Shown piece after piece: positions 1 to 64,000 of a stretch of 64,000 nt of DNA. The DNA lies in the NCBI RefSeq assembly GCF_009834535.1, contig NC_045696.1, positions 87,980,001 through 88,044,000 of the forward strand. Direction: 5' to 3'. The notes under the pieces were generated by a model. That model saw nothing but the letters and a program-made list of their open reading frames with translations, had not been told where the DNA came from and did no database searches. Position 1 is the first letter of the stretch. Each line of letters starts with the position of its first letter. The DNA is from Camelus ferus (lineage: Eukaryota). The position numbers and the translations under genes were made by a program.

Positions 1-109
1 AATAATCCTTCAGGGGTCACACAAAAATGATGCCAATGATCTGATAGAACTACTGGTGTTTTTCTTCCTTCTTCTTTGCTCTTTGGTAGGGCTTGCAAAT
101 ATTTATCTT

Positions 110-330
110 TCATTTATTTAATCATTTATTCAATAAATATTTACTGAGCATCTATACTCTGCCAATCACTCTTCTAGGCACTGGGGATATATGGGAGCAA
201 AAACCAAAACCAAAAGCTAACAACTCCTCCTACCTTCATGAAGTTCATGTCCTGGTGTGTGTATGAGGCAGTCTAGCATGTGTGGTGGAGGTGGGGATGG
301 GGTGCAGATATTAGACAATAAATAAGGTAA
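110..330 (-). mobile_element. L2 LINE 3' end fragment
   Basis: tcatttattcaataaatatttactgagcatctatactctgcca is the reverse complement of the L2 3' terminus; boundaries approximate. Confidence 0.75.
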
Positions 331-3300
331 ATAGACTATATTGAGTATGCCAAACGGTTAAAAAAGTGATAGGCATGAATTCCTTTTTTTATTAACTGCC
401 AAAATAAATATTTTCAAGCACAAAGAAGAAGTGAATTAGTAATAGAACTTTGAGAAGTTCAGACAAGATGGACTCATATGTCATCCTCTCATCTTTTCAC
501 TGTCCCCATTACACAGTAGTAAACTGCCATCCCCACGCACTGACCTCAAAGCACTATGCTTACACTGTATAGTTCTTACCTGGTTCTATTAGAGTTGCAA
601 AATATATTTTGTTATTTCAAGACTAGACTTATGAATAGACAAAGTTTGGAACCAGTGGTAGAGAGACAACCATTGCTCTTATATTTTAATAATGAACATC
701 ACAAGTGAACCTCATGTTGTGCATAAAGACTCTTGATGTATGAACAATATCCATTAATTAGTAATTCAGAAATATCTAGTACAAACCCTGTATCTCAAAG
801 AACACACTTCTAAATATAACTTTTCCATCTGTAAATGGAATTTTGGAAATGTGTTCTCATCAATATTATCTTTTGAGACTCACAAACCTAATGATATTTG
901 CACCTGACTGGTTGCAAATTTTACTTGGGAGTTATCTATGGAATGGACAGAATTAAATGTAAACATGCCCCACAAAAAGAAGTCACTCTGCCACCCACTG
1001 GTAACCAGTGGCATTGCAGCCTTTGAGGCTGAGAAACTGGAGAATTGTGAATTTGTGCCTGTGAACATTGAACAATATATGTTGGCGAGGATAATCACAG
1101 TCGTGCTCAACTTTTTGAATGATTTGAGATTTTCAGTTGAATCATTTTGTGGCTAAGTGAAGGGAACTGTACATATTCTTCCTGTCTTTCGTTTCATACT
1201 GTGAAGATGAACTTTCTATCCTAACTATAAATTAATGTGTGTGTTTTAAAGGGTAGAACAAATATGTTCACTTAATATTCATGACCTATTTGGTAATGTA
1301 TCTTAAAAATTAATAGCATGCATAACGTTGTGTTTTTAATGAAAGTATTTGAACATTTCTTATACTGTGCAGTGACTAAGTTTATTTTACATAACGAAAA
1401 TAATTCACCACATTCGGTATGATTAGCTGTTAGCTGCAAAGGGTACTCCACAAATCTTCATGCTAGAGGAATTATGATTTGGGGGTAAGCTATTTCAAAC
1501 CTCAGTAACTTTGTTCCCTTTGGGTTATAGTAGGAATATGGTTTATTGATTTTTCTCAAAACATCCAGTGCTTTTCAATGAGGCAAAAGTTTCAAGTATC
1601 TTCACGCAGTAATTTCAAAACTCTCCTCAAACTATAAAACAAAGATTTTTTTCATACATAGTTTAGTGAATATGAAGCAATACAAATTATAATGAGGATC
1701 TGGCTCTCTCTCAGAGCAAAAAGGAAATTTAATTATAGATAAAAATCATCAACCAAAGTAATACCTTTCCCAGAAAGCCAGGAGCAGACTACCATAGCAA
1801 ATGGTATTTAATCCTTCCTTTCACAAGACGTGCACTTTTGAAAAAAATTAAGGAAGACTAAAATAAATAGTGTATACTTCCTCTAAAAGTAAAATCTTTG
1901 CATAGTAATTATAATGACCTTCCTAAATAAGTAAAAAAAATGAACTACTCCAAAATTGAAAATTTCAAGTATTTGTTAAATAATTGTTAAATAATTAAGT
2001 ATTTCTAACTGCAAAGAAAGGAATTATTACAGTGTTTTTGAGTCTAGATTTTTAAAGCACTTCTTCAATTAATAGATAACTAATCAGTGTTAATAGCTCA
2101 TTATTTCTAAACACTTTTTAGATTGTTTTATAAACAGAGACTAGGTAGAAACAGATTATGGGTGAGTTTTGTTTTTTTCTTTTTATACTTTTTGGGATTT
2201 TGGATAGAAGTTGTTTCCCTAAGAGGTTTAATCTTTGAAGATATCACCATTACATTATTTCTTTGCTGACCACACTCATCTATAGATACAAACTTCTCTC
2301 ACCTACAACCAAATTATCATAAATTTCAAATGATTAATATGTAATTTAAAATACCATTTTTATGCCTTTATATAAGGAAATATTTATTACTTAAATATTA
2401 AAATAGTAATAAATTACCCTTTACTATGCAACATATTTTTAATCATCCCAGAAATCCCCTGAAGTAGTATAATGCTTGTTTTACAAATAAGAAGAATGTA
2501 GCCCAGTTAAATATTGTTCCTAGAGTTGCACAGCTCATAAGTCATGATTTTAGTCCCTGTCTACTAGACTCTAATCTTGTGTTCTTTTAACTAAACTTCA
2601 CTGCAAGGTAGAATGCTGGACATTACAGGGATACAAAATAAGCAGAAAACAGTGGCTCTACCTACCATGAATGGTTTTTACCATCTAGTTTTAAAGAAGA
2701 TACAAGAACACTAAATTTTTAGAAGTAATTGCATTGCTAATATCCATCCATCATACACCGTGCTAAACACTTTGCATGGATTATGCCCTTTATTCCCCCA
2801 ACTGTCATCTGACAAGTTTCTGCATAAACACCACTGACACGGAGAAGTGTTCTTTAGCCCCTAATCTACACTAGGTCCTCACATTGTAAATTCACCATAA
2901 GCCAACCCCTTCCTTCATTGCACTCCTTCCAGTTTTAGCTTTTCTGTTTATTGAATTTGAGGGAAACAAAACTGGCTCTTCTGGTTCCCACTCCATCACA
3001 AGGTGTTGGTCACATTTTTAAAAATCACTGGGCAGAGAAAAAAATTGAGAACTAGTATTTATCTTTCCTAAGTCACTTAAAATAACAGGAGAGTTTCTAC
3101 ACATAATCCATAGTAAACTATCTAAAAGCCCCTTTTTTCGCCTTTTACTCAATATCTCATTGGCCATATAGCTACCACCAAAATCTCTCCTCTCTCTCCC
3201 CTAACTTTCTATAACTCCCTCTCAAATCCAACTTTCACTGCATCCTTCACTCTTCTTACTCTCTCACCTTCTAGATCACTCAGGTTTCAAATCTGAGCTC

Positions 3301-4530
3301 CCTTCGACTCAGAGGCTCTATTGATTATTCTAATTCTACTCAACTAGGTTTCAAAGGCAGGGGTGAACAGCATAGAATGAACAGGGGAGATTATATAGAT
3401 CTTGCACATCAGTCTCAAGAGTTTTTGCTCATCCTACAGAAGGTGGTAGGACAGGACATTAAAAGCTTGGGAGCAATGTCAGGATAACAGCAATATGGTA
3501 GGAAGGCTAAGCAGACTGACTGGCAGAATAAACTGGAGGAAAGGGAAGGAATTGGAAGTTAGGGGTTCTGTGTGGAGGCTACTGTAAGGACATAAGACTG
3601 AGGTCCTTATTTTTGGATGGACGTAGTAATAGTGAAAAGAAGTGTATGAATATAAAAATAGGGATTATTAAAAATTTAAAAGAATTGTAGGCTGATTGAC
3701 TCTAAGTGGTGAAGGGAAGAGAGGAATCAAGGATGATTCCAGTTCTAAGCCTGACTGGATGGTACAAATGTACAGGGAGTCCAGAATTACAACTTCCATC
3801 TGGCTTTGACTTTAGAAAATAAAGTTATTCATTATTATGCTTACTAAAACCACTTAAGTATAATTCAATATACTACAATGTCTTGTTATAAGTGTGCTGC
3901 TGTGTAAATGCATTTTTATCGGTGCTATACTGCTCACTGGCAAAGTACATAATAACACAGCAATGCAGAAAGAAATATAGATTTATCCCAAAGTAAATGA
4001 AATTAAAAAACAAAGCAATTGCCCTTTCACCTGCAACTCTAGTAAGAAGAGAAAAAACAGAATCTTTCTGTTGTTCATTAATCTTCCCAGAGGTCTCAAT
4101 TCAGTTACTGTGAAGAGCATAATAAAATGGTATGACTGGCTACAATGTCATCACTAACTTTAATCCAAAGAAGTCTTATGTGGCTTAGAAAATGCTATAT
4201 TTTGAAACAAACTTTTAAAAAACCAACTAATCTAAGAATATAGGCAGCTCCGCAGAGATTTGTCTTATTTCAGCTCTATCTTAACTTATATGGTGATATT
4301 TGTGAATAAAGAAATATTTGTGAATAAAGAAACATTATGTGCAATGGTTTTTATACACACCACCTAATACTGGTGAAAAGACCTAGAAAACCAAAGTGAA
4401 GAGAAAAAAGGAGGAGAAAATTTGAGATGTATCCTGACCTAAGAGGACTCAATGAATTACCTGGCAACCTGAGTGGGGAAAGTCCTAGTTCTTCCCCATC
4501 TTCTTAAATCCATTTTTGCTTGATTGTTGA

Positions 4531-4724
4531 AAATGAAATATTTTATTTCTGGTAATGGCTATTACCTTCCTACTCGTCAAATATTAAGAGCTTAGCAAAG
4601 TTGTTTTGTAACGTAATCAAAGTAACAAAATGAAATCTTTTATTTCTGGTAATGGTTATTACCTTCCCACTCTTCAAATATCAGGAGCTTAGCAAAGATG
4701 TTTCACAATGTAATCAATGTAATA
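4531..4724. repeat. Diverged tandem duplication, 2 x ~97 bp
   Basis: aaatgaaat.ttttatttctggtaatgg.tattaccttcc.actc.tcaaatat.a.gagcttagcaaag starts at 4531 and again at 4628. Confidence 0.9.
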
Positions 4725-5149
4725 AATCTGCTCAAAACAAAATCTCTTGAGGAGACAAAATGGATCCCAGAACATTAAGACCAGATTAGACTGAAAATAT
4801 TATCTTAAAAAAAAATGTGACAGCTAAAAAAAGAAAAAGAGAGAGAAATGTCTGAAGAAATAAAGACATGAATCAAACAGGCATATTTTTCATTGACTTC
4901 CATTGACCTTCCAAGTGTTGTTTTAAGAGTACTCTTGAATGCCCGGCAGAGATGCCTACACATGTGTGGGTAGGCATGTGTACCCATTATGCAGGTGCAC
5001 CAGTAACAAGACAGTCAAAATCTGATACCATTAAATATCCTGATTATATGTTATCCCTAGTTGTACATTTACATATGGATGTTTCCTGTTCGAGTGGATT
5101 GACTACCACAGAGATTCTCATGGTGAATTTGGAGGGTGGATTTGAGGCA

Positions 5150-5615
5150 TCATCATGTTGCTTATACACATTACTTATCTTCTGACTCATGTTGTTGGCA
5201 TGAGACTGCAGCCAAGCTCGCAACTCCTCACCTTCCCTTGGATCTCCTTCAGCATCACTAACTCCTGGGCCAAGTGTGTGTGTTTAGCCACAGACAATGA
5301 ATGGCTCCTGGCTTTCTGCAGGATACTCATTCCATCAAAGTCAGAAGCAGCAAGAACTGACACTTTGATCATCCCTGTGGATTCCAATCTGTCTTCCCAG
5401 CTTGTTCTTACTCCTTTCCAATTTATATTTATCTTCCCTTCCCAACTGCTTGTTCTGGGGACGTTAAGCTCTAGCATCAGATCAGATGTGAAGACAATGA
5501 GCAGTACAGGAACTCCCTAACTAAATTCCAAAATTGCAAAAGGTATAATTCATGTGTCTGTATGTGTGTCTATCCTACTGATTCTACTTCTCTCCTTTAA
5601 TCTTGACTGATATAA
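5150..5615 (+). mobile_element. ERVL-class LTR remnant (MLT2/LTR41-like 3' end)
   Basis: 3' end tatcctactgattctacttctctc...cttgactgatata resembles ERVL-type LTR termini; 5' boundary uncertain. Confidence 0.45.
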
Positions 5616-5837
5616 ACACTGTCCAAGTCAATTAACCTGAGTATCCAGTCTAATAATTCATTTATTCAACCAAGAGTTATTGAGCACCCACTATGTGTCA
5701 AACACTGTTCTAAGAACTAAACACACAGGGATACAGCAAGTAACAAAACAGATGTTCCTCCACTCATGTAGCTTGCATACTAATCGGGAAGATGCAAATA
5801 AATTAACATGAAAAAAAGCAAACACCAACTTTAGATG

Positions 5838-6295
5838 ATGTATTAGTTTACTACTGCTGTTGTAACAAACTTCGTGGCTTAAAAAAGTCAACTTCATTGT
5901 TTTTTATTAAATTTTTATTAAATTAAATTTCTGGAGGTCAGAAGTCCAAAATGGAACTTGGCTAAATTCAAGGTGCCAGCCAAGCTGTGTTCCCTCAAGA
6001 ATCTAGCAGAGTATTTCATTTCTTTGTCTTTTCTGGCTTCTAGAGACCACCTGGATTCCTTGGTTCATGCCCCTTTCTCCATATTCAAAGTGCATCACTC
6101 CAACCTTGATGTTACCATTGTCACCTCTCCTGTTTCTGACTCTGATTCTCCTGCCTCCTTCTTACTAGAACCCTGACATTGGACCCACTCAGGTAATCCA
6201 AGAGAATATCCCCATGTCAAGATCCTTAATCACATCTGCAAAATTCCTTTTGTAACATATTCACAAGGTTCTGGGCATTATTCTGCCTGTCACAG
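5838..6295 (-). mobile_element. MaLR LTR (MLT1C/D-like)
   Basis: tgtattagtttactactgctgttgtaacaaac...tctggaggtcagaagtccaaaatgg...aatcacatctgcaaaattcc matches the reverse complement of an MLT1 LTR. Confidence 0.8.
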
Positions 6296-6729
6296 ATAAT
6301 TTGTGTTCAGAAAAAAAAAAAAAAAAAAAAAACAAGGAAATGAAATCTAACTTATTTTATATAGTGCAAAGATATCCTCTCTCAGAGAACTTCTTTTGAG
6401 CAGAAAGAAACCTGACTGATAAGGAGAAAAGTAATCTAGACAGGAAGACTAGGAAGCGTCAAGACGCTGAGGTAGAAAAAGTTGGATGTATTCAGGGGAG
6501 AGAACAGCTTTGCTCACACTGAGCAAGATGTGGTAGGAGCAGACCTCGAAGAGATTTCAGGCCAAATTTCATAAGGCCTGGTGCTAAGCAACTTTCGTTT
6601 GATTCAAGGTATAGTGAGAGACCAAGGAGGTAGAGGGTTGTGAGGGGGTTGAGTAGGGAGATACATGATATGATGTAATTTTTAAAGAGATCACTCTAGT
6701 TACATAAAAGACTGAAAGGGATTGAAGAG

Positions 6730-6955
6730 CGGTTATTCTCTAACCCTGGTTTATGTTCCTCATAGCCCAGTCATCATCTGCAGTGTTTTATACTTGATTA
6801 TACATTACTTCTCCTGAGGTCTATTGGCTGGCAGCACTTGTGCCACCTGGGAGCTCGAGATAAATACAGAATCTCAGGCCACATTCATGACTGAATCAGA
6901 ATCTGCACTTAGTATCCCCTGGTGATTCACAGGTATCATTTTGTGAAGCACAGTT
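6730..6955. mobile_element. MER5-like hAT-Charlie DNA transposon
   Basis: cacctgggagct...aatacagaatctcaggcc...actgaatcagaatctgca...cccctggtgattc is the typical MER5 core. Confidence 0.6.
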
Positions 6956-7290
6956 TCAGGAAACATTGCAGTAGTCCTAGAAAGAAAAGACAGGGGCTTG
7001 GCCTATGGTACAAGAAATGGGGGCTGTGAAAAGTGATCATATTCAGGATTTATTTTGAAGTCAGAGGCTGATATTCGCTGTTGGACTGGATGTAGATGAG
7101 AAGAGGAAGGAAAGAAAATCTACAAGGATAACATATAAATGGGGGGCCTGAATAATTAAAAGTCAATCATGGAGCTATTCACTTAGATGGAGAAGATTAA
7201 GAGAATGGGTTTTGTGTTTTGGACCCATTATGAGATGCCTAGTAGACATCTAGGTGGCAATGTAAGTCATTTAATTAGCCACATTAGCTT

Positions 7291-7631
7291 CAGAGCCACC
7301 CCTAATGTGTGTAGGACCAAGTGCAAATGGTTTATTTCAAGTGGTTCACAACAGTTAACGATGACCAGTCAGTCTGTGAATACCTGTCAAGAAAAGTGTC
7401 AAGAAAGCAGAACATTTCCCAGCACTCAGGTCCTATAAAGAACCAAGGTTATCAGAATCTGAAACTATTCAGTCTAACCCCAACTGGCTGGCTTAATTTA
7501 GGTGTATTCAGATGTTTTCATATCCTGTACAACATACGCCATTCAAATAAGGTAACACTGACTTGGTTGTACAGGTTATTCATAATTTTCCTTGCTTTAT
7601 TTTGCATATCTTAGGTGTAAGGGTGGCACTG
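7291..7631. mobile_element. Non-autonomous hAT (Tip100-like) DNA transposon inserted in L2
   Basis: Terminal inverted repeats CAGAGCCACCC (7291) and GGGTGGCACTG (7621-7631) match 10/11; degenerate 8-bp TSD ATTAGCTT / ATTAACAT. Confidence 0.6.
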
Positions 7632-10600
7632 ATTAACATGAAGCTCAGAGATGGGGTTGAGACTGGGGACATAAATTTGAAAGAGTGTATAGTTGGTACT
7701 ATACATCTCATGGGAGACTTGAGGCCATCATGCTGTGAGAAAAGGTAGACAGATAAGAAAGCCAAGAAATGATCCCAGGAGCAAACAGCCATGCAGAGGC
7801 AGGATAGAGAAAGGAGAGCCATCAAAGAAATCTGAGACCAAGTGGCCAGTGAGATCATTTGGTAGCCCAGAAAATGAAAGAAAATGTTTCAAGGAGTCAA
7901 CCGTGTCAAATGCTCTTCAGAGGCTGAACAAAATGATAAAGAATTTATCATTGAATTTAGCAACATGGAAGTGGTGGGGGACCTTGACTAGAGTAAATCA
8001 CAGAACAGGAAATGAATGACCTGGGCTCACTACTATGCAAAGATGTGATTACTGCAACATTCTATAGAAGAGCCTTAGTCTAAGGCAAGGATAGAGCAGG
8101 TTCCAAAGGGAGCTGATGAGACTATTATTACAAACACACGTGGGCTTCACTTCATGTCACTGACTTATGAAGAGCTACAGGCGTCAGGGCTCATAGGAAC
8201 AGTCCAAGCATCTGTATCATACACCATTCTCTAACTGACTGGTCCGCAAGCAGAATCTCTGCAAGTGGCACTCAGCAAACAGAGGAGCTCAGGGAAAGAA
8301 TCTCGACTGAACTTCTGTGTATTTCACCCAGGCTGATTGAAAAAGTAGTAAGTATTTTTTCCTTCAAATGCAATTTGAAAATCAGAATTTTTTATAAATA
8401 GAGGTTCTTTGGGGGAGAAGACATGCTGTTTGCAATGCTAGATCTTTCTGTGCTTTTCTATCCCATCTTGTTCTAATAGCATGATAAAGAAGAGATCCTC
8501 TTTGCAGTCGGTTGAAGAGAGAACAGGAGGTGGGAAAGAGGAGATATCAAATATGTGTACCACTTCTTTGGGGAGTTTTGCTGAGAAAGGCAACAGAGAA
8601 ATGGAATGGTGCCTGAAGGGAAATATAAGACCTAGGGAGAGTTTCCCCCCACCCCCAATGGAAGATATTATAGCATGCTAACTGATGACAGAATAATAAG
8701 AAATTTGTTGATAGAGGAGAAAGCAGGAAGATTGCAGGAGCCAAGTATTTCCAGTCAGTGAGAAGGAATAGGATTTGTGTGTGTAAGTGAAGGCTTTGGC
8801 CCTGGATAAGAGAAAGGACAGTTCCAACTCAAAGTCATATTTCTCATTAACTAAAGGACTGACATTCTCTTTTTGTAACTTAGTCTCTTGTGAGTTTTGT
8901 TAGCAGCAAACGGCATCATGAACCTGAGCACTTCAAGACTCCATTTCTTGGTCTTTAAGGCTGACAGCATCATACTGAACTATGGCAAATCCACTGAGGG
9001 AAAGATCATCTTGTAGGGACCTGTCTGGGAGGCCAGCCAACATTCTCTTGATGACATTCCTTCCCTTTCTGGGAACTAAGTTCATTCCCTTTAGAGCTCA
9101 ACTCACACAAGCTGATTTTTACATACATACACCTTCAGCAAATAATTATACATAAGTTTTAATTAATATACCAAATCAACCAGCATGGAAGCAGCTGCTT
9201 TTCCCCACCCATACTTGCTGGATGGGAATTCTCGTAGGGATTAGCAATTTAAGACCAGATGGTAGAGAATATGACCATAAGATAGCTTCTAGGGCTCCAT
9301 GCAACTGCATAAAGAGATATCTTGCTACCAAGTATATTGTTGGATTTAAAATATTAAGCTTTTATTTGGTATTGTATTTTAATAGATTTCTATACTTAAT
9401 TGGTGGTCAACTTACACATTTTTTCAAGGAGTGAATAGTCTATGCCAGAATATATTATGACTTTGCAAATCAAGGATCTGTTTTAGTGGGAAGCTGGAAA
9501 AAGAAATTGAGAGGTATTGATGCTGTTGGTTATGCAAATCAGCAAAGCACAAGAAGTGAGGGTTATATCATTTCTGTGATGGATAGAAATGGGCTTAGGG
9601 TTGACAGGCAATCTAAAAATTACTATTACCTCTCATTATATCCTTCCGAGCATTTCCGTTTGTGCAGAATGGGATTTTAAACATCTTGATCAAGCAACAG
9701 GAATCTGCCGCATCTCCTGACACTGATGATCATCTAGCAGGGCAATGTTGTTGCTCTAACTGGCATCCTGACGCCATTATGACACTGCATGAGGCATTAC
9801 TCAAGAAGTGGGTTGTGACTGAAATAGCCAGCAGAAATGTACAAAGTGAGTATCATTTTGCCACTCATGAAATGATCAAAGGCTTCATATACAGTTATGC
9901 CTACAAGGGCTGGTATACAATAGAAGATTCACTCTGATGTTCCAATCTCAAAATGTAAATTTGAGTATCTTCAGCTGTCTTAGATTTCAAAAGGTGTCGG
10001 ACTTTAGAAACTGTCCCATTTCAAAGTGTTCAAATAAGGAAATGGAAGCTATCAACTGTATACAACACTGCTATTATGATGGGGCCAACGATGGCTATGG
10101 AAATCAGTTGTCATGAGTCACATACCATTGCTTTTCCTATCTCATAATTCTAGAATAAAAAAATATGACAGGTCTTTCTTTGATCTACCAATTCAAATTC
10201 TGACAGTTTTTGAAATAATTTTGGGACAATTTACTTAAAACACTTGAGGTCTTCCAGAAATAAAGTCATACTAACCACAAAGTAAGTCTGGGAAGAGTAA
10301 GGGTGACAACAGTTTTCTCAGCTTCTCCAAGTTTCAGTTTTCTCACCTGTAAAATATGTAATGTCTACCTTCTGGCTGGGTAAAAAGATTAACTGGATTA
10401 TAATTATAAATTATTGAGTTCAGAATTTGGCACATGGTGGCCACTTAAAAAATGGTGATTGTCATTGTAACCATTGTTCTCTTTGTGTGAAAATCAGACA
10501 TGTTTTATCACAGCCTCAAAAGCCTGAAAGGCACTTTTTAAAAAAACTCTATTCATCTCTCGTGGTTTGTGTACCAGGGTTAAAAATTCCACTTATCTAC

Positions 10601-12899
10601 CCTGACTTGTCTCCCAAATGATTCTAAGATGATAACACTTATTAGTGGATTATTATGACTATGTAAATAATGTTTTTTAATTGTTATGGTTAGGCACAGT
10701 TGTTTTTCTCACAAGAGATTTCTGCAGTTCTAAACCACCACAGCTGACAATTTCTGGGGACAGTATCTTAATTAAGGATTATTGTGCAAACATCTTTCCT
10801 CTGACTAGGAAGGGGGAGAGAGGTTGTTAAGAGGTAGGCTGAAATCTATTAAAGATGTCCAGAGAGCAAAGGGTTTTTGTGAGCTTAAAGGGTCTCTTCT
10901 TTGCCTAAGAAAGCCCTCTGATTAGACAGAAAACTGCCACAGGAGCATAAAAGCCATTTTTAGCACCATGTAAGGCACTCCCATCTTATTTTAGTTGGAC
11001 AGTGAAATGAGAATGACATCTCTCCAGTTGCAACTGCCAATTATTTAAGAGGCAAAACTCAAGAAAGTCAGGAACAAGTCTCAAACATGAGATGATCAAG
11101 TTCCAACCAGAACTGAGTACAGCTTATGGCTGCTTTTATGGGTCTTTAACAAGACTGGGCTTGAAGTAGCCAGAAGTCAACTCCAACTTTGCTTAATTGG
11201 GAGCCAATGCCTCAATCTGGGTAAGACAGCTCTATTTAAAATTAGCTGTTGCCCAGGATGCAAAAGTCACAATGTCTCATCCATATTAGGCCTGGACAAC
11301 CTAATAAATGACAGGTGGTGCTTCAGAATATCTAGGGTGGAAAATAATTTTTCATGTTTATCCAATTTTATGATTATATAATTTTGTCTATATACGTTTT
11401 GTTTTGGAATACAAGCCACATATCTCAGAAGTCTTTTTAGGCTAAAGGGAGTACCATGATTCCCTAGGGCAGTGACTCTGAAACCCCAGGGACCAATGGT
11501 TATCACAAGGAAGCATGAAAACAATTAACAAATTCCAAGTAATAAGGAAACTCGAGACCAGACAAATTGTCCAACAATGTGGAGGTTTAACGAGAAATAG
11601 AAGCAGTTAAGATTTGAGCAGTGTATTATAGGAAAGCAGAATAGCTCAAAGAAACAAGTTAACAAGAACTCAGTTCTTAAAGATGGGACCTTGATTAGGT
11701 GTATCAGTAGAAACAGAGCTTTTTGTGATTATTTTTCTCTTGAAATGAGACTGTGGCAACCGTGCACAGATAAGATGAGGTGATGTGGGATACATCAAAG
11801 GGATGCTCACTGGGTCCCCCCAGAGCCCAGGCAGGACAACTGCAGTCTCCCACAGGGACCATGCAGATAAGGGTTACCATCTCTCGTCCCAGAGTGAGCA
11901 AGCCTGGAAACTGGTTCCAGAGATTACTGTCTTTATCAAGTGTGTATAAAATACGCTTAGTACAGCATGTAGAGTTCTAACTACAGAGAATGGACTCGAT
12001 CAATCTCAACAAAACCTTTGCATAAAGTGCTGAGTTAAAAAAAAAAAATCCCTCCCCCTTGTTTTGAAAGACACGTGGACTGGGCAGATACTACTCAATT
12101 CTTTCAAAATTTGAATGCCAGAGCGGGAAAATTCATACAAACAGCAGCCTTTACAGAATGCTGCCTTAACAATATTTAACAGGTAGTCCTGGGGTTCCAC
12201 TTGTCACAGTCACACAAGAAACAGCCAATGCATCGTCAACTGTTTTAGAGTTTTACAACCCTTCCATTTCCTGATTTTGCATCTAAATGCCTCTGCTATA
12301 AAGTCCCTTGTTTTGACCTCAGTGGAAATGGCTATCCTCTGTGAAATAATCTTAAGGCCTTTGTGTCTAATCTGTCTTCCTGCATCCTGTCTTCAGAAGT
12401 TCTCAGCTTCAAGCTCATTAATTATTTTCATTATTCTTCTCTAGACTCTCTATACAATAGGCCCTCCCTTGCTCTCTACAGTTAAGGAGCCCAAAATTAG
12501 ACTCATTAGTAAGAGCTTGGCTAATATCATGTCTCATGAGTCCTGCACAAGTGAGACTGACAATTCGTGACAAAGCGATGTAATGCCAGGATCTCAGGAA
12601 AGGTCTTCACGTGGTATCTGAATTCTGGCTGAAACACATCTGTCAGCTAAAACTGTGAAGTAACTACTTGCAAACAGTCAAACTCGCTCCTACCAACACA
12701 CACACATACCATCACCCCCTCACCCCAACCCTCTTTATTCTCGTCCGATTTCTAGAAAGACAAGAGTTCTGGGTTGGATGGGAGAACAGAGAAGTAACAC
12801 CAGAAATGACTAGGAACTGGTACCTAACACACAGAGGCCAAAGCTGAATGTATGCATATAAACCATAAAGGACCTGCTAAAGAAGAGAGGACAACCTAG

Positions 12900-13090
12900 T
12901 CCAGCTAAGGGCCTGACTCTGGAACCAGACTTCTGGGTCTGAATTCTGACTCCACTACTTATTGGTTGCTTGACCTTCAACAAGTTACTCAGCCTTTTAG
13001 CTTCAGGTTCCTCCTCCGTGAAGTGAGGCTAATGATAGTACCTACGTTAGAGAGTTAACCAATTAAATGAGTTAAATATTTGTAAATGTT
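12900..13090 (+). mobile_element. MIR SINE
   Basis: ctctggaaccagac...tgaccttcaacaagttactcagcc...aatgatagtacctac matches the MIR core; similar MIR remnants at ~10320-10440, 17290-17430, 24500-24720, 28620-28820, 36060-36250, 51690-51930 and 57915-58010. Confidence 0.8.
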
Positions 13091-13744
13091 CACTAGATCT
13101 GAAACATTCATGTTATAGTTACTGATATAGTTATACTTCTTGAATGTTTAAGTATTTGTTAACTTGACTAAAATAAGCAAGTCAAAAGGGCAATTTAGAC
13201 CATTGGGGAAAATCCCAAGCATTGTCCATTATCCAATAAGCATGTAAATTTTTGACCAACATGGCAGCCATGCCATTGGCATCAAGGTTGCAGTCAATGT
13301 AAACCAATTCAATATACAAACTAGGATGTTGGGAGACATGAGTATGTATGATGGAGAACAAATGACAGGATCCCTGGCCCATGTCCTGTGAGCTAGCATT
13401 CTTGTAGGCAAAAAATAGCAGTAATTTAACCTGTATCTTGAAGTCATTTAATTTCTACCAGAAACTAAAAGCAAAGTTGAATATCCATACCTATGTGAAA
13501 GTTCAGGATTTCCACAGAATGCTGTATTTTATAGAGAAAACACAGGTTTAAATAGTAAATCTAGTTTACATATGAATACTGATACACAAGACACCTCTCA
13601 CTCAAGCCCATAAATGATTATCCTTCAAATTAGTAGTACACACCAGAGCAGCTGTTCATAGATTTTTCTATTGATGCTCTTCAGCTGAAGTTGTCAGTGT
13701 TACTTATAGACTTGAAGTTTATTTTGAATTTTATCTAAAAGTCA

Positions 13745-14030
13745 TAGGAAGAGTGAAAGAGGCCAGACACAAGTGTATACTGTATACTCTCTATAAAATT
13801 CTAGAAAATGCAAACTAATCAATAATGAAAAGCAAGCCAGTGGTTACCTAAGGCTGGGGGTTGGGGAAGGACTGCACAAGGCCACGAGACAGATTTGGGG
13901 TGTGATGGAAATGGTCTGTACCTTTACTGCAGTAGCAGTTTCATAATATATAACTGTCAAACCTTACCACATTGTACAATTTCAATGGATACAGTTTATT
14001 ATGGGTAAATTGCATCTCAATAAAGTCTAC
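13745..14030 (+). mobile_element. Old L1M 3' UTR fragment
   Basis: gagtgaaagaggccagacac...aaattctagaaaatgcaaactaatc...gtggttacctaagg...tctcaataaagt. Confidence 0.75.
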
Positions 14031-15499
14031 CTGAATAATAAATGTCACAGAAAAATGTTTAGAAGTTTAGAACTACACACAAGATATAAATGAAACGGGT
14101 CAAGAGTTAAGACATGTTTCTAGCTAAAGATTGAGTTCCATTCTATTCAACTATCTAAAATACAGAAATACGATTTTTACCAGCACAAATTAAATTAAAA
14201 CCAGCATCTTAAGAAGGGTTGTAGAACCAGGATGTCACTAAGACAAGATGAAAATTCTATTTTTATAAACCTGACAGTAAGGGGAATGAAAAAAGGAAAT
14301 AAAGTTGGAAGTGCCTGTCTCTTTACAGTAAATGAAATGGGCTATTGCATGCAGAGTTGTCAGGAATATTATAATTACTGATGGTTCAACCTGAAAATTT
14401 TATGGAATCAGATGTTAAAACTCTTCTCAAAACTCTTAATGGAACCAGCATTTAGGATACATGCTGAGTATTTTCCTTGCACTTCATAAAATCCTCTATC
14501 TCACATCAAAATTTTAGAGGCCACATTATAATCAATTATGCCCACAGAATGTTGGCACATGCAAGAAGGTCACAGAGAAGCCTTTACGTCTCATGTAAAA
14601 CACCATCACAGCATTACAATATACTATCATACTCATTTCATTTTACCAGAAGCCTGACAAAATAATCAAATTCCCTGAATTAAAACTGAATTATTTTCCT
14701 CCTTTAATCAGCACAGCCTGCTTCACAAATTCAAAGGTCAATGTTCACTATATTTCTTTTACCCTCTTCCAATCCATGATTTCAAGCCATCATGACTTAT
14801 ACTAAATAGTCCTAAGCCTATTGTCTTTCATGTGAATTTTCTCCCTCCCCACAAGTTATTCAAGGGGAAAAAGAGGTTAGAGCAGTCTAGGAAAGGGGCA
14901 GGGGTGAGCAATTCAGGAGAGTACAAGGTCCCCACAGTTCCACCGCTATGGCTGTGTCTTGCCGCCACCCAGTATCACACCGCAGTGCAACCAGCAACTG
15001 GGTTTTGCTTGTCCAGTTCACTCCGTAAACACAGTTCCTTGGGGAGGGTCAATCTTTCTCAGGTTTGAGCTCTTTGGAGGCATTACTCTTCCAAGCTCAG
15101 GTCACGCTACAGTGACAGTCTAAGGGGGCTTCCAGCATTAGCTGTGTTTTCTGCCAAAAGCTTCATTCACTGCAGAGTCTTTGTTTGGAGTCCAAAGATA
15201 TCAAATTAGAACTGCCTCAAGTTAATTTTACTAAAGGCAGTTTTATTTCAGGCGCCTCACTGTCCATCTTTGCACCTGAGACTTGTTCAGAGAAACTCTA
15301 GTCCAGCCTTAAACAGTCTTCGTAGCTGCATGTCCTGGGAAAATGATTCCCTTCTTTCCATAAGACCCAATGACCCCAATGCAGAATAATCCATTTCCTC
15401 TCCAAAGTCTTTGCACACCAGGAATCTCAAGGGGAGAAGAGCCCTGAAGGGCAAAAATATATTTTACTGAAACTTCATCACAAGAAAATGGGTACCCAC

Positions 15500-15889
15500 C
15501 ATAATAAATACTGCAGGTGCCCTGGTCCTACTCCCTGGCAGTCACCATCAACCTTCCTCCCAACTGCAAGCACTCTGCCTCAGGGCCTTTGGACACCGGG
15601 ATGAACTCTGCCCATATACTGGACAGGCCAGAAGTCCTGGGGAGTTAACCATTACCCACAAGTGGGGTACTCAAAGGAATGTTCTACCCTGTTTCCAGCA
15701 TTCTCCCATAGGCTTGGGGTCCAGTGGCCCATGGTAATCATCTGCTTACTAACTCATTTTCATTGGCTTCTTTTCCCTAATCCCTTCCATGCTTCTCTAC
15801 CAATGATTCCTGAGATCACCTCCCAGTAAACTAATTGCACTTGAATCCTTCTTTCAGAGTTTATTCCTGGTGGAACACAAACTAAGACA
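15500..15889 (+). mobile_element. ERVL LTR (LTR33-like)
   Basis: 3' end tcacctcccagtaaactaattgcacttgaatcc...ggaacacaaactaagaca; 5' boundary approximate. Confidence 0.65.
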
Positions 15890-17451
15890 CTCACTAACTC
15901 AGCCTCAACCATAGGACCAAGGCTGGAGAGTCTGGAACAATGTCAGATGTACAGTCTCAGAATATGCCGGCCAAGCAGAGCACAAAATCCAAGCAGGGAA
16001 GGAAAGCCAGGCAGGTGGTCAACAGGCTCCGGTCCTAATTGGAGTCGTTAAGAGAAGGCAGAACATAGAGGCAGCAACAGGGAAAGAATTCATACATAAA
16101 TGATATGGGCTGTTAGCACCTTCCCCAGCTCCCAGGCAGGGGGAAGCCCTAGGGAGGAACACACAGGTTCCCGAATGATGAATTCATGTGTTTCAGAGCA
16201 CCAGTGATGAGACACCTTCACAGCAGGAGGAAGGGCTGCAGCCATGTAGATCAGAATTGCTTCTCTATTATCACCAATGTGTACACTCTCATCATGTCCC
16301 AAGAGACCTCTCTGAAAATAAATCTTGTCTTTCCAGCAAAATTATACATTTAAATAGATTCCTCAGACTAAGCATAGTCCAGGGTATTCAACAAAATCAA
16401 GTCAGACATACACGGCTTGAATGTTTACATGGATACCTGTGTATCCAAACCAATAAACCTCAAATAACAGTACTCGTGCTGCTTTCTCATTTATAGGTGA
16501 TTACATACATCGTTGAATTTTCCTGGCCATTTTGCATGGCCAATAGGAAGAAGTGTCTTTTACATTCATAGTCTTACACAGACAGCGTCTGTGTGTCTGT
16601 TGAGTTACTGTGTACAAACTGGGTCACTTAGAATCACTGGAATCTCAGTGAAGTCTGGTAGTAAACTCCTGCCTAAATTATAGATGTTAATATTCTCTCA
16701 ATTGACTTGCAGCAATCCCAATTTCTGCTCAGAATTAAAGGTAATATATAAGTAACCATATTTTTAGAGCTTTAAAATAGAGCAGGTTTTCCCTCCTTTT
16801 ACTCCTTCTGCTTTCTCTTGAAAATAGACCTTAGTCTGTCAAGCAAACATACACAAATTGTTCTTTGGGAAAATTATTCTGTGGGGCTTATTTTTCTATG
16901 CCAGGATATTTCAGTCGCTAGATATGTTTGATGTGACTGTTGCATTCTACGTATAAAAATCTGGTCATGACAATTTCAAAGCTTGGAAAAACTTTGACAC
17001 ATCAGCAAACTAAGAAGGAAGTTGGATTGGTTGCTTAAAATGATATTTAAACAATTGCTTTATCTCCCAAGAGGTAATAAGAAGCAACAAATATTATCAC
17101 AAATTTTCATCACCATTTTCATCTTCTACCCCTGATTCTAGAAAATTACACTTCAGTATCTGTTGATTCTTCACTATAGGAAAAGGACTGAGATATTTTC
17201 TTTAGCCGGGTTGGGGTTGAGGGAACAGGAAGGTATGAATATGCATAGTATCTGGCTTGAAGAAAAAAATCAAGCCAGACAAAACATGAGCAAGTTGGTC
17301 AAGTTATTCAGCCTTCCTGTGATGCACATATCTAGGTAAAATTAAGGTACTAATAATACCTACAGGGTTTTAATGAGTAGAAGAAAATAATTCTTAAATG
17401 TTTAGCATTGAGTCTGGCACTATGTATGTCTTAGGTTTTAGTAAAATGTGC

Positions 17452-17605
17452 TTTTTTTTAATTTTGTTTTTTATTGAAGTGCAGTTGATTTACAATGTTA
17501 GTTTCAGGTGCACAGCAAAGCGATTCCGTTATACACATACATATATTTTTTCTCAGATTCTTTTCCATTATATGTAATTACAAAAAATTGAATATAGTTC
17601 CCTGT
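17452..17605 (-). mobile_element. Short 5'-truncated lineage-specific L1 3' end
   Basis: poly-T followed by ttattgaagtgcagttgatttacaatgttagtttcaggtgcacagcaaag...aatatagttccctgtg. Confidence 0.8.
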
Positions 17606-18033
17606 GTAAAAGGTGGTGTTTAACATGAAATACTTAAGACACACAAATGTTATCAAGTTAAAAAGTGGAATTCTGTAGGATTCAACAAAAGCCATTCTAT
17701 TATTTTCCCTCACTCTGCCTTTAAACTCAACATTTGAACTTATACTTCATTGTCCTTCTTGACAAGATCTTGGCCTACCTCTACATTTCCAGTCAATCTT
17801 AGATAATTTTTAAGTCCTCTGGTCATATTTAGTCACAAAATAATCTATCAGAACTAAAACATATATTAACCCTGTGTAGTGGTCAAAATTCCAATCTCCC
17901 TTTCCAGTTCAACTCTTCCTCTTCTGCAATTTAGGGTCACCTTCAGCTGGAAGGCTGCAGGGGCAAACTGCTCTACCTTGAGATTATTGAGATTACCCTC
18001 CTCCAGGAGGGACTCAAAGATTTCTAGCCATGA

Positions 18034-18194
18034 TTTCTTTCTTTCTTTCTCTTTCTTTCTCTCTTTCTTTCTCTCTTTCTCTCTTTCTCTCTTTCTTTTC
18101 CTTTCTTTCTTTCTTCCTTCCTTCCTTCCTTTCTTTTTCTTTCTTTCTTTTTCTTTCTTTCTTTTTCTTTCTTTCTTTTTCTTTCTTTCTTTTC
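18034..18194. repeat. Polypyrimidine microsatellite (TTTC/TCTT/TTCC)n, the expanded tail of the adjacent antisense L1
   Basis: About 160 bp of only C and T, directly abutting the L1 3' end at 18195. Confidence 0.9.
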
Positions 18195-18408
18195 TGAAGT
18201 ATAATCAGTTTACAATGTTGTGTTAATTTCAGAATACAGCATAGTGATTCAGTTATACACATATATATTTTTCATACTCTTTTTCATTACACACTATTAC
18301 AAGATATTGAGTATAGTTCCCTGTGTGTCACAGGAGGACCCTGTTTATCTATTTTATATATAGTAGTATCTGCAAATCTTGAACTTCCAATTTGTCCCTC
18401 TCCACCCC
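18195..18408 (-). mobile_element. 5'-truncated lineage-specific L1 3' end
   Basis: gaagtataatcagtttacaatgttgtgttaatttcagaatacagcatagtgattcag...tttatctattttatatatagtagtatctgcaaatc. Confidence 0.85.
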
Positions 18409-18429
18409 TGGTTTTTGAGACTGTCATTT

Positions 18430-18770
18430 GCCCAAGAGGTACTCAAATTAGAATGAGGTCATTAGGGTGGACCTGAGTCCAATATTACCAGTGTCCTTCT
18501 AAGAATTAGCAAATATAGACCTAAACACGTACACACACACAGAGCGCCATGTAAAGATGAAAGCAGAGATGAAATGATGCTTCCACAAGCCAAGCAAAGT
18601 ATCGGAAGCTTAGGCAGGTACCCAGAGCAAAGTCTCCCCTCACAGCCCTCAGAAGAGGCAACCCTGCCAATACGTTGATGTCAGACTTCCAGGCTCCAAG
18701 GGCTGTGAGACAGGTTTCTATTGTTTAAAGCCATTCGGTTTGTGCTACTTTGTTACAATAGCCCAAAAAA
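18430..18770 (+). mobile_element. MaLR LTR (MLT1C-like)
   Basis: aatgaggtcattagggtggacct...cagccctcagaagaggcaaccctgccaa...ctttgttacaatagccc. Confidence 0.8.
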
Positions 18771-20437
18771 TCTATTTTACTATATATTATGCACTCACAC
18801 CCTAGCTTGCACAAGTATATTTACACATATATGTATTACACATAGATTATGTATATAAAATGAAACCAACTCCTTTAAATTCTTTTTGAATATTTCTTTT
18901 TCTAAATAGCCTAGAGTTGTTTATTTTTACCACAGTGTTTCATTCAAAGCATTGTCTCATTCAGTATTTTAAAGGAGTTGTAAAGAAAATCAAAAAATTA
19001 GGAAATGTATTATTTTCTCAGTTACTTATCATTTTTCTGAGTCAAAGTTTTTCATTCACTTTCAAGATAAGTTATAATTTAAAATGGGAGTGGCAGAGAT
19101 TAAAATTTGATCACACAGATTATTCCTGACATCTTGACAATTCAATACCATCAAATACTTTTAAGCCCTGTTTAAGAAACAATTCTTAAAGTTTATGGTT
19201 TAGAAATAAACTAAAAATTACTCTGGGCATTCAGAGTTACCTGGTCCTTGTTAGAAGAAACAGAATTAATATTTAATGAAATTAGTAATTCCATCATTTT
19301 ATTTCTAAGAGCAACTGAGTTGAAATAATTTCTTTCACTTTTATTCAAACATTTCCTGCTAATGCAGTGAACGTCTTCTAAATGTAAGTATAGAAAGGAG
19401 CCGAATGAGGTTTAATAAAGGTCTGGTTAGTCCAGGTGTATCTTGTGTCTTACCAAACCCTGATTTCAGATTAGACATTCTGGAAAATGACTTACTGAGA
19501 GGTGGTTTTACTTATTATCGCTAAAGTCACATCAGCCATTTACTTCTCCTCACTCGGCATATGTTACTTTCCCAAGACAGACAAAGAATTAACTTCTTAC
19601 TCATTTAGACATCCACTCTAATTGTTTTGAACTTTCTTGGCCAAATGGAGGAATCATTTTTCTAGTCTTAAAATAAAACAGTAGCGTTTTTGTTCCCCCA
19701 AGAGAAAATTAATTCCAACCACAAAAGCACTGCACTCTAGTTCAAGGGAATGTGTGAATTAATTAGTGTTAGAAGTAAAAAAATCCTTTTTCTTATTCAC
19801 ATACCTTTTGTCTTGGTTATTCCAAACACTGACTGCTTTTGTTCAGTGCTTAAAAGGAATGGGGCATGTTTTTCAAGCATGTTTGGCATAGAGACGGACA
19901 GATAACATTACACCTCAGAGGAATTTCTATACGTTTGATTTAATAACTTTCTCAAGACACTAATTGTAATTTGAATTCTCATCCAGCCAAAACTTAGATT
20001 ACAATTAAAAACCTATTTTGATAAATCAATAGTGGAACTTAACAGAGAGCTTTAGGCGCTCCTGACAAGACCAGACCAGCCTCATTAAAGCCATCAAGTC
20101 CCAGAATTTCCTTTTTCCCTTCTGTTTTGTTTCTTAATACTTAAGGCCTCCAGAAACAAAGAAATTAAGATTGGAGAGAAGGCATAAAGAAAGTAACAAA
20201 TTCAAGCAAGAAAATTTGGGATGATATTATCTAAAAAACTTCAGCAAATTCTTAACATAGCATCTAATTTCCAATGTCTCAGATACACAGGGTTCCCAAG
20301 AGGCTCTGGTTTTCTGGAAGAGGCTGACAGAGTTGAAATGTTGTAAAGCTAAGTCATTTCCATGGTAAGTTATTTCAGACTACCTGAAAGACCAACTTTT
20401 GAGTATGGTACATGCGTGGGGATTCATCTTGTATTAC

Positions 20438-20620
20438 CTTCAAGACTCCAAAAAAGCTCTAAGCCAGGGAGAATTAGCAGCTCCTTCTTCACAGAGAACC
20501 TGCATGCCTCCGGAGAACACTGCGTTTCTGTGGTGCTACCCGTGCTATTTATACGGCTCCACCCAGGCGTATACCAGTTTCAGGTGTCAGTGATGAATCA
20601 ATCATTACTTAAATCAACCA
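20438..20620 (-). promoter_or_regulatory. Candidate TATA-box promoter plus ~84-nt non-coding first exon
   Basis: Minus strand: TATAAATA (20553-20546), Inr-like GCAGTGT with its A at 20521, donor GAAG|GTAATA at 20438/20437; upstream TGATTGAT and TGACACCT motifs; non-repetitive context. Confidence 0.35.
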
Positions 20621-20749
20621 CACAATTGCATTTGCTCCTTCATGGAGCCATGATAATTCTACAGAAAATAATGTTTTCCTAATTAAAGTTCAGAAACATT
20701 TGGTTTTTTATCACTGGTTACTCATAACTGGCCCTACATAAGGCAAAGA

Positions 20750-20935
20750 ACAGAACGGTTGCTCTCAACATTTGCCTCGTATTAGAATTACTTGGGGAGC
20801 CTTTAAATCTCCCAACGCTGAGACCCCCCACCCTCTACCAATTAAATCAGAATGTCTAAGAGTAGGAACCAGGCATTAGGATTTTTTTTAATCTCTAGGT
20901 GATTCCAATGTGCAGCAAACTTTGGGAACCAATGA
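20750..20935. mobile_element. MER5A-like DNA transposon
   Basis: attagaattacttggggagcc...accaattaaatcagaat...ggtgattccaatgtgcagcaaactttgggaacca. Confidence 0.8.
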
Positions 20936-22996
20936 AGCAGAGTTTCAAAGGAAATTAATGGCAGAAACACAGACAAGGGCTAAGGAAGAAAAGGACAAGA
21001 TTACCCTGTCTGGAAACCATAAGCTCAAATATTTGGATATGTTTCCTTTTGAAATGGAGCGTGAGCATGCATTACGAAAATGAGGCACACATGTTTGCCC
21101 GCACACCCCGGTGAGAGCTAAATGCCCATTTATAATTCTGTAGGACTTGACACTGTTTGGGCACACGTTTGATAGTTTGTCAAAATGCTACAAGGGATAT
21201 AAAAGGGATTGATTGGGAAATCAATAAACGAATGACCTAGAATAAATGACCTTGCACACTTTAAGTATTTTGTTCACAAAGTAGCAGCAGCCATTAAGGA
21301 CAACTGATATTGCTTGCACCTGCTCTGCTCTCCCTACAAAGGAAGCTTTGAGACCTTGGACAAGAGCACAGCTGCAATCAAATAGATTGATTTCCAAATA
21401 GAATCAGAGGCGGTGTGAGTTTTCAGAAGCCATTGGGGAGGAAACAGGAAGAGAAATTGCAACCAGAAACCATGCTTGCCCTCTTTGAGAACTATCTTGG
21501 GAACCATCTTGTCTCTCTCTAAGAAATGGCGGGAAGTACTGTGTACACCACCACCAAGTAAACCAAGTAGACTAATCCATCATCCGATTTGAGGGTGCAG
21601 CAGAGAAAGTAAATTAGACACATAATAAAGCCGTGGAGAAAGAACAGAACTGAAACAAAAATCCCATGCAAAATCTCACACTGTAGTTTACCAACCTCCT
21701 TTTGCCAACTGGTTTATAAAGTCTTCAGAATTAGGTCTCTACCTAATGAATGCTGCTCTGCACTGAGATGAATTCTGACTATGCCCCCGGATTAGCATGC
21801 CCTGGAACACTCACTTTCCTTCCAGTCTCCCATCACACAGACAATGCCAATGTCCCTGTGCCCCGTCTGGACGCCCCTCCATTAGACTCTCAGATCACAT
21901 GAACAACCCTTCTCACCCAGGGAAATACTTGACTGCTCCGAGAAGACTTTTGGGTTTCATGGGGCGCCATGAAGTTTCCTCAAGACTTTCTGCCTACACC
22001 CAACAAAACTCTGAGGTGGAGCTTTCTACATTTCAGGCCCCAGAGAGGAAGCAAGGAATAATCTCGCAATCTTCATATCTACTCTTTTGTTCATATTTCT
22101 GTTGACAGCTTCTGTCTCTGTTTGCTCATCTAGGTGGTTTTACACATCATTGGTGGAGAAACAGCTAAGGGTGTGCTCTGCCCCAGTTGCTCATCTGACT
22201 ACCAGTCCATGTGGTGATACTGATGCTAAAGAAGTAGGGTAGTGAGCACTGATGACTGGGCCTGCGCGAGTACTCCCAAAGTCTCAAACAGATTCAGAAT
22301 CACATATTTTATAGACTCAGAATCTCCTCTTTTTGGTTCTTTTTGCCCACAACCTCTTGTGGGGTCAGCTGTTTCACCCCCCTGGGTGATACCACAGTGC
22401 TACTGCTACACAGTACAAGTTAGTCTGTACATCCAATTTTTGTTTTACCATTTTTATATGATGGAGACAGGTTTAGTATCCTAGGCAACCATGTCTGATT
22501 CCTGTGCAATCCTTGTTGATGACAGTCATAATGCTAGTTTCTTTTTCCCCATGTAATGGTTTACATCATATACTTCTGTGACCCAAAGTTTGGCAAAGTA
22601 TCAGCCATTTACTTTTTTATTGTGTCTTATATTCACCAATTGGTATTAAATTGACCTAATTTTTCCCTATTTTTGTACTTCTTGATCTGTTTTTCAGGAG
22701 AATTTGTTTTTCTTCAGATGGTAAAGCCTACTGGTTTCCAAAATTTGACATTATTTAACTATTTTGACATATTTCATGTCAAATATACCTCTTTAAATCT
22801 CACAACTTATTCAACAAATATATAGTGAGCAGTTTATATTTTCTAGGAAGGTGTCTATCTATAGATGTAAGTTTAGAAATCACCAGCAAACAAAAGGTAA
22901 TTCTTTCCATGGGACTAGAAGGTGTCACCTAAGAAAATACTGTTGAAAGAGAAGAATAGAGTTTAAAGTTTGATCCTCACGACATTGGAACGATTA

Positions 22997-23593
22997 TATT
23001 AGGCAGTTAGACAGAAATGAGCACTGGGCAGGGGGAGAGGACGGGGAAAGGAACAACCCAGAAAATAACAGTATGCCTGCACTCAGGATAAGGGACTCCA
23101 GAAACTTCTATTTTCTCTAAATGAGAGCAGCTAAAATCAAAACTGCAGCTGCACAAAAGAGAGAAGGACCCGGCGTAACTTGACCCAATGCTCATTATAA
23201 TGTAATTAACATTACAGTTGGAGCCCCCTTCTGTGGGTTTCTCTGTGTGCTTCATGGGTAGGAACCTGCCCAAAAGGCGATGGGCATGCCAGAGCACAAG
23301 GACCTGAGCTGTCAATCGGCCTGAGTAATCAAATAACCAGAGCCATTAATCAATCAATCACAAAAAAAACGCCCCTAAGCCAGGATATAAAACAGGAAAA
23401 ACAAAGGAGAGGCACCATCTTCCTCTCTTGGAACGGCCTGCTCCCAATTCTCGGCCGTGTACTATCTTTTACTCCCTTTTTACTCTACTAATAAAAATCT
23501 TGTTTATATCACACTCTCTGTATCTCGTTAAAATTCTTTTTTTTCAGGTGACTAAGAATCGAGTCAATTTTTATTTCCCTCCTCCCAGTAACA
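22997..23593 (+). mobile_element. Solo ERV LTR inserted in an antisense L2
   Basis: TATA-like gatataaaa at ~23385, AATAAA at ~23490, terminal ...agtaaca; 4-bp flanks ATTA/ATCA; L2-like sequence resumes on both sides. Confidence 0.7.
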
Positions 23594-25879
23594 ATCAGAC
23601 ATCAGAAAAATAACCAGGCTCTACCAAAGGAAATTAAGTTAGAAGGATAACCAAAAGAAAATAGCATCCTGGAAACCAAATGAGAACAAAAATTTTCAGG
23701 AAAGCTGGAGTAATCAGCTGTGTAAAATGCTGCTGATAAGTTGAGTAAAAGGACTGAGAACTGAGCATTAGATTTGGCAGTATGGCATCACTGGTGACCT
23801 TCTTAAGTACAGTTCATACACAGGAAGAGAAAGCATGATTTTTATATGGCTGGGCACACAGAGGCAGTGAAACACTTTCTCTCCGATTCCCAACTTCTCT
23901 CTTCCAATGTGTGACAGGCCTGATATTGAATCAGAGACAATACCCAGCTCTAGAAAACTGCCTGTGTGTATTAACTCAAAATGAGTCACCACTACTCTGT
24001 GCTACAGACACGTGTATCACAGACACATTTTCACCAGAATGGTATCACCTTCTCCAAATGAGCAAAGACCACACCTGATGCTTTGCTGTTTTGTTCCCAA
24101 CTCCTGGCATTGTTCTTGACACACAATGTGAAATGTGTACTTAGGAGAAAACTCCATGCTCAAGTGAAATGCAACGTGGGGAGTTCCATGTTGCACAGCC
24201 CCTCTGTCAGCTTCAGAGGCTATAAGACCCCGTTTGCAAAGGCCATAGCACCAAGGAAGAAAGCTGCTCTGCTTCTGTCATCATCTGAACCATAAAGGTT
24301 GACACCAAAATAGTGCTTTAAATTGTTATGGCGGGCTGGCCATCTGCCCTTGATGACAAGAGGGAATTCATCTAAATAGGTTTACTTCAGAATGTGAGAA
24401 ATAATGTACTTCTCTATCAATATGATTAGAAATTATCCCTCTGAATTGGTCACATTTTGGGGTGCCCTAGAGCCGCATTGTTATGAGACACACGCTGTGT
24501 CAGAGTCAGAAGCCAAGAACTCCAGCTCTAACTTTACCACTAAATGACTGTGTGACATTTGGCAGGTCACGGAACTGCCCTCTGACTGCATTTCCTCATC
24601 TATAAATGGAGCTCTAATAATACTTGCCCTTCCTTCTTCATAGAGTAGTTGTGAGGATGCAAAAATAAAATTAATATGAAAGATTATTTAAAAGCATATA
24701 CTACTATACAAATCCAAAAATGGCATAATAAGATTATGGTTAGATCCAAAGACATTAACTCTAGAGATAAAAGAATAAAAAAACACTACAATCTATAAAT
24801 TCTCCCCTTTATACCTATAAATCCTTCCAGTTATAGTAAAGTGAAGAAAATTCTCTAATGTCAAATTTGTATGTCTATGGGTTAAACATATTTGTTCTAT
24901 TATAAGTTTTTGACAAGCCTCAAATGTTAAATGTATGAGTTTAATACTGTAAACATGAGGATAATTCAAGAAAAACACAAGAAAAAAAGAAAATTTAAGA
25001 TAATAGATAAGACATTTATTAGGGATGGGAATTTTTGGTTAAATAAAAACTTATATTTGGGTGATGAAGAAAGACTTGTACTGTTGTTTCACCTAACACT
25101 GAATATTGGATTTTTAATTTATGGATGAGTTCTGTGTTTATATGCATTTTTATTTTATTATACAAAGCCCTGAGGTGCTTGCTTGAGAAGGTACCCTATA
25201 AATTATGCTGTGTAACTTCATACAGCATAGCCATTAATCACAAGCATTAAACTTTTCTTTACTTTTGGCATTGAACAAAGAAATCTTGGAAACATAAAGG
25301 AAACAGGTCAGGATAAGCTGTTATGACTATTTATCTCACTTTAAAAGAGTTGCCTCAGAACAAGAAAAATGTGTCAGATTTATCATTCCTAACATCACTA
25401 ACTGTCCTAGGTTTGAGCAAGAGTTTTCTGAAACATCCCCTCCCCCCAAAATCTTTATTTTAACATGAGATTTTTCAGCATTCAACCTAGGAAGATATTT
25501 TTTAATTGCTTCTACATAAAGCTTTTCACTCACCCCCTTGGTTTTCATGATGTTTGGAGGCACAGAAATTGAAACTTTTATAAAAATAACCAACACACAA
25601 TGTTAATTTCCCATGGACCAGATTTTTAATTGACTACTCATGGATATCCAAGTCTCCTAAGATCATAACACATCATTTGTGCCTTCCCCATATACAAAAT
25701 AGCACTATCTTTTCACTAGTATGGAAAAGAAAGGAATTAAGTCTCTGATATATAAAGTGTTGTGTGTGTTCAACAGATTATTTTGCATGCTACCTTTTTA
25801 CTAACCCCTGGAGAGAGTATTACACATTGTAAATCCTCATTTAAGAATATATGAAGAATATCTACATAGCAGAATAATT

Positions 25880-26570
25880 TGGCAAGAATGTGAAAAAAAG
25901 AATCCTTGTGCACTCTTGGTGGGAATGTAAAATAGTGCAATTTTTATGGAAAACCGTATGGTAGATCCTCAAATAATTAAAAATAGAATTACTGAGATGA
26001 TTACTGGCAGTCTCACTTCTGGGTATATATCCAAAAGAACTGAAAGTAGTTTCTCGAAGAGATATTTACACATTCATGTTTATTACAGCATTATTCAAAA
26101 TACTCAAGAGATGGAAGCAACCCAAATTACCATCAATGGATGAATGGATAAACAAAGTGTGATATAAGCATACAGTGGAATATTATTCAGTCTTTAAAAG
26201 GAAGCAAATCCTGTCATGTGCTACAACATGAATAAACCTTGAGGACATTATGCTAAGTAAAATAAGCCAATCACAAAAAAAAAAAAGAAAGAAAAGAAAA
26301 GAGAAGAAAAATACTGTGTAATTCTATTTACAGGAGTTATCTAAAGTAATCAAATTCATAGAAACAGTAGAATGGTGATTACTAGAGGCTTGGGGGAGGG
26401 GGAAATGGGAGTTGTTTTTAATGGGTATAGGGTTTCATTTTGCAAGATGAAAAAGTTCTGAAGACCTCTTAAACAATAATGTGAATATACTTAACTACTG
26501 AACTGTATACTTAGAATGGTTAAGGCAGTAAATTTCATGTTATGTGTTTTTTACCACAATAAAAAGAAAA
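25880..26570 (+). mobile_element. L1M (MA/MB-like) ORF2 end and 3' UTR
   Basis: cttggtgggaatgtaaaatagtgca...gaagcaacccaaat...ggacattatgctaagtaaaataagcc...ttttaccacaataaaaa. Confidence 0.9.
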
Positions 26571-29496
26571 AAGATATGTCATCTGTCATGACACCATCTA
26601 TTTTCATACATATTGCTATTTCAACCCCAGACATCATTTTGTATGAACCTCATAACAGAAATCTGAAAGTAGACAATAGATATAAACAATTTTTTAAATT
26701 ACCAAGAAAAGGATAGGTTTGATGAAAAAGGAAGAGAAGTTCTGGAGTTAGGAAAAACTACTAGGGTGACAAATAATAACAAACTTATTTTAATAGTCAA
26801 TGACTCAGGCTTTACAACAATGGAACTATGTATTAGTGGTAGTGCTAAGAACAACCACCATGTGAGTTTATATAAAATTGTAATTATTTTTAATTGTTGT
26901 GAAACCAAATATAATTTGTAGTGTTTTGTGATGCTGTAGTTTAGCTAACATTTTAATGAAACACTGTGCAATGTTTTGGTTGTTGTCTATTTAATTTGCA
27001 TGTATATAGATATACAAGATGACAATTTCTTGATTGTTATTTGTTATATTATACATATATAAAAAGATAAATGGGTCAGGAAACAACTTTTAATTACTTT
27101 GTGATGTTTCTCTGGTTCCTTTATTGCTTGATGTATTATTTAATAAATAAAGCATTATCAAGAAAAGGATAACCTTCTTGCCCTAAGGAGCCAGGACTTG
27201 ATTATTACCACAACAACCATAACTACAGCATAAATAAACATAGAAAGTGAGAGAACTATGACATACAACTCCTTCTGTGGCAAGATATTTCAAGGAAAGG
27301 AACAAATGGGGAAAAAGTTAGTCTTCCTTTATGAGAGAAAACACTGAAACAGAAACTTTATATTTTTTATACAAGTATTTTACAGTTAAAAAATAATTAA
27401 CAGGTGGTGTAAAAATGCAATAGGATATAAAATATAAAGAAGTTTGAAGGCCTAAAAATATTTCTGAGAATAAGAAGAAGATAAAGGCCAGAGAAAAAGA
27501 AATGTAGTACATTTTGTAAAATGCTTGATTTGGAAAATATAAGGAGACTCAATTAGAAAGTTATAGGAAAAAGGAGAGAAAGAAAGATCCAAAAACATTC
27601 AGACAAGTCATTTCAATTTTCAAAATCACAATAATGTTTTCTAGATACATACATGATGGATATTTTGTACTAGAAATAGAGCAATAATATAAAACATAAG
27701 ATGTCAGAGAGTATGAAGATGGAAGCGTCAGTTGTGTGGTCCCTAACTGAGTTTTCCCACATCCAGTGAAAGGCATCTTTGTGATTGCTAAGAGGTGCTG
27801 TTCTCAAGAAATGCCTGACTGCTGATGGCTACCCTTCCTGCCTGGTCCCCACCAGCGACCCCAGGAAATACGCCCATCTGAGGTTTCCTTCAGCAAGTGA
27901 TCATGATGATACCTTTGGTGATTCCATCTCTCAAGCTGGATTCCACTCCAGCCTTGCCATTGTCTATCACAGAAGGGTTCCTGGGACATGTGGCTCACTT
28001 GTAGACAATGCTGCTACTTTTTTCTTCGATGTTATTCTTATCGCAAGCATTTTAGTGAAATTGCAAAATACATACACATAGGTAATACTTTCCATGGGTA
28101 GATATGATTACCCACACCAATCATAACATGTTAAACCCTACTGGATGCAAATGAAACACCATTACTCATTTTTCTCAATTAGTGTTTCTCAACTGCTGGG
28201 AGTTGACAGTGATTGTGTGACTCTAGGTATCCTAGTCTCACTCTTTTCCGGATGTTTTTACTCTAAGTGGCCAGACAGAAAATTAAGACAATCTGCTTAA
28301 ATGGCTGTGAGTTAGAAACACCATTTCAATCATTTGATTGCATTATAAGTACTTACTTTCACAATTCTTCAACACATCAGAATTTTAATCAGGATTAGAA
28401 ATGTGACTTATCCTCTCAGCCTACACCCTTCCTCAAACATCTTAAGTAAATGTGTCCCTATGTGAATCTCTTGTTGGCTGTGCATCATTCTTGCTACATC
28501 TGTTATATTCAAAGACATTATCACATCATAGTGCTCTAGTAGGATTCTAAATCATCTGACCTGAACGTCCTATTTCAACACCTGGCATATTCTGATAAAT
28601 ATATTTCTACTTCAGAACAATGATAAAGGAACAGACTTTGAAGACAAAGGGACTTTGTTTGGAATCCCCATTCTGTCACTTCCTAGCTTTGTAATTTACT
28701 TAGCTTTGTCTTCCTAAATTTTTAAGTTTTCTCATGTGTGAAATAGAGGAAGTAATATTCACTTCACATATTTCTTTTATGTATTAAACAATTTAATATA
28801 TGTAAAATACTTAACAGAAATTCACTAAACAACAGATGTCATTGTTCCTTTTATTAAAAATTCAAAAATAGCTATTATCCATAATGTTGCCACTGAGGCA
28901 AAGCAAGATCCTGGAGTACCTTTTTAATTATTAAAAAATAATAAAATCACTCTCAAATTTTAAATGTACCTTAAATACTTTCTCTATGGCTTTTATTTTC
29001 CTTTAAAACAAAACAATCTTGATAAATCATGTTATGTAATTTTCAGTAAACCAAAATATTTGAGAAACTGAAGTAAATAAGTGTTTATCCAACCACAGAG
29101 ACAAACAGTTTATTAAATATCTTCCTCTGCTTTTTCATAAATAATGGTTGTTATAATTTTTAAAAAATCATAAAAGCTCAACTCTTCTAATTATATTTTT
29201 CAAAAGTAATGTCTCTAGAAATACATTCTCAGATACTAACAATAAAAAAAAGTCTTGTCCACTTATTAAGGCAGATGAAGATGGGAAAAATTTACAGGGA
29301 GATAATGAAATTATAGAATTTCAGAACTAAAGGGTGCCATAAAGATCCTATTTTCCCACATTAAATACAGTATACTTTTATCTAAGCAGATGATGGTTTT
29401 GTTAAGGTTTTTTATTAAATAAGTTTATGACAATCTGGTGACTTGTTTTTAATTCCATGTAACTAACAATTTGCTAATAGATATTAGTAAGATCAT

Positions 29497-30240
29497 TATG
29501 AACTGAATTATTTTCCCCAAGTTTATTTATGTTGAAATCCTAAACCCTGGTACCTCAGAATGTGACTATGTTTGGAGATAGGGCCTTTAAAGAGGTAAAT
29601 CAGGTTAAAGAAAGGTTATTAGGTGAGCCTTAGTCCAATATGACTGGTGTCCTTATAAAAAGAGGCAATTGGGAAGAAAAAAAAAAAAGACGACAAATGA
29701 ACTTAAATATAAAATAGAAACAGACTCACAGACATAGAATACAAACTTGTGGTTCCAGTGGGGAGGGGAGTGGGAAGGGACAAACTTAGCATTTGAGATC
29801 TGTAAATACTGACAGGTACATATAGAATAGATAAACAAGTTTATACTGTATAGCACAGGGAAATATATTCAAGATCTTGTAGTAGCTCAAGGTGAAAAAG
29901 AATATGAAAACGAATATATGTATATTCATGTATGACTGAAAAATTGTGCTGTACACCAGAAATTGACACAATGTTGTAAAGTGACAATACTCAATCTTTT
30001 AAAAAAGTAAGGAAAAAAAGAGGCAATTGTGACACAGACATATACAGATGGAAGACCGTGAGAAGATACAGGGAGAAGGTGGTCATTTACAAGCTCAGGA
30101 GAGAGGCCTTCAAAGGAACCACACCTGTTGACACCCTGACTTCTGACTTCTAGCCTCTGTAAGTGTGAGAAAATAAATTTCTGTTGCTTAAGTCAGCCAG
30201 GCAGTGGTACTCTGTTATAGCAGCCCTACAAACCAATACA
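29497..30240 (+). mobile_element. MaLR LTR (MLT1B/C-like) split by a young L1
   Basis: gttgaaatcctaaaccc...tttggagatagggcctttaaagagg (left part); gaaaataaatttctgttgcttaagtc...aaaccaataca (right part). Confidence 0.85.
29672..30014 (+). mobile_element. Young 5'-truncated L1 with perfect 15-bp TSD
   Basis: TSD AAAAAGAGGCAATTG at 29657-29671 and 30015-30029; L1 3' UTR acagactcacagacatag...ctgtacaccagaaattgacaca. Confidence 0.9.
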
Positions 30241-31589
30241 AAGATTCAATAGTCTAACACTCTTAAATAAAATTAAATTAAACCTGTGGACTTTTATGGG
30301 ATATTAACTTATATAAAAGGTCAAGATACACATACAAAGAAGTTAGACTCACAAGTCTATGCAGTGCAGCTGATTCAGGCATGTGTGAAACGAAAAGACT
30401 TAAGTGATTAACCCATGTGGAAAAGGCCAAGTAAAGGTAAACTATTAAAGTTAAAAACTAGGGTAACAGAGATCTTTAGAAGGTCGCATCCATTAATAAA
30501 AAGTTGAAAATGTATATAGGTGCAAAGAGCAGTAATTCATAGCCGCAAAATCTCCCGTAAATTGTAAACAATGTTCTAGGTGTTGTTAACACATACTAAC
30601 AAAATATTACTCAAAATTAACTGGGATTAAAAGGTGGCCTCTAAACAGAGGAAACAATTATTCATTCCAATTAGTGTGAAATTATAGATAGTCTAAATAC
30701 TTAACACGTGAACTTCAACCTCAAGCTTTAACCTGAACTCCAGCCCTCATTTCCTTTTAAACTTTACCCACTTTTATTTTGATCAAATTTTACTAATTAA
30801 TTTTCCTCAATCCTTTCCAAAAGACATCACAGTTAACGTTTCAAGAAGCATCCGTGATATCCTCTTAGCTGCAGGTATCCTAAGCAGCTGGTCAGAACTC
30901 ATCAGCAACACGAATGGACTAGGTACACGTGCCATGCTACCTGTCCTGTATGTTTCAGCTCTGCTCTTTTCTTTACAGATGTACAAAAGGTAAAGGAAGA
31001 AAGAAATGACTTTGAAAGATTTTAATTTGACCCTTATATACAGTACGTATAAAATAAATTTTTTTTTTACTTTTCTATTATACCAACACCGGGCAACTTC
31101 ACAAGGCCTTTTTCACTTACTTGTCGTACACATACACACTGACACTCACAAATACATACTTAAAAGTTTGGAATTAGCACACCCATTCCACTCTTTCATA
31201 AATAATCTGGACTTTATCAACAAGGGTACAAAATTGATTATTAAACTAAAGAAACAATGGGAGATGTCTTACAAAGGATCCAGGTCTCCTGATGTTTAGA
31301 AGATACACACTTAAGTCTCACCTGCTGTACCCACTTTCAACATCAATCACCACTACAACGATGGTGGTCGATCCCAGATTTTCTCTGCTACATTGATTTT
31401 AAAATTTTATTGCCACTCCTGACTTTCTACAGCCATCACACTTCAGTTTTCAATCTTCATTCCCATATATATGTAATTATTACTGTGAGAGCTCTAATTC
31501 TTAATGTTATATAGGCAGCATAGTGTCACATCTTAGGACGTATATTTCAGACTAAAGAGAGACCTGGAATCAAATCTAACTCCACACTT

Positions 31590-33150
31590 TTGATTCAAGA
31601 TGGCAGAAAGAACACATGTATGTACCTCTCTTACATCCCCATCTAACCCCTCAAAATACCTAAGCATAATTAACAACTACATCTCTAAGAAGAAATGATA
31701 TATTTTAAAAAGAGATTTTAAACAGATGAATTGAGCATAGTGCCTAGAAAACAAGAACTCAGAAGGACGCCTTGGGAATACTCTAAGAAAAAAGTAGGGA
31801 GAGTGCTGATTGTTGGAGAAGAGAGAACAGAGGAAGATACAACGCAGAGCATGAGAGGTAAGAATCATCAGCCTCCAAGGAACTCCACAGACATTCAAAC
31901 ACAGAGTCAAGTTGTGGTTTGCTCCAGAAATACATGAGTAGTTCAGAATGAGAAGGTCCATTAATATAATTCATTATCTTACACATTAAAGAAGAAAAAT
32001 CAAATTATTTTTTTACCAGATGCTCAAATGGCATTTGAGGAAATTAATCAGCTAATTAAATGTAAACCAAATAGTAACAGATAGAAATTACTTACAGGGG
32101 ATTTACCAAAATACAACTGCAAACTTCACTGTAAGTGGTAAAACACTTTCATTATAATCACAAATAAACAGGAGTGCCCTCTATCACCGTAATAATTCAG
32201 CACTGCTTTGGAGTTTCTAGCAAATGCAATAAAAGAGAAAATTAAACAGTCAACATCAATCTTAGGAAAAATAGAATTCTTTTTGCTCATGATATAACAG
32301 ATATATGCTTCCATTTAAAGACAGATAAATAGTAAGCTTTCTGCCTCCATTGCATTAATATCTAGATATGTAAATGGAAAAAAAAATTCCATTCTTTACA
32401 ACATCACACAATACCTAGGAATATATTTAATAATTAAGAGACAGAATTTATATAAAGAAAACTAGAAATTTAATTCAAAGATACAAAGCAAAATCTCAAC
32501 AAATTTTTTAAAATGTAATATTTTAACATCTGATGTAAAAAACATTAATTCTCCTAAATTAATAAGTAAATAGAATACAATTCCAAATATAATCCTGTGG
32601 GCTATTATTGGAATTAGAGTCAATGATATTAACATATGTAGAAGACTAAGTGTCAGAAAATAGACAAGAAACTAGAAAAAGAAGCCTAGTGGCAGTAGAA
32701 AGTGTCAGGGAAAATGATACTTAACATTGAAACCATTCTAATCAAAGCAGTCTAATATTGGCATACTAATAGCCAAATTGTTGAAGAAAACAAAAAAGAA
32801 AGCCCAGGAATAAATGCCAAATACAAGTGTGCGTGTGTGTGTACATATACATATATTCAATATAAAAATTAGCATTTCAATTCAGTGCAAAAAAAGGTTT
32901 TCAAAAAAATTATGCTTAACAGAGCTAAAGGAATAACACCCTTATTATATAAATAACTATTACTAATGACTAAGAAAAAGGCAAAGAAACCAATAGAACA
33001 GAGATCAATAGATCTGAGTATAAAAATCAGAGAAATCTCAAAAGGCAATATGAAAATTTCTTATTCTCTGTATTAATCAGGAAGGCATACTAAAGTATCA
33101 ATAACATGTTGCCTTATGTTCATAATACTTTAAAACTTGAAAAGAATTGC
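31590..33150 (+). mobile_element. Degraded old L1M (5' start motif and ORF2 remnants)
   Basis: caagatggcaga at ~31597; ORF2-like ccagatgctcaaatggcatttga, gagtgccctctatcaccg, tacctaggaata. Confidence 0.65.
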
Positions 33151-33989
33151 CATTAACTGGGGGCAGGGAAAACCAAAACATGAATAGGTTTGACAAGAGA
33201 AGGAATATCCCGGACTGTATCAGGAGCTTAGTGTGGACATGTTACTTTTGAGATTCATATTGGACACCCAACATGGAGCTGTTTAGTTGGCAATTATATA
33301 TACAGGTCTGGAGTTCATGGGTGAGACCTAAGCTGGAGCTCTGCATGTGAGCATGGATGCAATCACTTATATCATAAATGTAAAGAAGAGATAGAAGGAT
33401 TGAGCCCTTTAGCACTCCAACATTCTGGAAGATGTGGTTTACAGAATTACCAGAATCACAGAGTTAAATGGGTTCATGAATTATGAAACTATGAACTATG
33501 AATATCTGGGCTAAGGAGTAGTTTCTCTTGATAAATAAACAATTAACAAATACAAAAAAAAAAAAAAAGAGTAAGCTTGGAGATGAGAGACAAGAGGTAA
33601 ATGAGCAACACACTGGAATAACACCGCTATTAAAATGAATGAGTCGGCACAGTATCATTTAACTTTGGAGGGATTTCCAGGAAGTATGGTTAAGTGCAAA
33701 AAGCAATGTGCATAAAAGTTTATTTAATATTGTCCCACGTACGAAAAATGAATTACGAAGCCCCTTCCCCAAAAAAAGTTGTGAGCATGCATGTTCATAT
33801 AGAAGTATGTGGGCAAGCAGAAAGATAAGAAAGCATAGGTACTAGACAGTTAACTCTAGTCACCAGGAGGAGAATATAGGAGAGAATGGAGGGGAAAGTA
33901 AGCCAGAAATTGATAGTTTTAATGTAACGATTTTATATAACTTATATAAAGTTGCCCATGATTTTTAAAATGACTTGTATGATACTGCG

Positions 33990-35260
33990 GTAGAGGCTGT
34001 GATGTAACACCAAGTCACTCATTCCTCAAGTTGCCAGGAGTGATGGCTGCTGACACCTCATAGCTAATCCTTTTTCCAGGGATTGCCCTTAGCAAGAGGG
34101 AAATGCCTCACCCAAGGTGTGATATTGTGATATAATAAGAACTGTATATTTGGTCTTTGTCCCTGGTTCCTGGCACAGAGCTCCTAAAACCCTTGTAATT
34201 TCCTGATTGACAGGAATGCTAAGAGCCTCTCTTTTTTTTTCCCTAAATGTTTGGTCTTTAAGTCCTGTTTCTGACACAGAGCTCTAAAATCCCTTAAAAC
34301 TTCCTGGGTAAAAGAAGTGTCATTTATTTTAAGGAGATGACTTTTTATGGGCTCCTGGATAGCTTCAAGATGGAGGTGGGTCACCAGAAAGACTAAGAGA
34401 TGATTAGAAATTTGGAACTTTCAGCCCGACTCTCTATCTCATGGGAAGAGAAGAGGGGTTGGAGATCAAGTTTAATTATCAGTGGTCAATGATTTAGTCA
34501 ATCATGCTTACATAATGAACTTTGAAAAAAAACTCTAGCCAAATAGAGTTGAAGAACTTCCAGATTGGTTAACACATGGAGGAACTGGTAGGGTAATTTG
34601 CCCAGAGAAAGCATGGAAACTGTGTTCTTTCCTTATCCCTTATCCTCTGCATCTCTTCCATCTGGCTGTTCCTGAGCTGTACCTTCTATAATAAACAGGT
34701 ACTAGTAAATAAACCACTTTCTGTTAGCCACTGCAGAAAATTAACCAACAAAAGAAGGTTGTCATGGAAACCCCCAATTCACAGCTGATCAGTCAGAAAT
34801 GAGGAGCCATCTTGTGGGATTGAGCCCTTAATCTTTGGGATCTGTACTAATTCCCTATAGTTTTTGTCAGAATGAGTTAAATTGCAGGACACCCAGTCGG
34901 TGTACACCAAGAGTTGGAAAACTGCAGGAAAAACCCAGACATTTGGTGTCAGAAATGGTAAGAGTAATAGAAAAAATGGTTTCCTTTTACAAGGTTATAT
35001 TCCTTCCCTGAAGGAAGCTAGTCCAAAACCCAGTGACCAGTCTATGCAGGGATACAAAAGCCTAGCCCTCTTATCTCAATATGTTATAACAGAGGGTTCC
35101 TGAGTTCCCCATTGAATTGGTTGAGATTTCTATAGTGACTGCAGCACAGTTCAGTTTCTCCCACTGCCCCATTTTGCTTCCCTTGCTCTTTCATCCTGTG
35201 TCCAATTAATTTCCTGCACATAGACTCCCTTTCTATCCTAGAAAACCCAACCTAGGGCTT
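33990..35260 (+). mobile_element. LTR16-like ERVL LTR interrupted by a MER21-like LTR
   Basis: gggattgccctt...tgcctcacccaagg continues after ~34990 as aaggttatattccttccct...ggatacaaaagcctagccc. Confidence 0.6.
34118..34991 (+). mobile_element. MER21-like LTR
   Basis: tgtgatattgtgatataataaga...ggttcctggcacagagctcctaaaacccttg...cagacatttggtgtcagaa. Confidence 0.8.
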
Positions 35261-36469
35261 CATGCAATCCCAATTATGTGAAAAGAAGCATATAGGTGTT
35301 TTGGAACACGAGCATGCGTATGTTAATGTACTGGCAAAGAATGGCATGAAATATGGCCTCCAAAATATATTAATGTAAGGTCTGATAGTGAGGGTGGGAT
35401 TTCAGGTCACCTTTTCTCCCTCCTTACACTTTTATTTGTTTTTCTAATTTGCATGAGCATATACCATTTTTACAATTAGAAAATATAAATTTATTATAAA
35501 AAGTTATGAAGATAATCAATAAAATAAAATTATAGTTATTATAAATTGAGAGGTAAATGAGAAGAAAATAGGAAACTAATACTTTGCCTCTCATAGCAGG
35601 GAGTCATCAGAAGCTGTGTAAAGATGATTAATCACAAAATGGGGAAAGTGCACATTATTTTTTTTTTTAGTGCACATTATTTTAGAGTTACTGAGATAAT
35701 CTCTAGGAGAAGCACTGTGTAGAAGAAAAATGTCTTCTAGAAGAATTACTAAAAATTATCATTATGGAATATGAATATTCAGGTATGAAGTATGAGAAGG
35801 AATAGTGCCTTCTGCTTTTTATGTTATGTTTTTCTGTACTGTCTAAATTCTTTTATCATATGTGTTATTACTCTGGTAATAATTTCTTAATTTCTTTGAA
35901 AGAACTAGCACCCATTAAAACAAGCCAGAAATAAAATTTTAAAGATTATAATAGTGATATTACAGCTATAATAGAACTGTGGGCTATTTATGTCTTTACT
36001 GTCAAACTGTCTATAGTGCTATTTTCCATAATTTATATAAATACATAAAACTTAAAATCAGCCTTTGCCACCTACCAGATATGGAATCTTAGAGGAGTTA
36101 ATCACCTCTATAAGAATTATTTAACCTCTATTTTTTCTCATCTAGAATATGACTATAACAGTAACTACCTCATGTGTGGATGGGAATTAAATGAGATAAT
36201 GTATGTATGATGCTTAGTAGAGACCCTGCCACACTGAAGTGGTAAATGATAAACTAAGGCCTGATTTTTCACCTTTCTTGCCAGTTTCAGTTACTCATGT
36301 AGATTTTCAATAAGTACCACAGACCCTAGTTAATATCTATGTTTCCAGAGTAAATATTAATGGTACCAAACTTTCATTCTCAAAAGTGTCTCAGTCTAGT
36401 TAATAAATTATATAGTTATTCTACTTATTAATAATAACACTTATATAAGAAAAAGAAAGAATTCAGATA

Positions 36470-36568
36470 TTCTTCTCAAGTTCATAAGGTACTTCTTTCA
36501 GCATACTGCTCTGCTAAGATTATGGGGAATGAAGATTGTCTATCATATGCAATATATACCTGACACAT
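36470..36568 (+). repeat. Copy 1 of a dispersed 99-bp direct repeat
   Basis: Aligns without gaps to 38000-38098; 11 mismatches by hand count. Confidence 0.9.
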
Positions 36569-37862
36569 TAATCATACAGTCATTAAAAGGTTCAACCCAG
36601 CACCATTTTTGAGTATTCAAAGATGAGAACACCACTGTTAAAGTTTTATAACAATATAAACAAATTATCTTGAAATTGGGTTTACTGTCAGCAACTTTAA
36701 AAAAGATTAAATTGAGCAGTCATGATTATTTTTCCCAAAAAAGAACTTAGGTCATCCTAAGTAGGGAAAAAACCATCACTAGAGATGTAGGATTGGATCC
36801 CCTTATATCTGTTCTCTTCACCCTCCCTAAACAGCTCACTGTGTTTCTTTGAAGCACATTTCAGGTTACTGGGATACAAAAATATAAAATTAGCTTCTTT
36901 TATTATGATGAAACCCCATGTGAACACTAGATCATTATGAATTGACTCTCTTCTCATTTTAAATAGACTATTTCTTTTGAAAGATTTTTATTATCAGTTT
37001 CTTATTTTAAAAAATCAGGCACATTATCTATTAGAATTACACTGATTGGACAGAGAAAATTAGAGTTTTACCTGTGCATTTCTAAATGGCCTATCTGTAA
37101 TGTCTAATCATCTCAGACAAAGATATTATGTTCCAACAAAGTTGTACTTAGCAGTACCTCTGCAATGCTAGTCTTAGTAATTAGGACTCAATCTTCCAAC
37201 CATTATGCACACAACTACCAGCGACCCAGAAAAATCCCACTGACATTGAAGCAATATAATGAATGCATAATAGGCCATTCCCAATCCATCCCCTTTTCAG
37301 AGTCTGTGTATCTCTTCTTCACACAGACTCTCTTCTTCCTAAAGGAAAACATCAAATGCTGAAATATATGCATCAGGCCTAAAGAGAATAAAATTATAAG
37401 CAGACAATGATTCTAAATGGTCAATACTATTTAAATGACTCTAGATTATGACTTGTAGTGTGAGCAGCATTCAAGGACCTCAGCTCCATTCCAACATCTT
37501 TAGTCATCTTTCTTAATCTCTAAAAGAAATCTTCATAACCAAGCAAATCCTCTCAAGCTCTTCAAACATGTTATAATTATTTCTGCCCCTAAACATTTAC
37601 ATTCAATGTTGCCTCCAACAGGAATACCTTTATCTACAATTTCTGTACATCAGTTCTGTATATCTACTCATCCCTATCACATCTGATGTCTTTTCCAATC
37701 CATACATAATAGCATAATGACGCCTCTTGCCAAGCATTTCCCCAGCCACATCACAGACTGAACTCATCCATCTCTATTTCTGGCACTGTTGCTTACTGCC
37801 TGACACTGTCTCGGGGCTTCTGTTTACCTATGTGTCAACCTGCGTGCTTAAAAATACACAAC

Positions 37863-38129
37863 TGTGGCAAAGACTGACTAGCTTTTCAGTGCACTCATTT
37901 CCTTTTCTTGCTAGGCTTACAGCTCTGCCCCATTTTCCAGGCTTCCTTGCAGTCAGGTTTATCCATATGATTAAGCTACAGCTAACATGTAGCTGTGTGT
38001 TCTTCTCAAGTTCATAAGGTACTATTCTCAGCATACTGCTTAGCCAAGATTATAGGGGATGAAGATTGTCTATTATATGCAACATATACCTCACACATAA
38101 GTGATGTGTGCCCTTCTGGCCTAAACTGC

Positions 38130-38160
<31 letters not shown>

Positions 38161-38401
38161 ACATGCAACCTCAATGCTCCCACCTTCCACATTCCCCAAC
38201 TTGAGTCAAATATCATCTCAATCTTAAAAGGCAGGAACTGAAGATAGAGAGCCACAGTATGGATTAATGCTGTAGAAAAAGGTGCTCACTAATCAGGAAT
38301 ACCTGCTTTGGACTATTACATAAGTGTAATATAAATCTGGGTTAATTCACTAGTATTTTATTATCCTTGTGTCAACAATTGGCATTACCCAAATTAACAC
38401 A
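37863..38401 (+). mobile_element. Old MLT1 (I/J-like) LTR, probable 5' LTR of a MaLR provirus
   Basis: tgtggcaaagactgactagc...ttccttgcagtcagg...aagtgatgtgtgcc...ttggactattacataag...ttacccaaattaacaca. Confidence 0.65.
38000..38098 (+). repeat. Copy 2 of the 99-bp repeat, interrupting the MLT1 LTR
   Basis: Offset of exactly 1530 bp from copy 1; MLT1-like sequence resumes at aagtgatgtgtgcc. Confidence 0.9.
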
Positions 38402-38644
38402 GAAATAGAAATCAGGAGTGGGGTTACTAGTGGTCAGGCATTACATAGTAAAGGAATTGGTATTAAAGACTGCAAAAATAGAGACTTATGTTATTAGACA
38501 CAATGGCAAAATAGTCAGCAGGACTGTCACCTGAGATAATCTGGAGTGCAAATAAGTAGCCCACTGAGCCTCTATCTCTGAAGAAAGTGGCTGCAAAAAG
38601 TTAAAGTGTGTATTACTTTTCCTTTCAGCTTCTTTGCAAAATGT

Positions 38645-39005
38645 GTTGGTCTGCATGCTTGTGTCTCCCAAAACTTCATATGTTGAAGCCCTAATCCCCA
38701 ATGTGGTGGTATTAGGAAGTGGGGTCTTTGAGAGGTAGTTTAGATGAGGTCATGAAGGTGGAGCCCTCACAAAGGGATTAGTACCCTTAAAAGAAGAGTA
38801 AAAGACTAGAACTCTCCCTCTCTGCCATGTGGTGACACAGCAAGAAGACGGCCATCTGCAAGCCAGGAAGAGAGTCTTCACCAGAACCTGACCATGCTGG
38901 CATACTGATCTTGTTTCCAGCCTCTACAACTATGAGAAATAAATGTTTGCTGTTAATGTCACCCAGTCTATAATATTTTTGTTATAGCTGCCTGAACAGA
39001 CTAAA
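38645..39005 (+). mobile_element. MaLR LTR (MLT1A-like)
   Basis: catatgttgaagccctaatccccaatgtggtggtattagg...gagaaataaatgtttgctgtt...gttatagctgcctgaacagactaa. Confidence 0.85.
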
Positions 39006-40927
39006 ATGCAAGGTATTAAAGTAAAGAGATGTGCTAAGGAAAGAATTAACTGGTTTAAAGGGAAAAAGAAGAGGACTAGATAATCCAGAAATGCAAGTCC
39101 TTGAAGGACTGGAAAATTAGAAAACTCAGCTGCTTTTAGACCTCAGCTATAAGAATAAAAGACTGAAAATAACTCTGAAGGACAAGACCTCATTGATTAC
39201 TCAGTTAAGCAAAGTGTTTCACCCTTGAGCAAATCAGATTGAGAGTGTTTTCTTCCCATACAAGACTACTGTGAGTTTCAGATGCCATAAAAATAGTCCC
39301 ATTCATTTAAGAAACAGAGGCAAAAGGTACTAAAGCTCTCTCTCAGACACCATCAAGAAAATATACTGATTAAGCAAATATGAGTTTATTAAATGTACTG
39401 CAATAAGGAAGAACACCACCTTGACTGTCTTAACGGTATCTCAAAAGCTGGAAATTGGGAAATTACAGGAATGTTTTAGGGCCTGGGCTGAGTAAGTTTA
39501 AGGCAGATGTTGCAAGGCAGGATCCTATTCGCAACGGGCCAGTTATGACACACTAGCTTCGGATTTGTGGGCACAGGAGGGCAGTTGCCTTGAAGCAGCC
39601 TTGATAAGGAAGCTGTTGTTCTTAAAGAGCATGTTAGTTGCTTTAGTCTTATATTCCAGTAAAAAGGTATTTCCTGGAACAAGTAACTACCTTGTGCTTG
39701 GTCTCAGGACTATTTAAATAAGAACAGTGCTATATGCCCAGTTTCCTCATAGTTAACTCCCAGCAAAAACATTATGTTCACAGGCAGAGGAAAGAATGGT
39801 TTAAATGATTGTTGAACACAGAGACAAGAAATTGTGTTGGTTTCAGTTATTAATTTCCATTTTTGGTCATTCTCCAGTCTATTCTAGAGGACAGATCATT
39901 TGTCACCTGGGGTAATAATCAATCCAAATGTGCACTTCTATTTGATGGGTCATAGTTATGTACTAAGTTTCCTTGTTGGATGATAGATAACCTATTGGAT
40001 CATTTGACAGAAAAGTGGCTATATATAAACATTTAAGACTCTGAAGATAACACATTTGAGGACTATGACACAGGGAAATACTAAAAAAGGATTTTTATCA
40101 GAGTTTATAATCTACTTCTAAGCCAAGAGTAAAGAGTGCTTAAATCAAAGGAGAGAATAGATCCAACTCCCAATGTGAAGAGCCTGTAGCACATGATTTA
40201 GTTATTTGTTGCCAAGTGTTTTAGAAATAATAATAATTACAGAAAAAGTCTGTAGGGTAATAGAGAACAATATAAAATCTAGGGTTGCTGTGTTTAGAAT
40301 CACCACCAATCTGATCTCACAAACTTCCTAGGCAAGGACATCTATGGCTTTGATGGCATTTTCATACTCTTCTGTCAATATGTGAACTATCATATGCCCC
40401 TCAACCTATAGACACGTTGTAAAGCAAGAATGAGATTTAAGGACAGAAGAAAGAAGCCTAAAATTCTCTTTTAGAAGTTAAATTTTGGAGTCTCAACTTG
40501 AAACTTGGTTTTTCTTCTTTTTTAACTAGCTTACCTAAAGATTTCTTTTTGTTTGTTTTTCTTTTGCCTTTTTTTTTTTTTTTTTTTGAGAGAGGAAAAA
40601 TGGCATTATCAAAATGGTCTCAGGGTAAATACAGGCATTAGCTACTAAGATAATCAGACTCTTGTCTAGTTTTGCAGGTAGTAGGCAATAAACTTTTCAT
40701 GCACAAATCCAACACCATTTGTTGGGAGTCACCCAGTATTCTTTTTGAGTCAAAATACCCTTGGGGGTTGCCTAATTATTCTGTAAACTTTTAGTGCTAC
40801 TCATTTAGAGTGGGTTGGACTCAGATGGTGACATTTAAATTAGGCAGATCATCAGTTAGAGCTATAGTAAAACAGTATGAGGTTAAGCTTAAGATGTAAG
40901 CCTTCTTGCAGGTCTGTTAAAATGAAG

Positions 40928-41320
40928 TGACAGCCTAGCTCAGGCTGCTATAAGAAAACACCATAGACTAGGTGGCTTAAACAACAGAAATTTATTTTCT
41001 CACAGTTCTAAAGACTGGAAGTCTGTTATCAGGGTACCAGCCTGAGTGGGTTCTAATGAGAGCTCTCTTCCTGGCCTTCAGATGGCTGGATGATTGTTAT
41101 GTCCTCATATGGCAGGGAGTGAGTGAACGTGAGAGAGAGTGAAAGAGAGAATACTCTTGTGTCTCTTCTTATCAGGGCACTAATTCCACCATGAGGGCCC
41201 TACCCTCATGACTTCATCTGAACCTAATTATCTCCCAAAGACCACCATAGCCAAGTACCATTACATTGGGAGTTAGGACTTCAACATATGAATTTGGGTG
41301 GGAAATAATTCAGTCCATAC
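40928..41320 (-). mobile_element. MaLR LTR (MLT1A-like) nested in the ERV remnant
   Basis: ctcaggctgctataagaaaacaccatagactaggtggcttaaacaacagaaatttattttctcacagttct...cttcaacatatgaatttggg. Confidence 0.85.
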
Positions 41321-41354
41321 TAGATGGCTTTCACTTGTATACTGTACTTTTCTT

Positions 41355-41431
41355 AGTCATATTCCAAGCTCTATTTCTGTGAAAGTTTTGTTACAAAGTC
41401 ATATTCTAAGCTCATTTCTGTGAAAGTTTTG
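41355..41431. repeat. Short tandem duplication, ~42-bp period
   Basis: agtcatattc.aagctc(t)atttctgtgaaagttttg at 41355 and 41397. Confidence 0.85.
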
Positions 41432-42345
41432 AACTATGAGAAGCTCTTCGATATTGTTTTAACAAAGATAGAACCCTCCTATCCTAGATGTGGTACCTAA
41501 GAGCTTTAGACTTCTGACTATCCAGACTGGTGTTGTTTACACTCTAAGAAGTTGCTTAGTAGTTGAGTCCAATCAACCAATATCCTGGCTAATTTATTAG
41601 AAAGAACTGGTAGTAATGGGACTAAGTAGGTCTGATTTATCTTTCAGCCAAATCACAAGAAAGTTATAGCCAGGCACTGAACACATACGAAGGAGCTGCT
41701 AGTAATATGAAGAGCAGTATTTATAATGTGGATTTTGTATCATAAAGTGAAAGGAGAACAAGTAGATGTCAGTAGATTCAGAAATTTAAAGCAGCACAGA
41801 ACATATAAAACAGTTGGAGAAGATAAAGAACAAGAGCATGTAGATTAAAGCATGATACTCTGTGGCTCTAGTCAGCTGGATTTTATTCTGTGGATCTTGG
41901 GTAGAAGCTATCTACTTCATGCAGGTGTCAAATATCAAGCTCTCTTTTCTCAAAAATTATCTGATTCTGTCACTATTTACAATAGCCAAGACATGGAAAC
42001 AACCTAAATGTCCATCAACAGATGACTAGATAAACAAGTTGTGGTATATTTATACAATGGAATACTTACTACTCAGCCATAGAAAGAAGAATAAAATAAT
42101 GCCCTTTTCAGCAACATGGATGGACCTGGAGATAATCATTCTAAGTGAAGCAACCCATAAAGAGAAAGAAAATCTACCATATGATATCACTTATATGTGG
42201 AATCAAAAAAAAAAAAAAAAAAAAAAGACAAATGAACTTATTTATAAAACAGAAACAGACTTACAGATATAGAAAACAAACCTGTGGTTACCAGAGGTGA
42301 AGAGGGTGGGAAAGGATAAATTGGGAGTTCATGATTTGCAGACCT

Positions 42346-42670
42346 CCGGAAGCTCCCGGTCCTGAGGCCCCAATGTGATTGGTCGTTGTTCCTGCGCAGC
42401 GTTGTTTCCACGCCGTCCGCATGGCTCCCCGGGGCAGTGAGTCCGGGCGCGACACAAAAAATGCGTCGGAAACGCCGAGGGTAGGGTGTGCAGCTGCCCA
42501 CAGGCCAGCAGGAGAGGTGGGGTGAATGAGCACCACCCGACTTACAGGGAGCCTCGGCGAGTCTGAGGGGAAAAGAGGCGCGGGGGTTGATGGGACGTGG
42601 AGTCCGGCGGGACAGGTCCTGACCCGGAAGTGGTTCCGGGTTGGGCTGGGCTCTCGCCAAGCCTCCGGGT
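42346..42670 (+). promoter_or_regulatory. CpG-rich promoter-like 5' end of the retrocopy
   Basis: About 28 CpG in 325 bp (hand count); CCGGAAG at 42346, CCAAT at 42370, ATTGG at 42378, TGCGCA at 42393, inverted ETS pair ACCCGGAAgtggTTCCGGGT at 42622-42641. Confidence 0.7.
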
Positions 42671-43397
42671 CTGTGCCCAGTGACTGGGGCTGATCCCTTC
42701 CAGGAAAGAAGTCCTGGGCCTCCGTCCGCCTGCCTTTCCACCCAGCTCCCCCTAAACCTGCTCACCTCCCCCTGGGAAGTCTTTCTGGATTTCCACAGCT
42801 CAGGCCCCCCTCTTTACTCAGGCTGCACCGGCGCTCGTCCTTCCCTAGAGTAAAACTGCATGTGGGGACGCTCCCGCACTCAGAGATTAAAATTAAAATG
42901 CAGATCCTTCCCCGGCTGAAGGCTCTGCAAGATCGCCCTGGCCTTTGCATTTGCTGATTCCACTGCCCAGTCTGTCCTGCGCTCTAGCTGTCATCTCAGG
43001 CACCTGAGGGTGAGGGGCCCCCAGGTTGGGTGCTTCGGATGGGGAGGCCTGGTTCTGCGGAGTCCTGACCACTCTTTAAACACATGCACTGGCATTGAAA
43101 AATATTTGTATTATTTTTTGAAGTTAACAATTGTAATAAATGGCCATTGCAAAAAGAAAAGAAAGAAAATTTCAGATCGTATGCAGACGTTACAAAGGGA
43201 AAAAAAGACGTCCTACAATTCCTTTCCTCAGAATTGCCAGCTGAAGATTTGGTGGTTTTCAGGATTCTTTTCTGAACATTTGTAGCAGTAGCTCCTGTTT
43301 GTTGGTTTAAAATGTTAAAATCAGTGGGATCATGTCGAGGAGGGGGACAGTTCACTTTCCTGTTTAGCATTGTAGAGTGAACGTTTCTCCATGTCCA

Positions 43398-43525
43398 GTT
43401 TTTGGTGGGGGTAGGGTGGTAATTACGTTTATTTATTCTTTCTTAAAGGAGGTATTGGAGATTGAATCCAGGACCTCATTCATGCTTAGCATGCACTCTA
43501 CCACTTGAGCTGTACCCTCCCCCCC
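43398..43525 (-). mobile_element. tRNA-derived SINE (camelid Vic-1-like) inside the retrocopy
   Basis: Reverse complement reads ggggagggtacagctcaagtggtagagtgcatgctaagcatgaatgaggtcctggattcaatctcc (A and B boxes); flanks CTCCATGTCCA / CTCAATGTCCA. Confidence 0.85.
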
Positions 43526-44126
43526 CTCAATGTCCATTGTTGACCTTTACTAGTTGAGTTGAGCCAGGCTTCTCAGGCTCCACAGGAGTCTGCCATGAGG
43601 GAAAGAAGGCCTTCCAGTGAAGGGGCGATTCTTGCTGTACCTGTGCGGCTGCACTGCGTTGGTCTGTCATTGCATCTGTCCCTCTCATCACTCTTTCTAG
43701 AGCCCCACAGACAGCATCCTTTACTTGTGCAGAGCCACCTTGGGCTCGGACCCTCTACTAGTTCCCGCCAGCACCTCTGCTTGGCTACTGGCAGGGTTCT
43801 CTCTGTCACATGTCCACACCTTGTCCCCTAGAGCAGCCCTCCTGCCTTGGCCCAGTCTGGCCTGAGCTCCTGAAAGCTTCCCTGTCCTCCCATCCAGATT
43901 CCCAGTGTGAGGCGTCCTCTTGAGGGCACAGGTAGGGAGGTCAAGGTTGAAGGTGTCCCTGGCCAGGTTTGGGGACAGTTTCCCTCACAGCAAGTGGCCT
44001 TGCAGGGTATGTGTGGGTGGAGGGGTGTGGGTGGTAATGGCCCTGATTGGGTGGGTGTGTGTCCCAGGAAGACAGTGTGTGTGGCCTGTGTGAGGGCAGG
44101 GGAGGCCAGCTTCCCCAGGGCTTGCC

Positions 44127-44666
44127 ATGGCAGCCGACCCAGCTTCCATCAATCAGGAAGAACTCATGGTCATCAAGATGGAGGAGGACGAGGCCACCCT
44201 GTGGGACCCTATACCATCCTCCACACCTCAGCCCCAATACCTGTTGCCTGGGCTTGGCAGGGATCCCCGGCAGCGATTCCGCAGCTTCCGCTACCAGGAG
44301 GTAGCAGGACCCCTCGAGGGCCTAGCCCTGCCACAGGAGCTGTGCCACCAGTGGCTGTGGCCCGAGATGCACTTCAAGGAGCAGATGCTGGAGCTGCTGG
44401 TGCTGGAGCAGTTCCTGGGCGCGCTGCCACGCGACACCCAGGTCTGGGTGGAATCCCAGTGCCCTGAGAGTGAGGAAGAGGCTGTGGCGCTGGTGGAGGA
44501 CCTCGATCAGATGCAGGAGACCGCTGAGCCCCAAGGGGTTGGGGCTGGTGAGGAGGCCTGGGGGCAGGGGACGTGCAAGGGGCCACAACCCCAGGCCCTG
44601 AGTGCCTGCCCGTTCTGCCCAGGCCACCGTGTCCTCATAGGCGGGAAGAGGATTCAGAAGCTATGA
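44127..44666 (+). CDS. Open 179-aa ORF with a SCAN (leucine-rich) domain at aa ~48-126; C-terminal tail probably read-through into a retained intron; coding status unproven
   Basis: [15 protein letters not shown]...[27 protein letters not shown]...[19 protein letters not shown] matches the SCAN signature; Kozak gccATGG; acceptor ttccccAG at 44117-44118; donor CTG|GTGAGG at 44548. Confidence 0.7.
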
Positions 44667-45208
44667 TGTGTTTGTAGACTTTTCTAACCTCTGAGCCTCC
44701 CAGAGGTGTGAGCCTGAGGTTGGCGTTGCATCTCTCGGGCTTAGGGTCACTGGGCCTTTGTTCTCTTCTGTTTCTCCTTCCTCGCAAATTCACCGAGTGC
44801 ACCCAGGCCCTGTGGATCCAGCACGGAAGGGAAATAGGCAAGGTCCTTGGCCTGTTGGAGCCCAGTCTGGGTTGAGAGCTCGACAGTGAGACCACCAGTC
44901 ACAGGTAGGGTGTCCGTCTTTCTCCAGAAGTGGGTGGAGGCAGCAGTTGGTGACCAGGGAGGTCAGCCTGGCTGGCGTGGCTTTGCAGCTCCTGATGTGT
45001 GGCCCCTGCACCTTGGGCTGCGCGTGTGCTCATGCGCTGCGAGGAGGTGGCAGCAGTGCAGCCTGCAGGAGGGACGGTCGGCTACAGCTGTTGGTCCTCC
45101 CTGGCATTGTTTACTCGTTCACTCACATGCGTCTCTGCAGTTCCTTTTGTCTGCTTGGCCTCTTATATCAAAGGGTAGAAACCATAGTACTTAAACAAAA
45201 GCAGCTTT

Positions 45209-45607
45209 CTTAAGCTATAACCCACCTATCCAAAAATTGCACAATTCGTGGGTTTTATTCATGAGTATATTCAGAAGGTTGTACAACCATCACCCCATAT
45301 CTGATACCATAATTTAGTCTGCTTCAGAGAGACTCCATGCCCCTTAGCAATCTCTCCCCATTCTCCTCTCTCCTGGTACCTTGGTAGTTTTGTGTCTCTG
45401 TGTATTTTCTTACTGTGGATATGCTATCAAATGGCATCAGACAGTATGTGGCTTTTTATGGCTGGCTCCTTTCATTGAGTGTAATGTTTTCAGTGCTCAT
45501 CCAGGCTGCATCGTGTCAGTAACTCACTTATTTTTGTGGCTAAAGAACATGGGCATACCACATTCTGTGTATCTGCTTATCAATAAATGGACATTTGGGT
45601 TGTTTGT
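45209..45607 (-). mobile_element. Old L1M fragment, antisense, forming the 3' end of the retrocopy
   Basis: gttgtacaaccatcacc...gtatgtggctttttatggctggctcctttcattgag...ggacatttgggttgttt. Confidence 0.8.
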
Positions 45608-47854
45608 AAAAAAACAGATTTGCAGACCTAACTAATATACATAAAACAGATAAACAAGTTCATACTGTATAGCACAGGGAAGTATATTCAATATCTTATA
45701 GTAACTAATGATGAAAGAGAATATGAAAACGTATATATATATGTTCATGTATGACTGAAGCATTGTGCTGTACACCAGAAATTGACACAGTTTGTAAACT
45801 GACTATACGTCAATAAATATACATAGAAAAAAAAATTATCTGCTTCTGGATGATACCTAAGAATAATCATCCTGAAGCCTTTGGCTAGGAGTCTTCCAAT
45901 GAGCTGCAGATGTTTATATCTCTTAAACTGGTAGATATATGTTAAGGATCAACCCCTCAAAGCTTTACTATGGTGCTAATGGTTTACAGGTGGCTGATAA
46001 CGTCTATTCCATAGGAATTCAAGGACTGTCTATCTTTGACATCTCTTTCAGAAAACCAAATCTCCACATTTTAAGTTATGCAAAGTTGCTTGGGAGGGTA
46101 TGGAGGGAAAGGCTGCCTGTAGCTGGTGATGATATGACTGTACTGTATAAATCCCTTGTGGCATTTGGTTATGTCTGCTTACAACAGAACAAAGTCTAGG
46201 ACTGAAGGTAATATTTCTAAATTCATGAATCAGCTTGTTTCTAACCTTTAACAAAAAAAAGTTAATGAATGTGAAAAGGAGTCCATTTCATTATCACTAA
46301 GGTCAGTGGAAATACTTTTGACCATGGAAGTTCAAAGGACTCTGAGAGCTTTGAAAATTTTCATTTTAGAATTCTATTCGTGCTTTCCTTCTTTCTCAAA
46401 GATTGAGGGTTTTGCTTTAAAGACCATGAAGTTTCTCAAGTAACAAGGCCTTGAAAATCTCTTAAATGAGAGCTCTAGCAAAATGTGCACTTCATCACTG
46501 GAGAGAGAACGAATGGAAATCAAGCAATTATTTCACCACCATCACAGCTTAGCTCTCTGTCTGGAAAACCTCCAATCAATCCTGAGAATTAACAATGACC
46601 AAGACCTATTTAAAATTCATTCTAGGTATTTGCTAAACAAAGTGCACTTTGAGATTTTCATAGCTTTGGATTGCTGGGCACAGCAAGGTTAGGGCCTTGA
46701 TGAGTAAGCTATGAAATGTGGCTGATTTACTTGTTTTACAGTGTATCTCTCAGGAGCAATTGTATCCTGGAGCAATCATTTACTTATTTTTGCTTAGTCT
46801 CAATATTGTTTAACATAGGAATAGGGAATTAGGCCTGGTCTCAGTAATATATACTATAGAAACAAGAAATTATGTTGGTTTCCATTTTTAAGAGCAAAGA
46901 AGTAAAAGAAACAAAACAAATCAGAGAACTGTGTCTAGAGAAGAACTTTGGGAATGGTTCCTAGCATTAAAACCTACTAGAAACAAATAGATCAGACGCC
47001 TACTATATCTCTAAGATAAATACATTGCCAAAGAAACTCTGGGCTGTGTTTCAAAGTCCTTTGATTTCTTCAAGTCTTAACACACCCCTTGGGCACAATA
47101 AAATTGCACCAGCAAATGATGACTGTGAATGTTGTACAGCTCCCAAGGACTGCATACCCCCCAATTCCTCCTTTGTTGTAGCCATGCAAGATAACAGACA
47201 AAGAGGAATCTTTCATCCAATGGAACCAGGAGCTATACATAATGCCAGACAAGGGAATTGCTTCCAGAGAAAAGAGTCAAAATATAACATCCTCTAGAGG
47301 CCATAGAGGGTCTTCACTATTTTAGCCACTAGACGATGTTAATGTTGTGGACCAGAGACAACTGTGTCTTTTGCAATGTTCTACTTGGGTAAAAGGAAGT
47401 TTTTAGTATGTTATTTTGTCTCTGCTTTGGCATTGTATGTGGGACATATGTGGAACTTATGGGAGGGTAGATAGTTTGTTTTATTTTCTTCTTAGTTCAC
47501 AGATCACCAGAAAACATGGACCCACCTCTAGATTTGAAAAAGAGGATGCTGCATAACAAGAGATCCTAAAGTTGGAGCTAGATGCTCCCTTAGGTTGCCT
47601 CCTTTGGGAGGTGTTTGGGCATGATTTCTTGTCCCTGTGTTATACAATGCTGAGCCCAAGCACATTTTCCTATCCCCATGTTAAAACAATATTGAGACTA
47701 AAGCAAAATTAACTTAGCTACCTCTCTGGGACATAGTTGCTCCTGAAAGGTAAGAATGTGAAAGAGCTCTAAATAGATACAGATATATAGACATACATGT
47801 AGATATAGATGTAGAGTTATAGACATATAGATAATAAATAACCAAAAAGTAGAA

Positions 47855-48281
47855 TATGGCAGAGCCTAGCCAGCTGTTCACCAGGCCCATATCCTCTTCT
47901 TCCTGAGCTGACAGCTAGGTTACCTTTCCCATCCTCACCTGAGGTTGGGGTGGCATCTCACTGAGCATTAGCCAATAGAACACAAGAAGAACTGATGTGT
48001 GCCTGCACCTTTACTTCCTACAAACGATCCTCCATGCTCTCGTCCCCTGTGTGACTCAAAGTGGACAACCACAGTGATCTTGAGAACATTTCATGAAAAT
48101 AAGAGAATCACAAGATGCAAAGAGACTCAGTCCCAGAATCACCACATGAAAGAAAGTCACCTGCAGACCAGAAATAGCAATTCGATGGTCTAGTAAACCA
48201 GAAATAAACATTTATTCTGTTAAGCCATTGACACTGTGGAAAATACTTGTTACAACCATTGACACCACCCTAATTAATAGA
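47855..48281 (+). mobile_element. Old MLT1 (I/J-like) LTR, probable 3' LTR partner of 37863-38401
   Basis: tatggcagagcctagccagctg...tagccaatagaa...tgatgtgtgcc...gttaagccattgac...ccctaattaata. Confidence 0.65.
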
Positions 48282-49123
48282 ATAGTCAACTGCCCTTTGG
48301 AGCATATTTAGACTCAAATGTACACTTGGCTTGGTAAACAGAACAAAAGCAGGGTTTCCTCCCTAAACTCCGCTCCACCACACCCCCTGTGCTGGGTGCT
48401 CTGAACAACCATACAGAGAGGCCCTCTACTGTCTTCATTCATCATCCCTTTTCACAAAGACTGTTGGAGCCTACAGGGCAGGAAATGTGCGTTAGATTTC
48501 TTTTTGTGTCTGCCCGGTAAAGCACAAGATACACACTCAACAATATACACTGACTTCAGTTTAAGTTCTCAGTGCTTACATTCCAACACAAACTGTTTCT
48601 CCTTGGTAGCTTGAGGCTTCTCAAACTTCTTTCCAGCAAAGACTATGCCTTACTAAAGTTCTTCGACTTTGGGGGAAACCATGAATTCAAATACGTTTCT
48701 AGTGGAGAAGAAAGAAAACCCTACCAAGAAAACAAGGTTTTCAAGTGACAGGTCAGTACTAAGCTGTCAAAATCTTCCAAGCAGTTAAAAATCCTTAACT
48801 ATCATAAGTCCTGTAAATAGGTGTCAGTCTCAGGTCAGGATGCTCTGTTCACGCTGCCCTGAAAGTGAATGTGCAAGAGGAATTTCTGTGTTGTGACCAC
48901 AGGAAATTCTATATACAAGATGAATCAAAAATCAATAGCTAAAATCACCTAAATGTAATTCAAAAAGCCTGAATCGTTTCTTTTTTAACATAGCATTTGC
49001 CATTATCTGATAAGTAGACACTTTATGAAAAACTGACATGTTCAGAGGTACCAAGCAGAATCCAAAATCTATACCAGGTTCTGAATTAGTCCCAATAGCA
49101 GGAAAGCCCAACAAAAACACATC

Positions 49124-49593
49124 TGTAATTAGCTAGTGCCAGTGAAAGAGTGTTGCTCACCGTCTGGTTCTACAAGAATGAAGTCACGAGCTGCTGCAGT
49201 CGCTGACCTTCAACACCCCTTGAAAGGAGTCAGGATGGAGTGAGGCACCCTGTGTTCTGGGAAAAACTATTAAAACAGGCCTTCAGAGAGTTAGATATTG
49301 TCAGGAGAAGATTTTATGAACCCAATTTCTTGCATCTTCTCATACTCTGAAGTCATTCATGGAGGCATCTGCTCCTCGTAACTAACAGCAACCTTCTATT
49401 GAGGTGTCTGCTTGATTGCATGTGCCCCCTTCACCAAAATCATGTGTATACTGACCTCCCTCGCTACCTCTTCAGAGCAGTTGCTCAGAGCTATCTGAGA
49501 GGCTGTCTCCCAGGCTGTCGTTCTCAATAAGCCCCAAGTAAAACTAAATGCACAGCTCCTGTTGTTTTGTTTAGTTTTGTTTTCAAATCGACA
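49124..49593 (+). mobile_element. Solo ERV1 LTR, MER41-like
   Basis: tg...tcgaca termini; ctacctcttcagagcagttgctcagagctatctgagaggctgtctcccaggct core shared with 55177-55656; flanks CATC/CTTC; 5' boundary tentative. Confidence 0.7.
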
Positions 49594-52570
49594 CTTCCAC
49601 TTCTATAAAAGCACGATGCCTCTAGAGCCAGCCAGAATACTTTTCCTTTTTTGTAGTTGACTAACAACCCAAGATTCAGGAACCAAGACTATTTTAGTCA
49701 CAATATTTTATCCTACCTCTGCTTTGCGTATCAACTAGAGAGAATCTAAGCAAACCACACCCCATGTCAGCATTCCAGGGAAGGCAACCAAAGAAAATCA
49801 GAGACTTCTTGTGCCTTTAAGTTTACCAGATTAGCCAAGAATAATTAGCAAAGGTCTGAAAGGAATTGTCTTTTTTTTTTTTAAGGCAACAATTCACACT
49901 TCAGCATTTATGCAAATTTGGGTAATTTAAATGTATGAGATGATTAAGAAAGAATCTTCTCTTTAATTCCCCAGGAGTGCATATGTTCTTTTCTCCTTAT
50001 GCAAATTTCTAGGATAGTCTGTTCTTTGATTCTTTTCTTAGATCGTCACACTGCTTAAAATAAAGCATTGTAAATATACACAATAGACTCGGAATCTTGC
50101 CTATTGCTTCCTATGAGTCTATGTAAATACTCAACAAAAGCAGCATTTTAACCATTTTTGAATTATAACAAGCTTATGTGGAAAATGCTGATGGAGGAAA
50201 ATATAAAGGCAGATATCTGTGGAAACTCTTCAGGATAATTTGTCAAATCAGATAAATGTAGTGCCCACATCTAAACTCTTAAGTGCCTTACTGCTCTGTG
50301 CCCTTGCACCAATTAACATTTAATTTGACTTTTTAACCATCTCACTTATCACTAGTTCTCTCATGCCTCTGAAGCTAACAAATGTTAGCTTTTCAAAGCT
50401 GACAGTTTATGATAACTTAAAACCCACACAATTTCAGGGTAATACAATAAGAGATTAAGGGACCACAGGGATGATGCAGCTGCAGGGCTTGCTATAAAAA
50501 GAGAGATGAACCACAATCCTGGTGAATGCCTTGAGTAAATATACTTGAAAACCATCTAAACCCATGTCAAGAAGGAAAACTTCAACTTAACTATATTAAT
50601 AGTGCTTCTAATCATACACTTCAGAAGTGATTTAAGGCCCTTGTTTATAAAAATTCCTTCACCAAATAACATAACTAGTATTGGAAGTGAAATGAAAAAT
50701 GTTATCAAGGAAAAGTTTGATTAAACAGCATAAAGAAAGCAATAATTTTAGACTCAAATTAAGAAAACAATATCGCTATTTTGCTACAGGAGAAAGCAAT
50801 AGATTTAAAAGTAATATATACTATATATACTTCTATATCTATATTTTGCCTTGGTGTTTAGGAAACATACTGAGATATTAACTGCATTGAACTGAGAAAA
50901 CAATTGCAGCCCTGAATTAGTCGATGCCTGAGAGGAGTCACTTAGCTATCTTTCCAAGGATGCTTATAGCATTTTACATTTCTGAAAGAAATTCCTTGAA
51001 CAGAGGACCAGTGTTGAAAAGAAAGAAGATTCATGTAAGTATTTGGATATTACCCATATATATATGATATATAGCATATATTTAGATACATAGCATATAT
51101 ATACATATCATATATTTATAAATATATTAATAGCTTTACTTTCCAGGAAGCCAGTAAACTTGGTATCACTACATGTTCAAGTTCTTCCTATCCTTTAAGA
51201 TCCACGCAAAAATATTGGGTTTTTAGTGCCTTTTCACTTCCCTTCTCTCCAAAATTTTCAGAGCTTTTCTTCTGTTCACTCTTTGAACATTTTAATGTCT
51301 ATCATAATTATTTGTGTAGAGGTTTCCCCTCCATTGCTACACTGTAAGCTCCTTCTTGCCAGGGCCAACAATAGTAACTGCTTTATGCATAGCAATTGAT
51401 CGACACTTTTTTTGTTAAATGAAAGGAGATATGTATACGATATATTTGAAATATATATGAAATATATATATAATTGGATATGCGAATGGATATGTGACTG
51501 AACAAACAGCCTAAATGAGAGTATTAACATTCAAAAAATGAATATCCTAAGGGAAAAATTATAATAAATTTCAAGAAGCATGTTTTGATTTAAATGGTCT
51601 GAAAAGATTTGCTTTAACAATGTATAACATATATGTTATATACCAGAAATTGACACAACAGTGTAATCTTAAATAAAAAGACAGCTTGATATTGTGGTTA
51701 GGGCCCAAGTGTTGGTATCAAATGACCTGGGTTGAAATCCTACCTCTCCTACTCTTTAACTGTGTTATCTTAAGTCAATTCTTCACTTTCTTTGGCCTCC
51801 TATTTCCCATCTGCAAAATAGTACCATTAAAATACTAATCAACCATTCAGCTAGGAAGCTGTTAGAACTAACTATAATAGTAAATACTTTCCATAATGCC
51901 TTCCAAATAGTAAATCCTTATTTAGTGATAAGTGATATTATTATTATCTATTAGTATTTTATTATTATATTTTCCTTAGGGAAAGGAATCTTCCCAAAAG
52001 AACATTAGAATTGCCCCCAATCAAAGGAGTGGTGGCCTAGGAAAGGAGTAGAATAGGGAGTGGTGGAGACTGTGGCAAACAGGAGCACATGCCACATCTC
52101 AAGGACAAGCTCAACTTAGTTCAAGCCAGTTGTTTCCATTCAGTAATACAGGCCCAGGTTTTCTAGAGCTTCATATTTTCTAAGAAAAAAAAAGTGAAAT
52201 TGCTATTTCATGTGAAATTTCCCAATTATTACAGTGGTGGGTGGTTTGCGACCTTTGCTCTAAAGCAGAACCTACTATGCTAAATAGTAGAAAATTCTAA
52301 GCTGAATATAAATTATCTCAGCTAAAGAAGCAAACACAGGGATAATTTTCAAACACAATATAAAAGAACAAAAGTTGGAAATTTTTAAAGTAATGTAATT
52401 ATGTCTGGAAAGTCCACAATAAAACTAATAGGGGCTCCAGAGGAAGAAGACAGAGAGGGAGGGAAAGAAATAGACCATGGAAAAAAATTTCTCTGACCTA
52501 AAAATGATTAAAGACTTTAGACGAAAAGAGCCCTGTAAGTAATTAAGTGAGAGAAATTTACCCAGACAAA

Positions 52571-53093
52571 TGAAGGGTAGCAGAATATGCCACCCCCACC
52601 AAAAAAAAAAAGTTTCTTTAGCATAAGAATTATTTTGAGCTGGTTATTTTGAGAAACAGAAGATGCAGGAGATGCTCTGAAAACAGAGAAGTTACCCTGT
52701 TGTGAGGGAAGTTTACATTTATAAAAAATCTTGACTTGTAAACGTGCCTCCCCAACTAAACCAGGAAGGGAAGGATGACTCCAAATCACAAAAGAATCTT
52801 ATCAATGTAGAAAGCACTAAGTTATATCTGCATAGCAAACCTTTTTGTTTATCATGCTTTTCCTAGTAATCTCCCCTCCTAACACCTTTCTTTTGTCTTT
52901 GGCTGAAGGTGGGTCTAGGCTATCACAAAGAGTTACTCATTTTTTCCTTGGGTATCTCCCATGTTTACTTAAGGTATACATGTTAATACGCTTCTGTTTG
53001 TTTTTCTCTCATTAATCTGTCTTTTATTATGGGGGTTCAAGACAAGAACTCAGAAGGATAGAGGGAAAATTATCTTTAATTTAATATCCTACA
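52571..53093 (+). mobile_element. Solo ERV1 LTR, MER34-like
   Basis: tgaagggtagcagaatatgccacccc...gcataagaattattttgagctg...gaactcagaaggatagagggaaaa...cctaca. Confidence 0.8.
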
Positions 53094-53747
53094 GATATCC
53101 TGGTAAAATTTCTGAACTCCAAGGACAAAGAGAAAATTCTAAAGCAATCCATAAGGACAAAACAGATTTTTCTAGAAATTGGTATTGTATTTTTAAAGAC
53201 TACCTAACAGAAAATAGAAATATGTTCTCAAAACTCAAATGTGGGGAAAATTTGAAGACATTTTAGTAAATTTACTGTATACTAACTTTTCTGAAATAAT
53301 TCCTTGAGAATTTATGCAATATTGTACTTCATCAAAATAACTCGATACAAAAAAGTAAGACATAATTTAAGAATATAGAGAGATGAAAAATATTAATAAT
53401 ATAGTTCCGAACATCTATTTTTTCAAATACATGGAATGTGAAGGTTCAAATAGATTTGTTAAAATTTTAAGATAAACCTCTGGGAAGAAAAAAATGACTT
53501 GAGATATAAAAGGAAGAAAAGAAAAGTAAGCATAACAAATAGATAAGACAAAAAATATAGTAGGAATAAACTCAGAATTATCAGTAAACATAAAATATGT
53601 GAATGGGTAATATTCTGTCTTAAAAATACAGACTGTCACATTGGATTCCAAAGTATTAATCCAGCTGTAGATTGGTAACAAGAGATGACAATTAAAACAA
53701 AATAACAGAATGTGGAATGACACAGATACAGAAATTATACATATAAT

Positions 53748-53748
<1 letters not shown>

Positions 53749-53795
<47 letters not shown>
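53749..53795. repeat. (TAAA)n microsatellite
   Basis: About 11-12 perfect units. Confidence 0.95.
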
Positions 53796-53908
53796 GTATC
53801 CAGACAAATGCTCACCTCCAAAAAACAACAGCTGTGATAGAGTTCAATTTCTAGATATTGTTAAAAATTATAGGAGAAATATACACCAAAAAAATTTACA
53901 AATAGTTA

Positions 53909-54484
53909 TGAAGGAGGATTAATAAACTGGCCACACTTAGGCTAACAGATTGCTTATTCTTATGCTTGCCTTTAAACCGGTCAACTCACCTGACTGACTG
54001 GTTGCTACTCACAGTTTCAGGCCCATTGTTAAAATTGATCTTACTGTTTCTACTTTGTTTCAATCATTGAAAGTAATAATCAAGCTTGGTCTCTGAGTCC
54101 TTTTCCAAGAAGAAGGTTACAGGACTGTAACCTTACAAAATAGCCTGAATTACCAAGAAGACCACGCCTTGAGTGCTTACGAGATAAAGAGATCTAACCC
54201 CTAGCCTCTATAGAATTGGTTACCTGGAGGCATCATGACGCCATTCTGTCTTCTGATGAGAAAATGATTCTGCTGATTGTTATCAATGTTTTATTGTTTG
54301 AGTTATGGCTATATAACCACCCCACCCCATCCCCAAGGTGGGTTCACAGATTTGAAGGCACTAGCCTGCTGTGAGTCCCCTTTGCCCGGCAAAGCAATAA
54401 AATTGCCTCTTTTCTTCTAAGCTCCAAGGACTTTTCTCTAGGTTATTTGGCTCATCAGGGATGGGGGCTGATCTTTTGGCAACA
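53909..54484 (+). mobile_element. Solo ERV1 LTR with perfect 4-bp TSD
   Basis: TG...CA termini; TSD GTTA at 53905-53908 and 54485-54488; TATATAA at ~54310, AATAAA at ~54396. Confidence 0.85.
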
Positions 54485-55176
54485 GTTATAAATCCTTATG
54501 CAATAAAAACCTAGCATCAGATATAATACAGAATTCTAGAACTACAAGGAGAAATTTACAAATTAATATTTATAGAGGCAAACTTACCACACATGTCTCC
54601 AAACATTGTCAAATGAAATGCACAAGAATTAGGAGAAAAAGGATTCAAGTAAAATAACTTATAGGCACAAAATAAGGTATAATAAAGTATTTTTTACCCA
54701 TTAAACAGAGAATGAGTATTTTTATGTAAGAATAGAATTTTCAAAGATCATTCACAAAACTTTCAAAATTTCAAAAAGTACAAATCATAGAAAACCATAA
54801 TTTTTACCAAATACAATAAAATTAGAAACTAAAAACTGAACGATAGACCAAAATATATGCATTTGTAAATTTTAAAACACTTCTTGGTTTTGATCAACTA
54901 CCATTTACATTCTTAAAGTATAGGAAATGCTTACGCTTTGGAAAAAAATCTATTTTGGCAATGATTCTAAACACCTGGGGAACCTAAAAAATATTTAAAG
55001 CCCAGGTCCCAGCCCCTAAACAGCAGTAGTTTTAAAGGCTTTTCCAGGTGATTCTAAAATGCAGTGGGTTTTGAGAAGCACTATCCTACACAATAGCCAG
55101 TAGGTAATTTACCACATGGGGTTGAAGCTTTGGGGAGAGGCCAACAAGAGATCACATATTTAGGAGTTAGGAATAG

Positions 55177-55656
55177 TGTGAACGAAAAATACTGCAAACC
55201 TTATCAGTAAACAAAGAATGCTGAGGCCATCAAGTCATCAGCGGCTGCCACCACCCCCACAGTGGAGACAAGCCTGCAGCCCAGCCTCTGCAGCCACTCA
55301 CAATGGTGCACCCTGAGGGGACTCAGAATAATAAAGGACAAGATACTGGCCCTAGATAGCTAGGGGCTTGTCAAAGGAATGAATTCAATGAGCCCAAATG
55401 TTTGCTTCCTCCCACACTTAGAAAAGCACTAAATTCTTTAACTTGAGATGCCTGTTTTTCTTTAGATAACAAGTAACCTTTTATTGTTTCAACTACCTGG
55501 TCTTTGTTGTAAAGCTCCTATATATCCTAGCTCCTCCCCTACCTCTTCGGAGCAGTCCCTCAGAGAGATCTGAGACGCTATCATCCCGGCTGGAGTACTC
55601 CCGCTAAATAAAACAAAACTTTCAACTTTTAGGCTGCACATTTATTTCAGTCGACA
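55177..55656 (+). mobile_element. Solo ERV1 LTR, MER41-like, with perfect 4-bp TSD
   Basis: TG...GTCGACA termini; TSD ATAG at 55173-55176 and 55657-55660. Confidence 0.85.
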
Positions 55657-56879
55657 ATAGCAAGTCACACATTAAGGGCTAAACTCATCTGGAAAACTCC
55701 TTTGACCCAGCATGGTGGGGGTTTTTTCCCTTAGTATAATTTTAAATGTCTTTAATCATTTCCTGAATGCCACAAGCTCCATCACTGCCTATTGTTTGTA
55801 TTGATCCAATTCACATATTTAATTACCTGCCTGACTTCAGCTAGTAAGGGTAGTTAAAACCATGAAAGTATGTAAGATCACTCAGAGACAAGGAATAAGA
55901 TCAGAGAGTCCTGCAACTACTTTGAAAAGATAGGCAGTGGAAGAGCCCCCCCACCCAAAATCAGAAGTAAAGGTAAGAGAGATAAGAGAAAAAAGCAAGA
56001 GAAGGCTACAATTCAGTACCTAAAATGAATACAGATCAAGGCCTATACATGCAACTAGAAACTTAAATTAAGTTAGTCCTTATTTTATAGCCCTTGGTTT
56101 CACCACTGGTTGGAAGAGTTGAAAGGGATACAATTGATAACACTGCATTATATGTATATATGTATTGCGCAACAGGAAAAGGGAATTTGCAAAGTCATGG
56201 ATTGAGTCCATGGTGAATCTTTGACTAAATGATCTACATCCAACAAGTAAGATCTTTACGTTTCTACCTAAAAATAAAGTGATTTAACAAGGTGCAACTT
56301 TTATCACCAACTTCACCTCTGCCTTCAACTGCAGCGGCCACCTGCTGGTTTAGAGGATAAAGGAACACTCTTTTCTTCATGTCTAATTAATACCGTCTTG
56401 CTTAGACATTGTTGAAGAGAGTGCCAATTAGTGTCACCAGCCAGCAACTGAACTTTCACACAGTTTTAGACAGCATGGAAAAGCTGGTAAATTCTGGAAT
56501 ACCATTCTTGTTTGATCAAACTCTTTCTTTAGTTGGTAACAATTAAGAAAATTATCACACATCTCTAAATCCACAAACTTTCATACACCAGTTCTAGGAA
56601 GAAAATACAAGATGCAGGAAGACCATGAACTCAAATACAGGGCAGAAAAGATACATACTTTCTCTTTAATATCTGAACATAAGCTCCTTAAGGTCAAGGA
56701 CTGGTCATCTTGGTGTCTGTACTCTCAGCACAGTCCCTAATACAGAACTGAATATTTATTATGTTAAACACTGGCCATCAAGAACAAGCAACTGTGAACT
56801 ACAGGATCTGAGTAACCAACAACCAGGCAGTATAATAGGAAGGATTCTGTAGAGGAGACAAATAATCAGCTCTCCTCAT

Positions 56880-58555
56880 TCCACTTCTCCTGGGCTTCAA
56901 CCACGTGGAGATGCAAGACCCTCATTTGCATGAATTCTTGTCATTGCCTACTATTTCCATACCAATCATACTGACCAATTCCCACTTGCCAAGAATAGGT
57001 CTAAGGGAGGGCATGTAACCCAATTCTGCAAATGAAAGGTAGAGGGAAAATGCTGGGAATTTTGAGACAGTTTCCTTCTTCATAAGAGAGAGTGGCTGAA
57101 GGACAAAGTCTTTCTCCATTCTACTCCTTCCTTACTCATTGTGAAGATACCGTGTGGAGATGATGGTTGGAGGATCAGCAACCATGTGATCAAGAAGAAA
57201 GATATCACCAGCACCGCAGATGGCAGGAGAGAAAGAGGAAGTACGTGACCTTGGTAACAGTGCTGAGCCAACCGCTGAACCAATATGGGGACTGCCTAGC
57301 TGTGAACTTCTTATTAGGCTAAGAAGAAATGTCATTCTGGTTTAAGTTATTGTAGGTCAGAGACTCTATTTCTTTTACCAAAACATTCCAATACAATATT
57401 ATACACCAAGGCAAAAATTATTTGTTGCGTACCAACAGCCGTTCCCCTCTTGTCTTCTCTGCCAGAAAAGAGGCAATTCCCTATGGGACTAAAAATGTCA
57501 GAGCTTGCTTTCCCATCTTCACTTGCTCAGTCATGAGTATATGATGCCATCCTTGCCTATCATTCCTGAGGGGAAGTTAATGGGAGTGTTTCTTGTTAAG
57601 ATTTTCTCCTTCCTAAAAGAGATGCCCAAGAAGAAGCCTTTGTTCCTTTTTTACATTTTAACATGCTTTGTGAAGTTGTCAGCTTGGAGCTTTGGCAGCC
57701 ATTTTGCAATCATGAGTGGAAATCCAACAGAACTAGAGAAAAGCCAACCAACTTCCTTGACACCTTTGAGCAACTGAATCAGTACTGGAATCACTTGTCT
57801 TATTCTGTACTTGTGGTTATTTGAGCAAAATAAACTATCCTAAATTTAACCGACTTTTAGTTAGATATTATTTTATTATAGGTGAAAGAATTCAAACTGA
57901 AACACCTATCTAGTATAGGGTTGTTGTGAGAACTCAGTGAGAAAATTTGTGTGAAGTGCTTAGCACAGTCTCTGCTACAAAATGAGTACTAGAAAACTTT
58001 AGCTAATATTACTAGTTCTAATAGGTATATATTATAATGTCTGCCTAGACCCTTCCCTTCTTCGAGTGTCATCAGTCTCCTTCTTTTGAGAAACTGGTCC
58101 CCCCCTTTCCAGCTCCCATTACATTATGTGATGGGTACTATCTTCTTCTAAAAAGATCCAAATTCACAGGTCACACTCTTGGTTCAGGAGTTTAAATTAG
58201 TACCAAGCTGAGCTGAGCATCATGTTGCTTCACGAGGGTTACATTCACTGGTCCAGAGATTAATATATAAAGTTCATCAAAGACTTCCAGGCACTCATGA
58301 TTTTAGGTTTATGAGGAAATTCTGCCTGAGAAGATGAAATCAACACAGAGAGAAAAACAGAGATAAGAGAAAAAAAAAATAACCTGACTATGTTCAAGCC
58401 CCTGGTTTCAGTTTCTCAGGTCCCACTGCTGCCCTGGTTATTGCCTTCCTGACGTGTGGGTCTACATCCCTTCTGTGAAATACCCTAGTATCATCTTAAC
58501 ATATTAGCTAGAATTGAGTTCTGGTCACTTGGTCCATTAGAGTTCTGATTAACAC
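56880..58555 (+). mobile_element. Cluster of three old MLT1 (K/L-like) LTR remnants (~56880-57400, 57420-57905, 58030-58555)
   Basis: gggcatgtaacccaattctgcaaatga; ttggagctttggcagccattttgcaatcatgag; ttagctagaattgagttctggtcactt...ctgattaacaca. Confidence 0.6.
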
Positions 58556-58609
58556 ATTGTTTTCAACCTTATGAAATTTCACTCATCCTTTATCAAATGT
58601 CAATTGTCG

Positions 58610-60430
58610 ACTCTATTCATTCAACAAGTATCTATTTTGTGTCTGCAAACTTTCAGGAACTGTGATAAGCACTACAGATACAAAAATGACAAAGATATAC
58701 TTTCTGCTCTCAAGTTGCTTAATCTTCACAGATACACATGTGTCAAGATCATTCCCAAAGGGGATATTAAGAGCTGTGGAAATGGAGTAATGAAAGCAGG
58801 CAAGAAGGCTATTTACTCTAGCCTAGGATGAAGATTCAGGTGCTAAAGAACAATGACAACTGAGAGTCTGAAAGAACAAACAGAATTTGTTCAGGGAGAT
58901 TCCAATCAAGGAAGTCACTGGATCAGCTATATGTTGAACCAACAGGAGGTCCTGACCCATTAAACAAGAGGCTGAAATAAACTGCACTTTTAAAAACATT
59001 GGCTTTTGGCTTCATCATGAAGTTAGGAACTATAGAAAAAAAAGAGAAGTGGCTTCTGAGAGAAAGGAAGATAAAATATGGACACTATGAGTTTCAAGTA
59101 CCTTTGAGAAATTCCAATGTAGTTAGCAGGAACTTTGATATATGGGCTGGAACTAATTTTTCTAAGTGGCTTGTCCTACAAATATATATTAAGGAGTTGT
59201 CAGCATCTAGATGACACCTGGCACCACGAAGGTAAATGGCATCCTGAGAAGAGAATGCAGAGGAGAGAAGAGGTACAAAAATGGAACCCTAGGGGACACA
59301 TCATGCCTCGAAAACCAATAGAGCAGAATTTCAAAAAGAGAGTGGTCAATAATTCATATCCAGAGAGAGAGAGGAAAGTCAGATTAGTACTAAAATATGT
59401 CCTTTGATTTTAGCAACAACCTTGACAATGGCAGGTTCAGTTTGTGGAACATGATTATACGGCTTGAATAATGAATATAAGTCACACGAGTGTGGATGGG
59501 ACTATAAATGACTGTTACACTTTTGAGAGGCTTAGTGATGAAGGGGAGGGAAGGTCAGGTAGTACCTAGAGTCTTTGTTTTTGTGGTTTGTTTATTTAAT
59601 GTAGGATAGAAATGTGAGCACGTTTATATGCTTAGAGAAAGCTCCATCACATAAAATAAAAGATGCGGCAAAGAAAACAGGGCAAGAACACTGAGAGTGA
59701 AGCTGAGTCAACAGGGATCAGCTCTAGCTGGAGTCCGTCATTCCTCTATCCTAACCCAGCCACGGTCCACAAGGTCCCGAGCTGCTTCCCTGACCCTGCT
59801 TCTCCTCCCACATCGCCTGTTGTTCATTCCACGTCAGACACACTGGCCTCTGCTGTCCTCAAACGTGCCAAGCACACTCCAGCCTCTGAGCCTGGGTCCC
59901 TTCTCTTTACTGCTCCTAGAGAGTACTTCTTTCAGGATCTTCAGGGCTCCTTTCCCAAGTTCCTCCAAGTCTCTGAGCAGATATTTCCTCATCAGTGAGG
60001 TCTTCCATGACCTCTCTAGTATATAAAGTGGCAATGACTCCCTTGTCCCCAGCACTCTCCAGCCCTCTTAATTTTCTCTTTTTTTCTTTCTTCTTTTTCT
60101 TTTTTTGGTGGGGGGAGGGGGTTATTAAGTTTGTTTAATTTTTTTAATGGAATGTACCGGGGATTGAAGCCAGGACCTCATGCATGCTAAAAAGTACGTA
60201 TTCTACCACTGAGCTATACCCTCCCCCCTTGTATTTTTCGATAGTTCTTATCACATTCTGACATATTATAAATCTGCTTGTTTATCTACTTATTATCTGC
60301 CTTCTTTCTCTAATATGTAAATATCATCATGAAAGTTAAATGTATTTATTTAAAATATCATATTTCTGGTGTCTAAACAGTGACTGCACTTGATAGGTGC
60401 CCAAATAAATAGCAGTTAATGAATGAATTC
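58610..60430. mobile_element. L2 fragments (minus ~58610-59620; plus ~59700-60430)
   Basis: tattcattcaacaagtatctatt at 58614; acactggcctctgctgtcctcaaacgtgccaagcac at ~59840; ataggtgcccaaataaatagcagttaatgaatgaa at ~60395. Confidence 0.75.
60072..60228 (-). mobile_element. tRNA-derived SINE (camelid Vic-1-like)
   Basis: ggggattgaagccaggacctcatgcatgct...tctaccactgagctataccctccccc; same family as 43398-43525. Confidence 0.85.
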
Positions 60431-61159
60431 ATGAAAAGGATGTTTTAGATTGTACAGGCTAAATTAGAGGGGAAGTGACAGATGAGGAGGAAAGGAAATA
60501 GAGAGGCCAAAGAGCACCCCAGAGCAGACTTCCAAGAAGTAAGAGACTGAGCAATGTCGAGACAAGGGGTGTGGTCAGAGCTTACAGCTCCGGCTGTAAG
60601 ATCTCATGATGCACACATTGGGGGTTGCCAACATCCAGAGTGGCCCCTGGGCAATGGATACCTGAACTGTGATGAAGGGAAGGTCTTCGGAGTTCAGGGA
60701 ACCAGAAGGTCCTTATGCTCAGGTGTTGGAGGTGTCATGGCCTCATGAAGTGAACATTTCCTGGGGTAGTGGCAGGAAGTGGTATGTAAAGGCAGACCAC
60801 AAATGAGTACCATTTCTTGGTGAACTAGGGATGTCCAGGGAATAAGTGGTGACAGCAGGAGGTGAGGTGGAGGATGGGGCAGACAGCGTTGGGGTGCAGC
60901 CCCACAGGACAGATTTGAAGCAGGGTGAAGATGGTTGGCCTGGATGTTCTAGAAATACACAGCCTGTGATATAACAGCTGAAGGGCTGAGAAGGCTAAAA
61001 GTCTTTTGTTTTGTTTTGTCTTACCATAGCAAGCTGTCTGAAACCTTTCCTTTAACTTTCAAATAAGAGAAAAATGATGGAGTATTTTCTCAGTGCCCCC
61101 ATAGAATGGAATCCAGAGGAACCTCGCTGGAATAAAGAATCTGACTCTATTTTTGATGT

Positions 61160-61515
61160 TGGATGGCTGACAGCTTTTCACTTCCCTCCTGCCCTTGTGA
61201 CCTTCATCTAAGAAAGCTGATAAGGAAGCCTGGGTGCCCTTCTCTCCAGTGCCAGCAGGACATTCAAGCTATACCAGCCCCTGCTCTGTGCAGCTACACT
61301 CAGTCCAGCTCCACCCCCCAACCACAATGAAAACCCCACATGTCTCCCTTCCTTGCTCTCACAAGCCATTTTCTCAGAAAGCCTGCTCTGCTCTCCCCCA
61401 AAAGCCTCATTATATAAGCAATAAAAATTTTCATACCCTCTGTGTATATCTCAGTCCTGACATCTGATCCAAGTTTTGGGTGGGGGTCTGTTCTGTTTCT
61501 GCAGTGTGTCCACAA
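61160..61515 (+). mobile_element. Possible old ERV1-like LTR remnant
   Basis: aagcaataaaaattttcataccctc...gacatctgatccaagttttgggtgggggtc resembles an LTR R/U5 end. Confidence 0.35.
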
Positions 61516-61619
61516 AACCCAACTACCAAGGTCACTTTCAGCAAAGCCCTCACCGATCTCATCAGGCAGAATTAGTCACTCCTTACCTTATGCTCTCACT
61601 TCTGTTTATTTATATCTTT

Positions 61620-61824
61620 TTTTTATTATTGTATTATTATTTTTTATTGAAGTATAGTCAATTTACAATGTTGTGTTACTTTCTGGTGTACAGCATAGTG
61701 ATTCATTTGTACATATATATATTATTTTTCATATTATTTTTCATTATAGGCCATTACAAGACACTGAATGTAGTTCCCTGTGCTATAGAGTAAGCCCTTG
61801 TTTATCTACTTTTGTATATGGTAG
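61620..61824 (-). mobile_element. Young 5'-truncated L1 3' end with perfect 14-bp TSD
   Basis: TSD TTATTTATATCTTT at 61606-61619 and 61825-61838. Confidence 0.9.
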
Positions 61825-63504
61825 TTATTTATATCTTTAGTGCTCACTATAGTCTAATATTTGTTATAATTGACTCTGCATGTATCTGTTACTCTGATTA
61901 AGATTCTTGAGGATAGAAATGGTATTTAACTTATCTCTATATTCCCTGGGACTTTATGTATGAATGCTTAATAAATAATTGATCTATTGAAATTTTCAGG
62001 AGATACAAGGGCAGGGTGGCATTCCTTTGGAGACCTGGAAGTTTCAGTTTTGATCTGAAGCTTTAAAAACACCGCTTGAATGTATTCTGCCCCTCCTGGG
62101 CTCTCAGACTTCATGATAGAGTTCAAATCATGATATAAAAACAGCAAAGCACAATATAAAGACCGCTTAAAAAAGGTCAATTCTTTCCAAGCTGTTTCTA
62201 TTCCCCTTATGGAATTACTAAACAGAAGGCTTAGTTGAAGATCCCCGAAAGTTCATTCATTTCTGTAAGAGCTATGAGAATGCTCATAAAACCAGTTTTG
62301 AATAGGAACCCACCCATATGTTTTATGCTGTTTTTCAGGCAGTTAGCCTAATTAAGCCTCCTAGGCAGGTTAGAGTCCCCCTGTGGAAACTAAATTGAGT
62401 TTAAATACAGAATTATCTCAAAATCTATGAGCTTTTGATTGATGCTTCAGTTAATTTTGACAATTGAAGTGGCCTCCTGCTTATCTTCACTTTAGGAAGA
62501 TGAATAATTATGGTAATGACTTCATTAACTCTTTGATGTCAGTCCTTGGAATTTAGAAAAGTTGTTTTGCCTAAATTCAAGGCCTAGGAAAGACAAATAA
62601 TCAGTCTGTTAGGCATATTTGCTTCAAATTTTCATCTCATTCCACTTCACTGTCATACCCACAGGCAATACCAGAAATGTTAAATTGTGTGTCCAACCAC
62701 ATAAGAGGAGATTAAGAAAAAAATCTCCATTCAGATGAATATGGCTCTCAACAGTACCAGAACTCTTTACAATCTAAGATTTTTTTTTTTAATTTCAGGT
62801 CGCCAACAGATTGCATTCTCTGTGCCCTCATAGCATCTCAGTCTGGATAAGCAAGCATTCAATCACCATAATAGACTCTTTGCTCTGAAGAAAGGGGTAC
62901 ATTATAAGTAATTTGAAAGAAAAAAATAAGTCAATGAATGGATTTGGGGAGATAACAAAATATTTCTTGGAGTTAGTTTCAAATAGTCATAAAGAGAGGG
63001 ACTCAGACTAAGAACTTAAATTGTATAGCTGAGGTCATACAACTAACGTCTTCTAGGTTCATCAAGACTAAGTTGCTGCAAATGCTCCATATATTTTCAT
63101 TCATCTTTAACCTTTTACAAATAAAAATTTCACTCATTTTACTTTTTGAAAAGGAGGTGTTGAGGGTGAAAATAATTTAAACAAGAACTCTCACACATCA
63201 CATATTATCATCAATTCTCTCCTTTTGGAAATAATATGAATCATAACACTACCCCAGAGAGGTCCGGGAATGATCTCAGGTGATTTTTAGCGCATTTGAA
63301 AATACTTTTTGAAAGGAAAAATTACCAGATCAATATTTGTTTTGTACAACAAACACTAGGCAGATTTGTTCATCATATGCTTGGATTCCTAAAAGTGCAT
63401 CCGGGGGAAAAGGAAAGAATTTTGATATAGAATCTAAAAGATTTAGATCCTTTTTTTTTTTTTTTTTTTCAGAAGATACTTGGGTTTTGCTTTATAATCT
63501 CTGC

Positions 63505-64000
63505 CTTTTTTTTTTTAACAGTTTTTATTGATTTATAATCATTTTACAATGTTGTGTCAAATTCCACTGTTCAGCACAATTTTTCAGTTATTCATGGACA
63601 TATACACAGTCATTGTCACATTTTTTTCTCTGTGAGTTATCATAACATTTTGTGTATATTTACCTGTGCTATACAGTGTAGTCCATTCTACAATTTTGAA
63701 ATCCCAGTCTATCCCTTCCCACCCTCCACCCCCCTGGTAACCACAAGTCTGTATTCTCTGTCTGTGAGTCTATTTCTGTCCTTTATTTACGCTTTGTTTT
63801 TGTTTGTTTGTCTGTTTTTGTTTTTGTTTTTTAGATTCCACATATGAGCGATCTCCTATGGTATTTTTCTTTCTCTTTCTGGCTTACTTCACTTAGAATG
63901 ACATTCTCCAGGAGCATCCATGTTGCTGCAAATGGCATTATGTTCTCGGTTTTTATGGCTGAGTAGTATTCCATTGTATAAATATACCACTTCTGCTTTA
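63505..64000 (-). mobile_element. Young L1 3' end, running off the window
   Basis: poly-T, then ttttacaatgttgtgtcaaatt...ttagattccacatatgagcgat...catccatgttgctgcaaatggcattat. Confidence 0.9.

Follow-up and report, generated by a model that had tools for sequence, protein, structure and literature searches.

An old L1 element of Camelus ferus carries a probable intron-retaining retrocopy of the first part of a SCAN-Tigger fusion gene

How does a GC-rich block with splice-like motifs come to lie in the middle of an L1 3' end, and what was copied there? A sequence-only reading of a 64,000-nt stretch of Camelus ferus DNA (NC_045696.1:87,980,001-88,044,000, forward strand; this whole stretch is the window in the following and sets the position numbers) had described a GC-rich block of 3271 bp, flanked by an exact 13-bp repeat and ending in AATAAA, a 20-nt spacer and an A-tract, and had explained it as an unspliced retrocopy of a SCAN zinc-finger gene within a young L1. 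All these structural elements were found in their places (Table 1), and the GC content is 49–61% in the 1-kb bins from 42001 to 45000 compared with 27–46% elsewhere in the window. That the block interrupts an otherwise colinear L1 3' end was borne out by related L1 copies, as 23 out of 29 align over at least 100 bases both left and right of the site, all of them without interruption. The repeat GATTTGCAGACCT has two matches in the whole window with up to one mismatch allowed, both flanking the block, against 0.09 ± 0.32 matches in shuffled controls (two were reached in 1 of 100 shuffles). The base preceding the left duplication is A in 27 of 28 L1 relatives, as it is before the right copy, and the left copy carries T at the reconstructed nick position; the original duplication was probably 14–15 bp long.

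Table 1: Features of the proposed retrocopy and its host L1 in window coordinates.
Feature	Position	Strand	Remarks
Left target-site duplication of host L1, 18 bp	41952..41969	+	1 mismatch to right copy
5' piece of host element, 5'-truncated camelid L1 3' end	41970..42345	+	alignment with L1 relatives
Left target-site duplication of retrocopy, 13 bp	42333..42345	+	exact GATTTGCAGACCT
5' junction	42344..42353	+	alternatives: 2 untemplated bases, or 10-nt match to C9:6729008 plus short deletion
Retrocopy, 3271 bp	42346..45616	+	42348-45608 colinear with G000:C9:6728982-6725719, minus strand
Copy of CpG-island (promoter-proximal) segment	42348..42900	+	CpG count: 34 in copy, 49 in parent
SINE	43406..43530		in parent before copying; many 84-91% matches genome-wide
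Possible 34-nt 5'-UTR mini-exon	43898..43931	+	AG and GT conserved between copy and parent; motif level only
SCAN exon	44119..44523	+	3' border from orthologous proteins
Open 179-aa frame, SCAN domain plus intron read-through	44127..44666	+	ZSCAN12 in dromedary assembly
Intron start, 1.08 kb out of 3.4 kb, directly following the SCAN exon	44524..45607	+	next exon at C9:6723365-6723282
Old antisense L1 fragment carrying poly(A) signal	45490..45607	-	65-77% matches to opposite-strand L1 copies
AATAAA	45582..45587	+	parent counterpart at C9:6725744
A7 tail	45608..45614	+	first A alone templated by parent; CA follows
Right target-site duplication of retrocopy, 13 bp	45617..45629	+	exact GATTTGCAGACCT
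3' piece of host L1, own AATAAA and A-rich end	45630..45830	+	alignment with L1 relatives
Right target-site duplication of host L1	45831..45848	+	pairs with 41952..41969

The expected contiguous genomic match including introns does exist, as one long match was present among the 40 that were scored out of 4095 candidates, located at C9:6728982-6725719. It aligns 3261 bases of the copy with 3264 of the parent, and its 38 gaps reach at most 20 nt, so that an intron-sized gap, as left by introns removed from one of the two, is absent from the alignment. Both sequences differ by 11.5% overall (non-CpG K2P 0.098, 0.087–0.111). A spliced sibling copy was not found, the SINE-free 5' kilobase matching only the copy itself and the parent. 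Homology ends at both junctions and the donor locus is distant and intact; the sequence-only reading had named parent homology past the duplications as the sign of a DNA-level duplication, and none was found when 1 kb upstream and 2 kb downstream of the parent were compared with the window. A segmental duplication was rejected, since no homology runs past the element into either flank.

The same reading was right in assigning the parent to the SCAN genes and wrong in assuming the zinc-finger type, as judged by sequence comparison the parent is a SCAN-Tigger transposase fusion gene adjoining MZF1. A SCAN zinc-finger parent was rejected because no C2H2 pattern occurs on the minus strand of C9:6692001-6752000, and the 13-finger array of this region belongs to an MZF1-like gene on the opposite strand, which we take to be MZF1 itself from its protein and its neighbour. 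Human CENPBD2P presumably adjoins MZF1. No link to CENPBD2P could be gained from PMC11929002, the available part of which leaves SCAN domains, MZF1 and Tigger unmentioned. Orthologues P0002, P0006 and P0011 have SCAN, CENP-B_N, HTH_Tnp_Tc5 and DDE_1 in a single protein and marsupial proteins carry SCAN and DDE_1, the orthologous fusion transcripts being database gene models. The fusion is intact in whales, ruminants, mole and marsupials and broken in camelids, the SCAN exon of this genome being frameshifted and its Tigger exon carrying a stop as well as frameshifts. The Tigger exon matches itself, its neighbour and one 73–78% fragment on C21, and no others. According to the part of the work available to us, host-transposase fusion genes arise with host domains, SCAN among those named, spliced to a transposase exon (bioRxiv 10.1101/2020.05.07.082677); the parent resembles the fusions described there in its SCAN domain and transposase exon and differs in that the camelid gene is broken.

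The copy extends from the CpG island of the parent to 1.08 kb into the intron following the SCAN exon, the intronic nature of this last part being shown by mapping of whale, hippo, deer and mole proteins, which place the following exons at distances of 3.4 kb and 5.6 kb downstream. From the island start and the intronic end, an unspliced and intronically polyadenylated RNA was most likely copied by L1. In the parent, CpG sites are retained more often in the island (21/27) than elsewhere (17/44, p=0.002), as for a genuine promoter, and the idea that the copy kept a promoter free of methylation was rejected, its own difference being non-significant (21/33 versus 17/38, p=0.15). The splice-like motifs described earlier (acceptors at 43700, 43897 and 44118, donors at 43932, 44548 and 44905) were located correctly within 1–2 bases, but 44548 had to be rejected as donor of the SCAN exon, which orthologous proteins put at 44524, where the parent has GT and the copy CT. 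The donor-like 44905 is present in both sequences, but its position is intronic. Against a background of 21 sites resembling acceptors and 10 resembling donors in copy or parent, the upstream splice sites are guesses, candidates at the motif level.

At the 3' end the AATAAA used lies in an antisense L1 fragment, which in the parent runs about 140 nt further beyond the end of the copy, and at this position the usual sequence in L1 relatives is TGTTGA, TGTCGA or TGTCAA. Where the copy has A7 after the 20-nt spacer the parent reads CCTCTTGG. Break positions 10–30 nt after any AATAAA make up 0.8% of the positions in 7782 nt; an earlier AATAAA at 43135 is not the one used for the 3' end. For the second alternative at the 5' junction (Table 1), there would be a 2-nt microhomology with the duplication and a deletion between two GGAAGC words.

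Taken together, we consider it likely that L1 target-primed reverse transcription gave rise to the block, as a copy of the SCAN-Tigger gene's first 3.26 kb with intron sequence kept. The proposal of an unspliced, prematurely polyadenylated template has thus held up, with a colinear source, introns kept and an end 20 nt after AATAAA. Transcription would have started in the CpG island, and the RNA, still unspliced, would likely have been cleaved and polyadenylated at the intronic AATAAA downstream of the SCAN exon. L1 ORF2p may then have cut one strand of the host L1 at a degenerate site, reconstructed from relatives as roughly 5'-TCTT/GA-3', followed by priming on the tail. Introns that are removed from the normal mRNA would have lain in the 1.8 kb preceding the ATG. 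The event may date to the stem lineage of camelids, earlier than the divergence of Camelus and Vicugna and near the time when constraint on the parent was lost, and the copy would have drifted neutrally ever since.

The host L1 had been called young, which its distances contradict. Near-identical genomic copies are absent among the 40 that were scored out of 5774 candidates, the best of these reaching 87–90% and the best relatives scored overall being 87–92% identical, and the non-CpG K2P to 18 relatives is 0.091–0.131 (about 0.11) after 11 of 29 copies with fewer than 400 aligned columns each had been dropped. Measured in this way host L1 and insertion are both old and neither is young. The protein distance between copy and parent is 3.4 times (2.0–5.8) the Camelus-Vicugna distance at the parent gene, two different exons being compared, and the parent's loss of constraint lies at about 3.8 times that distance, with columns gapped in any outgroup excluded and the mole protein as outlier (40/275 changes); copying and loss of constraint are about equally old. 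A rate was sought in PMC6946651, which gives none. As host L1 and copy are both old, alpaca and llama probably have no empty site, so that the empty-site test would probably fail in living camelids. Being old and found in a dromedary assembly too, the insertion is probably fixed in the population.

The open frame of the copy raises the possibility of a functional SCAN-only retrogene that inherited part of the parent's role. The SCAN frame is fully open in the copy and frameshifted in the parent, and the predicted misannotation as a ZSCAN locus is real, since KAB1283119.1 ('ZSCAN12', GenBank) from dromedary is this frame with two amino-acid differences. In neutral simulations the frame stays open with a probability of 0.025–0.27, the plain NG86 dN/dS is 0.40 (p=0.003), and the CpG island was copied along. 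The low dN/dS results from a high synonymous divergence (14/60 at 4-fold sites; non-CpG 9/49 versus 20/220 at 0-fold sites, p=0.07), however, and the 0-fold non-CpG divergence equals that of non-coding sequence (230/2556, p=0.90), so the 179-aa frame diverges at the neutral rate without sign of selection at 0-fold sites. The copy branch shows 13 changes including one Leu-to-Pro at an invariant SCAN position, and R63L, A65G, R68L, L69P and R70Q strike the conserved SCAN core. With the non-significant island CpG retention and no Lamini protein among 23 matches, we regard a working retrogene as very improbable; the copy is probably a dead fossil.

The L1 route could also have used a regular mature short isoform with a long unspliced leader, the SCAN exon and the poly(A) site in the intron, in place of a precursor still awaiting splicing; such an isoform was perhaps the principal RNA of a gene already failing. 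It would agree with upstream splice motifs no stronger than many others, with the A at -1 of the parent's SCAN donor and GG instead of AG before its next exon, and with 11 amino-acid changes common to copy and parent, 4 of them where all other sequences are invariant, together with one shared codon deletion, from which decay possibly began before copying. A leader of 1789 nt with 17 upstream ATGs and one SINE is unlike a translated 5' UTR, however, and because of these features introns fit this region better; in cattle, deer, whales and koala, the existence of several RefSeq transcripts for an identical orthologous protein also suggests alternatively spliced UTRs, and we find this isoform rather unlikely. 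In unaligned reads the word share of the parent stretch is 0.87–0.90 in 14 DNA or unlabelled runs and 0.15–0.47 in 6 RNA runs, the computed shares being about 0.5 for RNA equal to exactly the copied part and about 0.13 for spliced RNA; such shares from unaligned reads do not count as evidence. A DNA-level duplication or repair patch, its direct repeat stemming from a staggered break, would account for the lack of splicing, the short tail and the possible microhomology; it is largely refuted by the non-templated A7 20 nt past AATAAA, the 13-bp duplication, the start inside the promoter island, the sense orientation and the homology confined between the junctions. An assembly artefact has a negligible chance considering the divergence from the parent, a window free of N bases and the dromedary frame. 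Observations that sit less well with the L1-mediated unspliced copy are the tail of only seven A, the degenerate nick site, the dN/dS, the small neutral chance of a frame staying open and the unused AATAAA.

The mechanism itself is already known and the copy is of a known kind. As far as PMC4151081 was available, processed pseudogenes are characterized there by similarity to the parent transcript, loss of all or most introns, a poly(A) tail and a 5–20-nt target-site duplication; our copy shares similarity, tail and duplication but has lost no intron, which also separates it from semi-processed pseudogenes, with which it has retained intronic sequence in common. The TMF1 pseudogene in CYBB described in the same part is likewise an L1-type copy of a transcript ended at an intronic poly(A) signal with intron sequence kept, yet there exons 1–7 were spliced in a new disease insertion, whereas in the camel copy nothing was removed, the start is in the promoter island, and the insertion is old and at or near fixation. 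Class 1 templated insertions, in the portion of PMC5110952 at hand, show a duplication of at least 5 bp, a poly(A) 10–30 nt after a cryptic signal, 10–40 non-templated A and insertion at 5'-TTTT/A-3'. The camel copy resembles them in its duplication, the AATAAA 20 nt before the tail, a distant intact donor and an intronic template (theirs are intronic or unannotated), but those are human polymorphisms, while it is 3.3 kb long, ancient and contains a whole coding exon, and it retains seven A at a drift of about 5% along each branch. Rodent preproinsulin I, as covered by the parts of PMC4151081 and PMC5470649 available, is also a retrocopy with an intron kept, but it lost one of two introns and is a working gene, whereas the camel copy lost none and looks neutral.

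More speculatively, the RNA preserved in this copy could be the one that brought a therian-wide SCAN-Tigger gene to its end in camelids. Point mutations in the antisense L1 would have created the intronic AATAAA, transcripts would have stopped short of the transposase exon without being spliced, selection would have lapsed, and L1 would have archived one of them then. We consider this scenario unlikely. Retrocopy screens demand lost introns, for example at least 3 exons and at most 2 retained introns (bioRxiv 2020.06.07.139212), and because of this such copies are missed or annotated as real ZSCAN genes.

In summary, the parent represents a little noticed SCAN-Tigger fusion gene, whose conservation reaches from marsupials to whales and which was lost in camelids. 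Its likely copy would be a record, with a date attached, of an RNA that was left unspliced, ended within an intron and reached the L1 machinery of the germ line.

The two copies of the 13-mer GATTTGCAGACCT, which occurs at no other place in the window (expected matches in shuffled sequence: mean 0.09), enclose 3271 GC-rich bases that end in AATAAA, 20 bases, A7 and CA. Both the exact direct repeat and the end with hexamer, 20-nt spacer and A-tract are thus present as the sequence-only reading had described them. Both flanks belong to the 3' end of a single, 5'-truncated L1, and among 29 related L1 copies fetched all 23 that cover at least 100 bases on each side are uninterrupted. This host L1 had been called young, which its closest relatives do not bear out, as they show 87–92% identity (40 scored of 5774 candidates), with a non-CpG distance of 0.091–0.131 to 18 copies.

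A Camelus protein at 99% identity marks the genome as that of a camel. The sole long match to the block, among 40 scored of 4095 candidates, is the parent gene on C9 of the same genome (G000:C9:6728982-6725719, minus strand), and the SINE-free first kilobase of the block matches only itself and this site. A further SINE of the type inside the block, 79% identical, is located at 60109-60228. Copy (42348-45608) and parent are colinear over 3261 and 3264 bases with 38 gaps, the largest being 20 bases, and a search with the parent flanks against the window gave no match. As anticipated, the block has one contiguous, intron-containing source at a single distant site, and the homology is confined to it.

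The parent had been proposed to be a SCAN-zinc finger gene. However, no zinc fingers are found on its strand within C9:6692001-6752000, and the SCAN frame finds its best full-length relatives in proteins of 738–769 residues from whales, hippo, deer and mole carrying SCAN, CENP-B_N, HTH_Tnp_Tc5 and DDE_1, i.e. SCAN plus Tigger transposase. The SCAN plus DDE_1 layout also occurs in koala, possum and devil; whales, hippo, ruminants, mole and marsupials all have the fusion gene in intact form. From the exon map obtained with the orthologous proteins (see table) it follows that the copy stops 1.08 kb inside a 3.4-kb intron; the SCAN exon donor corresponds to 44524, where the parent has GT and the copy CT. 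Just upstream the parent adjoins an intact Tigger frame of 699 codons (G000:C9:6733583-6731487; CENP-B_N, HTH_Tnp_Tc5, DDE_1), which stands head to head with an MZF1-like gene; a UBE2M-like gene is a further neighbour. In cetaceans there are models in which one set of SCAN exons is linked to either of two Tigger exons (types of the orthologous proteins P0002 and P0006) that are ~45% identical; the P0002 type has no exon of its own in C9:6692001-6752000. Fragments of a related Tigger exon (73–78%) lie at G000:C21:29732786-29733306. Our literature search on locus and gene found no description; the fusion tables of bioRxiv 2020.05.07.082677 may include the gene, and excerpts of PMC3424704 do not describe it.

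Coordinates of features in the window and at the parent locus on C9
Feature	Position	Strand	Basis
13-mer direct repeat	42333-42345, 45617-45629		
AATAAA at block 3' end	45582-45587		
Host L1 own duplication, 18 bp, one mismatch	41952-41969, 45831-45848		
SCAN exon	C9:6727193 to about 6726800	minus	orthologous proteins mapped
28-codon exon	C9:6723365-6723282	minus	orthologous proteins mapped
Tigger exon	C9:6721224-6719525	minus	orthologous proteins mapped

We infer that the 1.8 kb upstream of the ATG are introns, as the 1789 bases before the start codon contain 17 ATGs and a SINE, an AG precedes it by 8 bases and the orthologous proteins have several RefSeq transcripts each. Against this, the block holds 21 acceptor-like and 10 donor-like motifs, and because of this abundance the splice sites proposed earlier do not stand out.

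An unspliced, intronically ended RNA copied by L1 ORF2p into an older L1 is the likely origin of the block. This RNA would have started in the CpG island into which the 5' end of the block falls, where the parent retains 21 of 27 CpGs vs 17 of 44 elsewhere (p = 0.002), run unspliced through the SCAN exon, been cleaved at TA, 20 bases past the intronic AATAAA, and been copied into a nick. Beyond the 3' break the parent reads CCTCTTGG and the copy has an A run instead; by chance, 0.8% of break positions would fall 10–30 bases past an AATAAA (over 7782 bases). Another AATAAA, with a genomic A run behind it (43135-43170) and also in the parent, was skipped by cleavage and priming alike. The terminal hexamer sits within an old antisense L1 fragment running ~140 bases further in the parent, and it probably arose locally, because the matching place in other L1 copies, younger ones of another subfamily than the fragment, mostly reads TGTTGA, TGTCGA or TGTCAA (10 of 16 anchor matches). 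It seems rather unlikely to us that the template was an ordinary short isoform of a failing gene. At the 5' junction there are two extra bases or, on another reading, a 10-base match a little further upstream (C9:6729008) with 2-base microhomology; with the flanks free of homology, a DNA patch is very improbable, and an artefact can practically be dismissed.

The frame of the copy (44127-44666) is open, and its dromedary version with 2 differences is named ZSCAN12 (KAB1283119.1, ‘Zinc finger and SCAN domain-containing protein 12’) yet has no finger, exactly the misannotation that had been foreseen. An NG86 dN/dS of 0.40 (p = 0.003) and a frame that stays open in 2.5–27% of neutral simulation runs would suit a working SCAN-only retrogene, which we consider improbable: 0-fold non-CpG divergence (20/220) equals the non-coding rate (230/2556, p = 0.90), and the conserved SCAN core of the copy carries five changes. 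We therefore read the copy as evolving neutrally. It is not a processed or semi-processed pseudogene by definition, as no intron was lost, but works like these. Intron-retaining, intronically terminated retrocopies are already in print, namely TMF1 in CYBB (PMC4151081), preproinsulin I (PMC4151081, PMC5470649) and class 1 templated insertions (PMC5110952), and this locus is a further case of this kind.

In Camelus the fusion gene is broken, and in Vicugna its constraint is relaxed. The parent SCAN exon has a one-base deletion, with the shifted tail also in C. ferus EPY90086.1 (268-kb contig), the Tigger exon has a stop and frameshifts, with a shifted C-terminus also in dromedary XP_031313335.1, and the dromedary and alpaca gene models lack SCAN. 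Over 235 columns that do not vary among six outgroups, 14 changes are common to Camelus and Vicugna, which have 4 and 5 of their own, respectively, and in one further column both differ; the matching control gave 3–8 changes in whale, hippo, koala, devil and manatee and 40/275 in mole. As the acceptor of the 28-codon exon in the parent (C9:6723366) is GG, not AG, and the SCAN donor (C9:6726802) has A at -1, the old splice path looks damaged. Copy and parent have 11 changes in common, 4 of them at invariant SCAN positions.

Of 3185 sites compared between copy and parent, 367 differ; leaving out CpG, the count is 267 of 2915 (K2P 0.098, 0.087–0.111). With 1.4e-9 per year, i.e. 7e-9 per 5-year generation, a figure elsewhere stated per year in the same source (PMC7331169), 0.049 per branch gives about 35 million years. 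The ratio of residue differences between copy and parent (27/128) and between this genome and alpaca (29/434) is 3.4 (2.0–5.8), which as an internal check agrees with this date. From divergence and protein ratio the insertion is probably older than the split of Old and New World camels 11–25 million years ago (PMC4884201) and followed soon after the host L1. The parent's loss of constraint lies at ~(14+5)/5 = 3.8 times the Camelus–Vicugna split and, within wide error, falls in the same period as the copying.
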